A stretch of 64,000 nt of DNA from Methyloceanibacter sp. (GTDB taxonomy: Bacteria > Pseudomonadota > Alphaproteobacteria > Rhizobiales > Methyloligellaceae), in the NCBI GenBank assembly GCA_036559585.1, contig DATBSU010000029.1:239-64238 (forward strand). The letters run 5' to 3'. The notes under the pieces are model-generated. The model ran no database searches. It worked only from the letters and a program-made list of their open reading frames with translations, and had not been told where the DNA came from. The position numbers and the translations under genes were made by a program. This document shows, piece after piece, positions 1 to 64,000 of this stretch. The stretch's first letter is position 1; the number at the start of each line of letters is the position of its first letter.

Positions 1-1
1 A

Positions 2-337
2 GGCTGCACAAATCCTCGCGATGTTGGTGGGGAGCAGCGAAGCGAAGGGTCCAAGACCGCAATCGTCAATCGCGGCAAACTCGTCATCGTCGTTCGCGCG
101 CCGCGATTTGACCCCACGCGCAATCAACTCATCGGCGAAGCTCGCCTGGCCCGGAACAATGCCTTGAAGCTCGAAGACTTCGACCTGAAAGCCGTTATTG
201 AGTAAGCCATCGGTCAAAGCGATCATCTGACGTTCGGCGCCGCCGCGCGCGATCGCCCCGGTCACCATAAGGACGCGACAAGGCTTTGCTGGTGGTGCGG
301 GCGCGAAACGCCGTATGAGCTCAGAGATGAGTCGCAT
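2..337 (-). CDS. Glycosyltransferase (GT4-like), N-terminal part, runs off window start
   Basis: Manual translation from ATG at 337: MRLISELIRRF...RVLMVTGAIARGGAERQMIALTDGL, the typical GT4 N-terminal GGAE motif. Open to window edge; not in ORF track. Confidence 0.7.
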   Translation of the reverse strand, partial: MRLISELIRRFAPAPPAKPCRVLMVTGAIARGGAERQMIALTDGLLNNGFQVEVFELQGIVPGQASFADELIARGVKSRRANDDDEFAAIDDCGLGPFASLLPTNIARICAA

Positions 338-465
338 CGTGTTGTTCGCGCGTCACATGCACGGAGATTGCAGTTGGCGTTGCTGCTGTTTGGAGCCTCG
401 CGAAGCGCAGTAAGGCACGCGGCGGCGAACGTAGCAAGCAGGCCTGCGTCGTGAACTCCTCACGC

Positions 466-2580
466 CTAACCCCGCGGCGGCCGCCGGCGCTCGCTGAACC
501 AGGCGCGATATTCGCTCATCTTCTGCCGCTGGGCTGAAGGCGCACGCCGTTTACAGGTCGCAGCTTCCTGGCTCTCCTCCGTCGCCCCCCATCTGAGCTC
601 GACACAATCGTTGAGGTTATAGGCCATCTCAAGCGCCTGGGTGCGGCCGAGCAGATCTTTCAGCGCCAGCGTCCAAGCTGAGCCGTCGGTACGCGTGTAG
701 GAGAATTTCCGCGCCGATAATTCCTGGTCGAGCATGGTCTCCAATTCCGCCTTGACGTCGGCAACGCTCTTATCCTTTGGCATCGCGTAACGTTCGGGGC
801 GCCGCGCCACGCGATCGGGAAACCCGCGCACCACATCGATAGCGATCAAGAGACGCAGATCGCGCGACGGTGTCGCGAAATCTTCCCAGGCGCCTGTGGT
901 CTCGAAGATCGACGCGCCGTCCGGCATCGCCACCTCGCCGCCGCCACCGACCTGGTACTTTCGCCCATTCTCCACCGACTCCACGCGGGTGTTCACCTGC
1001 TCCTCGAGCGAGGTCACCACTTCCTTCAGCGCGCGCTCCGGATCGAGCGGCTCAGGGGACATCACGTCATCCATACGGTCGTAAAACTCCTCGACCGCGA
1101 TCTTCGATTGATCGAGCGAGAAATCGCCATAGTCCGGGCTCTTCGTGATCTCCTCGTTGGTCATGCGGCTCAAAGTGCCGTTCTTCTCGCGCACGATCGG
1201 ACGGAACCGCTTGAACCCCGGACCGCCGAGCGCGGGATCTTGCGCGAACAGGAAATTGCCGCGCCAGAACCGTTTCCGCGCCACCGTCCCGTCGGGCTGG
1301 CCGTCGACGGCAAGGAACACGCCAGCTCCGTCACCCGATTGCGGCACGCGCTTCACCAACACCAGCACATGACCATATGGGTCAGCGTAGATGGTGCCGG
1401 GGCGGAGCGTGTCCTCGGAGAGCGGCACCGGATAATAATCGGTGTTGTCGTCATCCGCGGCGGTCCGCCCATTGCCGGAATGTACGGCGTTAGCGATGGT
1501 CGTGCGCAGATAATAGCCGAACCCCGGCACCAGCCCCGGCGGCTTCGGCGGAAGCTTGAGGACTTGCTGCTGCGGCGATGGGACCGGCGGCGCAAACATG
1601 CCGAACAGTCCGGCTGAGGACTGCGTCTGCTGCTGCGGCGTTAGCGCAGGCGCCAGCTCTTCATTCACGGTATTCCACCATTGCGATTGCGGACATTTCG
1701 GCGCCTGGCCGCCGTCGCCCCTGGTGCATTTCGAATAGCCGAATGGCAGCCCCATCTTGAAGGCGAAATAGGCGCGCAAGAAATAAGGAACGTCGGCACA
1801 GTCCGGCTGCACGATCTGCCCCTTCTCGTCCTCGCGCAAACCGAGATGGTTGAACAGTACATTGCGCGATTTATCGCGTAACACCTCATGCATCGCCTTC
1901 CACGACGGCTGCTCGTCGAGCGGCGCGTCGAACAATCTCTCGATCCAGGCCGAGTAAAGATTTTCCGTCGCGCGGTTCCAGTCGGCGTTGAGCGGCCAGA
2001 CACCTTTGCCTTGGCGAGGACCCGGCGGCTGTTTCTTCTGCACCACGATGGCGCGGGTGACGCTGCTGCAGTCCGGCGTCGCCCCCTCGCGGGTAAGTTT
2101 CGCAACCCAGGTGCCGGCGGAAGGTGACGCGATCTCGGCGGACCAAAAATAGGGCGGCCCGCCCTGCCGCTCGGACGATGCGGCCGCAACCTTGCCGTCC
2201 GGCGCGGTCAAAGTAAGCTCGCCGTTGGCCGGCTTCTCCACCGCAAAAATCACCTTTAGAGGCGTGCCCTTCCACGGCGCAGCAGGCGAAGCGAGCATGG
2301 CGAGCCCGGTCTCGACCTTGCAATTGTCTAGCGGGACTTCGGCTTGCTTTTCGGCAGGGGCTTGGTGTTGCGCCGCTTGCTTCGCCGGACCCTGCGCCTT
2401 ATGGCGCTGGGCAGCCCAAGCCGAGTCGGGGACGAAACACACTGCCGCGATCAGCAACAATGTGATCGCTGCAGCAGCTTTAAATTGGCGCGCAGGCAAC
2501 AAGTGAGCCCCCTCTCCGGTCCCTCGAAGCACCCCAAAAATACCCCGAAAACGGCCGCCGCTAAATGTCATTTTGGTCAT
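466..2580 (-). CDS. Large exported hypothetical protein with possible NlpC/P60-like Cys-His core
   Basis: 704-aa ORF; hydrophobic signal-like segment ending SAWA; DCAD and GHV motifs; coding-like composition. Confidence 0.75.
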   Translation of the reverse strand: MTKMTFSGGRFRGIFGVLRGTGEGAHLLPARQFKAAAAITLLLIAAVCFVPDSAWAAQRHKAQGPAKQAAQHQAPAEKQAEVPLDNCKVETGLAMLASPAAPWKGTPLKVIFAVEKPANGELTLTAPDGKVAAASSERQGGPPYFWSAEIASPSAGTWVAKLTREGATPDCSSVTRAIVVQKKQPPGPRQGKGVWPLNADWNRATENLYSAWIERLFDAPLDEQPSWKAMHEVLRDKSRNVLFNHLGLREDEKGQIVQPDCADVPYFLRAYFAFKMGLPFGYSKCTRGDGGQAPKCPQSQWWNTVNEELAPALTPQQQTQSSAGLFGMFAPPVPSPQQQVLKLPPKPPGLVPGFGYYLRTTIANAVHSGNGRTAADDDNTDYYPVPLSEDTLRPGTIYADPYGHVLVLVKRVPQSGDGAGVFLAVDGQPDGTVARKRFWRGNFLFAQDPALGGPGFKRFRPIVREKNGTLSRMTNEEITKSPDYGDFSLDQSKIAVEEFYDRMDDVMSPEPLDPERALKEVVTSLEEQVNTRVESVENGRKYQVGGGGEVAMPDGASIFETTGAWEDFATPSRDLRLLIAIDVVRGFPDRVARRPERYAMPKDKSVADVKAELETMLDQELSARKFSYTRTDGSAWTLALKDLLGRTQALEMAYNLNDCVELRWGATEESQEAATCKRRAPSAQRQKMSEYRAWFSERRRPPRG

Positions 2581-2857
2581 GATTCCCCGTTACCGCGACG
2601 GGGCTGCCGTCCGGGATTTGCTGAACATTTCTCCCCAAAAGGGGAGCGGCGCGCCGAAAAGCGCAGAACCTATGGTGTCCGCGAGCCCTCAACAGACCCG
2701 CGGCGGGCGCCTCTCGGCGCGCCACAAGCGGCGTTCATTCAGTGCCGGGCCGCGCTTTTTATCGGCGCATCGAAGGGACACGCCTTCTATCAGCCAGCTC
2801 CTGGCAGGAACTCTTAGTGGTCCCGGGCGGAGCCGGATGTTTGCTTTTTTTGCTTAG

Positions 2858-3469
2858 CTATTCGTCGAATTTCGGCGCGGCGCTGCTCATGCGCTTATAG
2901 GTGCCGGCCCCGGAGACATTGAGCCCCATGCCGCAGGAGCCGTCTTGACTGACGACGAGCTTTTCGCCTGCGAACTTGAAAGCAAGCGCGCAGTCATTGT
3001 CCCGATCGGCATAATTGGCGGCGTCGCCGCTGAGCGGAACCTCGCCTGAGACCTCCCCGACATTTGTCTGGTGTGTCGCGCTGACGAAGAATTTGATCTG
3101 GCCGTCATTCGTCTGTTGGACTCGCACCTCTCCGCCCTTCATCGTGTAGGTGCCGGTCACGACTGAATTGCCCGCACCTTTGAGAGCGGCGATGCGATCC
3201 GCATAGGCCTTCATGATGCAATTGCTGTCCTGGCATTGATCGCGCGAGGCCAGCCACGCTTTCTGCTCGGTCTTCAAGGCTTCTTTTTCCGACGCGCTCG
3301 CGAGTGCCGCCTTGTAGAGGCGGCCGAGCTCGTCGTCCATCGCGGTCAATCGGGAGTCGGAGCAAATGGCTTTTTCGGCGAAGCTCGAGGCCTTGTTACA
3401 GTCGAAGGTCGCCGCGCGCGCCGAAGGCATCAGGAAGAGGCAGAACACCAACCAAATCGCGGTTCGCAT
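2858..3469 (-). CDS. LprI/DUF1311-family secreted protein (lysozyme-inhibitor-like)
   Basis: Signal peptide then FDCNKAS..EKAIC..L..D..L..LY..EQKAWL..RD.C....C...Y..RI signature. Confidence 0.85.
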   Translation of the reverse strand: MRTAIWLVFCLFLMPSARAATFDCNKASSFAEKAICSDSRLTAMDDELGRLYKAALASASEKEALKTEQKAWLASRDQCQDSNCIMKAYADRIAALKGAGNSVVTGTYTMKGGEVRVQQTNDGQIKFFVSATHQTNVGEVSGEVPLSGDAANYADRDNDCALAFKFAGEKLVVSQDGSCGMGLNVSGAGTYKRMSSAAPKFDE

Positions 3470-3700
3470 GGCCGCTCTCCGAACAGATTAAGCCTGCTCC
3501 TCGATGACTATATCATGGCGGCAGCGCAGGCGGACTCGTTCACGCCGGGTTTCGAGTCTTGGGTTACTCCGCGAGTAACTCTGTCATGGGAATGGAATGA
3601 GGATCGGGCCGAACATGGCTCAATTCTCCGTATATCCCTACTGACCGGAAAGCCTGCGATCTGACTGACTAAACGCTCCAGTGTCGCTACCATAGCCCCC

Positions 3701-4882
3701 ATGAGGTCTCGCCTACCCGTCTTCGTCTTCGCCGTCGCCCTGCTGCTGCCCGCCCCGGCGCTCGCCGGCGTGAAGGAGAAGGTCGCGGCGCTCACTCCGT
3801 CCGGGGTGGTGCTCGTGATTGACGACAAGGGCAACGAGCTAATCGCCCAGAACGTGGACAAGCCCTTCGTCCCGGCCTCCGTCACTAAACTCGTGACGGC
3901 GTGGCTGGCGATGGACGTGCTCGGCGCCGATTACCGCTTCGAGACCAAGTTCTACCTGGACGACAAGCGGGTGCTCTATATACGCGGGGGCGGCGACCCC
4001 TTCTTGATCTCCGAGGAGCTGGAGGCGCTCGCGAAAGAGCTGGTCGCCGCCATCGGCAAGGAGCCGATCACCGGCATCGTCCTCGATGCGAGCTACTATC
4101 CTTCCAACCTCCGCATCCCGGGCATCGAGAACACCACCGAGTCCTATGACGCGCTGAACACCGCGCTCGCGGTGAACTTCAACACGATCGCCGCCGTGCG
4201 CAAGGGCAACACGGTCCGCTCCGCCGAGGAACAAACGCCGATCACGCCGGTGGCGATCAGCGAGTTCCGGGCGCGAGGCCCCAAAGGAACCGGCCGCATC
4301 AGCCTGAGCAAGAACCCGGCGGTAAGCCTGCAATATGCCGGCGAGCTGATCGCCGCTTTCATTGAGCGGGCGGGCGTCAGCGTCAAGGGCAAGATCACGA
4401 TCGGAGCGGTGGCCGAGGGCCTGAAGCCGGTCTATGTTCACAAGTCGCGTCCCCTTTCGCAGATCCTCGTCCAACTGCTCATCGCCTCGAACAACTACAT
4501 TGCGAACCAAGTCTTCCTGGAGATCGGCGGGACCCTGGGCGGACAAGTCAGCCTCGAGAAGTCGCTGAAAGTGGCGAACGCCATGCTTGCCTCCAACGGC
4601 TTCGCCGACTCCATCCATATTGAGGAGGGCTCCGGCATCAGCCGCGACAACCGCTTTACGGCGCGCGGCCTCGCGCACGTGCTCGAACTGTTTGCGCCTC
4701 ACGCCGAGCTGCTGCACGGCCATGACGGCGGCCTGAACAAGACCGGCACCATGTCCGGCGTCAGCACCTTGGCGGGCTACGCCGATACCAAAAGCCACGG
4801 CCGCGTGCGCTTCGTGATCGCGCTCAAGAGCAACGGCCCACTGCGCTTCCAGCTGCTAAAGGCCATCAAGGCGGCGCTGTAA
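3701..4882 (+). CDS. dacB: D-Ala-D-Ala carboxypeptidase/endopeptidase (peptidase S13, PBP4-like)
   Basis: SxxK (PASVTK), GGGDP, SNN, EGSGISR and KTGT motifs; signal peptide. Confidence 0.9.
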   Translation: MRSRLPVFVFAVALLLPAPALAGVKEKVAALTPSGVVLVIDDKGNELIAQNVDKPFVPASVTKLVTAWLAMDVLGADYRFETKFYLDDKRVLYIRGGGDPFLISEELEALAKELVAAIGKEPITGIVLDASYYPSNLRIPGIENTTESYDALNTALAVNFNTIAAVRKGNTVRSAEEQTPITPVAISEFRARGPKGTGRISLSKNPAVSLQYAGELIAAFIERAGVSVKGKITIGAVAEGLKPVYVHKSRPLSQILVQLLIASNNYIANQVFLEIGGTLGGQVSLEKSLKVANAMLASNGFADSIHIEEGSGISRDNRFTARGLAHVLELFAPHAELLHGHDGGLNKTGTMSGVSTLAGYADTKSHGRVRFVIALKSNGPLRFQLLKAIKAAL

Positions 4883-4900
4883 GGGCAGAGACGGCCTCGA

Positions 4901-5188
4901 CTAGCGAAACGGGTATGTCACCAGCCCCTTCTTGCAGGCCTTCTTGAACTCGTGCTTGGAGATCTTGCCATCCTGGTCGGGTCCATCCGCCAACGCGAAA
5001 TTGACGATGAAGGGGTGGGCGTTCTGCCTGTCGAGGTAGTGACCGGAGGGAACCGCCGCATGCCAGACAGTCTTGCACTGTTCCCTGGTTAGAACACCAG
5101 AGGGGCGGCCAGAGGTCATCGTGCCGGCGTACGCATAGCCAGTGGCGAACAGCAGCGCAAAACTCATCAAGATTGCAGGTGTTTTCAT
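4901..5188 (-). CDS. Small secreted EF-hand-like protein
   Basis: AAGGA RBS before ATG 5188; signal peptide; DQDGKISKHEFKKAC EF-hand-like loop; two Cys. Confidence 0.7.
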   Translation of the reverse strand: MKTPAILMSFALLFATGYAYAGTMTSGRPSGVLTREQCKTVWHAAVPSGHYLDRQNAHPFIVNFALADGPDQDGKISKHEFKKACKKGLVTYPFR

Positions 5189-5322
5189 GGATTTTTCCTT
5201 ACATCGGGATGGGGTTCCCATTCCGCGCGAGCCCGACCGCACGCTCGCAAAGGAAACTTGCCCAAATCTTGCGAGTTTCATTCGGAGTTGAGGATATTTT
5301 GGACGCTACAGGCGTCGGCTTC

Positions 5323-5676
5323 CTACTCGTGAAGCAACGATTCCCAGTCGGGTGGCACCCGCCCCGCAGGGCCCGGCACCGGTTGGTCAGCGGGATGAGA
5401 CTGCGGCGGGGCCAAGCTCGGACCTTTGAAGAAGTCTTCCGTGCGATAGTCCCAGAACCACCGCTCACCGGGCTCATAGCTGGCGATGATCGGGTGGCCG
5501 GTCGCGTGATGATGCTTTGTCGCGTGCTGATTGGGCGAAGTATCGCAGCAGCCGATATGACCGCATTCGGCACATCGGCGCAGATGGAACCACCAGCTGC
5601 CCGTCGCCCGACATTCCACGCAGCCGGTACCGCTCGGCTTGGCCAGGGGATTGATGCCGTCTCTCTGCGATTTCAT
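5323..5676 (-). CDS. UBP-type zinc finger protein (zf-UBP)
   Basis: CxxC..W.HLRRCAECGHIGCCDTSPNQHATKH..GHPII.SYEPGERWFW signature. Confidence 0.9.
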   Translation of the reverse strand: MKSQRDGINPLAKPSGTGCVECRATGSWWFHLRRCAECGHIGCCDTSPNQHATKHHHATGHPIIASYEPGERWFWDYRTEDFFKGPSLAPPQSHPADQPVPGPAGRVPPDWESLLHE

Positions 5677-5979
5677 GGTGCTTTCCTATTCTCACTCCTC
5701 CCTGCGGAAATCTCTGGTGGCAAATGTAGTTAGCCAGGTCAGGATGTTGACGTCCTGCCCTTTCGCCTACAAGGGAAACCTTCTGCCATGGTCGGAATTT
5801 TAGTTGAACCAAAGCGGGTAGTGGCATGGCCAAGGTCTTCCTGTATGCTTTCGATCCCTTGAATTACCTGTCATTTTTTTGTGCGTTTGACACCCAAGTA
5901 CGGGCCCCTGAACGAGCCTCAAACCGGAGCGAAGCATGCCGACCTCGTGCAGGGATGCCGATTGAAAGGAAATTGATCG

Positions 5980-8900
5980 ATGGAAACACCTCCCGATCTA
6001 TCAACGCCTGGACAGCAAAGTGAAGGAAGCTATCTGCAAGGCCTGCTTAGAGCGCTGCAGCTGATCCGTGCGGGTGATTTTTCCGTTCGGATGGCTGGAG
6101 ATAGCGTCGGCATCGAGGGCAAAATTGCGGATACACTTAATGAAATTGTCGTCGCCAATCAGCAAATGGCCCAACAACTAGAGCTCGTCGGTCAGGTTGT
6201 CGGACGCGAGGGAAAAACAAGAAAACGAGTCGCTATAGGGCTTCCCCATGGCGCATGGCGAGAAATGGAAGAATCGATCAACGCGCTGATCGATGACTTA
6301 CTCTGGCCCACCGCCCAAGTAACAGGCGCAATTGCCGCGGTCGCGGAGGGTGACCTCTTAAAAAAAGTTCCCCTGGAAGTCGATGGGCGCCCGCTTAAGG
6401 GAGAGTTTCTCAGCTCGGCTACGATTGTGAATACCATGATCAGGCAGCTCGAAATTTTTACTTCGGAGGTGACACGCGTTGCCCGCGAAGTAGGTACGGA
6501 AGGAAAGCTGGGCGGTCAGGCCGAGGTGCCGGAGGTGACGGGTGTTTGGAAGGACCTGACTCTGAACGTCAATTCCATGGCGAATAACCTAACGGCGCAA
6601 GTTCGCAATATCGCCGAGGTCACAATGGCCGTTGCCAATGGCGATCTCTCAAAGAAGATCACCGTCGATGTGCGGGGCGAGATTCTGCAGCTGAAGGAGG
6701 CTATCAATACGATGGTCGATCAACTGCGCTCGTTTGCCTCCGAAGTGACTAGAGTTGCCCGAGAGGTCGGCACTGACGGCAAGTTGGGCGGTCAAGCTAT
6801 CGTTCCCGGCGTCGCCGGCACCTGGAAGGACCTTACCGACTCTGTCAACGCGATGTGCGGCAATCTTACGGCGCAAGTGCGCAACATTGCGCAAGTGACC
6901 ACCGCAGTGGCGCGAGGCGATCTATCTCGAAAAATTACGGCGGATGTGCGCGGCGAGATTCTCGAATTGAAGGACACCATCAACACGATGGTCGATCAGC
7001 TCAATTCCTTTGCCTCTGAGGTGACGCGTGTGGCGCGCGAGGTCGGTACCGAGGGCAAACTCGGCGGCCAGGCAACCGTTCCTGATGTCGCGGGCACTTG
7101 GAAGGACCTAACAGACAGCGTGAACTTCATGGCCAGCAACCTCACGGCCCAGGTCCGCAACATTGCAGATGTTGCGACGGCCATCGCCAGCGGCGACCTT
7201 TCCAAGAAGATCACCGTGAGCGTCAGCGGCGAGATCCTTCAGCTGAAGGAAACCATCAATACGATGGTAGACCAACTCAACGCCTTTGCAGGCGAAGTCA
7301 CGCGCGTCGCCCGTGAAGTTGGCACAGAGGGAATTCTTGGTGGTCAAGCTAACGTACCCGGCGTGGCTGGCACCTGGGAAGACCTCACAGATAGCGTCAA
7401 CTCCATGGCAGGAAATCTCACCGCCCAGGTGCGCAACATCGCGGAGGTGACCACTGCGGTTGCGCAAGGTGATCTGTCGCGCAAGATCACCGTCGATGTG
7501 AAGGGCGAAATCCTCGAACTAAAGAATACCATCAACACCATGGTCGATCAGCTCAATGCTTTTGCCTCCGAAGTGACGCGGGTGGCGCGTGAAGTGGGCA
7601 CCGAAGGAAAACTCGGGGGGCAGGCCGAAGTGCCGGAGGTCGCTGGGACGTGGAAGGATCTCACCGACAACGTCAATTTCATGGCGAGCAACCTAACGGC
7701 GCAGGTGCGTAATATCGCCGAAGTTGCAACGGCTATCGCCAATGGCGATCTCTCCAAGAAAATCATGGTGGACGTCCGAGGCGAGATGCTGCTCCTCAAG
7801 GAGACGCTAAATACGATGGTGGATCAGCTGCGCTCATTCGCCGCCGAAGTCACGCGCGTCGCCCGCGAGGTTGGCACCGATGGACGGCTCGGCGGACAGG
7901 CTATCGTGCCGGGCGTTGGCGGCACTTGGAAGGATTTGACCGACAACGTGAATCTGCTTGCCGCCAATCTTACTACTCAGGTGCGCAACATCGCGGAGGT
8001 GACCACTGCGGTTGCGGGTGGCGATCTGTCGCGAAAGATCACTGTCGATGTAAAGGGTGAAATCCTCGAACTGAAAAATACCATCAACACCATGGTCGAT
8101 CGGCTCAATGCTTTTGCTTCAGAAGTGACGCGTGTGGCGCGCGAGGTAGGCACCGAGGGTAGGCTTGGAGGGCAAGCCCAAGTGTCGGGAGTCGCCGGCA
8201 CGTGGAAAGATCTTACCGATACCGTCAATGTCATGGCGGCAAATCTCACTGAGCAGGTTCGCGGCATCGTGAAAGTTGTTACCGCCGTGGCGACCGGTGA
8301 CCTCAAACAGAACCTCACGGTAAAATCCAAGGGAGAAGTCGCGGCGCTAGCTGAGACGATCAATAATATGACCAACACGCTCGCGACTTTCGCCGACCAA
8401 GTCACAAGCGTTGCGAGAGAGGTGGGAGTGGAGGGCAGGCTTGGAGGGCAGGCAAACGTTCCCGGCGCCGCCGGTACGTGGAAAGACCTGACCGGCAACG
8501 TGAATCTACTTGCGGCCAACCTAACCAATCAAGTCCGGGCGATTGCCGAGGTCGCGACCGCCGTCACAAAGGGCGATCTCACGCGATCAATTCAAGTGGA
8601 CGCCAAGGGCGAGGTCGCTGAGCTCAAGGACAACATCAACACGATGATTGACAACCTTCGGCTCACCACTGAGCAGAATACGGAACAGGACTGGCTCAAG
8701 ACCAATCTCGCCAACTTCACCAATATGCTGCAGGGACAGCGAGATCTCGCCACGGTTGGGGGGGTGCTGCTCAGCGAGCTTACGCCGCTTGTTGGCGCAC
8801 AGGTGGGCGTCATCTACCAGGTTGATGAGGATGACGGCGAAGGAGTGCTTCGCCTCTTGGCCTCCTACGCGGCCAATCGAGCAAACGGCCACCTTCCACG

Positions 8901-10227
8901 CTTGCGAATTGGTGAAGGTCTCGCCGGTCAGTGTGCCGCCGATGGGCGAACGCTCCTGGTCAAGGATGTGCCTCCTGACATGACCTTGATTGGATCGGCG
9001 CTTGTGAAGATGGCTCCGCGAAACATCATCGTGCTGCCTGTGTTGTTTGAGAGCCAAACAAAGGCGGTCATCGAACTTGGGTCGATCAGATCCTTCACCA
9101 ACCTGGAAATCATGTTTTTAGAGCAGCTCACCAACAGCATCGGCATCGTTCTCAACAGTATTGCAGCAACGATGCAAACCGAGGAACTCAATCGCGAACT
9201 CGAAAATCGTGTAGCCGATAGGACATCGGAATTGGAGTTCCTGGCTCGTGAAGTCGACCATCGCGCCAAAAATATCCTTTCTGTGGTGCAATCAATCTGT
9301 CGCTTGAGTAAGGCAGAGGATCCCCAAGCCTACATGTCGGCTGTTGAGGGTAGAATCAGATCGCTTTCTATCGCCCACACACTGCTCTCTGAGTCCAGGT
9401 GGGAGGGAGCTGATTTGCGCAGACTTGTCGGCCAGGTACTTGCACCATATCGTCCAGGCTCAACCAGCGCGGAAGGGCCTGACATTCTCCTTGAGCCCCG
9501 AACTGCGCAGACGATTGGCCTAACGCTGCATGAGCTAGCCACCAACGCGGCCAAGTATGGCGCTTTGACTGCGGCCTCAGGAAGGGTAACGCTCCGTTGG
9601 GGCATTGAAAATGGTGCCCTAAACATGACCTGGGAAGAAGCCGGAGGCCCGAGCATACGAGCCCCGATCACAAGTGGCTATGGCATGCGAGTCATCGGAG
9701 GTAGTGCGGAGCAGCTCGGGGGAGGAGCATCGTTCGAATGGCAACATTCGGGATTACGCTGCTCTCTCGTTGTACCGCTCGGGGCAAATACCAAGTCCCC
9801 GCACAAGGGTTTCCACGAGGAACGAATTGGCGAGGCTCCGAGGTCCACTTCGCTGGCGATTGGTGGGAATAGAATCTTGGTCGTGGAGGACGAGCCTCTC
9901 GTCGCCATGAACTTGAGCACCAGTCTCGTCGAATTGGGATTTCACGTCATTGGTCCATATTCGACATTAGCCAAGGCAGCCGCGGCAGCAGTTGAAATAG
10001 AACTCGACGCTGCTTTGCTTGATGTGAACCTCAGCGGCAAAGCGGTCTATCCCATCGCGGACATTCTTGCTTCTAAGAACGTTCCTTTCGCGTTCATCAC
10101 CGGATACGGAACGGAGGCTTTGCCCAACAAATATGCGAACGTCCCGGTTTTGCAGAAACCGATAGACCAAGAAACCTTACAGATTCTCTTGGCGCAAAAC
10201 CGCCCTAGCTTGGCCCAAATGGCTTGA
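5980..10227 (+). CDS. Hybrid sensor kinase: poly-HAMP + GAF + HWE histidine kinase + receiver
   Basis: Eight 92-aa [20 protein letters not shown] repeats plus a degenerate first unit; GAF; EVDHRAKN H-box, [18 protein letters not shown]; REC with VVEDE, LLDVNL, FITGY, KP. Confidence 0.92.
6468..8660 (+). repeat. Intragenic 276-bp tandem repeat encoding the poly-HAMP array
   Basis: VTRVAREVG codons recur at 276-bp spacing (about 6469, 6745, 7021, 7297, 7573, 7849, 8125, 8401). Confidence 0.9.
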
Positions 10228-10299
10228 AGGCAATACCGGTACGAATGGCCGTTGGCGATTGGCGCGGGCGGTTTTAGTTCACGATTGGCTGCTCCGGGG

Positions 10300-10449
10300 T
10301 CACAAGGCGACTTCGCCGTCCTCTTCTTCATACACCTGGGCGCCCATGGCGCGGAATTGAACGAAGGGCTGCTTTCTCTTGGTTTTTGCGGAGCCGGTTC
10401 CGCGCTTGACACGGGCCGCGTCCGAGTCTGATCGAGTTTTGTCAGCCAT
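10300..10449 (-). CDS. Small hypothetical protein (49 aa)
   Basis: GGGAGG RBS 5 nt before ATG; MADKTRSDSDAARVKRGTGSAKTKRKQPFVQFRAMGAQVYEEEDGEVAL. Confidence 0.45.
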   Translation of the reverse strand: MADKTRSDSDAARVKRGTGSAKTKRKQPFVQFRAMGAQVYEEEDGEVAL

Positions 10450-10527
10450 TTCAACCTCCCACTCGTCATCGAATGCATTTATCTTTTTGTTGTCATCGCA
10501 TTTGGGGCGCTTGATATCCGTTTTGGG

Positions 10528-12426
<1,899 letters not shown>

Positions 12427-12437
12427 TAAAGCCAGTT

Positions 12438-12490
12438 TAGCATAATCCCGAAAAGTTGCAGACTTTTTGGATCAGATTGTGCGTCAGAGC
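12438..12490. repeat. Palindromic intergenic repeat (rhizobial/Bru-RS-like), copy 1
   Basis: AGCATAATCCCGAAAAGTTGCAGACTTTTTGGATCAGATTGTGCGTC; related copies at 43316-43370 and 46018-46068. Confidence 0.7.
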
Positions 12491-12554
12491 AGAGGCTTGC
12501 TACCGGCGACAATCAATCTTGCCGCCGGCCACGAACCCGAAAAACGTGAAGGCG

Positions 12555-13049
12555 CTATCTGCGCCGCCGCCGTCGTGCCGCCTTCCGCGTCGGCTTGGCC
12601 GCGCGGGAAGGTGCCGACGATTTGGCCGGCATCGCGCTGCAATATTTCTTGCACTCGTCTTCGTAACCCATCGCCGAGAGAATACCGCCAAGGACGATGA
12701 GCGCGATGGTGCCGAGGATGGGCCCGGCATGACTTTCCATCATGCGATCGCCAAGCCCCTGAACCTTTCCTGGGAGCAAGAGCCTGAGGACACCGACAAT
12801 GATGGCCAGCCAGCCGAGCAAGGTGATGATCACCCGCCAATCCCCGATCCAGAGATTATGGGTATTGATGATGGCGATGCCCGCCACCAGCATCAGGATG
12901 CCGACCAGCCAGATGATGGCGAGGTTCCCCATGAAGTCTCTCATGACGCCGTTAAAGATGTCGGGGCTCAGCCAAAGCCCGAGCGCCATGCCTAACCCCA
13001 TGACGAGCAAGACCGGCCCCATCAGCCGCGCTATCAATTTCGAATGCAT
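12555..13049 (-). CDS. Hypothetical 4-TM membrane protein with basic tail
   Basis: GGGAGG upstream of MHSKLIARLMGP; four hydrophobic segments; HNLW..DWRVIITLLGW motif. Confidence 0.75.
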   Translation of the reverse strand: MHSKLIARLMGPVLLVMGLGMALGLWLSPDIFNGVMRDFMGNLAIIWLVGILMLVAGIAIINTHNLWIGDWRVIITLLGWLAIIVGVLRLLLPGKVQGLGDRMMESHAGPILGTIALIVLGGILSAMGYEDECKKYCSAMPAKSSAPSRAAKPTRKAARRRRRR

Positions 13050-13484
13050 TTCTTTCGCCCTCCCGGTTTGAAAGTCGTAACGCCGATGAACAGCAGCAAA
13101 CGTGCAGCAGGGACTGGGAACTTCTGCAGTTCCCAACGCCGTACCGACTGGATCAACTTTTCACTGAAACTTGGGGCGCGAATCGACGTGGCCGTTAAGG
13201 ACTCGGGCGCCCACTGAAATATGACTAATTGTGATTCTAATCATAACATAACGCAAGTGGCTCTAAAGCAACAACTTGCGCCCTTAAGGCCCGGCAAAGT
13301 CGTCCCTATTCGTGAACTTGCGGCAAACTGGCGCTCCACATGGCAAATAACGAGAATGTTGCGGCGAGCCTCTATCCGGTTTAATCCTCGGCCATTATTC
13401 CGCCGTGCTTCGCCGCGAATTGCGTTCTAGAGAACAGCCACGGCAGCCACGCCATTCCCTGCTGCAACCTGGATAGGATGTAAG

Positions 13485-14531
13485 GTGAACCAAGACGCCT
13501 CGACGGACTCTCGCACCAGACCTGGCAATTTGTTCGCCACCTTGCGCTGGGTCGCGCTTCTGCTAGTCATTCTCGGCTCGATTGGCTTCGCCGTCGTTTA
13601 CTGGCGCCATAGCGAGCTCTACCCCTCGACCGACAACGCCTATGTCGGGTCCGATATCGTTCGGGTAGCAAGCGAAGTCTCCGGCCCCGTGATCAGGGTT
13701 TACGTCACCACCGACGACGCCGTGCAGACCGACGACCCGCTGTTCGACATTGACCCCACTCTCTACGATGCCGGTCTGCGCAATGCCCGCGCTCAGTTCG
13801 ACTCCGCGGTCGCTGCCGCAGGCACCGCCGCCGACAATCTGAAGCAAGCCGCCAACACGCTCGAAGATAAGCGCAAAGCCCTCGAAGACGCGTTGAAGAC
13901 CTACCAAGAGACCAAGGGTGCGCAAGGCGATAGCACCTCGCCTTCCTCAGGCATGAGCAGTGCGGTCTCCGGATGGCATGACGCGCTCAAAGCTTACAGG
14001 GACGCCGAGAGCGATTTCGAGGCCGCTCAAGACAAGCAGCTGACCGTGACCACGCCGACCGTGCAGCTGCGTTCGGCCGCTGCCGGCCTGACCAAATCCA
14101 CCCATGACCGGGTCAAGACTCACGTCATCGCGCCGACCGACGGCATCGTATCGAATGTCAGCTTGCGCCCGGGCGCCACCATCCAGGCTGGAACCCCGCT
14201 GTTCGCCGTCATCGGATCTAACGAATGGTGGGTGAACGCAAATTTCAAGGAAACCGATCTCGCCCGCATCCGGCTCGGGCAGCCTGCGACGGTGCGCCTC
14301 GACATGTATCCGAGCGCCACATTTGACGGCGTGGTGGAGAGCATCAGCGCCGGCTCCGGCGCCACTTTCTCGGTGCTGCCGCCAGAGAACGCCACCGGCA
14401 ACTGGGTGAAGGTCACGCAGCGTTTCCCGGTGCGGATCAGGATCACCAATCCTCCGCACGATCCTGCGGAACCCCTTCGCGTGGGCGCTAGCGCCACAGT
14501 CACGGTAGACACGACCCAGGAAAGCAAATGA
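13485..14531 (+). CDS. emrA: EmrA/HlyD-family membrane fusion protein
   Basis: STDNAYV, ANFKETDL, FSVLPPENATGNWVKVTQRFPVRI. Confidence 0.9.
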   Translation: MNQDASTDSRTRPGNLFATLRWVALLLVILGSIGFAVVYWRHSELYPSTDNAYVGSDIVRVASEVSGPVIRVYVTTDDAVQTDDPLFDIDPTLYDAGLRNARAQFDSAVAAAGTAADNLKQAANTLEDKRKALEDALKTYQETKGAQGDSTSPSSGMSSAVSGWHDALKAYRDAESDFEAAQDKQLTVTTPTVQLRSAAAGLTKSTHDRVKTHVIAPTDGIVSNVSLRPGATIQAGTPLFAVIGSNEWWVNANFKETDLARIRLGQPATVRLDMYPSATFDGVVESISAGSGATFSVLPPENATGNWVKVTQRFPVRIRITNPPHDPAEPLRVGASATVTVDTTQESK

Positions 14532-16123
14532 GCCGGCGCAATCTCGGCGGCGCCAAGTCGCGTCCACCGAAACCCCCGCTTCGCTCCGCACCGCCTCCCC
14601 CACCCCCGCCGCCTGAAAAGCGGCCATCGGTGGCGCTGGTCGTGGCGGTGGTGCTGACTGCCTTTCTCGAGGTGCTCGACATCACCATCGTCAGCGTCGC
14701 CATCCCGCATATGCTGGGCTCGTTTGGCGCGACCTCCGATCAGATCACCTGGGTGCTGACCTCTTACCTCGTCTCCGCCGCCATTGTGATGCCACTCACC
14801 GGCTATCTCTCCGCGCGCCTCGGACGTAGGCGCCTCCTCATCTTCTCGATCCTAGGCTTTGTCATTTCCTCGGCGCTGTGCGGTCTCGCCTGGAGCCTCG
14901 AGGCCATGGTCATCTTCCGGCTGGCGCAAGGACTGATGGGCGCGCCGCTGGTGCCTTTGAGCCAGGCCATCCTGCTCGACGCCTTCCCGCGCGCGAAGGC
15001 CGGCCAGGCGCTCGCCATTTTCGGCCTCGGCATAATGGTGGCGCCGGTGCTCGGGCCAACCTTCGGTGGTTGGCTGACCGAAACCTTCGTCTGGCGTGCG
15101 GTGTTCTATATCAACGTGCCCATCGGCCTGTTCGCCCTTCTCCTCGCGATGGGCCACCTGCCGCAAACCGCAATTCGCTTCATGAAGACCGACTGGATCG
15201 GCCTCATTCTATTGGTCCTGGCTGTGGGCTCGCTGCAATTCGTACTCGATCAGGGCCAGACCCGTGACTGGTTCAACTCCCGCCTGATCCAGGTCTTCAC
15301 CGCCGTCACCATCTTCGCCAGCGTGGCCTTCCTGATGCACGCCTGGAACCGGCCAGGCGCCATTGTCGATCTTTCTCTGCTCAAGAACCGCAACTTCCTG
15401 GCGGGACTCATTGCCATCACTGCCTACGGCATCACGCTGTTCGGCACCGTCGCGCTGTTGCCACTGCTAACCCAACGTCTCATGGGCTATCCGCCGATGA
15501 ACGCCGGTATGCTGTTCGTCCCGCGCGCCATCGCATCCGCCATCACCCTCGCCATCACAGGGCAATTTCTCATTCGCTACATCGACCAGCGCCTGCTCGT
15601 GGCTGCCGGCCTCATCCTATCGGCGGTGGGCACCATCCAGATGGCAGGCCTCTCGCTACAGGCCGATGCCTGGGCCATAGCCTCGCCCGGGATCATCGCG
15701 GGCATTGGCATGGGCCTGTTCTTCGTACCGCTGACCGCCATTGCCTTCGGCAGTATCTCCGACAGCAAACTCGACGAGGCCGCCGGTCTCTACGCATTGA
15801 TGCGGGGAATCGGATCTTCGGTCGGCATCGCCGTGGTGAGCTGGCTCTTTGTCCGCCAAGGCCAGGTGCATTGGGATGGCCTGATCGCCCATATCAGCCC
15901 ATTCAATCCGGCGCTGCCGCCCTACATCGCGGCGCAAGGACTGAACCCGCAATCGCCAGTAACCGTCGTTGCGATGGCGCAGGAGATCGGGCGGCAAGCG
16001 CAGATGCTCGCCTTCGTCGATCTGTTCTGGTTCATCGGATTGGTAACGCTCGCCATCTTGCCGCTGGTGCTGCTGATGCAGCGGCCAAAGACCACGGCGC
16101 TGCTGATCCCGGCCCACGCGTAA
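14528..16123 (+). CDS. emrB: DHA2 (EmrB/QacA) MFS efflux transporter
   Basis: LDITIVSVAIP, WVLTSYL, GPTFGGWLT, WRAVFYINVPIG; ATGA overlap with emrA. Confidence 0.92.
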   Translation: MSRRNLGGAKSRPPKPPLRSAPPPPPPPPEKRPSVALVVAVVLTAFLEVLDITIVSVAIPHMLGSFGATSDQITWVLTSYLVSAAIVMPLTGYLSARLGRRRLLIFSILGFVISSALCGLAWSLEAMVIFRLAQGLMGAPLVPLSQAILLDAFPRAKAGQALAIFGLGIMVAPVLGPTFGGWLTETFVWRAVFYINVPIGLFALLLAMGHLPQTAIRFMKTDWIGLILLVLAVGSLQFVLDQGQTRDWFNSRLIQVFTAVTIFASVAFLMHAWNRPGAIVDLSLLKNRNFLAGLIAITAYGITLFGTVALLPLLTQRLMGYPPMNAGMLFVPRAIASAITLAITGQFLIRYIDQRLLVAAGLILSAVGTIQMAGLSLQADAWAIASPGIIAGIGMGLFFVPLTAIAFGSISDSKLDEAAGLYALMRGIGSSVGIAVVSWLFVRQGQVHWDGLIAHISPFNPALPPYIAAQGLNPQSPVTVVAMAQEIGRQAQMLAFVDLFWFIGLVTLAILPLVLLMQRPKTTALLIPAHA

Positions 16124-16190
16124 GTCTGCGCGCGGCACAACATCTCCGGGATGCGACCCCGCCCCGGAGGATGAGATCAATCTCTAAAGT

Positions 16191-16559
16191 CTAGTAGCAG
16201 ACCTTGGCGCCCGACGTGCAGACATAGGGCGAGATCACGCCGGTCCAGCAGATCGTGTAGGAATTCGATTTCACGATAGGGGGCCCGCGGAACAGGTCGG
16301 CAGAGACGCTGTCACGCCAATAAGGCTGCGGCTTGGCTTTCATGCCACTCACCGTGATCGCGCTCAGTTTCTTCTCGGCCTTGAAGCCTGCGACGGCATC
16401 GGCAAGCGCGAGTTGTGCGCGCGAGATCGCTGTCTCCCTATCGAACCCGTCGGCAGTTCCCGAGAACCCCGTACACGCGGCCGAAGCTGGCGACCCTTGC
16501 GCCATGCCAATCACCGCCGCAATCAAAGCAACAACCGCGAACCGCCACAGCGACCTCAT
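16191..16559 (-). CDS. Secreted hypothetical protein (4 Cys)
   Basis: GGGAGG RBS; signal peptide; CWTGVISPYVCTSGAKVC C-terminus. Confidence 0.75.
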   Translation of the reverse strand: MRSLWRFAVVALIAAVIGMAQGSPASAACTGFSGTADGFDRETAISRAQLALADAVAGFKAEKKLSAITVSGMKAKPQPYWRDSVSADLFRGPPIVKSNSYTICWTGVISPYVCTSGAKVCY

Positions 16560-16733
16560 GAAACGCCTCCCTCAAACAACCGAATGATGCGCTAGGATAG
16601 TCCGGCCCGAAGCTGCATGGCAGTGCCTTTACGGCCGCAGCTAGAGGTTGATGCTTGGCTGTAGCTGGAAAGACACAGTGCTTGCTCCAATTCGAAACGT
16701 TTGAGCGCGCCGGGGGCACGTGGAGGAAATCCA

Positions 16734-17522
16734 ATGGCGTCCAGTCTTGTGGTGATTACCGGGGCGTCGAGCGGAATCGGCGAGGCAACTGCCAAGCTCT
16801 ACGCAAGTCAGGGCGCCAAGGTCGTCTTGCTGGCACGGAGCAAGGACCGTCTGGACCTTGTAGCTGGCGAGATCAGGCAGGCAGGCGGCATGGCGAGCCC
16901 TTACCCGATCGACCTCGCCGACTCCGATGCCGTAAGCGAGCTTGGCCAACGCATCGGCCGGGAGCTCGGAACGCCTGATATTCTGATCAATAATGCCGGG
17001 GCGGGACGCTGGCTGCCCTTCCTCGAGACGAGCCCCGAAGATGCCCGCGCCATGATCGCGCTGCCTTATCTTGCCGCTTTCTATATGACGCGGGCGTTGC
17101 TGCCAGCCATGCTCGCCCGGGGAAGCGGCAGCATCGCCTGCATCGCCTCTCCCGCCTCCTATCTCGTCTGGCCGAATGCTTCAGCCTATACCGCCGCGCG
17201 CCGCGCGCTTTCCGGCTTCACCGAGGCGCTGCGCATCGAACTGCGTGGCAAGGGGATCGCCATCACCCTTGTCGTTCTTGGCATGGTCGAGAGCTCCTAT
17301 TGGCAGCACAATCCAGGAAGCCGCGAGAACGTGCCCAAGGCCACCAAAATGCTGCCCGTGCTGTCACCAGAGGAGGCGGCCGAGGCAATCTATTCTGGTG
17401 TCTCCAGAGGATCGCGGACCGTCATCAAGCCTTTCCTGCTCCGCCCGCTTTTCCTCCTCAATGCGTTCATGCCAAGACTCGTCGAGGCGCAGATGCGGCG
17501 TATGTCGAAACCGAGGGCGTGA
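16734..17522 (+). CDS. SDR family oxidoreductase
   Basis: TGASSGIG, INNAG, YxxxR (YTAAR) variant of YxxxK; GGAGG RBS. Confidence 0.9.
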   Translation: MASSLVVITGASSGIGEATAKLYASQGAKVVLLARSKDRLDLVAGEIRQAGGMASPYPIDLADSDAVSELGQRIGRELGTPDILINNAGAGRWLPFLETSPEDARAMIALPYLAAFYMTRALLPAMLARGSGSIACIASPASYLVWPNASAYTAARRALSGFTEALRIELRGKGIAITLVVLGMVESSYWQHNPGSRENVPKATKMLPVLSPEEAAEAIYSGVSRGSRTVIKPFLLRPLFLLNAFMPRLVEAQMRRMSKPRA

Positions 17523-17541
17523 CGGCACAAGGAGGAAACCA

Positions 17542-18321
17542 ATGAGCGACTGGTTGCTGAATCTGCCTGTGTTTTGGATGGCGCTTCTCGTCTTCATCGG
17601 CACGTATCTGTTCGCCGCTGCCATCCTTTTCGTGGTCACGCGCTTGGCGGTAAATGATCGCGCCACAGCCTTCAAAGCCCTGTCGCCGGGCATGCTGCCG
17701 CCGCTCGGCATCCTCTTCGCCCTCCTCATCGGCTTTACCGCCGCTCAAGTGTGGAGCGATTTCGATAAGGCAAAATTGTCGGTTGCCACTGAGGCCAGCG
17801 CGCTTCGTGCGGTCGTGCTGTTGTCTCAGAACCTTCCACCTGAGCAAGACGCAAGACTTCGCGCCCTTGTCAGCCAGCATATCGATGTCGCCGTCAATCA
17901 AGAATGGCCGTCAATGGCGCACCAGCGCGCCGATTTCACCGCCCTCCCCTCCCATTTGATCGATGCGCTGAAGACGACGATCGCCGTGACAGCGGCCGAC
18001 GACGGGCAAAAGATGGCTCAGCAGGAAATTTTAAGGGCGCTGCAGACTGCGCTCGATGCAAGGCGCCAACGCATCATCGTCAGTCAATCGGCGGTCAGCT
18101 CGGTGAAGTGGGCGGGGCTATTGCTACAAGCGCTGTGCACGCTGATCGCTATCGCCATGGTGCACAGCGACAATCGGTTGACGGCCGCGATCGCGCTCGG
18201 GCTGTTTTCGACCGGCGTTGCCGTGGCGATCTTGCTGATCGCGAGCTACAGCCGACCCTTCACCGGGGAAGTCTCAGTCGGGCCTGAGCTCTTGAAGCAA
18301 GTCATGACAACCGGCAACTAG
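17542..18321 (+). CDS. DUF4239-like membrane protein
   Basis: AAGGAGG RBS; GILFALLIGF...VWSDF..A..EASALR, ARRQR, PFTGEVSV pattern. Confidence 0.75.
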   Translation: MSDWLLNLPVFWMALLVFIGTYLFAAAILFVVTRLAVNDRATAFKALSPGMLPPLGILFALLIGFTAAQVWSDFDKAKLSVATEASALRAVVLLSQNLPPEQDARLRALVSQHIDVAVNQEWPSMAHQRADFTALPSHLIDALKTTIAVTAADDGQKMAQQEILRALQTALDARRQRIIVSQSAVSSVKWAGLLLQALCTLIAIAMVHSDNRLTAAIALGLFSTGVAVAILLIASYSRPFTGEVSVGPELLKQVMTTGN

Positions 18322-19911
18322 GCAATCCGGCTCGTTGGACAGAACGAGAAAGACACTTCCGGCGATAACGATGAGGCAGAGGAAGACCTGCCAGAAGAGC
18401 GGCCTGGCGCGGAGCGTGCCGCCCGTCGAGGATAGTTCCTTCAACACCAGATAGCCGCCCATACCGCGCTTGAACCAGCCGGTGACGTTTCCGGGCTGGT
18501 CGAAATGTTTGGGCACCCGCTTCCAGCCGGCGAAGAGATCGCCGATAAATCCGAGCATGGAGCGGAAGTCGACCGCCATCAGCCCGGTCTTGTCTTGATA
18601 GATCATGTCTTCCCCGGCGATGAAGCCGGCGTTGACCCGGCCGATGGCCTTGCCTTCGAGCCTCACGCTCTTTGCCCGCACCGGCGACGCGGCAGGATCG
18701 CTCATCAAGGCCATCACCGTGGTATTGGCCGGCGCGCGGAACGGATAGCGCAATGGCAGCGTGGCCAGCACGCCGAGCGCCCCCGCCGCGAGCGCCAATG
18801 GCCACACCCCGGAAGTCAGGGCAATGAAGACGGCGATGACGGGCACGGCGAGCAACAGAAGCTCGAACAGGAATTTGCCCCAGAGCTTGCCTCGACTGAG
18901 CTTGACCCGCGCCGCCGCGGCTTCGACGTCATAACCGCTGAAGTCCTGGCCCTGTTCCTTGGCCAGCCGCCCGAGATGGGCGATGCGCCGGCCAGTCAAA
19001 GGATGGGTTGAGTTGAGCTGGATCAGAGGCGCCCAAGGGTTATAGGCATCGAACAGCATGGCCTCACCGACCGAGCCGCCACTTTCTTTCGCGCTCTCGC
19101 CAATCAGGGCCGCGCTTTTCGCATTGTTGACATCGATCACGCCGAGATGGCGCGAGCTGCGGAGCAGGCTTTGCGTGGCCTCGGTGTCTTCGATCGTGAC
19201 GATGCCATAGGCGATCTTCACCAGGGCGCTCGCCAGATGCTTCGGCTCGACTCTGCCCGCCGAGAAACCGTCAGCGAGATATTCGCGCGTGCGGCTGAGA
19301 AACAACAGAAGATAGAGGCCAATATAGTAGCAGATCAGCGCCGCGAGCCCGATCATTGCCGCGCCACCCTTCTTGTCGTTCTTGGCGCGCGACATTGCCG
19401 TATAGACTTGATAGAGGATCTGCACCAACATTCCCGCCATCGTCATTAAAATGAAATCGCGATTGACGATGTGGCCGAGCTCGTGGCCGACAACCGCGCG
19501 CTGCTCATCCTCATTGAGAAATTCGAAAATGCCTTGCGTCACCACGATGCGGGCGTTGGAGCGGAGCAGTCCATAGGTGAAGGCCGTTGGGTTGCGATCC
19601 GGAATGAAACCGATGCGCGGCGCCTTGAAGCGATATTCGTCGGCGACCTGGTGGATCAGCTGGTGCACGCTCGCGTAGCGCTGCTTCACGGTGGCGTCGT
19701 CGAGAAATTCGAGCTTGTTGAACCAACGAAGTGTGAGGTCGGAGAGCCACGGACTGATCAGCCAGATGATGAGATTAATGGCGATGGTAAGCCCGATGGC
19801 CAGCCCAAGATTGACCTCCCCCATCGACACCATGGCGGCCAGCACGACGCCGATACCCATGGAGATGAGGAGCCCAAACGTGAGCAGCGAGGCGAAGACG
19901 AGTCGGATCAC
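18274..19911 (-). CDS. M48 family (HtpX-like) zinc metalloprotease with C-terminal extension
   Basis: PTAFTYG, HELGH, SRTREYLAD, STHP..RI motifs; extra TMs and domain. Confidence 0.88.
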   Translation of the reverse strand: MIRLVFASLLTFGLLISMGIGVVLAAMVSMGEVNLGLAIGLTIAINLIIWLISPWLSDLTLRWFNKLEFLDDATVKQRYASVHQLIHQVADEYRFKAPRIGFIPDRNPTAFTYGLLRSNARIVVTQGIFEFLNEDEQRAVVGHELGHIVNRDFILMTMAGMLVQILYQVYTAMSRAKNDKKGGAAMIGLAALICYYIGLYLLLFLSRTREYLADGFSAGRVEPKHLASALVKIAYGIVTIEDTEATQSLLRSSRHLGVIDVNNAKSAALIGESAKESGGSVGEAMLFDAYNPWAPLIQLNSTHPLTGRRIAHLGRLAKEQGQDFSGYDVEAAAARVKLSRGKLWGKFLFELLLLAVPVIAVFIALTSGVWPLALAAGALGVLATLPLRYPFRAPANTTVMALMSDPAASPVRAKSVRLEGKAIGRVNAGFIAGEDMIYQDKTGLMAVDFRSMLGFIGDLFAGWKRVPKHFDQPGNVTGWFKRGMGGYLVLKELSSTGGTLRARPLFWQVFLCLIVIAGSVFLVLSNEPDCLVAGCHDLLQELRPD

Positions 19912-19973
19912 GGGCGAATACCCCCAGAGCAGCGCTAGACGACCCGACTCTATATCAGGAGGCGAGCTTAAGC

Positions 19974-21323
19974 TCAGGCGGCTTTTTTCTCTGGCACGCT
20001 GTCCGGCTCCGGCCGCGGTATCGGCTCGATCTTGCCCAAACCGAATTTCCGCAGCATGCGCTTCATGTAGCGGCGGAAATAAAGGTGATGAATTTCAAAG
20101 CGGTGCCAGGCCGTCTCCTGCCACTCGATGCCATGGCCGATATCCGGCGTTGCGGTCGCTTTCAGGCGGCGGAACCAGTCTGCGCGTTTGGGATCCTTGT
20201 CGCACGCCGAGATAAAGGCTGCGATCAGCTTCGCCTGGTAGTCGGCGAGCTGCCACACGCCCCCCTCCGCCGGCTCGAACAGGCCGACGACAAACAGATC
20301 GTCGGTCTCCCGGTCGAAGGTATGGATGAACAGCTTCGACGCGCCGGTTTCATCCAGAATGTACGACCGGTCCATGAACGGAAAACTGATGTCGTAGCCG
20401 GTGGCGTAGACGATGAGATCGATCTCTTCGGAGGTATCGTCGACGAAATAAACACGCTTGCCGTCAAGCCGTTCGATTCCCGGCTTGGTCACGACACGTC
20501 CATGAATGATGTGGTCAAGATAGGTGTTGCACGCCGTCGGATGGGCCTCGAATAATTTGTGGTCGGGCGCCGGCAATCCATATTTGTAATGCGAGCCGAT
20601 CAACACCCGCATCCCAATGTTGAACAGGCGATAGCGCCAGCGGCGCGGGAATGGCGGCCGGCTCAAACGGTCGATGACGAGATCGGTCGGCTTGCCCCAA
20701 AGCGTCTTCGGGAAGAAATAATAAGAGCGCCGCATCGAGTGCACCGCACGCTCCCCATCGAGCGCCGCGTCGGACAGAATATCGACCGCCGAATTGCCAG
20801 CGCCGACCACGAGCACGCGCTTGCCCTTGATCTGATCCTTGGACTTCACGTCGTGCGAATGCAGGATCTCGCCGTCGAACTTGCCCGGATCGGTCGGCAT
20901 CTTCGCATGCCAATGATGCCCGTTGGCGACGACCAGCCCGTCATAGACGCGCGGCTTCTTTTCGCCCTCGATCTCGATCTCCCAGCGTCCGTTGACGCGT
21001 TTCGCGCAACTGACCTTCTTGTTGAAGCTTATTTTGTCGTAGAGCCCGAACTTGCGCGCGTAAGAGCGGAGATAATCTTCCGCTTGGCTGCAAGAGAGGT
21101 AATAAGGCAGCCCTTCGGGAAACCACAAATCGATATAGCGCGTGAGTTTTTCCGAGGAGTTCAAATGGGTCGAGCCATAGACCGCGTGCGGGCTCTCCGG
21201 ATTCCAGATGCCGCCGACATCCGGCAGCGCCTCGAAACAATCGAACGCAATGCCGTTATCGTCGAAGGCCTTCACCACGGGAAGCCCTGAGGCGCCGGCG
21301 CCAATGATGCAATATCGTTTCAC
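19974..21323 (-). CDS. Flavin-containing monooxygenase (class B)
   Basis: GAGASG, GGIW, FDGEILHSHDVK (FxGxxxHxxx variant), GAGNSA, ATGY. Confidence 0.9.
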   Translation of the reverse strand: MKRYCIIGAGASGLPVVKAFDDNGIAFDCFEALPDVGGIWNPESPHAVYGSTHLNSSEKLTRYIDLWFPEGLPYYLSCSQAEDYLRSYARKFGLYDKISFNKKVSCAKRVNGRWEIEIEGEKKPRVYDGLVVANGHHWHAKMPTDPGKFDGEILHSHDVKSKDQIKGKRVLVVGAGNSAVDILSDAALDGERAVHSMRRSYYFFPKTLWGKPTDLVIDRLSRPPFPRRWRYRLFNIGMRVLIGSHYKYGLPAPDHKLFEAHPTACNTYLDHIIHGRVVTKPGIERLDGKRVYFVDDTSEEIDLIVYATGYDISFPFMDRSYILDETGASKLFIHTFDRETDDLFVVGLFEPAEGGVWQLADYQAKLIAAFISACDKDPKRADWFRRLKATATPDIGHGIEWQETAWHRFEIHHLYFRRYMKRMLRKFGLGKIEPIPRPEPDSVPEKKAA

Positions 21324-21565
21324 GTCCGCCCCATGTTAACGACTGCCGCCAAGTCTCGACTCCAGCCTCAAGGGAATAGCACAGAAGCTTAAACGCGGAC
21401 CAAATGTCAAAACTGCCCGGCAACCCGCTCCTCGGCCCGGAATGCGGCAAAATTTCGGAAACTCATTGATCCCGATCAAACCGCTGCGACAATCGGGCTC
21501 CCGCCATGCAAGCCTGTATTCCGCCACCATTTGCATTATGGTCGGCCCTGCGTCAGGGGGTAGGC

Positions 21566-22930
21566 ATGGACACCAAGCAAGACATTGCCATCAAGAGCTG
21601 GGACCAGACCTGGACCTACCATCCACGCGTCTTGGCGACGCCGACTTCCGTCGACGACATCGTCGAGATCATGAAGGACAAATCCCGGTATCCCTCGCCG
21701 GTGCGGCCCGCCGGCTCGATGCACTCGACCGCGCGGATGAACGGCGACGACCAAGGCGGTACCATGGTCGACATGAAGGCCATGAACCACATCCTCTATT
21801 TTGACGAGGACTCGGTCACGGTCGAAGCCGGAGTCTCGCATCAGCAACTCGCCAACGCGCTGAAAGAGCGGGGCTTGCAGCCTTACATCACCACCGAGAT
21901 CGGCAATGTGACGCTGGCCGCCATGGCGACAGCGGCGACCAAGGACTCATCCTTTCCCGGCGGCTTCGGCCAGATCAGCTCCTATGTGACCAGCATGAAA
22001 CTAGTGACGCCGCAAGGCGAGATCCGCGAGATTACCGCACGCGAGCATCCCGAAGTGATGCGGGTGATCCGCTCGTCCTATGGTCTGTTCGGCATAGTCT
22101 ACGAGGTGACGATCAAGGTGAGACCGACCACGGCGCTCGCCGTCCGTCACGTCTCGCTCAGTCTGAAAGAGTTCCGCGACAACTTCCCGCGCTACAAGGC
22201 GGAAGGCTACGCGGTGATGTATTACATCTTCCCCTATGCGCGACGCATCGTCGTTGAACTGCGCAAGGACAATCCGAATGCCAAGCCCACATCGCGGCAT
22301 CGCTGGTCCTACCGCAATCGCTTTTGGCGGAAATACGGGCCTGCGCTAAACCACTGGATCCGGCGCAAGACCACTAACGAGAAATATCGCGTCGCCGCCA
22401 CCGATCTGCTGATGTTCTTGCTGCGCCAAGGTCTCGTCTATGTTGTGCGCTCCGACCGCACCTGGCCGCACGCCCAGATCATCAACTATCCGCGCGAGCC
22501 CGGACAGAACAAATACATCTTCAGCATGTGGGCGTTCTACGAGCCCGGCTTTTTCGACACGCTCGACGCCTATTGCGATTTCTGCGCCGCCTATGCCGCC
22601 AAGACCAGCTTCCGCTGCGACCTGCCGAGCGTCGGCTATGCCATCGCGCAAGACCGCGAGGCGCTACTCTCATATTGCTGGGACGGCCCTACCCTCTCGA
22701 TCGACCCGTCGTCGACCGGCGGCAAGGAATGGGAGAAATTTCTGCTCGCCTATAACGAGTTCTGTAGCGCGCATGGCGGCACGCCTTTGTTCAACCAAAC
22801 GCCGTTCCTGACCAAGCTGCAAGTGGCGAAGGCCTTCGGCCAGCGCCTGCAACTCTTCGCCGACGCCCGCCGTAGAGCCGACCCGGGCGACCGCCTGCTC
22901 GACAATTATTTCAGGGAGTTACTGCCCTAG
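21566..22930 (+). CDS. FAD-linked oxidase (VAO/aldonolactone oxidase family)
   Basis: RPAGSMHS flavinylation-type motif, VTVEAGV, SYGLFGIVYEVT, C-terminal DPGDRLLDNY. Confidence 0.85.
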   Translation: MDTKQDIAIKSWDQTWTYHPRVLATPTSVDDIVEIMKDKSRYPSPVRPAGSMHSTARMNGDDQGGTMVDMKAMNHILYFDEDSVTVEAGVSHQQLANALKERGLQPYITTEIGNVTLAAMATAATKDSSFPGGFGQISSYVTSMKLVTPQGEIREITAREHPEVMRVIRSSYGLFGIVYEVTIKVRPTTALAVRHVSLSLKEFRDNFPRYKAEGYAVMYYIFPYARRIVVELRKDNPNAKPTSRHRWSYRNRFWRKYGPALNHWIRRKTTNEKYRVAATDLLMFLLRQGLVYVVRSDRTWPHAQIINYPREPGQNKYIFSMWAFYEPGFFDTLDAYCDFCAAYAAKTSFRCDLPSVGYAIAQDREALLSYCWDGPTLSIDPSSTGGKEWEKFLLAYNEFCSAHGGTPLFNQTPFLTKLQVAKAFGQRLQLFADARRRADPGDRLLDNYFRELLP

Positions 22931-23689
22931 CTTCCGCGTGAAGGCGCGGATCAGCGGGAACGACATCACCCGCGGCAGGGAGCGCATGGTCTTCAGGAAA
23001 ATCGAGACCTGCGACGGGAAGGCGATCTCGTAGGGCTTGTTGCCGAGCTTCTCCAGGATCTTCCGCGCGCAGCGCTCCTTGCTCATCACATAGAGCTTCT
23101 TCTTCGGGTCGTATGAGGCGTTGAGCGGCGTATCGACGAATCCCGGATTGATCAGAGTGAGCGCAACCCCGGTCCCCTCAAGCCCGAGTTTCAGGCTTTC
23201 GGCGAGATTGATCACGGCCGCCTTGCTCGCCCCGTAAGAGCCGTTCTCCGGCCAGCCGGCATAGCCGAACAGCGAGCCCATGAGGGCGATTTGGCCTGAT
23301 TTTCGCGCCAACATCGACGGCAGCACCGCCGCGATCCCGTTGATCACGCCATCGACATTGAGTGCCATGGTCTTATGGAAGCCGTCGAGATCGATATTGC
23401 GGAGGTCGAACGGCGCATACATCCCGGCACCGAGCAGCGCGAGGTCGATCGGACCGTTCTCGCGCTCAATCTTGGCGGCACAGGCCTTCAATTCTTCCGG
23501 CTTCAACACATCGACGGGATAGGCCTTGATCTTGTCGCTGCCCGCAGTCAGCGCTCGCAGCTTGTCGACCGAGCGGGCTGTCGCCGCGACCGTCACGCCA
23601 GCGGCCGCCAACCGCTTCGCCACCTCGCCGCAGATCGCGCCGGACGCTCCGGTGATCCAGGCCAGCTTCCAGGGAAAATGAGTAGCCAC
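22919..23689 (-). CDS. SDR family oxidoreductase
   Basis: WITGASGAI, YGASK, INPGFVDT; AGGAGG RBS before GTG 23689. Confidence 0.88.
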   Translation of the reverse strand: MATHFPWKLAWITGASGAICGEVAKRLAAAGVTVAATARSVDKLRALTAGSDKIKAYPVDVLKPEELKACAAKIERENGPIDLALLGAGMYAPFDLRNIDLDGFHKTMALNVDGVINGIAAVLPSMLARKSGQIALMGSLFGYAGWPENGSYGASKAAVINLAESLKLGLEGTGVALTLINPGFVDTPLNASYDPKKKLYVMSKERCARKILEKLGNKPYEIAFPSQVSIFLKTMRSLPRVMSFPLIRAFTRKLGQ

Positions 23690-23712
23690 AACGTATCCTC
23701 CTGCACGGCCAG

Positions 23713-23812
23713 CTCCCCCTCCATCAGGGAGTGGGGTGAGGGGGCACAAGCGAAACTTTGTCAGCCCCCTCATCCGCGCTTCGCGCGACCTCTCCCCGCT
23801 GGGGAGAGGTGA
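23713..23812. repeat. REP/RIME-like palindromic element
   Basis: Stems GTGAGGGGGC/GCCCCCTCAT and ACCTCTCCCC-gct-GGGGAGAGGT with CGCTTCGCG core, typical of rhizobial intergenic repeats. Confidence 0.7.
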
Positions 23813-23833
23813 ACCGAGCCTCTTGCCAACACC

Positions 23834-25126
23834 CTAATCCACAAACGGATCACGCACGAGGATGGTGTCCTCGCGTTTCGGACTGGTCGAGAGCAGCGCC
23901 ACCGGAACCCCGACCAACTCCTCGAGCCTGCGCACATATTTGACGCATTGCGCCGGCAGCTCAGCCCAGCTCCGCGCCCCGCGCGTCGATTTATTCCAAC
24001 CCTTCATCGTCTCGTAGATCGGCTCGACGCGCGCCTGCGCGCCTTGCGCCGCAGGAAGATGGTCGAGCTCCTTGCCGTCGAGTCTGTAGCCCACGCAAAT
24101 CTTGAGCTCGGGCAATTCGTCCAGCACGTCGAGTTTGGTGAGCGCGAGCCCATTGATGCCGGAGACTTTCCGCGTCTGCCGCACTAGGCATGCATCGAAC
24201 CAGCCGCAGCGCCGCGGCCGCCCCGTCACCGTGCCGAACTCCGCTCCCCGCTCGCCGATCAATTTTCCAATCTCGTCTTTCAGCTCGGTCGGGAACGGCC
24301 CCTCGCCCACCCGCGTCGTATAGGCCTTGGTGATGCCGAGGACATAGCCGATTGCGCCGGGTCCCACGCCGGAGCCGGTCGCGGCTTGCGCCGCCACCGT
24401 GTTGGACGAGGTGACGAACGGATAGGTGCCGTGGTCGATATCGAGCAGCGCGCCTTGCGCGCCCTCGAACAAGATGCGCTTGCCCTGGCGACGCTTCACG
24501 TCGAGCAGCGCCCACACCGTATCGACGAAGGGAAGCACTCTCGGCGCGATCTCCCGGAGTTGCGCGCAGAGCTCATCGGCGCCGATCTCGGGCTGGCCCA
24601 GTCCCCGGCGCAGCGGATTGTGATGCGCGAGCACGCGTTCGATTTTCGGCTTGAGACTTGGCAGATCTTGGAGATCCATCACCCGGATCGCGCGCCTGCC
24701 GACTTTGTCTTCATAAGCCGGCCCGATGCCGCGCTTTGTCGTGCCGATCTTGCCGTCGCCCGCTTGCGCTTCCCGCAATGCATCGAGCTCACGGTGCAGC
24801 GGCAGGATCAATGTCGCGTTCTCGGCGACGCGGAGATTGTCGCGGCTGATGCTGACGCCGAGTTTCTCGATCTTGGCGATCTCCTCGGCGAACGCCCACG
24901 GGTCAAGCACCACGCCGTTGCCGATCACCGAGAGCTTGCCCTTGCGCACCACGCCGGATGGCAGCAGCGAAAGTTTGTAGGTGACGCCGTCGACCACCAG
25001 CGTGTGGCCGGCATTGTGGCCGCCCTGGAAGCGCACCACGATATCGGCGCGCTCCGACAGCCAGTCCACGATCTTGCCCTTGCCCTCGTCTCCCCATTGG
25101 GAGCCGACGACCACGACATTGGCCAC
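23834..25126 (-). CDS. purA: Adenylosuccinate synthetase
   Basis: [34 protein letters not shown]. Confidence 0.99.
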
Positions 25127-25403
25127 TTCAATTATCCTCTAATGCGTTGAAAACACACACGAACGGCCCCGCTTCGGGCGGGGCCGTGAGAACTTATAGC
25201 GCGGGTCTCGCGCCGATGCGAGGGCTCACTTCCACACCTTTCCTGCAAGTCCTCTGCGGCATTTGGCGCTCGCGTCAAATCGCGGCGCGACATCTTCATC
25301 CTGCGGCATCGCGAAGTGGCAACCTAATCGAGGGATAGGTGTTTGCTTGTTCCAGGCATCACGACGCGTGATCGCCTCATTAACCTAAGCTAGGAGGCCC
25401 CAC

Positions 25404-25622
25404 ATGCTTAGACACCTGACCACGACTCTCGCAGCCGCAGCGTCACTAACGCTTGCTGCCGCAAGCCTCACGCCGGCTCTGGCCAATTATGGCCATTGCG
25501 ACGAGCAGCCCTCCATGCCGGATTGCCGCGACTACGGTGTCCCCGGCCAGAGCGGCGCGACACAGGGCTACAGCAATCAGCGGCACAGCTACCAAGCCCC
25601 GCACCTGCAGAATAGAGGCTAA
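25404..25622 (+). CDS. Small secreted hypothetical protein (72 aa)
   Basis: AGGAGG RBS; signal peptide ending PALA; Cys pair; followed by hairpin. Confidence 0.65.
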   Translation: MLRHLTTTLAAAASLTLAAASLTPALANYGHCDEQPSMPDCRDYGVPGQSGATQGYSNQRHSYQAPHLQNRG

Positions 25623-25630
25623 GATTTCAG

Positions 25631-25661
25631 GCGCCCTTCCCTCCTCGCGAGGGAGGGGCGC
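25631..25661. terminator. Hairpin between convergent genes
   Basis: GCGCCCTTCCCTC-ctcgc-GAGGGAGGGGCGC. Confidence 0.6.
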
Positions 25662-25670
25662 TTCGTTTGT

Positions 25671-26846
25671 CTAAGCCGCTTTGGCGATGCTCTGCTTCGC
25701 TTCGGCGAAGGCCCAATCGAGCCACGGCATCAGCGCTTCGAGATCGCTGCGCTCCACCGTGGCGCCGGTCCAGATGCGTAGCCCCGGCGGAGCATCGCGA
25801 TAAAACGCGATGTCCTTGGCCGCATCTTCTTCATCGAGCAGGCGAGCAATCCGCTTCGGCAATTCGATCTGCAAGTCCGGCGGCAGTTTCAGCACGTCCT
25901 TGTCCACGATCTTGAGGCAGACCGACGTGTTAGAGCGGGTGTTGGGCACGCGCGCCACGAAATCGACCCAGGACGTCTTCGCAACCCATTCCGAGATGAC
26001 TTCTGCATTGGCGTCGGAGCGCGCGATCGTTCCCTTCACACCGCCGACGCTCTCCACCCAGTTAAGCGCATCGAGATAATCCTGTACCAGGAGCATCGAC
26101 GGCGTGTTGATAGTCGAGCCCTCGAACAGCCCCTCCTTCACCTTTCCACCTTTGGTCATGCGGAACAGCTTGGGCAGTGGCCAGGGCGGTGTATAGCTCT
26201 CGAGTCGCGCGATCGCGCGGGGAGAGAGGATCAGCATGCCGTGCTGCGCCTCTCCGCCCAGAACTTTTTGCCACGAGAAGGTCGTGGCATCGAGCTTCGT
26301 CCAGTCGAGCTCTTGCGCGAAGACGGCGGATGTCCCGTCACAGATCGTGAGCCCTTGGCGATTGGCGTCAATCCAATCCGCGTTCGGCACCCGCACGCCA
26401 GACGTAGTGCCGTTCCAGGCGAACACGACGTCGCGGTTGCAATCGACTTTGGAAAGATCGGGAAGCTCGCCGTAAGGCGCGACAAAGGCGCGTACGTCGC
26501 CAAGCTTGAGCTGCTGCTTGATGTCGGTGACCCAGTCCTGGCTGAACGCATCCCAAGCCAGCACATCGACGCCGCGCTCACCGAGCAGCGACCACAGCGC
26601 CATTTCCACGGCGCCGGTATCGGACGCCGGCACCAGTGCAATGCGATAGCCGGCCGGCAGTTGCAGCAGCTCCCGCGTCTTTGTCAGGGCCAGCTCCAGC
26701 CGCGCCTTGGTGACGGGCTGGCGATGATTGCGCCCGAGCAGCGCGCCCTTCAACACATCGACCGACCAGCCCGGTCGCTTGGTGCAAGGTCCTGACGAAA
26801 ATCGTGGGTTGGCGGGACGCCTTGTCGGCTTCGGTACACTGGTCAC
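25671..26846 (-). CDS. serC: Phosphoserine aminotransferase (alphaproteobacterial type)
   Basis: [47 protein letters not shown]. Confidence 0.96.
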
Positions 26847-26918
26847 GCGCGGTCCTCTGGCTCCCCTTCATATGGAGAAGGCCTTACAGTCGCGCTAAGG
26901 AAACGGTCAAGGGCGCAT

Positions 26919-26950
26919 AAAAAAACCGCCCGTCGAAGCAACGGGCGGTC
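26919..26950 (-). terminator. Rho-independent terminator of the OMP pseudogene
   Basis: Minus strand ACCGCCCGT-tgcttcg-ACGGGCGG followed by a T7 run. Confidence 0.8.
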
Positions 26951-26986
26951 GAGTTGGTCGGTTGGGGTAGGAACGTTAGTTGCAAA

Positions 26987-27599
26987 CTACTTGAACGAAA
27001 CCGGCATCGGCGCATCGCCGCCGCAGCAGCCGAATTTGTAGCGCGCCGACAGCATGACGTCGTGTGAGGTGATGTCGTTGAACTCCAGCCCCGGCGCCAC
27101 ACCGCTATTGTCATAAGCGTGGATGGTGCCGCTCTGCGCATCGCCGATATCGAGATAGCGATAGGCGCGCAAAGCTGCCGTCCGAATGCGTATTGGCGAA
27201 GGCAACACCGGCGTTCGGTACGTTGATGTCGGTATAGTCGCCGATCCAATTCTTGGCGTAGCCGACGCCACCGCCGACGTAAGGCGTGATGCCCTGCCAG
27301 CAGCCGATATACCAGTAGAAATTGGCCAAGCTCACCCAGGATTTCAGGGTCGCGGTGAGCCAGTCGTTGAACTTGTAGCCGAGGCCGAGACCCGCAAACC
27401 CGGAGCCTTCAAAGCCAGTATCGAAGATGGTGAAATCCGCGGTGTCGAATAAAGGCGTGTCGATCGAGTCGACGTCGTAGCCGGTGATGCCGAGGAAGCC
27501 CTTGAGGTACCAGTCACTGGCGGGTTCCGGAGGCAGCGGTGGCGGCAACGGAAGGCCGAGATCTGCAGCATAAGCGCCAGCGGTCTGAACTGCCGCCAG
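26987..27599 (-). pseudogene. Outer-membrane beta-barrel (Omp25/RopB-like porin family) pseudogene
   Basis: AYAADL, WYLKG, GLGYKFNDWL and TPYVGGGVG in one frame; YRYLDIG...SHDVMLSARYKF in another; no start codon (in-frame TAA just upstream). Confidence 0.85.
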
Positions 27600-27722
27600 A
27601 TGGGCGGGGAATGGTTAATGGACCGCTAAAAGCCGTGCTGGAGGGGAACAGCGAGACCTGGCTCGCCAGACCGGGGCTGCAAATGACCGGAAAAGTGGAT
27701 AATTTTGCCGAACCGGCGGGGT

Positions 27723-29069
27723 CTACGCCGCCGCGTCTTTCAGCGCGTGCACGATGTCGGAGACGACGGTGTTAACGAGCTTCTCGTCGTCGCCTTCCGC
27801 CATCACCCGAATCACGGGCTCCGTGCCCGAAGGCCGGATCACGAGCCGCCCGGCCTTGCCGAGCTTCGACTTGCCGCTATCGATGGCCCGCCTGACCGCG
27901 ACATTGTCGAGTGGCTGGCCGCTCTTGTAGCGGACGTTCTTCAAGACTTGCGGCAGCGGCTCGAACCTGTTGCAGACCTCGCTCACCGGCTTGCCGCTTT
28001 GCGCCACCACGGCCAGGATTTGCAAGGCCGTCACCAGCCCGTCGCCGGTCGTGGAGAAATCCGACAGCACGATATGGCCGGATTGCTCGCCGCCGACATT
28101 GTAGCCGTGACGAAGCATGTGCTCGACCACGTAGCGGTCGCCGACCGGGGTCCGCGCCAAACCGAGATCGAGATTTTCGAGATAGCGCTCGAGCCCGAGA
28201 TTGGACATCACCGTGGCGACGATGCCGCCGCCCGCGAGCCGCCCCCGCTTTAGCCAGGACTCCGCGATCACCGCCATCAGCTGATCGCCGTCGATGATGC
28301 GGCCCTTCTCGTCGACGATCACGACGCGGTCCGCGTCGCCGTCGAGCGCAATGCCGATATCGGCACGCACCTCGCCGACCTTGCGGATGAGATCCTCAAG
28401 AGAGGTCGACCCGCAGTCGCGATTGATGTTCAGACCGTTCGGATCGACGCCGATTTTGACCACATCGGCGCCGAGCTCCCACAGCGCCTCCGGCGCCACC
28501 TTGTAGCCCGCGCCATTGGCGCAATCGATCACGCACCTTATGCCGTCGAAGCGCAAATTCTTCGGCAGCGTCCGCTTGGCGAATTCGATATAGCGCTCGC
28601 GTGCGCTGTCGATCCGCGTGGCGCGGCCTATTGTCTCCGGCACCGCCAAATGTTCGTCCATGTCCGCGCCCATCAACGCCTCGATCTCGGCTTCCTTCTC
28701 GTCGGAGAGCTTGTAGCCGTCGGGTCCGAACAGCTTGATGCCGTTATCGGCGAACGGATTGTGCGAGGCGGAGATCATCACGCCGAGATCGGCGCGGAGC
28801 GAGCGCGTCAGCATCGCGACGGCGGGCGTGGGCATCGGTCCGAGCAGAAACACGTCCATGCCGACCGCGGTAAAGCCGGACAGCAACGCAGATTCGATCA
28901 TATAGCCGGAGAGCCTCGTATCCTTGCCGATCACCACGCGATGCCGGTAGGAGCCGTTGCTGAACAGCGTGCCTGCGGCCATGCCGACCTTCATCGCCAC
29001 TTCCGAGGTCATCGGATAGGTGTTGGCGCTGCCACGGATGCCATCCGTGCCAAAAAACTTTCGGGTCAT
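27723..29069 (-). CDS. glmM: Phosphoglucosamine mutase
   Basis: [35 protein letters not shown]; alternative start 29138. Confidence 0.98.
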
Positions 29070-29208
29070 CTCTTCTGAGCCCCCCTTTGATCTTGAGCCG
29101 GCCCTGCGGGCGGCCCGATCGGGCTTTTTGTCGCTCATGATTATGCGCCTAACTGGTTGAGGCTAGGTTCAAAAAATGTAAGCAAAAGTTACATGGAAAC
29201 CCAGCATT

Positions 29209-30273
29209 TCAGCCCTTTTCGGGCTCACCGCTCACGGCCAGCCGCCACACTTCGAGCGCTTGGGCGGTTCCTGCCACGTCGTGGACCCTGAGCATTTGGG
29301 CCCCCTGGCTCGCCGCCGCAATGGCTGCGGCGTGGGAACCCGGCTCCCTTAAGCGGGGCTCGTTCTTCTGGCTCACCTCTCCGATGAAGCGCTTGCGCGA
29401 GGCGCCGACCAAAATCGACACGCCAAGACCATGGAACAAGGTGAGATTGGCCATCAACGCGAGATTATGCGCGATGGTCTTGCCGAAGCCGATGCCCGGA
29501 TCGACCGCGATCTTTTCTGGGCCGATACCTGCGTTAGCCACTGCCGCCACGCGCTCCTCGAGATAGTCATAAACTTCGAGCACCACGTCGTCATAGCGGG
29601 GGTCGTCTTGCATGGTCTTCGGCTCGCCCTTGGCATGCATCAGCACCACATCCATGCCGGTCTCAACTGCCACCTTCAAACTGTCCGCATCGTAGGTCAG
29701 CGCCGACACATCGTTGAAGATCGTGGCGCCGGCTTTGGCCGCGGCCCGCGCCACTTTTGCCTTCCGCGTATCGATCGAGATCACGGCGCCGAAGCCATTG
29801 AGACCTTCGATGACGGGAATGACGCGCGACAGCTCTTCCTCGTCCTCGACCCCATCGGACCCCGGCCTTGTTGACTCCCCGCCAATATCGACGATGGAAG
29901 CGCCGGCGCCCGCGAGCGTGGCGGCGTGGGAGATGGCCTCTTCCTTGGTGTCGTACAGCCCGCCGTCGGAGAACGAATCCGGCGTGACATTGACGATGCC
30001 CATGAGCAACGGCTGATCCAGATTCAGACCGGCGAAGGGCGGACGTTTCGCGGTGACGCGTTCGACCAATGATTTGAGATCGGTGTCGCGCAACTCAGAG
30101 AGCTCGCTCGCCGGTACAAGACGCCGCTTCGCCTTGCGCAGCGTTCCCTCGATCAACTCCGCCGCCGTGAACGCGATCAGCCCGCCGGCGAGAGGTAACG
30201 CCAAGCCCTCGGCAATGGCGGCCGAGGCGGTAGCGCCGTAGAGCAATCCTATGGGTCTGAGGTAAGCCTTCAC
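29209..30273 (-). CDS. folP: Dihydropteroate synthase
   Basis: MGIVNVTPDSFSDGG, DIGGESTRPG, DPGIGFGK, SRK, RVHDV. Confidence 0.97.
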   Translation of the reverse strand: MKAYLRPIGLLYGATASAAIAEGLALPLAGGLIAFTAAELIEGTLRKAKRRLVPASELSELRDTDLKSLVERVTAKRPPFAGLNLDQPLLMGIVNVTPDSFSDGGLYDTKEEAISHAATLAGAGASIVDIGGESTRPGSDGVEDEEELSRVIPVIEGLNGFGAVISIDTRKAKVARAAAKAGATIFNDVSALTYDADSLKVAVETGMDVVLMHAKGEPKTMQDDPRYDDVVLEVYDYLEERVAAVANAGIGPEKIAVDPGIGFGKTIAHNLALMANLTLFHGLGVSILVGASRKRFIGEVSQKNEPRLREPGSHAAAIAAASQGAQMLRVHDVAGTAQALEVWRLAVSGEPEKG

Positions 30274-30389
30274 GCCTGCTCATTACGGCGCTTGGGCAAG
30301 TGGGGCAACCGATGAATGCCGCAGCCGACGCCCATGGATCGGGAAAGTGTTAGCGGGCAGGTCGCCGTTGCCCAATCCGTTTTTGGTTT

Positions 30390-30542
30390 TTAGGTATTGG
30401 CCTCAGAATCGACGGGCCTACGCAGCCTCTTTTTTGGTTTCTTTGGCTTCTCGATCTTCGATTCCTCAAGCGGCTTGTGAGGCGTGGACAAGGGCTCCTT
30501 GGTCAGCTCGTTCTCGGCTTTCGATTTGCGGGACTTAGCCAT
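30390..30542 (-). CDS. Small Lys-rich hypothetical protein (50 aa)
   Basis: AGGA upstream; MAKSRKSKAENELTKEPLSTPHKPLEESKIEKPKKPKKRLRRPVDSEANT. Confidence 0.4.
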   Translation of the reverse strand: MAKSRKSKAENELTKEPLSTPHKPLEESKIEKPKKPKKRLRRPVDSEANT

Positions 30543-30745
30543 GCTTCATCCTAAGCTTGGTACAACGCTCGACAGGCACCCCGTGCAAGGCGGGCCCGGT
30601 TGTCGCCGAGTATCGGCTTCTGGAACGGCTACTATATTCCATATATGCCGCGCTCGTCGTGCAGAGCCTTTGGCCAGTCTTCTCACGATGGCAAAATGCC
30701 CGGCGCGGGACCGGGCATGATGACAAAGTCTTGAGTGACTAGCCC

Positions 30746-32683
30746 TTAAGTCGAAGGCTCGGGCGCCAAGCCGCCGGTGTCGGGCTCCGGGTCCGGCGCC
30801 TTCTTGCCGCGGCCGGCCGTGGGCACGGCAGAGGCTGGCGTCGTCCGCGCCGGAGGCTCGACCGGAAATTCTCGCACCGGCGGCCGCCCGCGCAAGAGAT
30901 CCTTGATCTCCTCGCCGGACAGCGTCTCATATTCCAGCAGTCCCCGCGCGATCGTGTGCAGATCGTCGAGATTCTCCTGGATGATCTTCTTCGCGCTCTC
31001 GAAGCCCTCATCGACCAGGCGATGGATTTCCTCGTCGACCACGGTCTGGGTCTCGTCGGAGAGGTTCTGCGTCCGTGCGATCGAATGGCCGAGGAACACT
31101 TCTTCCTCATTGTCGCCATAGGCGAGCGGCCCGAGCTTGTCGGACATGCCATATTGCGTGACCATGGCGCGCGCAAGCAACGTCGCCATTTTGATGTCGG
31201 ACGACGCGCCGGATGTGACCTTGTCGTAGCCGAACACGATCTCTTCGGCGACACGTCCGCCCATAGCGACCGTGATATCGGCCTTCAGTCTCGCGCGCGT
31301 ATAGGACAGCAGATCGCGCTCAGGGAGTCGCATCACCATGCCGAGCGCGCGTCCGCGCGGAATGATCGTTGCCTTATGCACCGGGTCTGACGCCGTCATA
31401 TGCATTGCGACCAGTGCGTGGCCGCCTTCGTGATAGGCGGTCAGCGTCTTTTCCTCCTCGGTCATCACCATGGAGCGGCGCTCGGCGCCCATCATCACTT
31501 TGTCCTTGGCGTCCTCGAATTCGAGCTGCGTCACGACGCGCTTGGAACGGCGCGCGGCGAGCAGTGCCGCCTCGTTGACCAGATTGGCGAGATCAGCGCC
31601 GGAGAATCCCGGCGTGCCGCGCGCGATGACGCGCAAATCCACATCCGGAGCAAGCGGGACTTTTCGCACATGAACCTTGAGGATCTTCTCGCGGCCGATA
31701 ATGTCGGGACGCGGCACCACGACCTGCCGGTCGAAGCGACCGGGCCGGAGCAGCGCCGGGTCAAGCACATCGGGACGGTTGGTCGCGGCAATCAGAATGA
31801 TGCCTTCATTGGCCTCGAAGCCATCCATCTCGACCAGCAACTGGTTCAGCGTCTGCTCGCGCTCGTCATTACCGCCGCCAAGGCCTGCGCCACGATGGCG
31901 GCCAACGGCATCGATTTCATCGATGAAGATAATGCAGGGCGCGTTCTTCTTCGCTTGCTCGAACATGTCGCGCACGCGGCTTGCACCCACGCCGACGAAC
32001 ATCTCGACGAAGTCCGAGCCGGAAATGGTGAAGAACGGCACATTGGCCTCGCCGGCGATGGCACGCGCGAGCAACGTCTTGCCGGTGCCGGGAGGCCCGA
32101 CCAGCAACGCGCCGCGCGGAATCCGCCCGCCGAGCTTTTGAAATTTCTGGGGATCGCGCAGGAACTCGACGATCTCCTCGAGATCCTCCTTAGCCTCCTC
32201 GACGCCGGCGACATCGTCGAAGGTGACGCGTCCATGGCGTTCGGTCAACAGCTTCGCCTTGGACTTTCCGAAGCCCAAGGCACGGCCGCCGCCCGACTGC
32301 ATTTGCCGCATGAAGAAAATCCACACAGCGACCAACAGCAGCATGGGGAACCAGGAGACCAGCACGCCGAGCAGCGACGGCACCTCTTCCTCGGAGGGCT
32401 TCGCGGTGATCTTCACGCCCTTCCGGTTAAGCCTATCAACCAGGCCCGGATCCTCGGGCGCATAGGTCTGAAACGTGGTGCCATCGGTATGATGGCCGGT
32501 GATCTCGCTTCCGGCGATGGTCACATCTTGGACGTTGCCAGCCTCGACGTCGGTCAAGAGCTGCGAGAAGCTGATCTCGTTGCCGCGAACACGGACGCTG
32601 GGATTCTGAAACAGATTGAACAGCGCAAGCAGCAGCAGAAGGATGAAGACCCAGATGGCGAAGTTGCGGAAATTCGAATTCAT
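30746..32683 (-). CDS. ftsH: ATP-dependent zinc metalloprotease FtsH
   Basis: 2 [19 protein letters not shown] motif, HEGGH. Confidence 0.99.
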
Positions 32684-32864
32684 TAAGCGATCCTGACTGA
32701 TGCAACGACGCAAGACCATGCGCCTTTCGCCTCACCCCTGTCCCAAGCCTCCAAGTCCCAAGGCCACAGCCACGGTAAGACCTGTTAACATAGGAACGTG
32801 GCGCCATTTTGCCAAGTAAAGCTAGCCCAAAGAAGTGCATGCACCTTTAAGAGCAGCGGCCAAT

Positions 32865-34172
32865 TCAGGCGATATTTCGACCGGTTCGGTGCGCGTGGAG
32901 GAAGCAAGCGCTGAAGCCGTAAGCATCTTCGAACCCGTTGATGGGTAATACCATGGGAACGGCGAGGAGTTCCCCCTCGTGCCAGCACGCAGGGAGCGCA
33001 ACGCATGCCGGCCGCGGCAGGCTTTCGAGCCAGGGGAACTCGGCGCGCTTTTTCTTGGAAAGACCCTCACCGAGCGCCTTCACCGTAACGGGACCCGGCG
33101 CCTCTGTAGCGAGGGCCACATGAAAGCGATTGTCCCACAGCGCCCGGCCTCCGGGGGCAAGCGAAAGGATCGGCATGCTGCCGCGCCTTGCCTCACGAAA
33201 GACCCCGAGCCCTTGCTGCAGCAGCTGCAGCCGGCAACCGCCCAAAGTCTGTGACGTGGCGGACCGCTCATTGATGTCAGCAAGCAGCGATTCCAGTTTG
33301 GCAAGGTTCAATGTCGTGTTCCGCGCGCCAACAATTTCGATGACGCTGCCGAGCGCGCGGAGCGCAATCTCTTCCGGGCCTGCAAGCAACGCCTCGATGT
33401 CGAGCGTGCAATAGCCGGCGTCACTCGTCAGGCAATGACTCGCGAGAAAATCTTGCGTCGCGCGATCGAGGACTTCGCGTGCGCGCGCCAGACGCCGCGC
33501 CGAGCGTGCCAGCGCCTCCGCGGTCAGTCCGAGAGCATCCATCGCCTCGCGCGCGGCCCTGATCCGCGCTCGCTCGTATCGCGTGTCGCGATTGGTTGGA
33601 TCTTCGACCCAGTCAATGCCGGCAGCACGAAGTGTCGCGACGAGGCGCGCCTTCGGCACAGCGAGGAGAGGACGAAGAATGACGAGACCCGCCCAATGGC
33701 TCTTCTCTGGGATTGCGGCCAGACCGTCGAGCCCGCTGCCGCGCGCCAGCCGCATCAAAATCGTCTCAGCCTGATCTTCGAGCTGATGCGCCGTCACCAA
33801 CACCGGAATGTCGTGCACGTGGCAATACTCCGCCATCAAACGATAGCGCGCGTTCCGCGCAGCCTCCTGCAATCCGGTTTTGGGATATTCGGCCGGACGC
33901 CAATCGAGAATGGCGTGGCCGAAGTCAAATTGCGCAGCAAGCGCGCCGACCATCTCCGCCTCGTCGCGCGAAGTGGCGCGGAGTCCGTGATCGACCGTCA
34001 GCACAATGATATCGGCTCGAAGGGCGGCGGCATCGCGGAGGCGATTTGCAAGGTGGAGCAGCGCGAGACTGTCGGGACCTCCCGACACGGCAAGCGCGAC
34101 ACGCGGATAATCGCTCAGGGGCTGAAGCAGTGCCCTCGCCTCTTCCATCGACAATGGCGATGCGTTTCCCAT
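32865..34172 (-). CDS. tilS: tRNA(Ile)-lysidine synthetase
   Basis: AVSGGPDS, VDHGLR, AHQLEDQAET, EDPTN; upstream of ftsH. Confidence 0.96.
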   Translation of the reverse strand: MGNASPLSMEEARALLQPLSDYPRVALAVSGGPDSLALLHLANRLRDAAALRADIIVLTVDHGLRATSRDEAEMVGALAAQFDFGHAILDWRPAEYPKTGLQEAARNARYRLMAEYCHVHDIPVLVTAHQLEDQAETILMRLARGSGLDGLAAIPEKSHWAGLVILRPLLAVPKARLVATLRAAGIDWVEDPTNRDTRYERARIRAAREAMDALGLTAEALARSARRLARAREVLDRATQDFLASHCLTSDAGYCTLDIEALLAGPEEIALRALGSVIEIVGARNTTLNLAKLESLLADINERSATSQTLGGCRLQLLQQGLGVFREARRGSMPILSLAPGGRALWDNRFHVALATEAPGPVTVKALGEGLSKKKRAEFPWLESLPRPACVALPACWHEGELLAVPMVLPINGFEDAYGFSACFLHAHRTGRNIA

Positions 34173-34173
34173 C

Positions 34174-35166
34174 TCAACACCCGGCCTTGTGACGCTCGGA
34201 GGCAGCCTCCTCGCGCACATGCGAAGGAGCCAACGGGAACTTGATGCCGAGCTCGGCGAAGCTCGAGCAGGCAGCGTCCTTCTGTCCGAGCGCGGCAAGC
34301 GACATGCCGAGCCTCAGCAGGCTGTCAGGCGACTTCGGGCTCGCTCCGTAGGATTTGTAACCCTTGAGGAAGGCGTCCGCCGCGCTCTTGTATTGACCGC
34401 GCACGTAATAGCTTTCACCGAGCCAATATTGCGCGTCGCCCGCAAGCTTGTCGTTGGGATAGGCCTCGATCAGCCGGCGGAAGGCGGTCTCCGCGGCAGG
34501 ATAATCGCGCCGCAACAAATCGCCATAGCCCTGGTTATAGAGCGTCGTGGCATCTGCGGGCGGGAACGAAGAGAGGCTCGGCGGTTGCGCGTCAGCGCTC
34601 TGCATCGGTTGTTCAGGCGCTTCGTCTGACGGCGGTGGCGCGGGTTCCTCGTCGGCATCGTCTGCCTTCTCCGGCAAGATACTTTTCGCGGCATCGGGCT
34701 CACCACCCGACGTGGCGGGCGCGGGCACGGCAGGTGGCGATGAATCGCCGTCTCGCAAAGGCCTGAGCGCCTCGTTCGGCGGCAATTGCTCTGGAGCCGC
34801 CGCCTGTGGTTTGGCCTGCAGCGCGGCAAGCTGCTTCGTCATCTGCTCGATCTGGCTAGTCAGCGCCGAGACTTGCGTCTCAAGCGCGTCGATGCGCGAA
34901 TCGATTTCGCCTCCGCCCTCCGGCTCTGCGACGGCACGAGGCGCCTGTACCTCTTCTTGCGGCAGCGTCACCCCGGGCTTCGACCGCAACAGGGACTCCA
35001 GCGCCCCGACCGTGACCTTCAACCCGCGGAGCTGCTCCTCGATGCTTTCGATGCGAGTGGAGGTCGTATCCCCCACAGACTTTGGTTCAGCCGTTTCCGC
35101 CAGCGAAGGCCCGATAGGAAGCGCGAGCAAGACCAGCGCCGCCCAAGAGAGCGTGAAGCGCCGCAT
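34174..35166 (-). CDS. cpoB: Tol-Pal system TPR protein YbgF/CpoB
   Basis: Signal peptide, coiled coil, AQYWLGESYY..PDSLLRLGMSL..AC TPR; downstream of pal. Confidence 0.9.
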   Translation of the reverse strand: MRRFTLSWAALVLLALPIGPSLAETAEPKSVGDTTSTRIESIEEQLRGLKVTVGALESLLRSKPGVTLPQEEVQAPRAVAEPEGGGEIDSRIDALETQVSALTSQIEQMTKQLAALQAKPQAAAPEQLPPNEALRPLRDGDSSPPAVPAPATSGGEPDAAKSILPEKADDADEEPAPPPSDEAPEQPMQSADAQPPSLSSFPPADATTLYNQGYGDLLRRDYPAAETAFRRLIEAYPNDKLAGDAQYWLGESYYVRGQYKSAADAFLKGYKSYGASPKSPDSLLRLGMSLAALGQKDAACSSFAELGIKFPLAPSHVREEAASERHKAGC

Positions 35167-35311
35167 TCGGCGCCGACTGAAAAGCGATAGAATCACGAGC
35201 GAGCCTTGCAATGCATGGGACAGCCCTATCGGGCAGCCTCGCGCCACGCAAGCCTATCGCATAGTTCGGCTAAACTGTTATCTCGCCTCGCCTCAGGCGA
35301 ACCCCACAGGG

Positions 35312-35827
35312 CTAGTTTCCGGCCATCGCCCGATTGTTGAGTACCGTCTGCGCGCGCCTGTTCTGCGACCAGCAGGAGATGTCGTCGCAGACTGCGATCG
35401 GCCGCTCCTTGCCGTAGGAGATGGTGCGCAGTCGGGACGCAGTCACCCCGTGGCTCGCGAGATAGCTCTTGACCGAGGTCGCGCGCCTGGCGCCGAGCGC
35501 GATATTGTATTCGCGCGTACCCCGCTCATCCGCATGGCCTTCCACAGTCACCGTGTATTGCGGGTACTGGTTGAGCCAGCGCGACTGGTCATTAAGGATG
35601 GTCTGCGCCTGCGGCGTGAGCTCGGAGCTATCGACCTCGAAACGCACCACATCGCCGACATTGACCGCGAAATCCCGCGACGTCCCTGGCGCGATGGGGC
35701 CCTCGCCACCAACACCGTATTGCTTTGGCGGCAACTGCTCTTTCGAGCACGCTGCAAGCAGGACCGCCATCGCCAGAACCCCCGCAATTTTGCAGGCCCG
35801 GCTAATCCTATTACTCGACCGCATCAT
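35312..35827 (-). CDS. pal: Peptidoglycan-associated lipoprotein
   Basis: LAAC lipobox; EGHADERGTREYNIALG, SYGKERP, QNRR. Confidence 0.97.
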   Translation of the reverse strand: MMRSSNRISRACKIAGVLAMAVLLAACSKEQLPPKQYGVGGEGPIAPGTSRDFAVNVGDVVRFEVDSSELTPQAQTILNDQSRWLNQYPQYTVTVEGHADERGTREYNIALGARRATSVKSYLASHGVTASRLRTISYGKERPIAVCDDISCWSQNRRAQTVLNNRAMAGN

Positions 35828-35926
35828 GGTTACTCCCACTACCCCAAATTCTAGGAAATCGTTGACTTGAAAACCTTAACGATCCCCTACCCCTCGTTTT
35901 CCTTGAGGTTGGCAGCGAAGAATAGT

Positions 35927-35985
35927 GAGGCAAAGCCTAGAAAACCGAGGCAAAGCCTAAAAAATGAGGCGAAGCCTAGAAAAGG
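35927..35985. repeat. Three tandem 19-20 bp repeats, each a mini-hairpin
   Basis: GAGGCAAAGCCTAGAAAA at 35927, GAGGCAAAGCCTAAAAAA at 35947, GAGGCGAAGCCTAGAAAA at 35966. Confidence 0.9.
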
Positions 35986-36034
35986 AATGGATGCCGAGGG
36001 CTACCACTTGGGCTCCCTGGCATCCTTTTCCTTT
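35981..36034. terminator. Hairpin, probable terminator of the small lipoprotein gene
   Basis: GGATGCC.AGGG...CCCTGGCATCC stem flanked by AAAGGAA and TTTTCCTTTT. Confidence 0.6.
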
Positions 36035-36071
36035 TGACGCGGAAGTTAGACTTCCGCTCAATCGCGCGTTA

Positions 36072-36227
36072 TTAGACGCGGACAACCTGCTCGACCACGA
36101 CGTCGGCTGACCCGAGCTTCAGGGGCTCGTGGGTCACGGCCTTTTCGTGATGGCCGAAGCAGCCACCAAGCGCAACGGTGGCGGCCACGATCGTGGCAAT
36201 GACGATAACGCCCTTCAAACCCTGCAT
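36072..36227 (-). CDS. Small lipoprotein (51 aa) between tolB and pal
   Basis: AAAGGAG RBS; MQGLKGVIVIATIVAATVALGGC lipobox. Confidence 0.75.
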   Translation of the reverse strand: MQGLKGVIVIATIVAATVALGGCFGHHEKAVTHEPLKLGSADVVVEQVVRV

Positions 36228-36465
36228 GGTCTTGTCTCCTTTGGTTAACCGGCAGTTGCCAACTCTGGGTGTACCGGTGTGGGGCATTCGGATCAAGATC
36301 GGACTGAAGTCTAGCGACTGTTTTGTCAGTCATTGATGCGAAAATGCCACGCCGATTTTCAGCCCCTCCAGCGCCTTTCACGCTGTCCGGATTGGGGGTA
36401 AGCCTGATCAATTATGGTTAAAAAACCGTTTGAAAATGCGCCGAAAGGCTACAACTGGCGCGTGC

Positions 36466-37803
36466 CTAATTGATCAGCGGCGACCAGGCGGGATCGGACC
36501 CGAACGCTGGCGTTGCCACCTGACGCTCGTTATAGCCGGTCAGGTCGATCGTAAAGAGACGCGGGCCGCCCGAAGCCCCGGGTGATTCTCTAAAGAACAT
36601 CAAAACCCTGCCATTCGGGGCCCAGGTAGGGCCCTCATTGTGGAAGCCCTCGGTCAGGATCCGCTCGCCCGATCCGTCGGGCTTCATGACGCCAATCAGA
36701 AACTGGCCGCCGGCCTGCTTGGTGAAGGCGATCAGATCCCCCCGCGGCGACCAAACCGGGGTAGAATAGCTGCCGCCTTCCCGGCTGATCTTGTGCTGGT
36801 TAGAGCCGTCGGAATTCATCACATAAAGCTGCTGCGATCCGTCCCGGTCCGACTCGAACACAACCTGGCGTCCGTCCGGCGAGTAACAGGGTCCGGTGTT
36901 GATCGCATCGACCTTGGTCAGCTGCGTGGTGCGCCGGCTGCGCAGGTCCATTGCGTAGACATTCGAGCTGCCGCCCTGCTCCAGGCTCATCACGATCTGC
37001 TGTCCGTTGGGGGAAAATCGGGGCGCGAAGGTCATGCCGGGAAAGCCGCCCACGATCTCCTTCTGCCCGGTCTCGATATTCAGCAGGTAGACCTTGGGGT
37101 CGTCGCCCTCATAGGACATGTAGGTGATGTCCTGGGTCGAGGGGCTGAATCGCGGCGTCACCACTAGGTCCTGGCCGGACGTTAATAGGCGCACATTGTG
37201 CCCGTCTTGGTCCATGATGGCTAAGCGCTTGATCCGCTTATCCTTTGGCCCTGATTCGTCGACGAACACGACGCGCGTGTCGAAATAGCCTGCCTCGCCC
37301 GTGATCTTCTCGTAGACCGCGTCCGCAATCAGATGGCCGATTCGCCGCGCATCTTTTGGCCTGGTGAAAAACTGCTCTCCGGCCAATTGCTTACCAGCGA
37401 GCACGTCCCACAGCCTGAACTCGGCTTTCAGCCTGCCGTCGCTGTCGCCGATTCGGCCGACCACCAGGGCCTGGGCATTGAGCACCCGCCAATCCTGGAA
37501 GCGCGGCGCCCTAGCGGTATCCAGCCCCTGCTCGATGAAGGCGGCATGATCGATCGGGGCGAACAGGCCGGACGATTTGAGGTCGGACGTGACCACATCC
37601 GAGATTTCCTTGGCGGTGGCGGGATCGAGCGAGCCGTCGGCGGTGAAGTCGGCGATGGCGATCGGCAAAGGCTGGATCGTGCCTTGGGTGATGTTGAGCT
37701 CAATCACGGCGAGAGCGGGCTTGGGCGAGATAAGAAGCGCCAAGGCGGCGAGGGCCGGGACGAGAGCTCGGAAGGCGATCGAAAGATTCAAGTTGGCTGT
37801 CAT
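36466..37803 (-). CDS. tolB: Tol-Pal beta-propeller protein TolB
   Basis: [24 protein letters not shown]40 repeats, SDPAWSP C-terminus. Confidence 0.97.
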
Positions 37804-37810
37804 GACAATC

Positions 37811-38653
37811 CTAGCCGCTGCCGTACATCTGGCTTGGGTCGAAATTGAGGATGAGGTCGCGCCAGACCGCGTATTTGTCGGCCGGAAGCGAGGAATAAGG
37901 CTGGCACTGATAGACGGCGCGCACGGCACTGTCGGCGGCGGCCTGGAAAAAGCCTGAGCCGCCGCCATTCTCGACGCTCGGATAGCCGACCAGGCTGCCG
38001 TCCTCATTGAGTTGCATCCTGAGCCTCACCACGATGTGCTCGGCACCAAGCCCGCCCGGGGGCGGACTCCAGCATTGCGCGATCTTGGCCCTGAGCGCGT
38101 CGATCTCGTTCACCGACATCGTCATCTCTGTCCCGGTCGATTGCCCATGCGTCTCCTTCTTCGCCTCCGGCGGCGTATCTGCGGCCTTGGGCGTAGGTTG
38201 GCTCTGATCAGGAATCTTGTTGAGCAGCGCCGAGATCCGATCCGCATTGAAGTCGCGCTTCTTCGCTTCCGGCGCCGGCTTCGGTTTCTTCGGCGGCTCG
38301 GTCTTCACCGGCTTCGGCTTCTCGGCCTTCACCACTTCCTTTTTCTCTTCGGTCTTGGGCTCGTCCTTCGGCTTCGCCTCCGCCTCTTTGTCGGGCACTT
38401 TCTCTTCGGGCTTCGGCTCCGTCTTTTCGGTCAGCGCCTTTGGCTTCGGCGCGTCCGGCTTCTTTTCCAGCGGACCATCGTCCTTGGCATCGACCATGCC
38501 GGCCTTGAGCTTGGTGAACTCCGACGGACTCATGACGTCAACAGGCACGTCGAGCAGCGGCGGCGCGTCGAGCCGCGCCGAGGGAAAGATCGCCACGGCC
38601 CAGACCAGAATCGCCGCATGCAGCGCGATGGAGATGACAGTGCTCCGGCGCAA
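37811..38653 (-). CDS. tolA: TolA-like cell envelope integrity protein
   Basis: SxxLH TM, K/E/P-rich linker, CW.PP...[15 protein letters not shown]; position in tol operon. Confidence 0.88.
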
Positions 38654-38665
38654 ACCTAATCCCCT

Positions 38666-39115
<450 letters not shown>

Positions 39116-39127
39116 GAAGCTTATCCC

Positions 39128-39820
39128 TTACGACGTCTTGTCGATTTGCCGCGATAGGATCGCGCCGAACTCATCGGCGAAGCCCTCGAGCCGGCTGGCC
39201 TGGCGAGCGACCTCGCTATTGAATTTGTTATAGAAAATAACCGCCGGAATCGCGGCGAGCAGACCGAGCGCGGTCGCAAACAAGGCCTCCGCAATGCCCG
39301 GCGCCACCACGGCAATGTTGGTGTTCTTGCTCATCGCGATCGCCTGAAAGCTCGACATGATGCCCCAGACAGTGCCGAACAGGCCGACAAATGGCGCCGT
39401 TGAGCCCACGGTTGCCAGAAATGTCAGCCGCCGCTCCATGCGCTCGACCTCGCGACTGATGGTGACGTCCATCACCTTGTCGACGCGGAGCTGCACACCC
39501 GGCATCGGCTTGCCGGCATCGCGTTCGAGGCTTCGCTTCCATTCGCGCATCGCGGCAACGAACAAAGCGGCCATGCCGGTGTTCCTGCGCTGCGCCAGCG
39601 CCTGGTAAAGTTCTTCCAGCGACTGGCCGGACCAGAACACTTGCTCGAATTTGTCGGTTTCCTTCCGCGTCTTGGCGAACAGGAAGAACTTCTCGAGGAT
39701 GATCGCCCAACTCCACACAGACACCGCCAACAGACCGATCATCACGATCTTGACGACGATATGGGCGTTGCTGAATAGCTGCCAAACTGAGAGATCGACG
39801 GCGATGTCCGGCGGATTCAT
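39128..39820 (-). CDS. tolQ: TolQ
   Basis: PFVGLFGTVWGIM, VAPGIAEALFATALGL. Confidence 0.97.
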   Translation of the reverse strand: MNPPDIAVDLSVWQLFSNAHIVVKIVMIGLLAVSVWSWAIILEKFFLFAKTRKETDKFEQVFWSGQSLEELYQALAQRRNTGMAALFVAAMREWKRSLERDAGKPMPGVQLRVDKVMDVTISREVERMERRLTFLATVGSTAPFVGLFGTVWGIMSSFQAIAMSKNTNIAVVAPGIAEALFATALGLLAAIPAVIFYNKFNSEVARQASRLEGFADEFGAILSRQIDKTS

Positions 39821-40016
39821 GATGGCCCCGTGGCAATAGCTCCGACCCCCGCCCCGGGCTTTTGCCCTCGAGACGGCCAAACTGGGGGCCTCAAGCCTTC
39901 ACGCCGAGACCCCACGCCAATCGCCGGAATAGATTTTCCGCACCTAAACCGGCCCGACCTTACGCGAGCGAATGTGACAAAACTTGGGCTTGGTTACCGA
40001 GCCCGGCCCGCCCGCA

Positions 40017-40496
40017 TCATTTGGAATCCACGATGGGAGCGGGATGGTTAACGAATCGTTGAAGCGCTTCACGGATCACGGTTCCAATCCGCTGCGGTTT
40101 GCCTGCGCCCGAGATCAAAACCACGACGACCTTGGCCCGAACGATGACGGTATCGCCGCGGCGCACCTCCTGGGTAAGCGTGAGCGAGGCTCCCCCGATC
40201 TCGGCGCAGTGCGTGACGACCTCAAGCAGATCGTCCAGGCGCGCAGGCTTCAGATAATCGATCTCGACACGGCGGACGACGAAAACTTGCGCCTCGCCTT
40301 GTTCGGGATTGGCGAGGCTCTGGTGATGAACGCCGAGCAGCCTGATGAAATCGGTACGGCCCCGCTCGATAAACTTGAGGAAGTTGGCGTGGTAGACCAG
40401 GCCAGCAAAATCCGTGTCCTCGAAATAGACACGGATGGGAAGAACATGGACATCGCCTTCGATCCGCCCGGCCAGGTCAGGCCAGTCTTTCGTCAT
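40017..40496 (-). CDS. ybgC: Tol-Pal-associated acyl-CoA thioesterase
   Basis: [26 protein letters not shown]. Confidence 0.93.
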
Positions 40497-41530
40497 TCGT
40501 CACCGTTGTTGAAGAGTGGGAATTGCGCCGCCGGCCGTTCCGGTTGATCAAGCCCGAGATGCGCGAACGCCGCCGGTGTGAGCATGCGCCCGCGCGGGGT
40601 TCGCGCGATGAAGCCTTGCTGCAACAGATAAGGCTCGATGATTTCCTCGATGGCGTCGCGCGGCTCTGACAGCGCAGCCGCGATGGTCTCGATGCCGACC
40701 GGACCGCCGGCGTAATTGATGGCGACGCAGCGAAGATAGCGATGATCGAGTGCATCGAGCCCGCGATTGTCGACTTCGAGTTGCGACAGCGCGCCGTCGG
40801 CAAGCTTGGCATCGACCGCAGACGCGCCTGCCACATTGGCGAAGTCGCGCACGCGACGGAGGAGGCGTCCTGCGACGCGCGGCGTGCCCCGCGCGCGCCG
40901 TGCGATCTCATGCGCGCCCTCTTGCGTCAGCGGCAGCCCAAGCAGCCGCGCGCCGCGCCGCACGATCTCTTCGAGCTCTGGGACCTCGTAAAATTCGAGC
41001 CTGATTGGAATGCCGAAGCGTTCGCGAAGCGGCGTGGTGAGAAGACCCGTGCGCGTCGTGGCGCCGATTAGGGTGAAGCGCGATAGATCGATGCGGACCG
41101 ATCGCGCCGCCGGCCCCTCGCCGATAATGAGGTCGAGCTGATAGTCCTCCATCGCCGGATAGAGAATTTCCTCGATCGCCGGATTGAGCCGATGGATTTC
41201 GTCGATGAAGATAACGTCGCGATCCTCGAGATTGGTGAGAAGCGCCGCAAGGTCGCCGGCCTTGGCAATCACCGGACCGGACGTCGCACGGAAATTCACG
41301 CCGAGCTCGCGCGCCACGATCTGCGCCAGCGTTGTCTTGCCCAACCCGGGAGGCCCTGCAAACAACACATGGTCGAGCGCTTCGCGCCTGGATCGGGCGG
41401 CATCGATGAACACCTTGAGATTACTACGGATTTTGGCCTGTCCGATGAACTCAGCAAGCGTCTGCGGGCGCAAGCTCACATCCGCATGGTCCTCGTCCCG
41501 CTTCACCGCCGCCAGCATCCGATCAGCCAT
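40493..41530 (-). CDS. ruvB: Holliday junction helicase RuvB
   Basis: [28 protein letters not shown]. Confidence 0.99.
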
Positions 41531-42140
41531 GGGCGAGCTCCTTTAAGCCCAGCCGGATCAGATCTTCGGGTCGCGCGTCGCGTCCTGCTTTGCCGATCGC
41601 AGCCGAGATCGCGCCGGCGGCTTGCGCATGTCCATAGCCGAGATTGGTGAGCGCCGAGACGGCGTCTTGCGCAGCGAGGCCGTCCGGCAACGCCGCAACC
41701 GGACCATATCCTCCACCGACGACGATCGCAGGCGCGAGTGTCGGCATCTTGTCTTTCAACTCGGCGACGATGCGCATGGCAACCTTGGGCCCGACGCCAG
41801 GCGCACGTGACACCGTGCCCTTGTCGCCGAGCGAAACAGCATTGGCGAGATCTGACGTCGACAAGGTGCCGAGCACGGCGAGCGCGATCCGGGCACCGAT
41901 ACCCTGCACGGTTTGCAACGCGCGGAACCAAGCACGCTCATGTTCGGTGACAAAACCATAGAGCCTGATCTCGTCCTCGCGTACATGGGTGTCGATGGCA
42001 AGGCTCACAGTCTCGCCGATCGCGGGCAATGCGCCGAATGTGCGCGCGCCGACCGTCACCTCGTAGCCGACACCGCCGACATCGAGAATGACGGCATTGG
42101 TCGAGATTGCGTCGAGCCTTCCGGTGAGTTTGCCGATCAT
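41523..42140 (-). CDS. ruvA: Holliday junction binding protein RuvA
   Basis: MIGKLTG, GGVGYEV, VRED..LYGF, PGVGPK, ALTNLGY. Confidence 0.97.
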
Positions 42141-42661
42141 GGCGCGTCCTTCAACTCGGCGACGATCCTCGCCTCTAATCGCGCGAATGTGCGACCATGT
42201 GCATGCGTGATGGCGATGGCGAGCGCGTCGGCCGCGTCCGTGCTGTCGAAACTTGAGCGCGGCAGAAGATGCGTGACCATGGCGCGGATCTGATCCTTGC
42301 CGGCGTGACCTGCGCCAACCACGGTCTTCTTCACCGCGTTCGGTGCGTATTCGGCGATCGGCAGCCCGAGCAGCGCCGGCACCAGCATGGCGATGCCCCG
42401 CGCCTGGCCGAGCTTCAGCGTGGCGCCGGCGTCGCGATTGACGAAGGTCTGCTCGATTGCGGCCTCCACCGGCTCGAGCCGGGCCAGCACTTGCGACAGA
42501 CCGTCGAACAATTGCCGCAAGCGCACCCCGAGGCTTTCGGCTTGGTCCGACTCGACCGAGCCGCAAGCGACAAAGCCGAGCCTTACCCCGTCATAGTCAA
42601 TGACGCCCCAGCCAGTGCGCCTCAAGCCCGGGTCGATGCCGATAATGCGGATATTTCCCAT
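42137..42661 (-). CDS. ruvC: Crossover junction endodeoxyribonuclease RuvC
   Basis: [24 protein letters not shown]. Confidence 0.98.
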
Positions 42662-42829
42662 GGTGTTGGCCAGAATCGGGTCCCAGTGGGCAACGAATCA
42701 CCTTGCGCCAGTGTGCCACGCGGGCGCCCGCCAGGGGTAGCCGGGAGCAGGCGTGCACAAAAATTCCTCATGACAGGAAGGGCTTGCCCGGGCTAATCGA
42801 GCGTATCCGGGGTAACAACCGCGTGTTTG

Positions 42830-43315
42830 ATGGTCTCAATCCTCGATAGTTGCGCCGGCGTACCCCGGCAGGAGTTCCCGGCTGGAACTGTCCTGCTTTC
42901 CGAGGGCGACACCTCAGGGCGCCTCTACGTGCTGGCGTCCGGCAGCGTCGAAGTGCTGCGTGGCGATACCCAGGTCACCATCATCAGCGATCCGGGCGCC
43001 GTGTTCGGCGAGATGTCGGTGCTGCTCAACCGGCCGCACACGGCGACGGTCCGGGCTTTATCGCCGGTCGGCGTCTTCATGTTCGAGGATGCGCAAAGCT
43101 TTCTCAAATCCAATCCTGAGATCGCCTTCCTGCTAGCGAAGTTGCTCGCCGAGCGTCTCAACGGCGCCACCACCTATTTGGTCGATCTCAAGCGGCAGTT
43201 CGAAGGCCACGGCAACCATCTCGGCATGGTCGGAGAGATTCTGGAATCGCTGATCCACCAGCAGCATCAGGAATTCACGCTTGGCCCGGAACGCGAGACG
43301 GATCCACGACTCTAG
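42830..43315 (+). CDS. Stand-alone cyclic-nucleotide-binding domain protein
   Basis: EGD..G.LYVL.SG.VEV, FGEMSVL..PHTATV; no HTH. Confidence 0.88.
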   Translation: MVSILDSCAGVPRQEFPAGTVLLSEGDTSGRLYVLASGSVEVLRGDTQVTIISDPGAVFGEMSVLLNRPHTATVRALSPVGVFMFEDAQSFLKSNPEIAFLLAKLLAERLNGATTYLVDLKRQFEGHGNHLGMVGEILESLIHQQHQEFTLGPERETDPRL

Positions 43316-43370
43316 TTTTGAGCATGATCTTATCGGAAAACCGGTTCCCACTTTTTCGGATCATGCTCTT
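43316..43370. repeat. Palindromic intergenic repeat, copy 2
   Basis: GAGCATGATC...GGAAAACCGGTTCCCACTTTTTC..GATCATGCTC with 10-bp terminal inverted repeat. Confidence 0.8.
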
Positions 43371-44137
43371 AGCCACTCTGGCAAAGCCTCGAGCCGCTTC
43401 ACCGGACGCTCGAGCGGCTGATCGAGCCTGATGAACTGATGGGTGATTGCCGAAAACCAAAACGCCTCGTGAGTCTCGGTGTCGATGATGATGTGCGTCG
43501 GCAGCGGGCCTGGCTGATTGCCGGCATTGAACACCCATGTATTGCCGATGCGATCGACCCACGAACCGTCAGGGATAAACGGTGACTGGTGCACGTGACC
43601 GGATAAAACAATGTCGGGTTTGTATCGCTCGATCCACTCTCTGAGCTCGACATCGCCGAAATAGCGCGCGCCGCCCCAACTTGTCTGCGACTCCGCCGGT
43701 GGCGCGTGATGGATCCAGATCCATTGACCGGTGCGTTTCGCAGCGGCCTCGGCGAGCTGTACCGCAATTCCTTCGCGCGCGATCGGGCCGTCCCACCAGG
43801 GGCAGATGGTGAAGAACGTGCCCTCGACCACCACCGACTCGCCGTCCGACAACACGCCTTCATTCTGCGAGGTGCCGAGCCACTTGGCGATCTTCTCTCC
43901 CACCTCGTTCTTCGAATCGAGATCGTGATTGCCGGAGCAGATCAGGAGGCGGGTTTTTTCGCGCAATCGATTGAAGTATTTCCGGATCACGACGCTCTGC
44001 GCCCGTCCGTCCACCAGCGAGGCGACATCGAGATGATCGCCAGCGATGACGACCACGTCGAAATCGGGCGCCATCTCCAGCACCCAATCATATTGGGGCA
44101 GCGAGTAATGCAGATCGGCGACGAGGAGGAGGCGCAT
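43361..44137 (-). CDS. Calcineurin-like metallophosphoesterase (Icc/CpdA-like)
   Basis: ADLH, AGD, SGNHD, HHAPP, GHVH motifs. Confidence 0.9.
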   Translation of the reverse strand: MRLLLVADLHYSLPQYDWVLEMAPDFDVVVIAGDHLDVASLVDGRAQSVVIRKYFNRLREKTRLLICSGNHDLDSKNEVGEKIAKWLGTSQNEGVLSDGESVVVEGTFFTICPWWDGPIAREGIAVQLAEAAAKRTGQWIWIHHAPPAESQTSWGGARYFGDVELREWIERYKPDIVLSGHVHQSPFIPDGSWVDRIGNTWVFNAGNQPGPLPTHIIIDTETHEAFWFSAITHQFIRLDQPLERPVKRLEALPEWLRA

Positions 44138-44341
44138 GGGGTGGCGTCTCGGTTCGGGCGAATTTGGTCGCCGCTCATAGCACAAAGCGAGGGAATCCGC
44201 TCCCTTCTAGGTAGGAAACGTGACGTTTCGGCGATGAACGCCCACTGAACTCTGGCTTCACAACAGGTTCAGGCGCTTTGTGGGATAACGGCAAGATGCA
44301 TAGCCTCGCCGCCCGAGGCTCATCCTGACAGGAGAGGCGTC

Positions 44342-45847
44342 ATGATCAATCGGCTTATTCTTGCCTTTGTGGCGCTGCTGGCGCTGCCCGGCACATCGAA
44401 CGCTACCGCGGAAGATCGCTTCGCGCTTGTTCTTGGCAATTCAAATTACGAGGGGGTTTCGGCGCTGCCGAATCCCACCAAAGATGCCAAGGCCGTCAAA
44501 GCCATGCTGGAGGAGGCCAATTTCGAGGTTGATGCCGCGCTCGATCTCGGCCAGTCCGACATGCTTGGCGCGGTGCGCGACTTCGCCGGCAAGCTCTCCG
44601 ACAAGGACAAGGATAGCGTGGCGCTGATCTATTTCGCCGGCCACGGCATCCAGATCGACGGCGAGAACTATCTCATCCCAGTCGATGCCAAGATCACACA
44701 AGCCGAAGACGTGCCGCTCGAAGCCGTCCGTCTCGCCGATGTCATGAATCTGATGTCTGCCGTGCCGAGCAAGACAAGGATCGTCATCCTCGATGCTTGC
44801 CGCAACGATCCCTTCAAGGAAATTGCGAAATCGACCGGCCGCGGTCTTGCCATCGTCAATGCACCGGAAGGTTCCATCGTTGCCTATTCGACCTCGCCGG
44901 GCTCGGTCGCCGAAGACGGAACCGGCAACAACAGTCCCTTTACCGCGGCCTTCATCAAGCAGGCCAAAGTGCCGGGCGCTGAGATCGGCACCGTGTTTCA
45001 GAATGTCCGTCTCGCCGTGCACCAATCGACCGAGGGCCGCCAGACCCCGTGGGAGATCACCGCGCTGACCGAACCCTTCGCCTTCTTCCCTGGCGATGGC
45101 GAGATCAAACCACAAGAGCCGGAAAAATCCGAAGCTGAATGGCGCAAAGATCTCAAGTCGCGCTCTGCCGACGAGGCCTATGACATCGTGATCCACGAGG
45201 ACAACGTCATCGTCTATCAGCTGTTCCTCGTGCTGTTCCCCGACGCGCCTCAGATCGGCGGCATCACTATCATCCTCGACCGCCGGCTGGAGATGTTTGC
45301 CTGGTTCGACGCGGTGCGGCTGAACTCGGTGCTGGCTTACGAAGCTTTCCTCGCCCGCTATCCGAATAGCGATCTCGCACCGACCGCAAAGCGGCTGGAG
45401 GAGCGCGCTCGCGAGCTCGCCGACGAAGCCAACAGCTTTCCTGACGCCGTTCGCATCGCCGAGAAGCCCGAGATCAGGACCGTCATCAAGGAAGTTCCGG
45501 TCGAAAAGCTCGTGACCAAGGAAGTGATCAAAGAGGTTCCGGTCGAGGTGATCAAAGAAGTGAAAGTGCCCTTCGAGGTCATCAAGGAAGTCCCGGTCGA
45601 GAAGATCGTCGTCAAGGAAGTCCCGGTGGAGAAGATCGTCACCAAGGAAGTCATCAAAGAGGTGAGAGTCCCTGTCGAGAAGATCGTGGTCAAAGAGGTC
45701 AGGGTCCCGGTCGAGAAGATCGTGATCAAAGAAGTGAAGGTGCCGGTCCGCATTCCCTGCAATTGCGGCGGCGGCGGCGGAGATGGCGGCGGCAGCGGCA
45801 AAGGTGGCAAAGGTGGCAAAGGCCGCGGCCACAACATTCCCCGCTAA
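44342..45847 (+). CDS. Exported caspase-family (peptidase C14) protein with VPV-repeat tail
   Basis: Signal peptide; ALVLGNSNY, LPNP, FAGHG, LDACR, SPFT, QTPW; C-terminal EVPVEKIVVK repeats. Confidence 0.92.
   Translation: MINRLILAFVALLALPGTSNATAEDRFALVLGNSNYEGVSALPNPTKDAKAVKAMLEEANFEVDAALDLGQSDMLGAVRDFAGKLSDKDKDSVALIYFAGHGIQIDGENYLIPVDAKITQAEDVPLEAVRLADVMNLMSAVPSKTRIVILDACRNDPFKEIAKSTGRGLAIVNAPEGSIVAYSTSPGSVAEDGTGNNSPFTAAFIKQAKVPGAEIGTVFQNVRLAVHQSTEGRQTPWEITALTEPFAFFPGDGEIKPQEPEKSEAEWRKDLKSRSADEAYDIVIHEDNVIVYQLFLVLFPDAPQIGGITIILDRRLEMFAWFDAVRLNSVLAYEAFLARYPNSDLAPTAKRLEERARELADEANSFPDAVRIAEKPEIRTVIKEVPVEKLVTKEVIKEVPVEVIKEVKVPFEVIKEVPVEKIVVKEVPVEKIVTKEVIKEVRVPVEKIVVKEVRVPVEKIVIKEVKVPVRIPCNCGGGGGDGGGSGKGGKGGKGRGHNIPR
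45481..45760 (+). repeat. Intragenic low-complexity repeat (KEVPVEKIVV)
   Basis: Recurrent AAGGAAGTcCCGGTCGAGAAGATCGTC units; eight VP[VF] motifs. Confidence 0.9.
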
Positions 45848-45865
45848 GACCTCGCGCTAACGAAG

Positions 45866-45903
45866 AAGCCGGTGTTGGGATAGCCCCGCACCGGCTTTCG
45901 TTT
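45866..45903 (+). terminator. Terminator hairpin after caspase gene
   Basis: AAGCCGGTG...CACCGGCTT followed by TCGTTT. Confidence 0.65.
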
Positions 45904-46017
45904 GCCCGGATGACGAAGGCTGGGTGATGCTCGCTCCTGACGGCAACCGACCCCTGATCCTCAACAAAAGTGGCGGAAGGCAGCCAAAGAGCTGACAACG
46001 GAGCTTGCCCCCGTTGA

Positions 46018-46068
46018 AGCAAGATCCGGAAAACTTGCGGACTTTTCGCGACAACCTCATGCGTCAAA
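46018..46068. repeat. Palindromic intergenic repeat, degenerate copy 3
   Basis: AGCAAGATCCGGAAAACTTGCGGACTTTTCGCGACAACCTCATGCGTC aligns with the 12438 copy. Confidence 0.6.
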
Positions 46069-46143
46069 GACGAACCATGATCGGACACAAATGCGCCACT
46101 TCGTTGCTTAGTTTAGCGTCGAAACGATAGAGGATTTCCGATC

Positions 46144-47025
46144 ATGACACGCAACACGAAAATTGCAGCCCTTGTGCTTCTGGTCGCTGCCGGACTCACG
46201 GGCCTCGTTCTTTTTGCGACAGCGCGCGGACACCATTTCCGCGAGAGATTGGCCTACGCCGCTCATCATATGGCCGGCGATGACAGAGATCACGACCGCA
46301 GGGGTCGCGGTGACCGCGACGGTCGTGGCGACAGAATGAGTGACGGCGGCGTGATGGGTCGTGGTGACCGCATGGGTTGCGGCAACATGATGGCTGGCGG
46401 CAGCATGATGGGCGGCGAGTCTCGGCATGCCATGCGGTACGGACCGTCAGATCACATGGGATCAATGGGCGGCCATGGCATGCATTTGGGGTGCTCGAAA
46501 GGCTCCAACTGGTTGGCTGAGAAGCTGAGCGCGATGGAGACCGAGATCGGCATTCGCGCCAACCAGCTCGATGCCTGGCGTGATTTCACCGATGCGCTGC
46601 AAGCCATGATGAAGCCGGCACTCCCGCCCAAGCCGACCACGCCTGCGGACACCACGCCAACAGAAACCAAGCCTGAAGCCTTCGGCAAAGCGCAGCGTTT
46701 TGCCGACGAGGCGATCGCTCGCGCCAAGACCGCGGAGACTTTGTCTAAGGCGATTGAGACCCTCCGCTCAACATTGACGCCTGAGCAGCTGGCCAAAGTT
46801 CAGAGCATCGAGGAGCAAGTCGGCACGCATCACGGCCGCGGCAAGTTCTTCTCCAAGCGGTTTGGTGGCGGCATGATGGGCGGCGGCGGCATGCGCCACC
46901 ATCAAGGTCCTTCGGGTGCCGACGACGATGATGATGATAACGGCAATTCCGGCGATCAATCGGACGACAAGTCCGAGAAGGCGGCGCCCAGCACGCCGAG
47001 CACAGATCAACCCGCTCCTCAATAA
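46144..47025 (+). CDS. Spy/CpxP-like (LTXXQ motif) periplasmic protein
   Basis: N-terminal TM/signal; G/M/H-rich linker; [14 protein letters not shown] and LTPEQ motifs. Confidence 0.8.
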
Positions 47026-47048
47026 ATTTGAGCGGCAACGCTGAATTG

Positions 47049-47079
47049 AACGGCCCGCCCCGAGATGGAGCGGGCCGTT
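47049..47079. terminator. Hairpin between convergent genes
   Basis: AACGGCCCGC...GCGGGCCGTT perfect 10-bp stem. Confidence 0.7.
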
Positions 47080-47107
47080 GCTTTATCAGCGAATGAAGTC
47101 GGCAAGG

Positions 47108-47935
47108 TCAGATATTGACCGCATTGCCGAACAGCTCATCGCCCCATGGATAGAGCGGACGATTGAAGTCCGACTCGGTGTGGATGGCGCGGCCTTTGCG
47201 CTCGGTCCATTTCTTCCCATAAGTCTCGAAGGGAAAATGCCGGATGTAATAGTCGCACGTCTCTTCCCAATGCTCGACCGACAGCGATTTGCCGTAATGC
47301 TGGCAATAGAGATCGGTCTTGACCTGGCTCATGCCGCCCGGCGTGCGGCCATGGCCTTCGGCGAAGCCGATCTCCGGCCGGTTGCGCCACAGCATCAGAA
47401 TGTCACGCTGCTCCGGCCCGTAGAAGCGGCGGAAGTGGAGCAGCTCCAGTTCTGACCGATAAGGCGCGTGATCCTCCGGCGTCAGATACGCATCGAACAG
47501 ACGCACGCGCACCGCATCGCAAGTCCCGGCGTTCGTGACGAAGTCGCGCAAATTTTCGGTAACGCGCTCGTCGGGATCGAAACAGAGCATCCAGTCATGC
47601 GGCAGCTGCGCTCGCGCCATGTCGAGCAGCAATCCCCGGTGGCGTCCTTCCGCCTGTTTCCGCGCGGCCACGTCTTGCTCCCAGGATTGATTGGCGACGA
47701 TGAGCGCGACCTTGGGATGCTTGCGCAAGATTTCCACCGTATCGTCGGTGCTCGCATCGTCATAAGCGATGATCGCATCCACTTGGCGGGCGAGATAATC
47801 GAGCGTGTCGGGCAGGATCAGCGCCTCGTTGCGCACCCGCGTCATGGCGACAAGGAGATGTTTTCGTCCAAGCAACGCATCGTTGCCTTGGATGATCTGC
47901 TCGCTGTCGCGAACTTGCCAATTGCCTTGTGTCAT
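47108..47935 (-). CDS. Glycosyltransferase family 2
   Basis: VRNEA, YDDASTDDT, FDPDE. Confidence 0.88.
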   Translation of the reverse strand: MTQGNWQVRDSEQIIQGNDALLGRKHLLVAMTRVRNEALILPDTLDYLARQVDAIIAYDDASTDDTVEILRKHPKVALIVANQSWEQDVAARKQAEGRHRGLLLDMARAQLPHDWMLCFDPDERVTENLRDFVTNAGTCDAVRVRLFDAYLTPEDHAPYRSELELLHFRRFYGPEQRDILMLWRNRPEIGFAEGHGRTPGGMSQVKTDLYCQHYGKSLSVEHWEETCDYYIRHFPFETYGKKWTERKGRAIHTESDFNRPLYPWGDELFGNAVNI

Positions 47936-47971
47936 TGAAAAGGACGCGATGAGCTCATAGGACCAAATCTA

Positions 47972-48718
47972 TCACGCGCTCAGGCGCTCCAACACGTCGT
48001 CGGCGATTTCGAAATTGGCATAGACGTTCTGCACATCATCGGAGTCTTCGAGCGTCTCGATCATGCGGAGCAGCTTCTGCGCGCCCTCTTCCTCGACGGG
48101 CACGCCGCTCTTCGCTCGCCACAGAATGCGCGCCCCGCGTGGCTCGCCAAACTTGGCTTCGAGGACCTTGCCAACCTGATGCAACTGGTCGGGATCGCAA
48201 TAGACGTAGTGCCCGTCCCCATCCGACTCCACATCCTCCGCTCCCGCCTCGATCGCGGCTTCGAGCATGGTGTCGGCGGTGGCCTTGTCGGCATCGAACT
48301 CGATGGCGCCGAGCTTGTCGAAATTGAACGAGACCGCGCCGGTCTCGCCAAGATTGCCGCCGAACTTGCTGAAGATCGAGCGCACCTCGCTCGCGGTTCG
48401 GTTCCGGTTATCGGTCAAGGTCTCGACGATCACGCCCACCCCGCCCGCGCCGAAGCCTTCGTAGCGGACCTCCTCGTAGTTTGCCCCACCGGCTTCCCCG
48501 CTCTTCTTGATGGCCCGCTCAATATTGTCCCTCGGCATGTTCTGGGCACGCGCGGTCTGGACCGCGCCCCTGAGGCGCGCGTTCATGGCGGGGTCCGGCA
48601 GGCCCATCTTGGCCGCCGCAGTGATTTCGCGGGCGAGCTTGGAGAAAAGCTTGGAGCGCTTTTTGTCCTGCGCCCCTTTGCGGAACTGAATATTCTTGAA
48701 CTTCGAATGCCCTGCCAT
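47972..48718 (-). CDS. yebC: YebC/PmpR family protein
   Basis: [36 protein letters not shown]. Confidence 0.97.
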
Positions 48719-48926
48719 GTCCCTGCCCGTCGATACCCTCTTTTCGCAAGTCCGGACTTATAGAAGCGGGGCGGCCCAAAATCCATGGCAATACGGCGCG
48801 TTTGCAGGCCATGTGCGTCGGCCGGCCAGAGCCACCGCTACAATATCATTAGCGTGTCCTTAACCCTGTCGGACCACAACATTCACATCGCGTACCGTGT
48901 CGTCAGTCGGAGGGGGGGGAAAATCC

Positions 48927-49178
48927 ATGCTGCGCAAGGCGAGTATGACTGCCGCTATTAGCAAATCTGAACCCGAACGCCTGACCAGACTCTCGGACCT
49001 CTGCAGCGAGGCTGCCGGGCACGTGGCCAGGGCCCGTATGGCCCTTAATGTCGAGACCTTCGACACCGATCAGGCGCTGGCCCATCTCGACGATGCCATC
49101 GGTTGTCTTCGGCGGCTTCTGGCGCACAGCAAGACCGGGCGACAGGCTGCCACGGTGCACACACTCCGCAGCGCCTGA
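48927..49178 (+). CDS. Small helical hypothetical protein
   Basis: GGAG-G8 RBS-like run upstream; 83-aa ORF filling the intergenic gap. Confidence 0.55.
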   Translation: MLRKASMTAAISKSEPERLTRLSDLCSEAAGHVARARMALNVETFDTDQALAHLDDAIGCLRRLLAHSKTGRQAATVHTLRSA

Positions 49179-49198
49179 CCAAGCGGCCTCACGCAACG

Positions 49199-50110
49199 TC
49201 AACGTCTGAAAAACGCTCGGCAGCGTCGGAATAATCGTTTCCAGACGCTCCTCGGGTGCCGACGCGCCTGCAACGCCTTGCTCTTGGCAGGGCGCCAGTT
49301 TGGGCTTGCGCTGACATCATTCTCGCCAAAAATCGTCGCGTAGAACGCGGGCAGCTCACCGCGACGGTCTAAATGATGAATGACGTTGTGCCTATCGCTG
49401 TTGATTTTGAGCTCGATGCAATCTGGGAGCACAGCCCTCAGCGCCGCATGCCGCTCGACGTCTAGTGAATGTCCGGTGGAAAACGCGGTCACTAAAGGCA
49501 CGTATCCACTCGGGCGGCAATGGCAGAGAAGATCAAACGCACGGACCTCGTCTGAGCCTCGCAGAAGTCGCGGCGGATGCGAGCAGAACGCGCCCCCAAT
49601 ACTGACGGCACGGTCTGCTCCGAGCCACAGTCCAGCCCTCAACGCGGGGAAACCTCCCATGCTCGTGCCGTAAGTGATGAGCCTGCGATAGCTCCTGGTG
49701 TCACTCAAGGCTTTGATGCGGATGAGGGTCTCAAGCAGAGAATTTGAATAACCCTGAATGCCCGCGTCGTGATGCCGTCGCTGCGCATCCGTGATCACCA
49801 GCACGTCGTAGAAATCATCCGGCATCATCTGCAGAAAATGAGAAATCGGCTTCATCAGGCGATGACTGGCGCCGCCGAACCCAACGATCAGCGTGCGAGC
49901 ACCGCGATGAGCCGAATAAAGCCGAACGTCTTGGTTCAGTTCCTCTCGGAGGTAGCGGGTGGGCGGCGACACCCGAAGCAAAGGCGCGATAGCAAAAGGC
50001 AGATGTTGGTGCGTTGGATTTCGCAACAACTCCGCGATTTCAAGCGGCGTCCGTGAATTGTCTAACGGCGCTGTCTGCGCCGCTAGGCGGCTGAAGACGG
50101 GCGCGCTCAT
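49199..50110 (-). CDS. Alpha/beta-hydrolase-fold protein
   Basis: GxSxG nucleophile elbow YGTSMGG, candidate Asp and late His (DRHN); ATGA-coupled to ACP. Confidence 0.72.
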   Translation of the reverse strand: MSAPVFSRLAAQTAPLDNSRTPLEIAELLRNPTHQHLPFAIAPLLRVSPPTRYLREELNQDVRLYSAHRGARTLIVGFGGASHRLMKPISHFLQMMPDDFYDVLVITDAQRRHHDAGIQGYSNSLLETLIRIKALSDTRSYRRLITYGTSMGGFPALRAGLWLGADRAVSIGGAFCSHPPRLLRGSDEVRAFDLLCHCRPSGYVPLVTAFSTGHSLDVERHAALRAVLPDCIELKINSDRHNVIHHLDRRGELPAFYATIFGENDVSASPNWRPAKSKALQARRHPRSVWKRLFRRCRAFFRR

Positions 50111-50367
50111 TTCTTGGCAGAAATGATCAGCGCTGCAAGCTCTCCGAGAGTCCGGCACGAATTCACTTCGGCCTCGTCGAGCTCGACTTCATAGGCGCTC
50201 TCGACCCGCATGACAAAATCGAGAAGCATGAGACTATCCACGTCGAACGACTCCATTGGCTCGGCCAAGAGTCTTGCGTCATCCCATGACGTCACAGGCA
50301 CAGTATGAGCATTGCCGACCGCCTCGCGGAAGAGATTTGCGCAGTGCTGTTCGATCGAGTCAGGCAT
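50107..50367 (-). CDS. Acyl carrier protein
   Basis: 86 aa, acidic; DSL phosphopantetheine site (VDSLMLLDFVMRVESAYEVEL) and TLGEL. Confidence 0.85.
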   Translation of the reverse strand: MPDSIEQHCANLFREAVGNAHTVPVTSWDDARLLAEPMESFDVDSLMLLDFVMRVESAYEVELDEAEVNSCRTLGELAALIISAKK

Positions 50368-51394
50368 CCAGGCGGGCCACGATACTGGAATAATAGGTGA
50401 AGACCCAGTCAGGCTTCCGCCGCGTCGCGCTCTCGATGACGCAAACGAGCGGAATGCGCGAGAGTTCTGCGGCAACCGTCCGCCACAGCCAGGTCGACAG
50501 CTCCTCACCGATGCAGGAATGGCGTCCTTTGCCGAAATACGGGCGCTCTTCGCCGTCGTCTGGACCGCCTGCATCGAGATAGAGCCGCACTCGATCCCCT
50601 GTTTTGATCGTCGCGCCGTCGACCGAGCAGTCCCTGACTGCGAACCGCTCGACATAGGGCACGCCCGTCACTGGCAGTTCGCCCGGAAACGCGAGATCGC
50701 AAAGCCTCTCGCCTTCGCTTTGTTGCAACACATGCAGGAGAGAGCAGCCGAGCGATCCCACAATTGAGTCATAACCAACCATGCTTAGTGCCACGGCATA
50801 GTCCGGAGACGTCTTAAGGGTTTCGCTCGCGGCGTAGGCCTCCAGCATGGCTTCCGCCTTCTCGTTGATCTTCCGCCGCCGATTCAGCCCGAGATAGAGA
50901 TCGAAAATCTGCGAGGCCGACACATCATTTGACGAATTTGCTGGGCGTGCCGCACCAAGGATCCCGACAAAAACCGCATCGCAAACCGGAATGATGAGAT
51001 CTTGCACCAGATCAACCCGCACCGCGGGGTGGCAGATTGCGGCTACCAGGTCTCGCACAACCACCGCGGTGCGTTGCTTCGTTGCATCCATGTTCGCAAA
51101 TAACACCCTCGCCAAAGCGGCCCGGCACTTGGCATGGTGCGGCCCCTCGTTCGCGGTGGGGGAATGCTCGAAAATGTGGATGAGTGTGGAGCAATCAATG
51201 CCCACTCTCTGCTCCAGGAGCCGGTGAATCTCGGCGAAATCGGCGGCCGCAAAGTCGTTCGACTTCAGGATCGCGGAAATTGTGTTCGCGCCGAACACAC
51301 ACCAGCAACCTAGTGCAGGAACCCAGTCGATCGTCGGACAGCGGGGCCGATCGGGCTGTTCGCGAGGATCGTGTCCCAGAAGAGGCAATGACAT
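50360..51394 (-). CDS. Atypical short cytochrome P450
   Basis: Heme motif FGKGRHSCIG; EGPHHAKCR (C-helix HxxxR); I-helix VGYDS; R.AVRD..VDG.TIKTGD.V beta region; no ExxR. Confidence 0.85.
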   Translation of the reverse strand: MSLPLLGHDPREQPDRPRCPTIDWVPALGCWCVFGANTISAILKSNDFAAADFAEIHRLLEQRVGIDCSTLIHIFEHSPTANEGPHHAKCRAALARVLFANMDATKQRTAVVVRDLVAAICHPAVRVDLVQDLIIPVCDAVFVGILGAARPANSSNDVSASQIFDLYLGLNRRRKINEKAEAMLEAYAASETLKTSPDYAVALSMVGYDSIVGSLGCSLLHVLQQSEGERLCDLAFPGELPVTGVPYVERFAVRDCSVDGATIKTGDRVRLYLDAGGPDDGEERPYFGKGRHSCIGEELSTWLWRTVAAELSRIPLVCVIESATRRKPDWVFTYYSSIVARLDA

Positions 51395-51533
51395 GGCGCT
51401 ACTCGCTGCAAACGAACATCGAGGTAAAGGCAGCTATTAACGCGTGCCAACCCGATTGAATGGGGCCATGGCCCCGGCAAGCTTGTCAACTGGCTGCTGA
51501 CCGAGCTTATTTCTCAGTGGTTAGAGCTGGTTC

Positions 51534-52364
51534 CTAGGACGCTGGCCGCCAGAAACTCGGCTCCGCATGGGTGAGCTTGCCGCCGATCCGCAACGGCGCG
51601 ATGGCGCGCGCCAATCCTGTCGCATCGTCGGTCTCGATCGCGAACCCGCAGATAGTTGCTTCGCCGGAAGCCGGCTGAAACCGCTCGTTCGGAATTTTGC
51701 TCAAGAAGCGCTGCAACGGTTCGGCCTTGTCCATGCCGAGCACCGAATCGTAATCGCCGCACATTCCCGCATCGCTGATATAGGCGGTGCCTAGCGGCAG
51801 GATCTGCTCGTCCGCGGTCGGCACATGCGTGTGCGTTCCGATGACCGCGCTCACCCGGCCGTCCGCAAAATGACCCATCGCCTGCTTCTCGCTGGTGGCC
51901 TCGGCATGAAAGTCGATGAGGATGGCATCGGCGCCCCTTCCCAGTGGACAGGCTTCGACCTCTCTTGCGACAGCGCGGAACGGACAATCGATATCCGCCA
52001 TGAACACGCGGCCCATGGCATTCATGACCAGGACCTCACCGCCATTCGCCGCCTTGAATAGGCCCACGCCCCTGCCCGGCGCGCCGCTCGGAAAATTGAG
52101 CGGCCGCAGCAGACGGTCATGGCGCTCGATGAACACCAGCGTCTCGCGCTGATCCCAGACGTGATTGCCGGTCGTCACCACATCGGCGCCGGCATCGAGC
52201 AGCTCGGTCAAGATCTGTTCGGAAATGCCGAAACCCCCGGCGGCGTTCTCACCATTGACGACGACGAAGTCGAGGGAATAGCGATCGCGCAATCCGGGGA
52301 GCGCGGCGATCACCGCATTCCGGCCCGACCGCCCCACCAAATCACCGAGAAACAGGATACGCAT
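51534..52364 (-). CDS. ymdB: YmdB/TIGR00282-family metallophosphoesterase
   Basis: FLGDLVG, NGENAAGG, TGNH, DFHAEATSEK, GTHTHV. Confidence 0.95.
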   Translation of the reverse strand: MRILFLGDLVGRSGRNAVIAALPGLRDRYSLDFVVVNGENAAGGFGISEQILTELLDAGADVVTTGNHVWDQRETLVFIERHDRLLRPLNFPSGAPGRGVGLFKAANGGEVLVMNAMGRVFMADIDCPFRAVAREVEACPLGRGADAILIDFHAEATSEKQAMGHFADGRVSAVIGTHTHVPTADEQILPLGTAYISDAGMCGDYDSVLGMDKAEPLQRFLSKIPNERFQPASGEATICGFAIETDDATGLARAIAPLRIGGKLTHAEPSFWRPAS

Positions 52365-52407
52365 GCCGCACGTCTTATCCGGAAATTCTTTATGAGACCC
52401 ACACAAC

Positions 52408-52435
52408 AAAAGGGCCGGCTTGGAAACCGGCCCTT
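52408..52435 (-). terminator. Terminator downstream of 6S RNA
   Basis: Minus strand AAGGGCCGG-tttccaag-CCGGCCCTTTT. Confidence 0.7.
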
Positions 52436-52443
52436 GATGCAAG

Positions 52444-52601
52444 AGGCGAGGCCACGATGGCCGTCGGAGCGTGGATCCCTGGTTTACCCTACTATAGTAG
52501 GTGGGCACCGAGTGGCGGGGACCAAGGTCCCCGTCAGTGTCAGCTCCCTTAGGATCTTATAGGGCCCGGGGAAATTGCCCCTAACGCACCTCGCAGCCCG
52601 C
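52444..52601 (-). ncRNA. ssrS: 6S RNA
   Basis: Downstream of zapA; GCGAGG..CCTCGC closing stem; TTCCCCGGG..ATCCTAAGGGAGCTG..GGTGCCCACCTAC..CCAGGGATC; GCTATAGT -10 upstream. Ends approximate. Confidence 0.92.
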
Positions 52602-52649
52602 CGAATGTCACTATAGCGATGCCAAGGCGGCGGGACTAAGTAATTCGCG

Positions 52650-53021
52650 TCAGCCGCGCGCGGGCGACGCCCCCCGATGCTTTACCCCGCCAGCCAGCCG
52701 TTCATTCAAAGCTTCCAAACGGTCCGAGGCGGTGCCGATCGCGGTCGCGGCCATGTCCTCCGCAACAGTTCTGTCGCGGCGAAGTTCTACAGTCGTGGTC
52801 TTGAGCTCTTGGACTTGCCGCTTCAGCTCTGAAAGCTCGTCTGTGACCATCAGCGCCGCCATCAATATGAGGCGGTCATCGCCGACTTGGCCGAACTTCT
52901 TTTTCATCGTCTCGACATGACCGCTGAAATATTCCGCCAGTGCGATCAGATGAGCCTCTTCTCCCTCGCCGCATTCGAGCCGATAGGTGCGCCCGTTGAG
53001 CGTGATGGTGACGTCACCCAT
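52650..53021 (-). CDS. zapA: Cell division protein ZapA
   Basis: V.ITLNGRTY.LEC.EGEE.HL, GDDRLILMAAL. Confidence 0.93.
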   Translation of the reverse strand: MGDVTITLNGRTYRLECGEGEEAHLIALAEYFSGHVETMKKKFGQVGDDRLILMAALMVTDELSELKRQVQELKTTTVELRRDRTVAEDMAATAIGTASDRLEALNERLAGGVKHRGASPARG

Positions 53022-53032
53022 GGCGCCCTCCT

Positions 53033-53329
53033 TTAGAATTCGAGCCCTGCCGACCCGCGGGCCGGCGAAATCGTTTTCAATGTCCCAGTCAGCGCCTCGA
53101 GCCTATCGGAAACTTCGTCATTCGCCGCTTCGAGGCGCCGCGCGCGGCCGCGCTCGTCTTCGAGCTCTTGCGCCAGGCGATCGCGCTCGGTTGTCAGTGT
53201 CCGAACCTGCTCTCGCAAGGTGGCTACCGATTGAATGTCTTCGAGAAATTCGTTGAGGGATTTGCTGAGCGAATCGACAGCCGCGTCTAGTCGCGTCGCT
53301 GCCTGGTGAACAGCATCGGACTGGCCCAT
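53033..53329 (-). CDS. DUF4164-like coiled-coil protein
   Basis: RDRLAQELE...LEAANDEVSDRL; canonical position upstream of zapA. Confidence 0.8.
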   Translation of the reverse strand: MGQSDAVHQAATRLDAAVDSLSKSLNEFLEDIQSVATLREQVRTLTTERDRLAQELEDERGRARRLEAANDEVSDRLEALTGTLKTISPARGSAGLEF

Positions 53330-53547
53330 CCCTCACCTCGGTTACGCAAAACGCCAAGCCGCCCCGGCAAATGCCGCCACCCACGACTCGGCTATCAATG
53401 ACAATGTGGTGACAAATCGCACGATGTTCAACAACTCTCTTCGATCTTTTGCGTTCAATGGATGCGTTGACATAAAAAACGCCTGCTGCTTTGAGACGGG
53501 CACGAATTAACGCGCCGTCAAAAGACATGGTGGAGAACGGAGCCAGA

Positions 53548-54174
53548 ATGATGGCCATCACCGATCCACAGTGCGAACTCTACCTCAAGCTTCCGCCCTT
53601 ATTGTCGCGCGAGGTTAAGGCGGCGTTCGAGCAAACGATCGCGAGCGTTGATGTTGCATGCGTTTTGCTTGCGCAAGGTGATACGGCACCGGATTTGGCT
53701 CAAGCGTCTGAAATTGTGCGGCGCACGCAAGAGTTCGGCATCGCAGTGCTGGTGGAAAATGATTCAGAGCTTGCACTTGTCCTCAGTGCCGACGGGCTGC
53801 ACCTTAGCGATGCAGACGAGCGCAGCTACGGGCAAGCCCGGAGCCGCCTCGGTAATGCCGCGATCCTGGGCGTAAGTTGTGGCGACAACCGCCACACCAC
53901 CATGACTCTCGCTGAAATGGGTGCCGATTACATCGCCTTTGGAGGAGCGCCCGTCGCCGGCGAGCAGCGCGCCGAGCTAATCGCCTGGTGGAGCGAGATC
54001 TTTCAGGTGCCTTGTGTTGCCCTCGATGTCGACGATGCGGACGAGGCGTCGCGCCTGGTAGAATTGGGCGCAGATTTCGTCGCCCCTGCCGCAAGCCTGT
54101 GGCTCGCTGAAGACGCCGCCTCGAAGCTTTCGAAAATCGCCGCTTCGATCACTGAAACCAGGAGCGCGGCGTGA
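53548..54174 (+). CDS. Thiamine-phosphate synthase-like protein (ThiE-like, alphaproteobacterial type)
   Basis: ADGLHL, RH..M.LAE.GADYIAFG, WWSEIFQVPCVA, GADFVA. Confidence 0.85.
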   Translation: MMAITDPQCELYLKLPPLLSREVKAAFEQTIASVDVACVLLAQGDTAPDLAQASEIVRRTQEFGIAVLVENDSELALVLSADGLHLSDADERSYGQARSRLGNAAILGVSCGDNRHTTMTLAEMGADYIAFGGAPVAGEQRAELIAWWSEIFQVPCVALDVDDADEASRLVELGADFVAPAASLWLAEDAASKLSKIAASITETRSAA

Positions 54175-55085
54175 AGCGCGGGAATGCGCAATACGCCGTC
54201 TTTGGCCTGGCGGTCGCGCTCGCGCTTACGTCGTCTCCGGCGAAACCTGAGGAGAGCGCGTCCTACAATGCCTATTTCCAGGGGAAGTACCTGACCGCGC
54301 TGAAGCTCGCGGAACAAGAAGCGCAAAGCGGCTCCAAAGAAGCCTACACTTTGATGGGCGAGATCTATTCCGAAGGTCTTGGCGTCGCGCAGGATTTCAG
54401 CAAGGCCGCCGAGGCCTATACCAAGGCCGCCGCGCTCGGAGACTCCAACGCCCAGTTCTCGCTTGGTACGTTCGCAGCCGAGGGGCGCGGCATGCCGAAG
54501 GATATGAGCAAGGCCGCAGATCTGTTCGAGCAAGCCGCCAAGAACGGCAACCCGGCGGCGCAATATAATCTTGCCATGGTCTATCTCAATGGCAAGGGCC
54601 GCCCCGCCGACGAGGCCAAGGCGGTCGAGTGGATGCAGAAGGCGGCTGAGCAGGGCAACGCCTCGGCCGAGTACGACCTTGGCGCCTTCTATCAATTCGG
54701 CCGTGGCGTCACCGCGGACAAGGCCAAAGCCGCGGAATGGACGGGAAAGGCCGCAGAGGCCGGCTTGCCCGAGGCCGAAGTCGAATATGGCGTCATGCTG
54801 TTCAAAGGCGAAGGCATCGCCGTCGACGAGCAGCGCGCGGCAAAATTCTTCAGGCTCTCGGCCGAAGCCGGCAATCCGGTCGGCCAGAACCGGCTTGCAC
54901 GTCTCTATGCCAATGGCGTGGTAGTCGAAGCCGACCCCGTTCAGGCCGCCAAGTGGCATCTCCTGGCGCGCGAGGCCGGCGTCAGCGATTTTGACCTCGA
55001 TCTCGCGCTCGCCAAGCTCTCCAAAGACCAACGCGCGGCCGCAGAAAGAGCCGCCGACAACTGGCGCGAAGGCATGAGCGATTAG
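54171..55085 (+). CDS. Sel1-repeat secreted protein
   Basis: Repeated AQ.NLA..Y..G.G...D...A..W..KAAEQG units. Confidence 0.93.
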   Translation: MKRGNAQYAVFGLAVALALTSSPAKPEESASYNAYFQGKYLTALKLAEQEAQSGSKEAYTLMGEIYSEGLGVAQDFSKAAEAYTKAAALGDSNAQFSLGTFAAEGRGMPKDMSKAADLFEQAAKNGNPAAQYNLAMVYLNGKGRPADEAKAVEWMQKAAEQGNASAEYDLGAFYQFGRGVTADKAKAAEWTGKAAEAGLPEAEVEYGVMLFKGEGIAVDEQRAAKFFRLSAEAGNPVGQNRLARLYANGVVVEADPVQAAKWHLLAREAGVSDFDLDLALAKLSKDQRAAAERAADNWREGMSD

Positions 55086-55186
55086 TCAAATTGCGGTGCT
55101 GACCTCTGCTCCTGGCACCTTGACAGTCATGGGCGCCCACGTCCAAAACTCGCCCACGCCAAATTCCTCGAAAATCAAGGCATTCC

Positions 55187-55750
55187 ATGAAAATCAACGG
55201 CAACGAGATCCGGCCCGGCAACGTCATCGAGCATAAAGGCTCGCTCTGGGTCGCGGTCCGAGCCCAAGCGGTCAAACCCGGTAAAGGGCCGGCCTACGCG
55301 CAAGTCGAGCTGAAAAACGCCCTCGACGGCACCAAGCTGAACGAGCGCTTCCGCGCCTCTGAAACCGTGGAGCGGGTCCGCCTCGAGCAAAAGGACTATC
55401 AATATCTTTTTGCCGAAGGCGACATGCTCACCTTCATGGATACTGAGAGCTACGAGCAGATTCAGATTCGGCGGGACTTCCTCGAGGAGCGCGCCGCCTT
55501 CTTGCAAGACGGTATGATGGTCACGGTCGAGAGTCACGACGGCCGTCCCATCAACGTGTCGCTTCCCGATCAGGTCACCCTCGAAGTGGTCGAGGCCGAC
55601 CCCGTGGTGAAGGGCCAGACTGCCGCGTCGTCCTATAAGCCTGCCAAGCTCGATAACGGTGTGCGCATTCTCGTACCCCCCTTCATCGAGGCCGGCACCC
55701 GCGTCGTCGTCGACACCAACGAACTCACTTACGTGCGCCGCGCCGATTAG
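55187..55750 (+). CDS. efp: Elongation factor P
   Basis: [22 protein letters not shown]. Confidence 0.98.
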
Positions 55751-55798
55751 CGTGCCCTCATTCCCGCCTGACGCGGGCACGACCAGAAAGTCGCAACG

Positions 55799-56599
55799 AT
55801 GCCCGCTTCAGCGCTGATGAATGTGATGCTCGGCGCCGCGCGTAAAGCCGGCCGCAGCCTTGCACGCGACTTTGGCGAGGTCGCACAACTGCAGGTCTCG
55901 ATCAAAGGCCCCGCCAATTTCGTCACTGCCGCCGATCATCGCGCCGAGGAGATTATTTTCAACGAGCTTTCCCGCGCCAGACCCGGTTACGGCTTCCTCA
56001 TGGAGGAACGCGGCGAAGTAAAGGGCGCGGACGCGACCCACCGCTTCATCGTCGATCCACTCGACGGCACCACCAATTTCCTGCACGGGATTCCGCTGTT
56101 TGCCATTTCGATCGCGCTCGAACGCGAAGGCGAGCTGGTCGCGGGCCTCATCTACTGTCCTGCCAGCAACGAGACCTTCACCGCAGAGAAGGGCAAGGGC
56201 GCGCATCTTAACGACCGCCGCATCAGAGTGGCGGCACGGACCGACATCTCGGATTGCGTCATCGTCACCGGTGCACCGCATCGCGGCAAGCCTGACCATG
56301 ACGGTTTTCTCGATGAAGCCCGCGCCGTCATGGCGGTAAGCTCGGGGCTTCGGCGCACCGGCGCCGCCTCGCTCGATCTCGCCTGGATTGCGGCAGGCCG
56401 CTTCGACGGCTATTGGGAGCGCAATTTGAAGCCTTGGGATCTCGCCGCCGGCATCGTCATTGTCAGAGAAGCGGGTGGCTACATCACCGACGCGAGCGGT
56501 CGTGAGCGTGTTTTGGACGATGGCAGCGTGATGGCCGGCAACGAGGCGATCCACCGCCAGCTCCTGAAGCTGATCAAGTCGGCCACAAAGTCACCCTGA
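55799..56599 (+). CDS. suhB: Inositol monophosphatase family protein
   Basis: DPLDGTTNF, GAASLDL, PWDLAAG. Confidence 0.93.
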   Translation: MPASALMNVMLGAARKAGRSLARDFGEVAQLQVSIKGPANFVTAADHRAEEIIFNELSRARPGYGFLMEERGEVKGADATHRFIVDPLDGTTNFLHGIPLFAISIALEREGELVAGLIYCPASNETFTAEKGKGAHLNDRRIRVAARTDISDCVIVTGAPHRGKPDHDGFLDEARAVMAVSSGLRRTGAASLDLAWIAAGRFDGYWERNLKPWDLAAGIVIVREAGGYITDASGRERVLDDGSVMAGNEAIHRQLLKLIKSATKSP

Positions 56600-56767
56600 C
56601 ATTGCCGGGAAGAGTCCCCATAGCCACGGCAGCTTGGCCGCTATATTTTCGCTCCACGGATCAACTTCCGTGTGTACTGCCCTGAGGTTGCCGTTTTGCA
56701 TGTCATAGTATTCGGCTAATCTCTGGCCGACTCTTTTACCTCGCAACGAGACGCTAGGACTTCGCTC

Positions 56768-57811
56768 ATGGCAGCAATTGCAGCGACCCCGTCCGACTAC
56801 AAGGCCAAACTCACCAAGCCGCAAGTCTTCCTTTGGCGCATGACGCTGTTCTTGGTTCTCGCAGGACTCCTGGCCATCGTCGTCGACGGTCAGACTCAGC
56901 AGCTACGGAACAGCTTCTTCGCCAATCCGGGGCTGAATACCCTTATCATCGGCGTGCTTCTCGTCGGCATCGTCTATTCCTTCCGGCAGGTCTTGCGGCT
57001 CTATCCCGAGATCCGCTGGGTCAACAATTTCCGCATCTCCGATCCCGGCATCACCGTCGACAAGCAGCCGGTACTGCTGGCGCCGATGGCCACCATGCTG
57101 CGCGACCGCACCGGCCATTTGGCGCTGCATACCGGCGCCATGCGCTCGCTGCTCGATTCGGTGGCCTCGCGCCTCGACGAGCAGCGCGAAACCACCCGTT
57201 ATCTGGTCGGCCTCTTGGTCTTTCTCGGCCTGCTCGGCACCTTTTGGGGCCTGCTGCAGACCGTAAGCTCGGTGGGCTCGGCCATCGGCGCCCTCGATAC
57301 CAATGGCGGCGAGAGCACCATGCTGTTCGACCAGCTGAAAGAAGGCTTGGCGGCGCCGCTAAAGGGCATGGGCACCGCCTTCTCCTGCTCGATGTTCGGC
57401 CTCGCCGGCTCTCTGATCTTGGGCTTTCTCGATCTGCAAGCCGGCCACGCCCAGAGCCGCTTTTATAATGAGCTTGAAGATTGGCTCTCCAGCATCACCG
57501 AGCTGCAATCGGCGGAAGGCGCCCCCGCATCCTCCCTGCCGCCGCAGCTCCGCTTCGCGCTGCTCGACATGCAGCGCTCGCTCGCGGATTTGGGCGAGAA
57601 GGTGGACACCCGCGTACTCAACGACAATACCGGCACCGCGGTGAAAGACTTGGCGCAAGGCGTGGACAAGCTGATCCGCCAAATGCGCGCCGAGCAAAAA
57701 GTCGTGCGCGAATGGGCCGATGAGCAGGCGCAACACCAGCATGAGCTTGCCAGCGTGCTCCGGCAAATCACCGACAAGGCAAAATTGCCGGCGCGCGAGG
57801 AGCGCAGTTAG
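56768..57811 (+). CDS. MotA/TolQ/ExbB-family membrane protein
   Basis: LGLLGTFWGL, GMGTAF..S.FGL; conserved rhizobial gene after suhB. Confidence 0.88.
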   Translation: MAAIAATPSDYKAKLTKPQVFLWRMTLFLVLAGLLAIVVDGQTQQLRNSFFANPGLNTLIIGVLLVGIVYSFRQVLRLYPEIRWVNNFRISDPGITVDKQPVLLAPMATMLRDRTGHLALHTGAMRSLLDSVASRLDEQRETTRYLVGLLVFLGLLGTFWGLLQTVSSVGSAIGALDTNGGESTMLFDQLKEGLAAPLKGMGTAFSCSMFGLAGSLILGFLDLQAGHAQSRFYNELEDWLSSITELQSAEGAPASSLPPQLRFALLDMQRSLADLGEKVDTRVLNDNTGTAVKDLAQGVDKLIRQMRAEQKVVREWADEQAQHQHELASVLRQITDKAKLPAREERS

Positions 57812-57813
57812 CG

Positions 57814-58839
57814 ATGGCTCTTGCTCGCCGTCGCCGGCCTCAGGCCGCGAATTATTGGCCGGGCTTCGTCGACATGCTCTCCACCCTGCTCCTGGTGGTG
57901 ACCTTCCTCATGTCGCTGTTCATGCTCTCGAGCTATTTTATCACCCAGCAGACCAGCGGCAAGGACACCATGCTGTCGCGGCTGAACCGCCAGCTGTCGC
58001 AGCTGACCGAGTTGCTCGCGCTCGAACGCTCCAAGAGCGAGTCCACCGAGGATAGTCTCGCCGCGCTGCAAGCGACGCTCGCCGACAAAGAGAAAGAGAA
58101 TGCGCGCCTAACCGGCATGATGGGCGAGCAAGGCGGCAAGACTGAGAATGCCGAAGCCAAGGCGACCCAACTCGGCGGCGAGCTCGAACAGCAAAAGCAA
58201 ATCACCAACGACGCGCTGGCCAAGGTCGAGATCCTGAACCAGCAGCTCGCGGCGTTGCGGCTACAGCTTGCCTCGCTGCAGGAGGCGCTCGATGCCTCCG
58301 AGGCGAAGGACAAGGACAGCCAGGCCAAGATCGCCGATCTCGGCCAGAGGCTGAACGTAGCCTTGGCGAAGAAAGTGCAGGAGCTCGCCCGCTACCGCTC
58401 CGACTTTTTCGGCAAGCTGAGAGAGGCGCTCGGCAGTCGCGCCGACTTCCAAGTCGTCGGCGACCGCTTCGTGTTTCCCTCCGACGTGCTGTTCGATTCA
58501 GGCTCTGCGGTGCTGAAACCTGAAGCCACCGACCAACTCGATAAGCTTGGCGCCGCCTTGAAAGAGCTCGAGACCAAGATCCCGCCGGATATTGGCTGGG
58601 TCATGCGCATCGATGGCCATACCGACATCCACCCGATTGCCACCTCGGAATTTCCCTCCAATTGGGAGCTGTCCTCCGCCCGCGCCATCTCGGTCGTGCG
58701 CTATCTGATGGGACAGGGCATCCCGGCCAACCGGCTGGTCGCGGCGGGCTTCGGTGAGTTCCAGCCGATCGATTCCGGCACTGACGATAACGCACTCGCC
58801 AAGAACCGACGCATCGAGCTGAAACTCACCGAGCGGTAG
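57814..58839 (+). CDS. MotB/OmpA-like peptidoglycan-binding protein
   Basis: WPGFVD, coiled coil, GHTD, SNWELSSARA, NRRIE. Confidence 0.9.
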   Translation: MALARRRRPQAANYWPGFVDMLSTLLLVVTFLMSLFMLSSYFITQQTSGKDTMLSRLNRQLSQLTELLALERSKSESTEDSLAALQATLADKEKENARLTGMMGEQGGKTENAEAKATQLGGELEQQKQITNDALAKVEILNQQLAALRLQLASLQEALDASEAKDKDSQAKIADLGQRLNVALAKKVQELARYRSDFFGKLREALGSRADFQVVGDRFVFPSDVLFDSGSAVLKPEATDQLDKLGAALKELETKIPPDIGWVMRIDGHTDIHPIATSEFPSNWELSSARAISVVRYLMGQGIPANRLVAAGFGEFQPIDSGTDDNALAKNRRIELKLTER

Positions 58840-58847
58840 CGCCCAAT

Positions 58848-59537
58848 CTATCTCTCTGCCACGGGCGCCGCGACGTTGACGATCTGCACGCGGCGGTTCT
58901 CGCCCGAGAACGGGCTATAGGGATTCTTCAGCTGCTCCTCGCCGAAGCCGAGCGTGATCAGGCTCTCCTGATCGATATGGAAATTGGAGACCAGGAATCG
59001 CTTCACGGCTTCCGCCCGCGCATTCGATAGCTCGAGATTGTAGTAATCGGAGCCGCGTGCGTCGGTGTGGCCTGCAATCAGGAATGAGCTGCCTCTGAGC
59101 TCGGGATCGGACAAAGCCTGGCCGAGCGTGATCAGTTTCGGCAGCGCCTCTGACAAGATCGTCGAGGAGTCGTAGGCAAAGAACACTTCGACATCGATCG
59201 AAGGCAGGTCGTCGTGCCGCACCACCTCGATCACCTTCTTGCGCTCCTCCACGGTGATCCGACGTGAATCGTGGCTCAGATGGCGAAGCTCATGCGAAAA
59301 TCGATGATGTGATGGCGAGGAGGCGGACGGAGCCGATTGCACGCTGCTCGACGGCGCGCTGCCGGAAGGACGGGCTGCCTTCTCGGCTGCCCGCTCCTGA
59401 AGCCTGAAACTCGGCTTGGCTTTGAGCGATTTGACCATCTGGTCCTTGCTCATGTCCTCGGCTAGAGCGCTTTGCACGCCGAAGCTCGCGAATGAGCAGA
59501 TCACGAGACCGCACACAATGTTCCGGACGCTTGTCAT
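58848..59537 (-). CDS. OmpA-family periplasmic protein
   Basis: Signal peptide; F.YDS, GHTDARGS..YN..LS..RA, GFGE, ENRRV. Confidence 0.9.
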   Translation of the reverse strand: MTSVRNIVCGLVICSFASFGVQSALAEDMSKDQMVKSLKAKPSFRLQERAAEKAARPSGSAPSSSVQSAPSASSPSHHRFSHELRHLSHDSRRITVEERKKVIEVVRHDDLPSIDVEVFFAYDSSTILSEALPKLITLGQALSDPELRGSSFLIAGHTDARGSDYYNLELSNARAEAVKRFLVSNFHIDQESLITLGFGEEQLKNPYSPFSGENRRVQIVNVAAPVAER

Positions 59538-59623
59538 GGGGGAGTCTCCTCAAATGCCTTTCGTCTCTGTTGCTCTCGGCACTGCGCCCTGCCCCCAGCC
59601 AAAGACGCCGCGCCAGATAACCT

Positions 59624-60379
59624 TTATTGCTCCGGTGGCGCATCCTCGCCCTCGCCTTCGGGCGGTGGCGCGTCTTCCGCACCCGGAGCGTCCTCAGCCG
59701 GCTCGTCCTTAGCCTTTGGTTCGGCAGGCGGAGCGGCGGGGGCTTGCGCCTTCTCGGCCACATCTTTGTTCGCCATGTTGACCACCTGCACGCGGCGGTT
59801 CTCGCCCGCATCGGGATCTTCCGGGTTCTTCAGCTGCTCTTCACCAAACCCGACCGCGACCAGCTGATCCGGCGCGATGTGATATTTTTTGATCAGGAAT
59901 TCGCGAACCGAGCGCGCGCGCGCATTGGAAAGGCCGAGATTATAGTCGGCGCTGCCATGCGCATCGGTATGGCCGGCGACCATGAACACTGAGCCTTTGA
60001 GCTTGTCGCTATTGAGCGCCGCACCGAGCTTGTCCAGGATCGGGAGCGCCTCGCCGGTGATGGCGGCGGAGTCGTAGTCGAAGAAGACTTCGAGATCGAT
60101 GGCCGGAAGATCGTTCTCCTTGACCACGTTGGCGATCTCTTTCCGCTCCTCGACGGTGATCTGCCTTGTCTTCATGCCGCGCAGCTTGGTGACGAGCTGC
60201 TCTTGCTTCTGCTCACGCTGCGCTTGGCCCGGGTCGAAGGAGCGGAACTTCGTGGCTTTACCCTGCAGCGAATTGATGATCTGCGCGGCGGACGGGTCTT
60301 CGGCCTTGGCCGGAACCGTCGCCAGCATCAGAAGCGACGATAGAAGCGTCGCGCTAAACATACGACCTACGGCTCTCAT
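59624..60379 (-). CDS. OmpA-family periplasmic protein (paralog)
   Basis: GAGGAG RBS; same motifs; acidic Pro-rich tail. Confidence 0.9.
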   Translation of the reverse strand: MRAVGRMFSATLLSSLLMLATVPAKAEDPSAAQIINSLQGKATKFRSFDPGQAQREQKQEQLVTKLRGMKTRQITVEERKEIANVVKENDLPAIDLEVFFDYDSAAITGEALPILDKLGAALNSDKLKGSVFMVAGHTDAHGSADYNLGLSNARARSVREFLIKKYHIAPDQLVAVGFGEEQLKNPEDPDAGENRRVQVVNMANKDVAEKAQAPAAPPAEPKAKDEPAEDAPGAEDAPPPEGEGEDAPPEQ

Positions 60380-60482
60380 GGCCCTCTCCTCGGCTGTCAC
60401 ATTCGGCTGACTGGCAGAAAAGCAAAGTCTAGCTGAACCGGGGCTGAACGTCAGGACCAGGAAACAGCAAGAATCGGGGGTA

Positions 60483-62306
60483 TTACTCGGCGGCGTCCGG
60501 GGCGAATTGCAGCTCAGCCAGCCGCTGATAAAGGCCGCCTTTGCCGAGCAGGCTCCGATGCGTGCCCTCTTCCACCAGGCGCCCCTTATCGACCACCAGG
60601 ATACGGTCGGCCTCCGTTACCGTCGCCAGCCGATGCGCAATCACGAGCGTGGTGCGGCCTTTCATGATGCCGTCGAGCGCGCGCTGCACCAGGGTTTCGC
60701 TTTCCGCATCGAGTGCGCTTGTGGCCTCGTCCAGCAGCAGGATCGGCGCGTTCCGCAACACGGCGCGCGCAATCGCGATCCGCTGCCGTTGTCCCGCTGA
60801 TAGAGTGACGCCCCGCTCGCCAAGCATGGTGGCGTAGCCTTGCGGTAGCGCCACGATGAAATCATGGGCGAACGCGGCTCGCGCCGCTTGCTCGATCTCG
60901 TCCTTGGTGGCAGCCGCCGCGCCATAGGCGATATTGGCGGCGACGCTGTCGGCAAACAGCTCCGTCTCTTGCGGCACGATGGCGAAGCGTGAGCGAAGCT
61001 CGGTGAGATCGGCCTCGCTGACATTCACGCCGTCGACGGTGACGTCACCGGAATCGACGTCATAGAACCGCAGCAGAAGCGCAAAGATGGTGGTCTTGCC
61101 GGCGCCTGATGGTCCCACGATCGCGACCCTCTCGCCTTTCGCCGCTTCGAAGCTTACGCCCTTCAGCGCGCTCGTCTCGGGCCTGAGCGGATAAGAAAAC
61201 ACGACATTCTCGAACGCGATCTCGCCGCGCGGCGGCGAGGGCAGCTTCTTGGGATGGAGCGGCGATTTGATCTTGGTCTCGATCGAAAGCAATTCCGCTA
61301 GCCGCTCGGCGGCGCCCGCAGCCTGGCTGACCTCGCCCCAAACCTCGCTAAGCTCGCCGACGGCGGCAGCCGCCAGCAGCGCATAGAGCACGAATTGGCT
61401 GAGTCGGCCGCCCGTCATCGCTCCGGACAGCACGTCTTGCGCGCCATACCACAGCACGCCCACCACACTCGCCACCACGAGGAAAATGGCAATGCCGGTC
61501 AATCCGGCGCGCGCCTTGGCCCGTGCATCAGCTGCGGCAAAGGACCGCTCGACCGCCTCACCGAAACGCTTGGTCACGGCGCCTTCTTGCGTGAAGGCTT
61601 GCAGCACCCGCAATTGCCCAAGGCTCTCGGAGGCGTAGGCCGACGCGTTGGCGAGCGTATCTTGCGCCTCGCGCGACAGCGCGCGCACGGCGCGTCCATA
61701 GGCCACCAGCGGCAGCACGATAACAGGAATTGCGATCAGAACCGCGAGCGACAATTTCGGGCTTGTCACCACCATCAGGCTGCAAGCACCGATCAGGATG
61801 AGAAGATTGCGCAACGCTTGCGAGATCACCGTGCCGGCCGCCGCCTTGACTTGGGTGGTGTCGGCGGTGAGCCGCGACATCACCTCGCCGGAATGCGCAG
61901 TCTCATAAAATGCGGGGCTTAGTCCCGTAAGGTGCCTGAACACGTCGCGGCGCATATCGGCGACCACGCGCTCGCCCAGCCAATTGACGCAATAGAACCG
62001 CGCCGCGCTCGCCAGCGCCAAAATCAGACCGACCCCCACCAGCGTGGCGAAATATTTGTCGATGAGGTCAGGCTCGATACCGGAGAAGCCGAGATCGATC
62101 ATGCGCCGCACGGCGAGCGGGATGGCGAGCGTGGCGGCGGCCGAGATCAGAAGCGCTAAAAGCGCCGCGCTAAGCATGCCTTTATGGCGCGCCAGATAAG
62201 GTTTCAGCGCGGACAGGGGCTTCAGCGAAGGGCGTGGGCCCTTTGCATTGGCGCGCGGGCCCGCCTCTACATCGAGGCCATTCGGCTTTGAACTCTGAAG
62301 CTGCAC
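60483..62306 (-). CDS. ABC exporter, fused permease/ATPase (MsbA-like family)
   Basis: TM domain; GPSGAGKT, LSAGQRQR, LLDEATSALD, IAHRL. Confidence 0.93.
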   Translation of the reverse strand: MQLQSSKPNGLDVEAGPRANAKGPRPSLKPLSALKPYLARHKGMLSAALLALLISAAATLAIPLAVRRMIDLGFSGIEPDLIDKYFATLVGVGLILALASAARFYCVNWLGERVVADMRRDVFRHLTGLSPAFYETAHSGEVMSRLTADTTQVKAAAGTVISQALRNLLILIGACSLMVVTSPKLSLAVLIAIPVIVLPLVAYGRAVRALSREAQDTLANASAYASESLGQLRVLQAFTQEGAVTKRFGEAVERSFAAADARAKARAGLTGIAIFLVVASVVGVLWYGAQDVLSGAMTGGRLSQFVLYALLAAAAVGELSEVWGEVSQAAGAAERLAELLSIETKIKSPLHPKKLPSPPRGEIAFENVVFSYPLRPETSALKGVSFEAAKGERVAIVGPSGAGKTTIFALLLRFYDVDSGDVTVDGVNVSEADLTELRSRFAIVPQETELFADSVAANIAYGAAAATKDEIEQAARAAFAHDFIVALPQGYATMLGERGVTLSAGQRQRIAIARAVLRNAPILLLDEATSALDAESETLVQRALDGIMKGRTTLVIAHRLATVTEADRILVVDKGRLVEEGTHRSLLGKGGLYQRLAELQFAPDAAE

Positions 62307-62468
62307 TTTTCTTGGCCCAGCGTAACGAAGGGGCGGACTTTACGGGGATGAGGCGCCTACGGGAAGGCCCAGCCCTTGCGCCTTTCCGGCGCAGCCTTGT
62401 GCCCTGGACGAACTTCCGTTATACGCTGGCGCAAAGTCATCCTCCCCACTTTGAAGCGAGCTTTTGCC

Positions 62469-62690
62469 ATGAAAAAGGACATTCATCCCAAGTATCACCA
62501 GATCAAAGTGGTGATGACCGACGGCACCGAGTTTACCACGTACTCGACCTACGGTTCCGAGGGCGACACGCTCAAGCTCGATATCGACCCGAAGACGCAT
62601 CCGGCCTGGACCGGTGGCGGTCAGCACCTGACCGACCGTGGCGGCCGCCTAAGCCGCTTCAAGCGGAAATATGAAGGCTTTTTGAAATAG
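62469..62690 (+). CDS. rpmE: 50S ribosomal protein L31 (Cys-free type)
   Basis: [10 protein letters not shown]...[19 protein letters not shown]. Confidence 0.97.
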
Positions 62691-62692
62691 GC

Positions 62693-63229
62693 CTATTCGG
62701 GCTTCGCGCCGAAAGCCGCCTCTAGCCGCGACATCTGGTTTTGTAGGGGATTGCTCGCGCCCGCGCCCGACTGCATGCGGTGGAGCCCGAGCATCTCATC
62801 GAGCCTCACCACGCGATCCTGCAATTTCAGGCTTTGTGCGATCAGATCGCGCAATTTCGGCGGCAGCGCCGACACGTCCCGGTTCGGCTTTTCGGTTCCC
62901 GGCGCCGGCAATTTAATCTTCCGCTGCTCTTCGAGAGCCTGTTCTGGGGTGAGCTCGCCTTCGCTGACGGCGCGGCGGATCAGAAGCCAGGACGCAAGCT
63001 GCATCAGCCGCGTCGTGAGCCGCATGCTCTCGGTGGCATAAGCAAGCGAATGCGGGGGTTTCAATTTGCGCGCTTCTTTACGCCCCTCGCCGTCGAGATA
63101 GGTCGCGGCCGCCTCGACCAGCGCCATGCCTTCGCGAAACACCAGTCTGAATTGATCCGAGCGCGCGAATTTCGCTCCGAAGGAAACCGTGACCGCGTCA
63201 CGACTCCCGCTTCTCGATCGTCCGACCAT
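62693..63229 (-). CDS. rcdA: RcdA / DUF1465 (regulator of CtrA degradation)
   Basis: GMALVE.AA.YLDGEGR, YATESMRLTTRLMQLASWLL. Confidence 0.9.
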   Translation of the reverse strand: MVGRSRSGSRDAVTVSFGAKFARSDQFRLVFREGMALVEAAATYLDGEGRKEARKLKPPHSLAYATESMRLTTRLMQLASWLLIRRAVSEGELTPEQALEEQRKIKLPAPGTEKPNRDVSALPPKLRDLIAQSLKLQDRVVRLDEMLGLHRMQSGAGASNPLQNQMSRLEAAFGAKPE

Positions 63230-63352
63230 GACTGCCCCCTCTACGCCGCACCCCGAAAGTCATATTACGACAATTTGAGAAAAGGTCAGCCGGTTCCGCG
63301 CCCAAATGGTTAACGGCGGCGGCCTTCGCCAAAATACGCGGAGCGTTCGGCC

Positions 63353-63452
63353 AAAAAAAGAGCCGCCTTAAGGCGGCTCAGGAAAGTTAACAGGGAGGCG
63401 TCAAAACCGAGTGGATGTGGCCACTCGATCCAGAGGACTGGATGACTGTGAA
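63353..63452 (-). ncRNA. Alphaproteobacterial sRNA upstream of rcdA (resembles BjrC1505-type family, recalled from memory)
   Basis: Hairpins ATCCAG..CTGGAT and CGAGTGG..CCACTCG; anti-SD-like GACGCCTCCCTGTT; terminator GAGCCGCC-ttaa-GGCGGCTC-T7. Confidence 0.75.
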
Positions 63453-63467
63453 CGTAGCGGCAAACCC

Positions 63468-63482
63468 CTAACAACCGATTAA
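63468..63482. promoter_or_regulatory. CtrA-like box (TTAA-N7-TTAG on minus strand)
   Basis: CTAAcaaccgaTTAA immediately upstream of the sRNA/rcdA unit. Confidence 0.6.
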
Positions 63483-63532
63483 TGCTAAGCCTCAATTTAC
63501 CAATAGCACCGCGTTAACGAATGGCGCCGGTG

Positions 63533-63724
63533 CTAGCGTTTGAAGATGGATTCCGCAGCGCTCTTCGAGGATTGCTTCACGTCGAGTTGGGTCTCGACGC
63601 GCGCGATCTCCGCTTTCAGAGTCTCGATCAATGCCGCGAGCTCGCCGACCGAGAGCTTGGCGAGATCCTGGCCAAGCTCATAGGCCTTGGCCTTCTTCTT
63701 CGGCTCGAGATCCTCGATGTCCAT
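63533..63724 (-). CDS. DUF1192 family protein
   Basis: GQDL..LSV.EL...I..L.AEI.R...K..S..AAE..FK. Confidence 0.88.
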   Translation of the reverse strand: MDIEDLEPKKKAKAYELGQDLAKLSVGELAALIETLKAEIARVETQLDVKQSSKSAAESIFKR

Positions 63725-63800
63725 AGCTCTTCCCTTTGTCAGCGAAGCATCCTAGCACCTTGACCAAACCGACCCAACGCCACTCGAGGGATGATTTCAA

Positions 63801-64000
63801 ATGCTGCCAAAGGCCATGACCATCATCGAGGCGCGAGCGCCTGGCGGACCAGAAATGTTGGTCCCCGCCGAGCGGCCAGTGCCGCAGCCAGGGGCCGGCG
63901 AGGTCCTGATCAAGGTCGAAGCCGCCGGCATCAACCGGCCCGACGTGCTGCAGCGCCAAGGTCTCTATCCGGCGCCGAAAGGCGCCTCCGATCTACTCGG
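63801..64000 (+). CDS. NAD(P)H-quinone oxidoreductase (MDR/zeta-crystallin family), partial
   Basis: MLPKAMTIIEARAPGGPEML...PGAGEVLIKVEAAGINRPDVLQRQGLYPAPKGASDLL; runs off window end. Confidence 0.9.
   Translation, partial: MLPKAMTIIEARAPGGPEMLVPAERPVPQPGAGEVLIKVEAAGINRPDVLQRQGLYPAPKGASDLL

Follow-up and report, generated by a model that had tools for sequence, protein, structure and literature searches.

The cassette and its surroundings

Within the window, as the whole analysed stretch of 64,000 nucleotides is called here, three genes on the minus strand form a compact cassette. They code for a miniaturised cytochrome P450-like protein of 344 amino acids (50360..51394), a dedicated acyl carrier protein (ACP) of 86 amino acids (50107..50367), and an unclassified alpha/beta hydrolase of 303 amino acids with a Ser-Asp-His triad (49199..50110). 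All three open reading frames are present at the coordinates originally proposed and are translationally coupled. The stop codon of the P450 gene overlaps with the start codon of the ACP gene in ATGCCTGA at 50367-50360, and the stop codon of the ACP gene with the start codon of the hydrolase gene in ATGA at 50110-50107, exactly as the initial annotation had described for this co-oriented trio.

The cassette lies entirely in a 2,372-bp insertion/deletion unit (49176..51547), by which the window is longer than its closest relative. In a blastn comparison with the closest relatives the stretches 47972-49175 and 51548-52600 of the window were found to be contiguous in genome G063, 14 bp apart. The insert interrupts the gene order zapA-ymdB-orf99-yebC common to relatives of the same genus, and in those same-genus loci which reach far enough ymdB and yebC are separated by about 450 bp, in some of them with a small conserved open reading frame in between, which substantiates the proposed interruption of the ymdB-yebC pair. 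Four of the 36 genomes of the genus contain the cassette and it is missing from the closest relatives. As a deletion remnant in genome G027, the same comparison detected a counterpart of 49176-49442, where the hydrolase gene has its 3' end. The cassette is thus gained and lost as a unit, with a clean 2.37-kb indel in the genus and the remnant in G027. The insert (49176-51547) carries no convincing terminal repeats, no tRNA and no integrase, and no plasmid copy of the cassette was found when one was looked for. Its non-coding upstream part (51395..51547, minus strand), which is inside the indel relative to G063, may serve as promoter or operator; it contains TTGACA at 51489-51484 and the palindrome GGGGCCATGGCCCC at 51475-51462, and a consensus promoter scan of the coding strand called no promoter in this region. 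Frameshifted copies of the cassette occur in three genomes of the genus (G016, G026, and G033). Reading them as pseudogenes was rejected as unsafe, since these are low-contig assemblies of reduced completeness, as expected of long-read errors.

The surrounding open reading frames scanned included ruvAB, a metallophosphoesterase, an LTXXQ protein, a family 2 glycosyltransferase (GT2), yebC, ymdB, zapA, an inositol monophosphatase, and MotA/OmpA-like proteins. Among them no ketosynthase, adenylation domain, phosphopantetheinyl transferase, ferredoxin or regulator was seen, in line with what had been noted before, with three of the scanned frames having no Pfam match and a few flanking frames lying outside the scan. 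The neighbouring GT2 gene was considered as a partner of the cassette and rejected: it also adjoins yebC in L105, a relative sampled for its ymdB-yebC locus, and is therefore ancestral context, not part of the insert. The impression that the cassette is less GC-biased than its flanks was borne out only mildly. GC3 of the cassette genes (0.64-0.68) is below that of ymdB (0.75), yebC (0.83), GT2 (0.74), and zapA (0.70), but the difference does not extend to other nearby genes, for which 0.66-0.67 was obtained.

The three encoded proteins

The AlphaFold2 (AF2) model of the P450-like protein (pLDDT 87.5) has a P450 fold, as seen from a Foldseek search with E 7e-14 in which the top matches were all P450s, and from VIA, which gave Z 24-27.6 to P450s with 310-330 of the 344 residues aligned. 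Best VIA matches were the BioI-acyl-ACP complexes (Z 27.6, rmsd 3.2, 320 residues aligned), followed by CalO2 with Z 26.8 and the next entry with 25.8, a preference for BioI and CalO2 which amounts to 1-2 Z units only. A family profile matched P450s of the PDB at E 1e-11. The protein is not of the CYP107H/BioI type, as its identity to BioI (3ejb) is 18%, versus at least 40% required for the CYP107 family. Neither NCBIfam nor Pfam assigns it to a family. The PF00067 score is 14.6 bits against a threshold of 22.8, none of 28 family members does better than E 0.0044, and a genome-wide PF00067 search at E<=0.001 did not pick up the cassette gene. A weak NCBIfam match to a model of P450-derived glycosyltransferase (GT) activators was also obtained. 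Longer fused forms were searched for and none was found, which is weak evidence.

The Cys ligand and the residues in contact with heme are invariant. The Cys ligand loop FxxGxxxCxG reads FGKGRHSCIG with F287, G288, G290, H292, C294, and G296 invariant; Cys294 does not vary in 28 homologues, and the intact Cys ligand announced in the initial annotation is therefore confirmed. The acid-alcohol pair of the I-helix (A/G-G-x-D/E-T/S) is represented by VGYDS, with G207 and D209 unchanged in all homologues and S210 shared by at least 90% of them, and R250, H87, and R91 are invariant as well. The ExxR and the meander normally stabilise the heme core of P450s. In the cassette protein the K-helix ExxR/ERR triad is absent: the region reads PGELPVTG with no conserved glutamate or arginine, and the model is free of helix between residues 226 and 246, this part being a proline-containing non-helical segment. 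Relatives of 401 amino acids have EIFR or DLLR at the ExxR position, about 12 extra meander residues, and a longer F/G region. With the ExxR and part of the meander missing, and with pLDDT below 50 for the Cys loop in the AF2 model, heme binding is something we infer. Competence as a P450 is suggested by the Cys ligand, H292, R250, H87/R91, and GxDS, all of them invariant or nearly so, and by the matches to BioI and CalO2.

The carrier protein matches PF00550 with E 8e-9 and 36 bits against a cut-off of 20.8, and the attachment serine of the D-S-L/M site is kept in 15 of 15 cassette ACPs, in agreement with its first description as a DSL-type ACP. Its site is ACP-like and it matches ACP models, not those of peptidyl carrier proteins (PCP); AcpP models match it weakly, far below their cut-offs. 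An AcpS gene is found in the same genome.

The hydrolase was modelled with a pLDDT of 87.2 and shows an alpha/beta hydrolase fold, with Z of about 15 to many alpha/beta hydrolases. The GxSxG motif claimed for it is present as GTSMGG, and the nucleophile elbow, aspartate and histidine follow each other in canonical order; no variation was seen among 40 homologues at Ser150, Asp217, and His241, nor at R158, C196, and C198. The tied best structural matches are esterases, the pimeloyl-ACP methyl ester esterase BioJ with the longest stretch covered, the thioesterase DcsB, acyl-protein thioesterases, and a capsule O-acetyltransferase, and a mycolyltransferase-family protein is also among the neighbours at the Z of esterases, so that the fold comparison does not separate hydrolase from transferase. 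By sequence the protein belongs to no Pfam or NCBIfam family. Pfam gave no match at E<=1, the type II thioesterase profile PF00975 did not match, weak matches were limited to Hydrolase_4 and Abhydrolase_6, in 6-9 of 40 family members, and the match of the family profile to PDB sequences was confined to the nucleophile elbow. An ESM Atlas lookup led to 'hypothetical protein' clusters only. The family comprises 3,854 representatives at E<=1e-3, and in 11 of 11 genome loci with E<1e-20 an ACP gene adjoins the hydrolase homologue. The pI of 10.4 of the hydrolase, which has a basic C-terminal tail, is opposed to a pI of 4.25 for the ACP.

Recurrence, relatives and proposed function

Many Alphaproteobacteria from soil and sea have the cassette as a unit, and in 17 loci the order P450-ACP-hydrolase is identical. 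One sample comprised 401 genomes of the order; 8 of them had the P450, 7 the hydrolase (E<1e-50), and 6 had both in adjacent position. The cassette is present in about 2% of the genomes of the order. Co-occurrence of the three genes had been set beforehand as a test, and they proved to be adjacent in many genomes. Nor do they belong, as fragments, to some larger known biosynthetic gene cluster elsewhere: the flanks are unrelated between genomes, containing ABC-F, a restriction-modification system, LplA, SRP54, and others. Since the three genes keep their synteny in many Hyphomicrobiales although their flanks are unrelated, the trio has to be regarded as a unit, not as a piece of something larger. 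A 428 amino acids reading frame upstream of an ACP-hydrolase pair in another genome was tried as a P450 and rejected, as it is not a P450 and looks spurious. The cassette is a real and uncharacterised variant of carrier-dependent P450 tailoring, and in the part of the literature covered no description of a P450-ACP-hydrolase cassette was found.

In relatives the third gene is replaceable. Two genomes have the P450-ACP pair without it, and a Flavobacteriaceae locus has the P450 followed by two ACP-thioesterase fusion proteins (PF00550+PF00975). In two further loci the third gene is weakly similar to the LpxL-like acyl-ACP acyltransferases of lipid A (PF03279, E 3e-4) and stands beside an ABC exporter. 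Among full-length proteins the P450 has its nearest relatives (profile E 1e-20 to 1e-22) in L021 from Bauldia sp. and in L162. Both are clusters with a ligase of the fatty-acyl-AMP ligase (FAAL) type, which matches FAAL, MbtM, and FadD32 models at E 1e-82 to 1e-97, and they contain an ACP, a hydrolase relative, and GT2 as well. These three kinds of relative, namely the fusions, the LpxL-like third gene, and the FAAL/glycosyltransferase clusters, support an oxidation of a carrier-bound, probably fatty, acyl chain followed by off-loading. A link to the carrier protein is suggested by the fusions and the LpxL-like gene, by the ACP genes beside hydrolases, and by the contrast in pI between ACP and hydrolase, while the fatty nature of the acyl group is suggested by the FAAL-type ligases.

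The reading placed first, to which we give an evenly balanced degree of belief, is that the cassette is a self-contained accessory module which oxidises an ACP-tethered, probably fatty, acyl chain before its release or transfer. AcpS of the genome would convert the 86 amino acids ACP to its holo form. Charging it with the acyl group would fall to an enzyme encoded elsewhere, or perhaps to the hydrolase, if this works as a transacylase. The small heme-thiolate P450 would then dock on the acyl-ACP and oxidise the chain, most simply by hydroxylation, with electrons from ferredoxins encoded elsewhere in the genome. Finally the strongly basic hydrolase would attack, with Ser150-Asp217-His241, the thioester on the strongly acidic ACP, and the oxidised acid would be released or handed to an acceptor. 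What the analysis shows directly is how the genes are arranged, which folds and catalytic residues the proteins have, that synteny is conserved, and that the cassette comes and goes as a unit; heme binding, an acyl substrate, the sequence of steps, and the choice between hydrolysis and transfer are inferences. Synteny and the conserved residues make such a minimal module, which had been proposed from the outset, the best-supported reading. Calling it an orphan which matches neither precedent was also accurate, as no loading enzyme is present in the cassette. Neither in the cassette nor among its scanned neighbours was a gene for an AMP-binding or adenylation enzyme seen, here or in the other minimal loci, and five host genomes contained no FAAL orthologue, only generic AMP-binding enzymes of 29-37% identity. 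The genome also encodes 2Fe-2S ferredoxin domains and two ordinary P450s; a redox partner linked to the cassette was not found. Against the reading stand this lack of a loading enzyme and of a linked redox partner, the absence of the ExxR and of part of the meander, the low-confidence Cys loop, the narrow BioI/CalO2 margin, a hydrolase fold which fits hydrolase and transferase alike, the replaceable third gene, and the frameshifted copies in the genus, which may be sequencing errors.

An alternative within the same carrier chemistry, unlikely on balance but serious, is that the alpha/beta-fold protein is an acyltransferase. It would take the oxidised acyl group off the ACP and attach it to a lipid or polysaccharide of the envelope, and might charge the ACP by transacylation, too. 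The LpxL-like gene in third position, GT61 and pyruvyltransferase genes downstream of the cassette in one locus and a sulfotransferase gene downstream in another, the GT2 and GT8 genes of the extended clusters, the capsule O-acetyltransferase and mycolyltransferase-family matches at a Z equal to that of esterases, and a basic tail and pI fitting membrane association all point this way. The same acyltransferase, glycosyltransferase, pyruvyltransferase and sulfotransferase genes hint at the envelope destination suggested in the initial annotation, to which the ancestral GT2 of the window makes no contribution. However, the Flavobacteriaceae variant has canonical thioesterase domains fused to ACP, no glycan or lipid genes accompany the cassette in the window and most other loci, and no acceptor is identifiable. 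Doubtful to a slightly higher degree is a fully autonomous trio, in which an acyl group from a cellular lipid or other donor would be taken onto the cassette's own ACP, oxidised by a P450 without an ExxR/ERR core, and returned to an envelope molecule or released as a signal by a basic alpha/beta-fold transacylase of a new class, with no ligase or synthase being involved.

It is improbable that heme binding and oxidation have been lost from the P450-like protein, with a role left as structural partner or chaperone of the ACP/hydrolase pair, as in P450-derived glycosyltransferase helpers, or that the cassette is decaying. The missing ExxR, short meander, low-confidence Cys loop, sub-threshold Pfam score, weak GT activator match, and frameshifted copies would fit, but these copies are from the assemblies in which long-read errors are expected, and the Cys ligand, all four heme-propionate contacts and the GxDS motif are invariant across a family diverged to 28% identity. 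Known non-heme P450 derivatives have lost the Cys, which also argues against this explanation. CYP157 shows that the ExxR can be dispensable, according to a statement in PMC3599690 citing Rupasinghe 2006.

A BioI-like route, in which a long acyl-ACP would be cleaved to a dicarboxylyl-ACP such as pimeloyl-ACP and the diacid freed by the hydrolase for biotin or another cofactor, is very unlikely in spite of the BioI-acyl-ACP complexes and BioJ among the structural matches: identity to BioI is low, no biotin (bio) genes were seen beside any annotated locus, and the sparse distribution in order and genus, with its losses, would be expected of an accessory trait, not of a cofactor pathway. Equally remote is an aminoacyl, aryl or peptidyl group on the carrier, as in the off-line hydroxylation of the OxyD/NikQ type, for which the P450, carrier and hydrolase layout of OxyD/BpsD/Bhp and the aKG-HExxH peptide beta-hydroxylase gene in L162 would speak, and against which stand the lack of an adenylation domain in or near any cassette, the FAAL-type ligase of the extended relatives, and the ACP-like carrier.

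Should the P450-like protein bind heme and turn over, few natural P450s would be smaller. It would then also show, as a natural experiment, that a P450 can do without the K-helix ExxR and most of the meander, which would help to understand the fold and to engineer it. Taken as a whole, the cassette is a compact and portable putative module for carrier-dependent oxidation, with both enzymes outside current family libraries. Once the substrate is identified, a sizeable group of uncharacterised proteins, thousands of them unnamed in the hydrolase family, would become annotated, and a new hydroxy-fatty-acid product or a new modification of the envelope might come to light in Hyphomicrobiales; if the autonomous trio were true, a previously unknown mode of lipid editing would be traded horizontally among Alphaproteobacteria. 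Culturable carriers such as Aminobacter niigataensis DSM 7050 and Mesorhizobium quangtriensis make the question directly testable.

Comparison with known systems

Best structural match of the cassette P450 is BioI (CYP107H1) from Bacillus subtilis, a soluble bacterial P450 oxidising an ACP-attached fatty acyl chain, as is proposed for the cassette. BioI, however, uses the housekeeping AcpP, is located in the bio operon, has the ExxR and a full meander in about 395 amino acids, and comes without dedicated ACP or hydrolase. In OxyD/BpsD/Bhp, NikQ/NikP1, and NovI/NovH a P450 acts, as is proposed here, on a substrate bound to a stand-alone carrier, and the alpha/beta-fold thioesterase Bhp releases the product. 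There an amino acid is loaded via an adenylation domain fused to the carrier inside large antibiotic clusters, whereas the cassette has no adenylation domain, an ACP-like carrier, a housekeeping context, and a P450 and hydrolase of other, unnamed families.

The FAAL-ACP-P450-glycosyltransferase clusters L021 and L162, themselves uncharacterised, share with the cassette an ACP and relatives of both enzymes. They differ by the fatty-acyl-AMP ligase and glycosyltransferases missing from the minimal cassette, and by P450s of 401 amino acids with an E/DxxR K-helix and full meander. For the loss of the ExxR with retention of the Cys ligand CYP157 from Streptomyces is the parallel, as stated in PMC3599690 with reference to Rupasinghe et al. 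2006. CYP157 is of normal length, retains the K-helix (EQSLW), and has a link to conservons, whereas the cassette P450 has the proline-containing non-helical segment in place of this helix and is shorter by about 55 residues.

Gene anatomy and conservation of the cassette

As the initial annotation had claimed, the cassette consists of three co-oriented, overlapping genes on the minus strand, encoding a P450-like protein of 344 amino acids (50360-51394), an acyl carrier protein (ACP) of 86 amino acids (50107-50367; PF00550, 36 bits), and an alpha/beta hydrolase of 303 amino acids with a GTSMGG motif (49199-50110). The P450 stop overlaps the ACP start in ATGCCTGA, and the ACP stop overlaps the hydrolase start in ATGA. 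The ACP is the sole cassette protein recognised by Pfam; the P450-like protein and the hydrolase belong to no family in Pfam or NCBIfam, the NCBIfam P450 models matching the former weakly (E 1e-5). Housekeeping genes flank the cassette (zapA, ymdB, yebC, GT2, ruvAB, and inositol monophosphatase), and the claimed absence of loading and supporting genes nearby held in the window, where no synthase, ligase, PPTase, ferredoxin, or regulator was found among the flanking open reading frames scanned. A 501 amino acid open reading frame on the plus strand (44342-45847) lies 3.4 kb away.

Judged from genome comparison, the cassette is a conserved unit. The P450-like protein has 118 close homologues, nearly all of 340-350 amino acids, and the hydrolase has 81, many members of the two sets lying on contigs of identical size. 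The expected synteny was found in genome collections: the three genes stand in the order P450-ACP-hydrolase in Aminobacter, Mesorhizobium, Oricola, Bradyrhizobium, Methyloceanibacter, Aliigemmobacter, and many metagenome-assembled genomes (MAGs), with flanks unrelated between genomes (ABC-F, R-M system, LplA, and others). A sample of 401 genomes from the order yielded eight with the P450, seven with a strong hydrolase match, and six with both side by side; these counts include related, non-independent genomes and are given without a statistic. The tightest pair is P450-ACP, while the third gene, usually the hydrolase, has switched several times on the tree. The hydrolase family, with 3,854 representatives, is far larger than the P450 family, and an ACP gene adjoins 11 of 11 confident genome copies of the hydrolase, some of them without a P450. 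One locus (L182, 4548-7619) carries two tandem mini-P450 copies followed by one ACP, without hydrolase. No description of the cassette was found in a literature search of partial coverage.

Insertion site, gain and loss

The window belongs to a MAG of 2.14 Mb that is 83% complete and, judged by its closest named homologues, probably a Methyloceanibacter. The split of the ymdB-yebC pair was borne out: the two genes are about 450 bp apart in same-genus loci reaching far enough, and relative to its closest relative the window contains 2,372 extra bases (49176-51547), exactly the three cassette genes and the 153 bp that precede them. A search for terminal repeats at the insert found none. The lower GC bias proposed earlier stood in direction, GC3 lying below that of the immediate flanks, the difference being only modest. 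Within the insert a perfect 14-nt palindrome, GGGGCCATGGCCCC (51462-51475), comes shortly after a TTGACA and precedes the P450 start by 68 nt; it could be an operator or the ymdB transcript end. A 99 amino acid open reading frame without family (48903-49202, minus strand) sits between the hydrolase gene and yebC. Its counterpart is a small conserved open reading frame in the ymdB-yebC spacer of some same-genus loci, including several cassette-free relatives (32-71% identity); this comparison assigns it to the ancestral locus and not to the insert.

In a second close relative, G027, the hydrolase gene survives only as its final 97 codons, between ymdB and this open reading frame (L099, 1153-1443; 61% identity), so that the cassette was once present there and has since been deleted. 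Elsewhere in the genus it was found in 4 of 36 genomes, never on the contig that carries ymdB, and with a P450 only 27-59% identical to that of the window. On the P450 tree the window protein clusters with a Methyloceanibacter MAG and the protein of another genome of the genus (G030) with other families of the order. The varied sites, the low identity, the tree placement, and the remnant together indicate that the cassette has been gained and lost repeatedly. Three of the genus copies carry frameshifts, which may be sequencing errors.

The encoded proteins

In the proposed mechanism a fatty acyl group borne by the carrier protein would be oxidised by the P450 and then off-loaded. The hydrolase was modelled with a pLDDT of 87 as an alpha/beta hydrolase (Z about 15), and its best structural matches are tied between esterases, the pimeloyl-ACP methyl ester esterase BioJ, thioesterases, and acyltransferases; the fold therefore leaves hydrolase versus transferase undecided, and off-loading by transfer to an acceptor, not by hydrolysis, is the heaviest of four rival explanations. 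Invariant in the family are S150, D217, H241, and R158, as well as a Cys-x-Cys pair (residues 196 and 198, AFDLLCxC) in a loop modelled with low confidence. A pI of 10.4 makes the hydrolase very basic, and one of 4.25 makes the ACP, whose serine is kept in every cassette, very acidic; elsewhere the genome encodes AcpS, ferredoxin domains, and two ordinary P450s. Many hydrolase homologues, P0150 and P0152 among them, carry a C-terminal extension of 60-90 amino acids, coiled-coil-like in appearance and ending in the alignment in an SWRVTxPLR-like motif, in place of which the window hydrolase has a short, very basic tail.

The P450-like model (pLDDT 87.5) has a P450 fold across 320 of 344 residues. 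Throughout the family the cysteine ligand C294, the G-x-D-S motif of the I-helix, and H292, R250, and the C-helix H87/R91 are invariant, the last four corresponding to the usual heme-propionate contacts of P450s. Compared with its nearest 401 amino acid relatives the protein is short by about 25 F/G-region residues and about 12 meander residues, and the K-helix ExxR is absent, its place taken by the proline-containing, non-helical PGELPVTG. CYP157, likewise without ExxR, offers a precedent (PMC3599690). Fold, invariant residues, missing segments, and this precedent argue for a highly reduced superfamily member, probably heme-binding and outside the named CYP families; a non-heme P450 relic, to be weighed with the lost ExxR on one side and the invariant cysteine and heme contacts on the other, is the rival second in weight. 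In structure the protein comes closest to three BioI-acyl-ACP complexes (Z 27.5-27.6), followed by CalO2 (26.8) and, by a small margin, the next entry (25.8); BioI-like chain cleavage ranks third among the rivals.

Variant loci and comparison with ligase-containing clusters

The carrier-dependent tailoring first suggested for the cassette finds support and, as a proposed model, stands ahead of its rivals; variant loci give clues to function. In a Flavobacteriaceae MAG (L008) the mini-P450 is followed by two tandem ACP-thioesterase fusions (PF00550+PF00975; 1827-2918 and 2977-4095). At L009 and L011 the third gene has weak likeness to LpxL-type acyl-ACP acyltransferases and adjoins an ABC exporter, and glycosyltransferase, pyruvyltransferase, or sulfotransferase genes lie downstream at L016 and L018. 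The nearest long P450 relatives are found in Bauldia (L021, 7273-12375) and in genome G053 (L162, 6041-13501), in clusters of a hydrolase relative, a fatty-acyl-AMP ligase (FAAL)-type ligase, the 401 amino acid P450, an ACP, and a GT2. Taken together, these arrangements suggest that the carrier bears a fatty acyl group, which the P450 oxidises before it is off-loaded, and an aminoacyl or peptidyl substrate has the lowest weight of the rivals.

The L162 cluster also contains an aKG-HExxH-type peptide beta-hydroxylase and a 364 amino acid protein without assigned role, and the L021 cluster adjoins a 1,491 amino acid uncharacterised protein and an autotransporter. No orthologue of the FAAL-type ligase was found in five host genomes. 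In contrast to the minimal cassette, which is without a ligase, both clusters of the long relatives include the FAAL-type enzyme.
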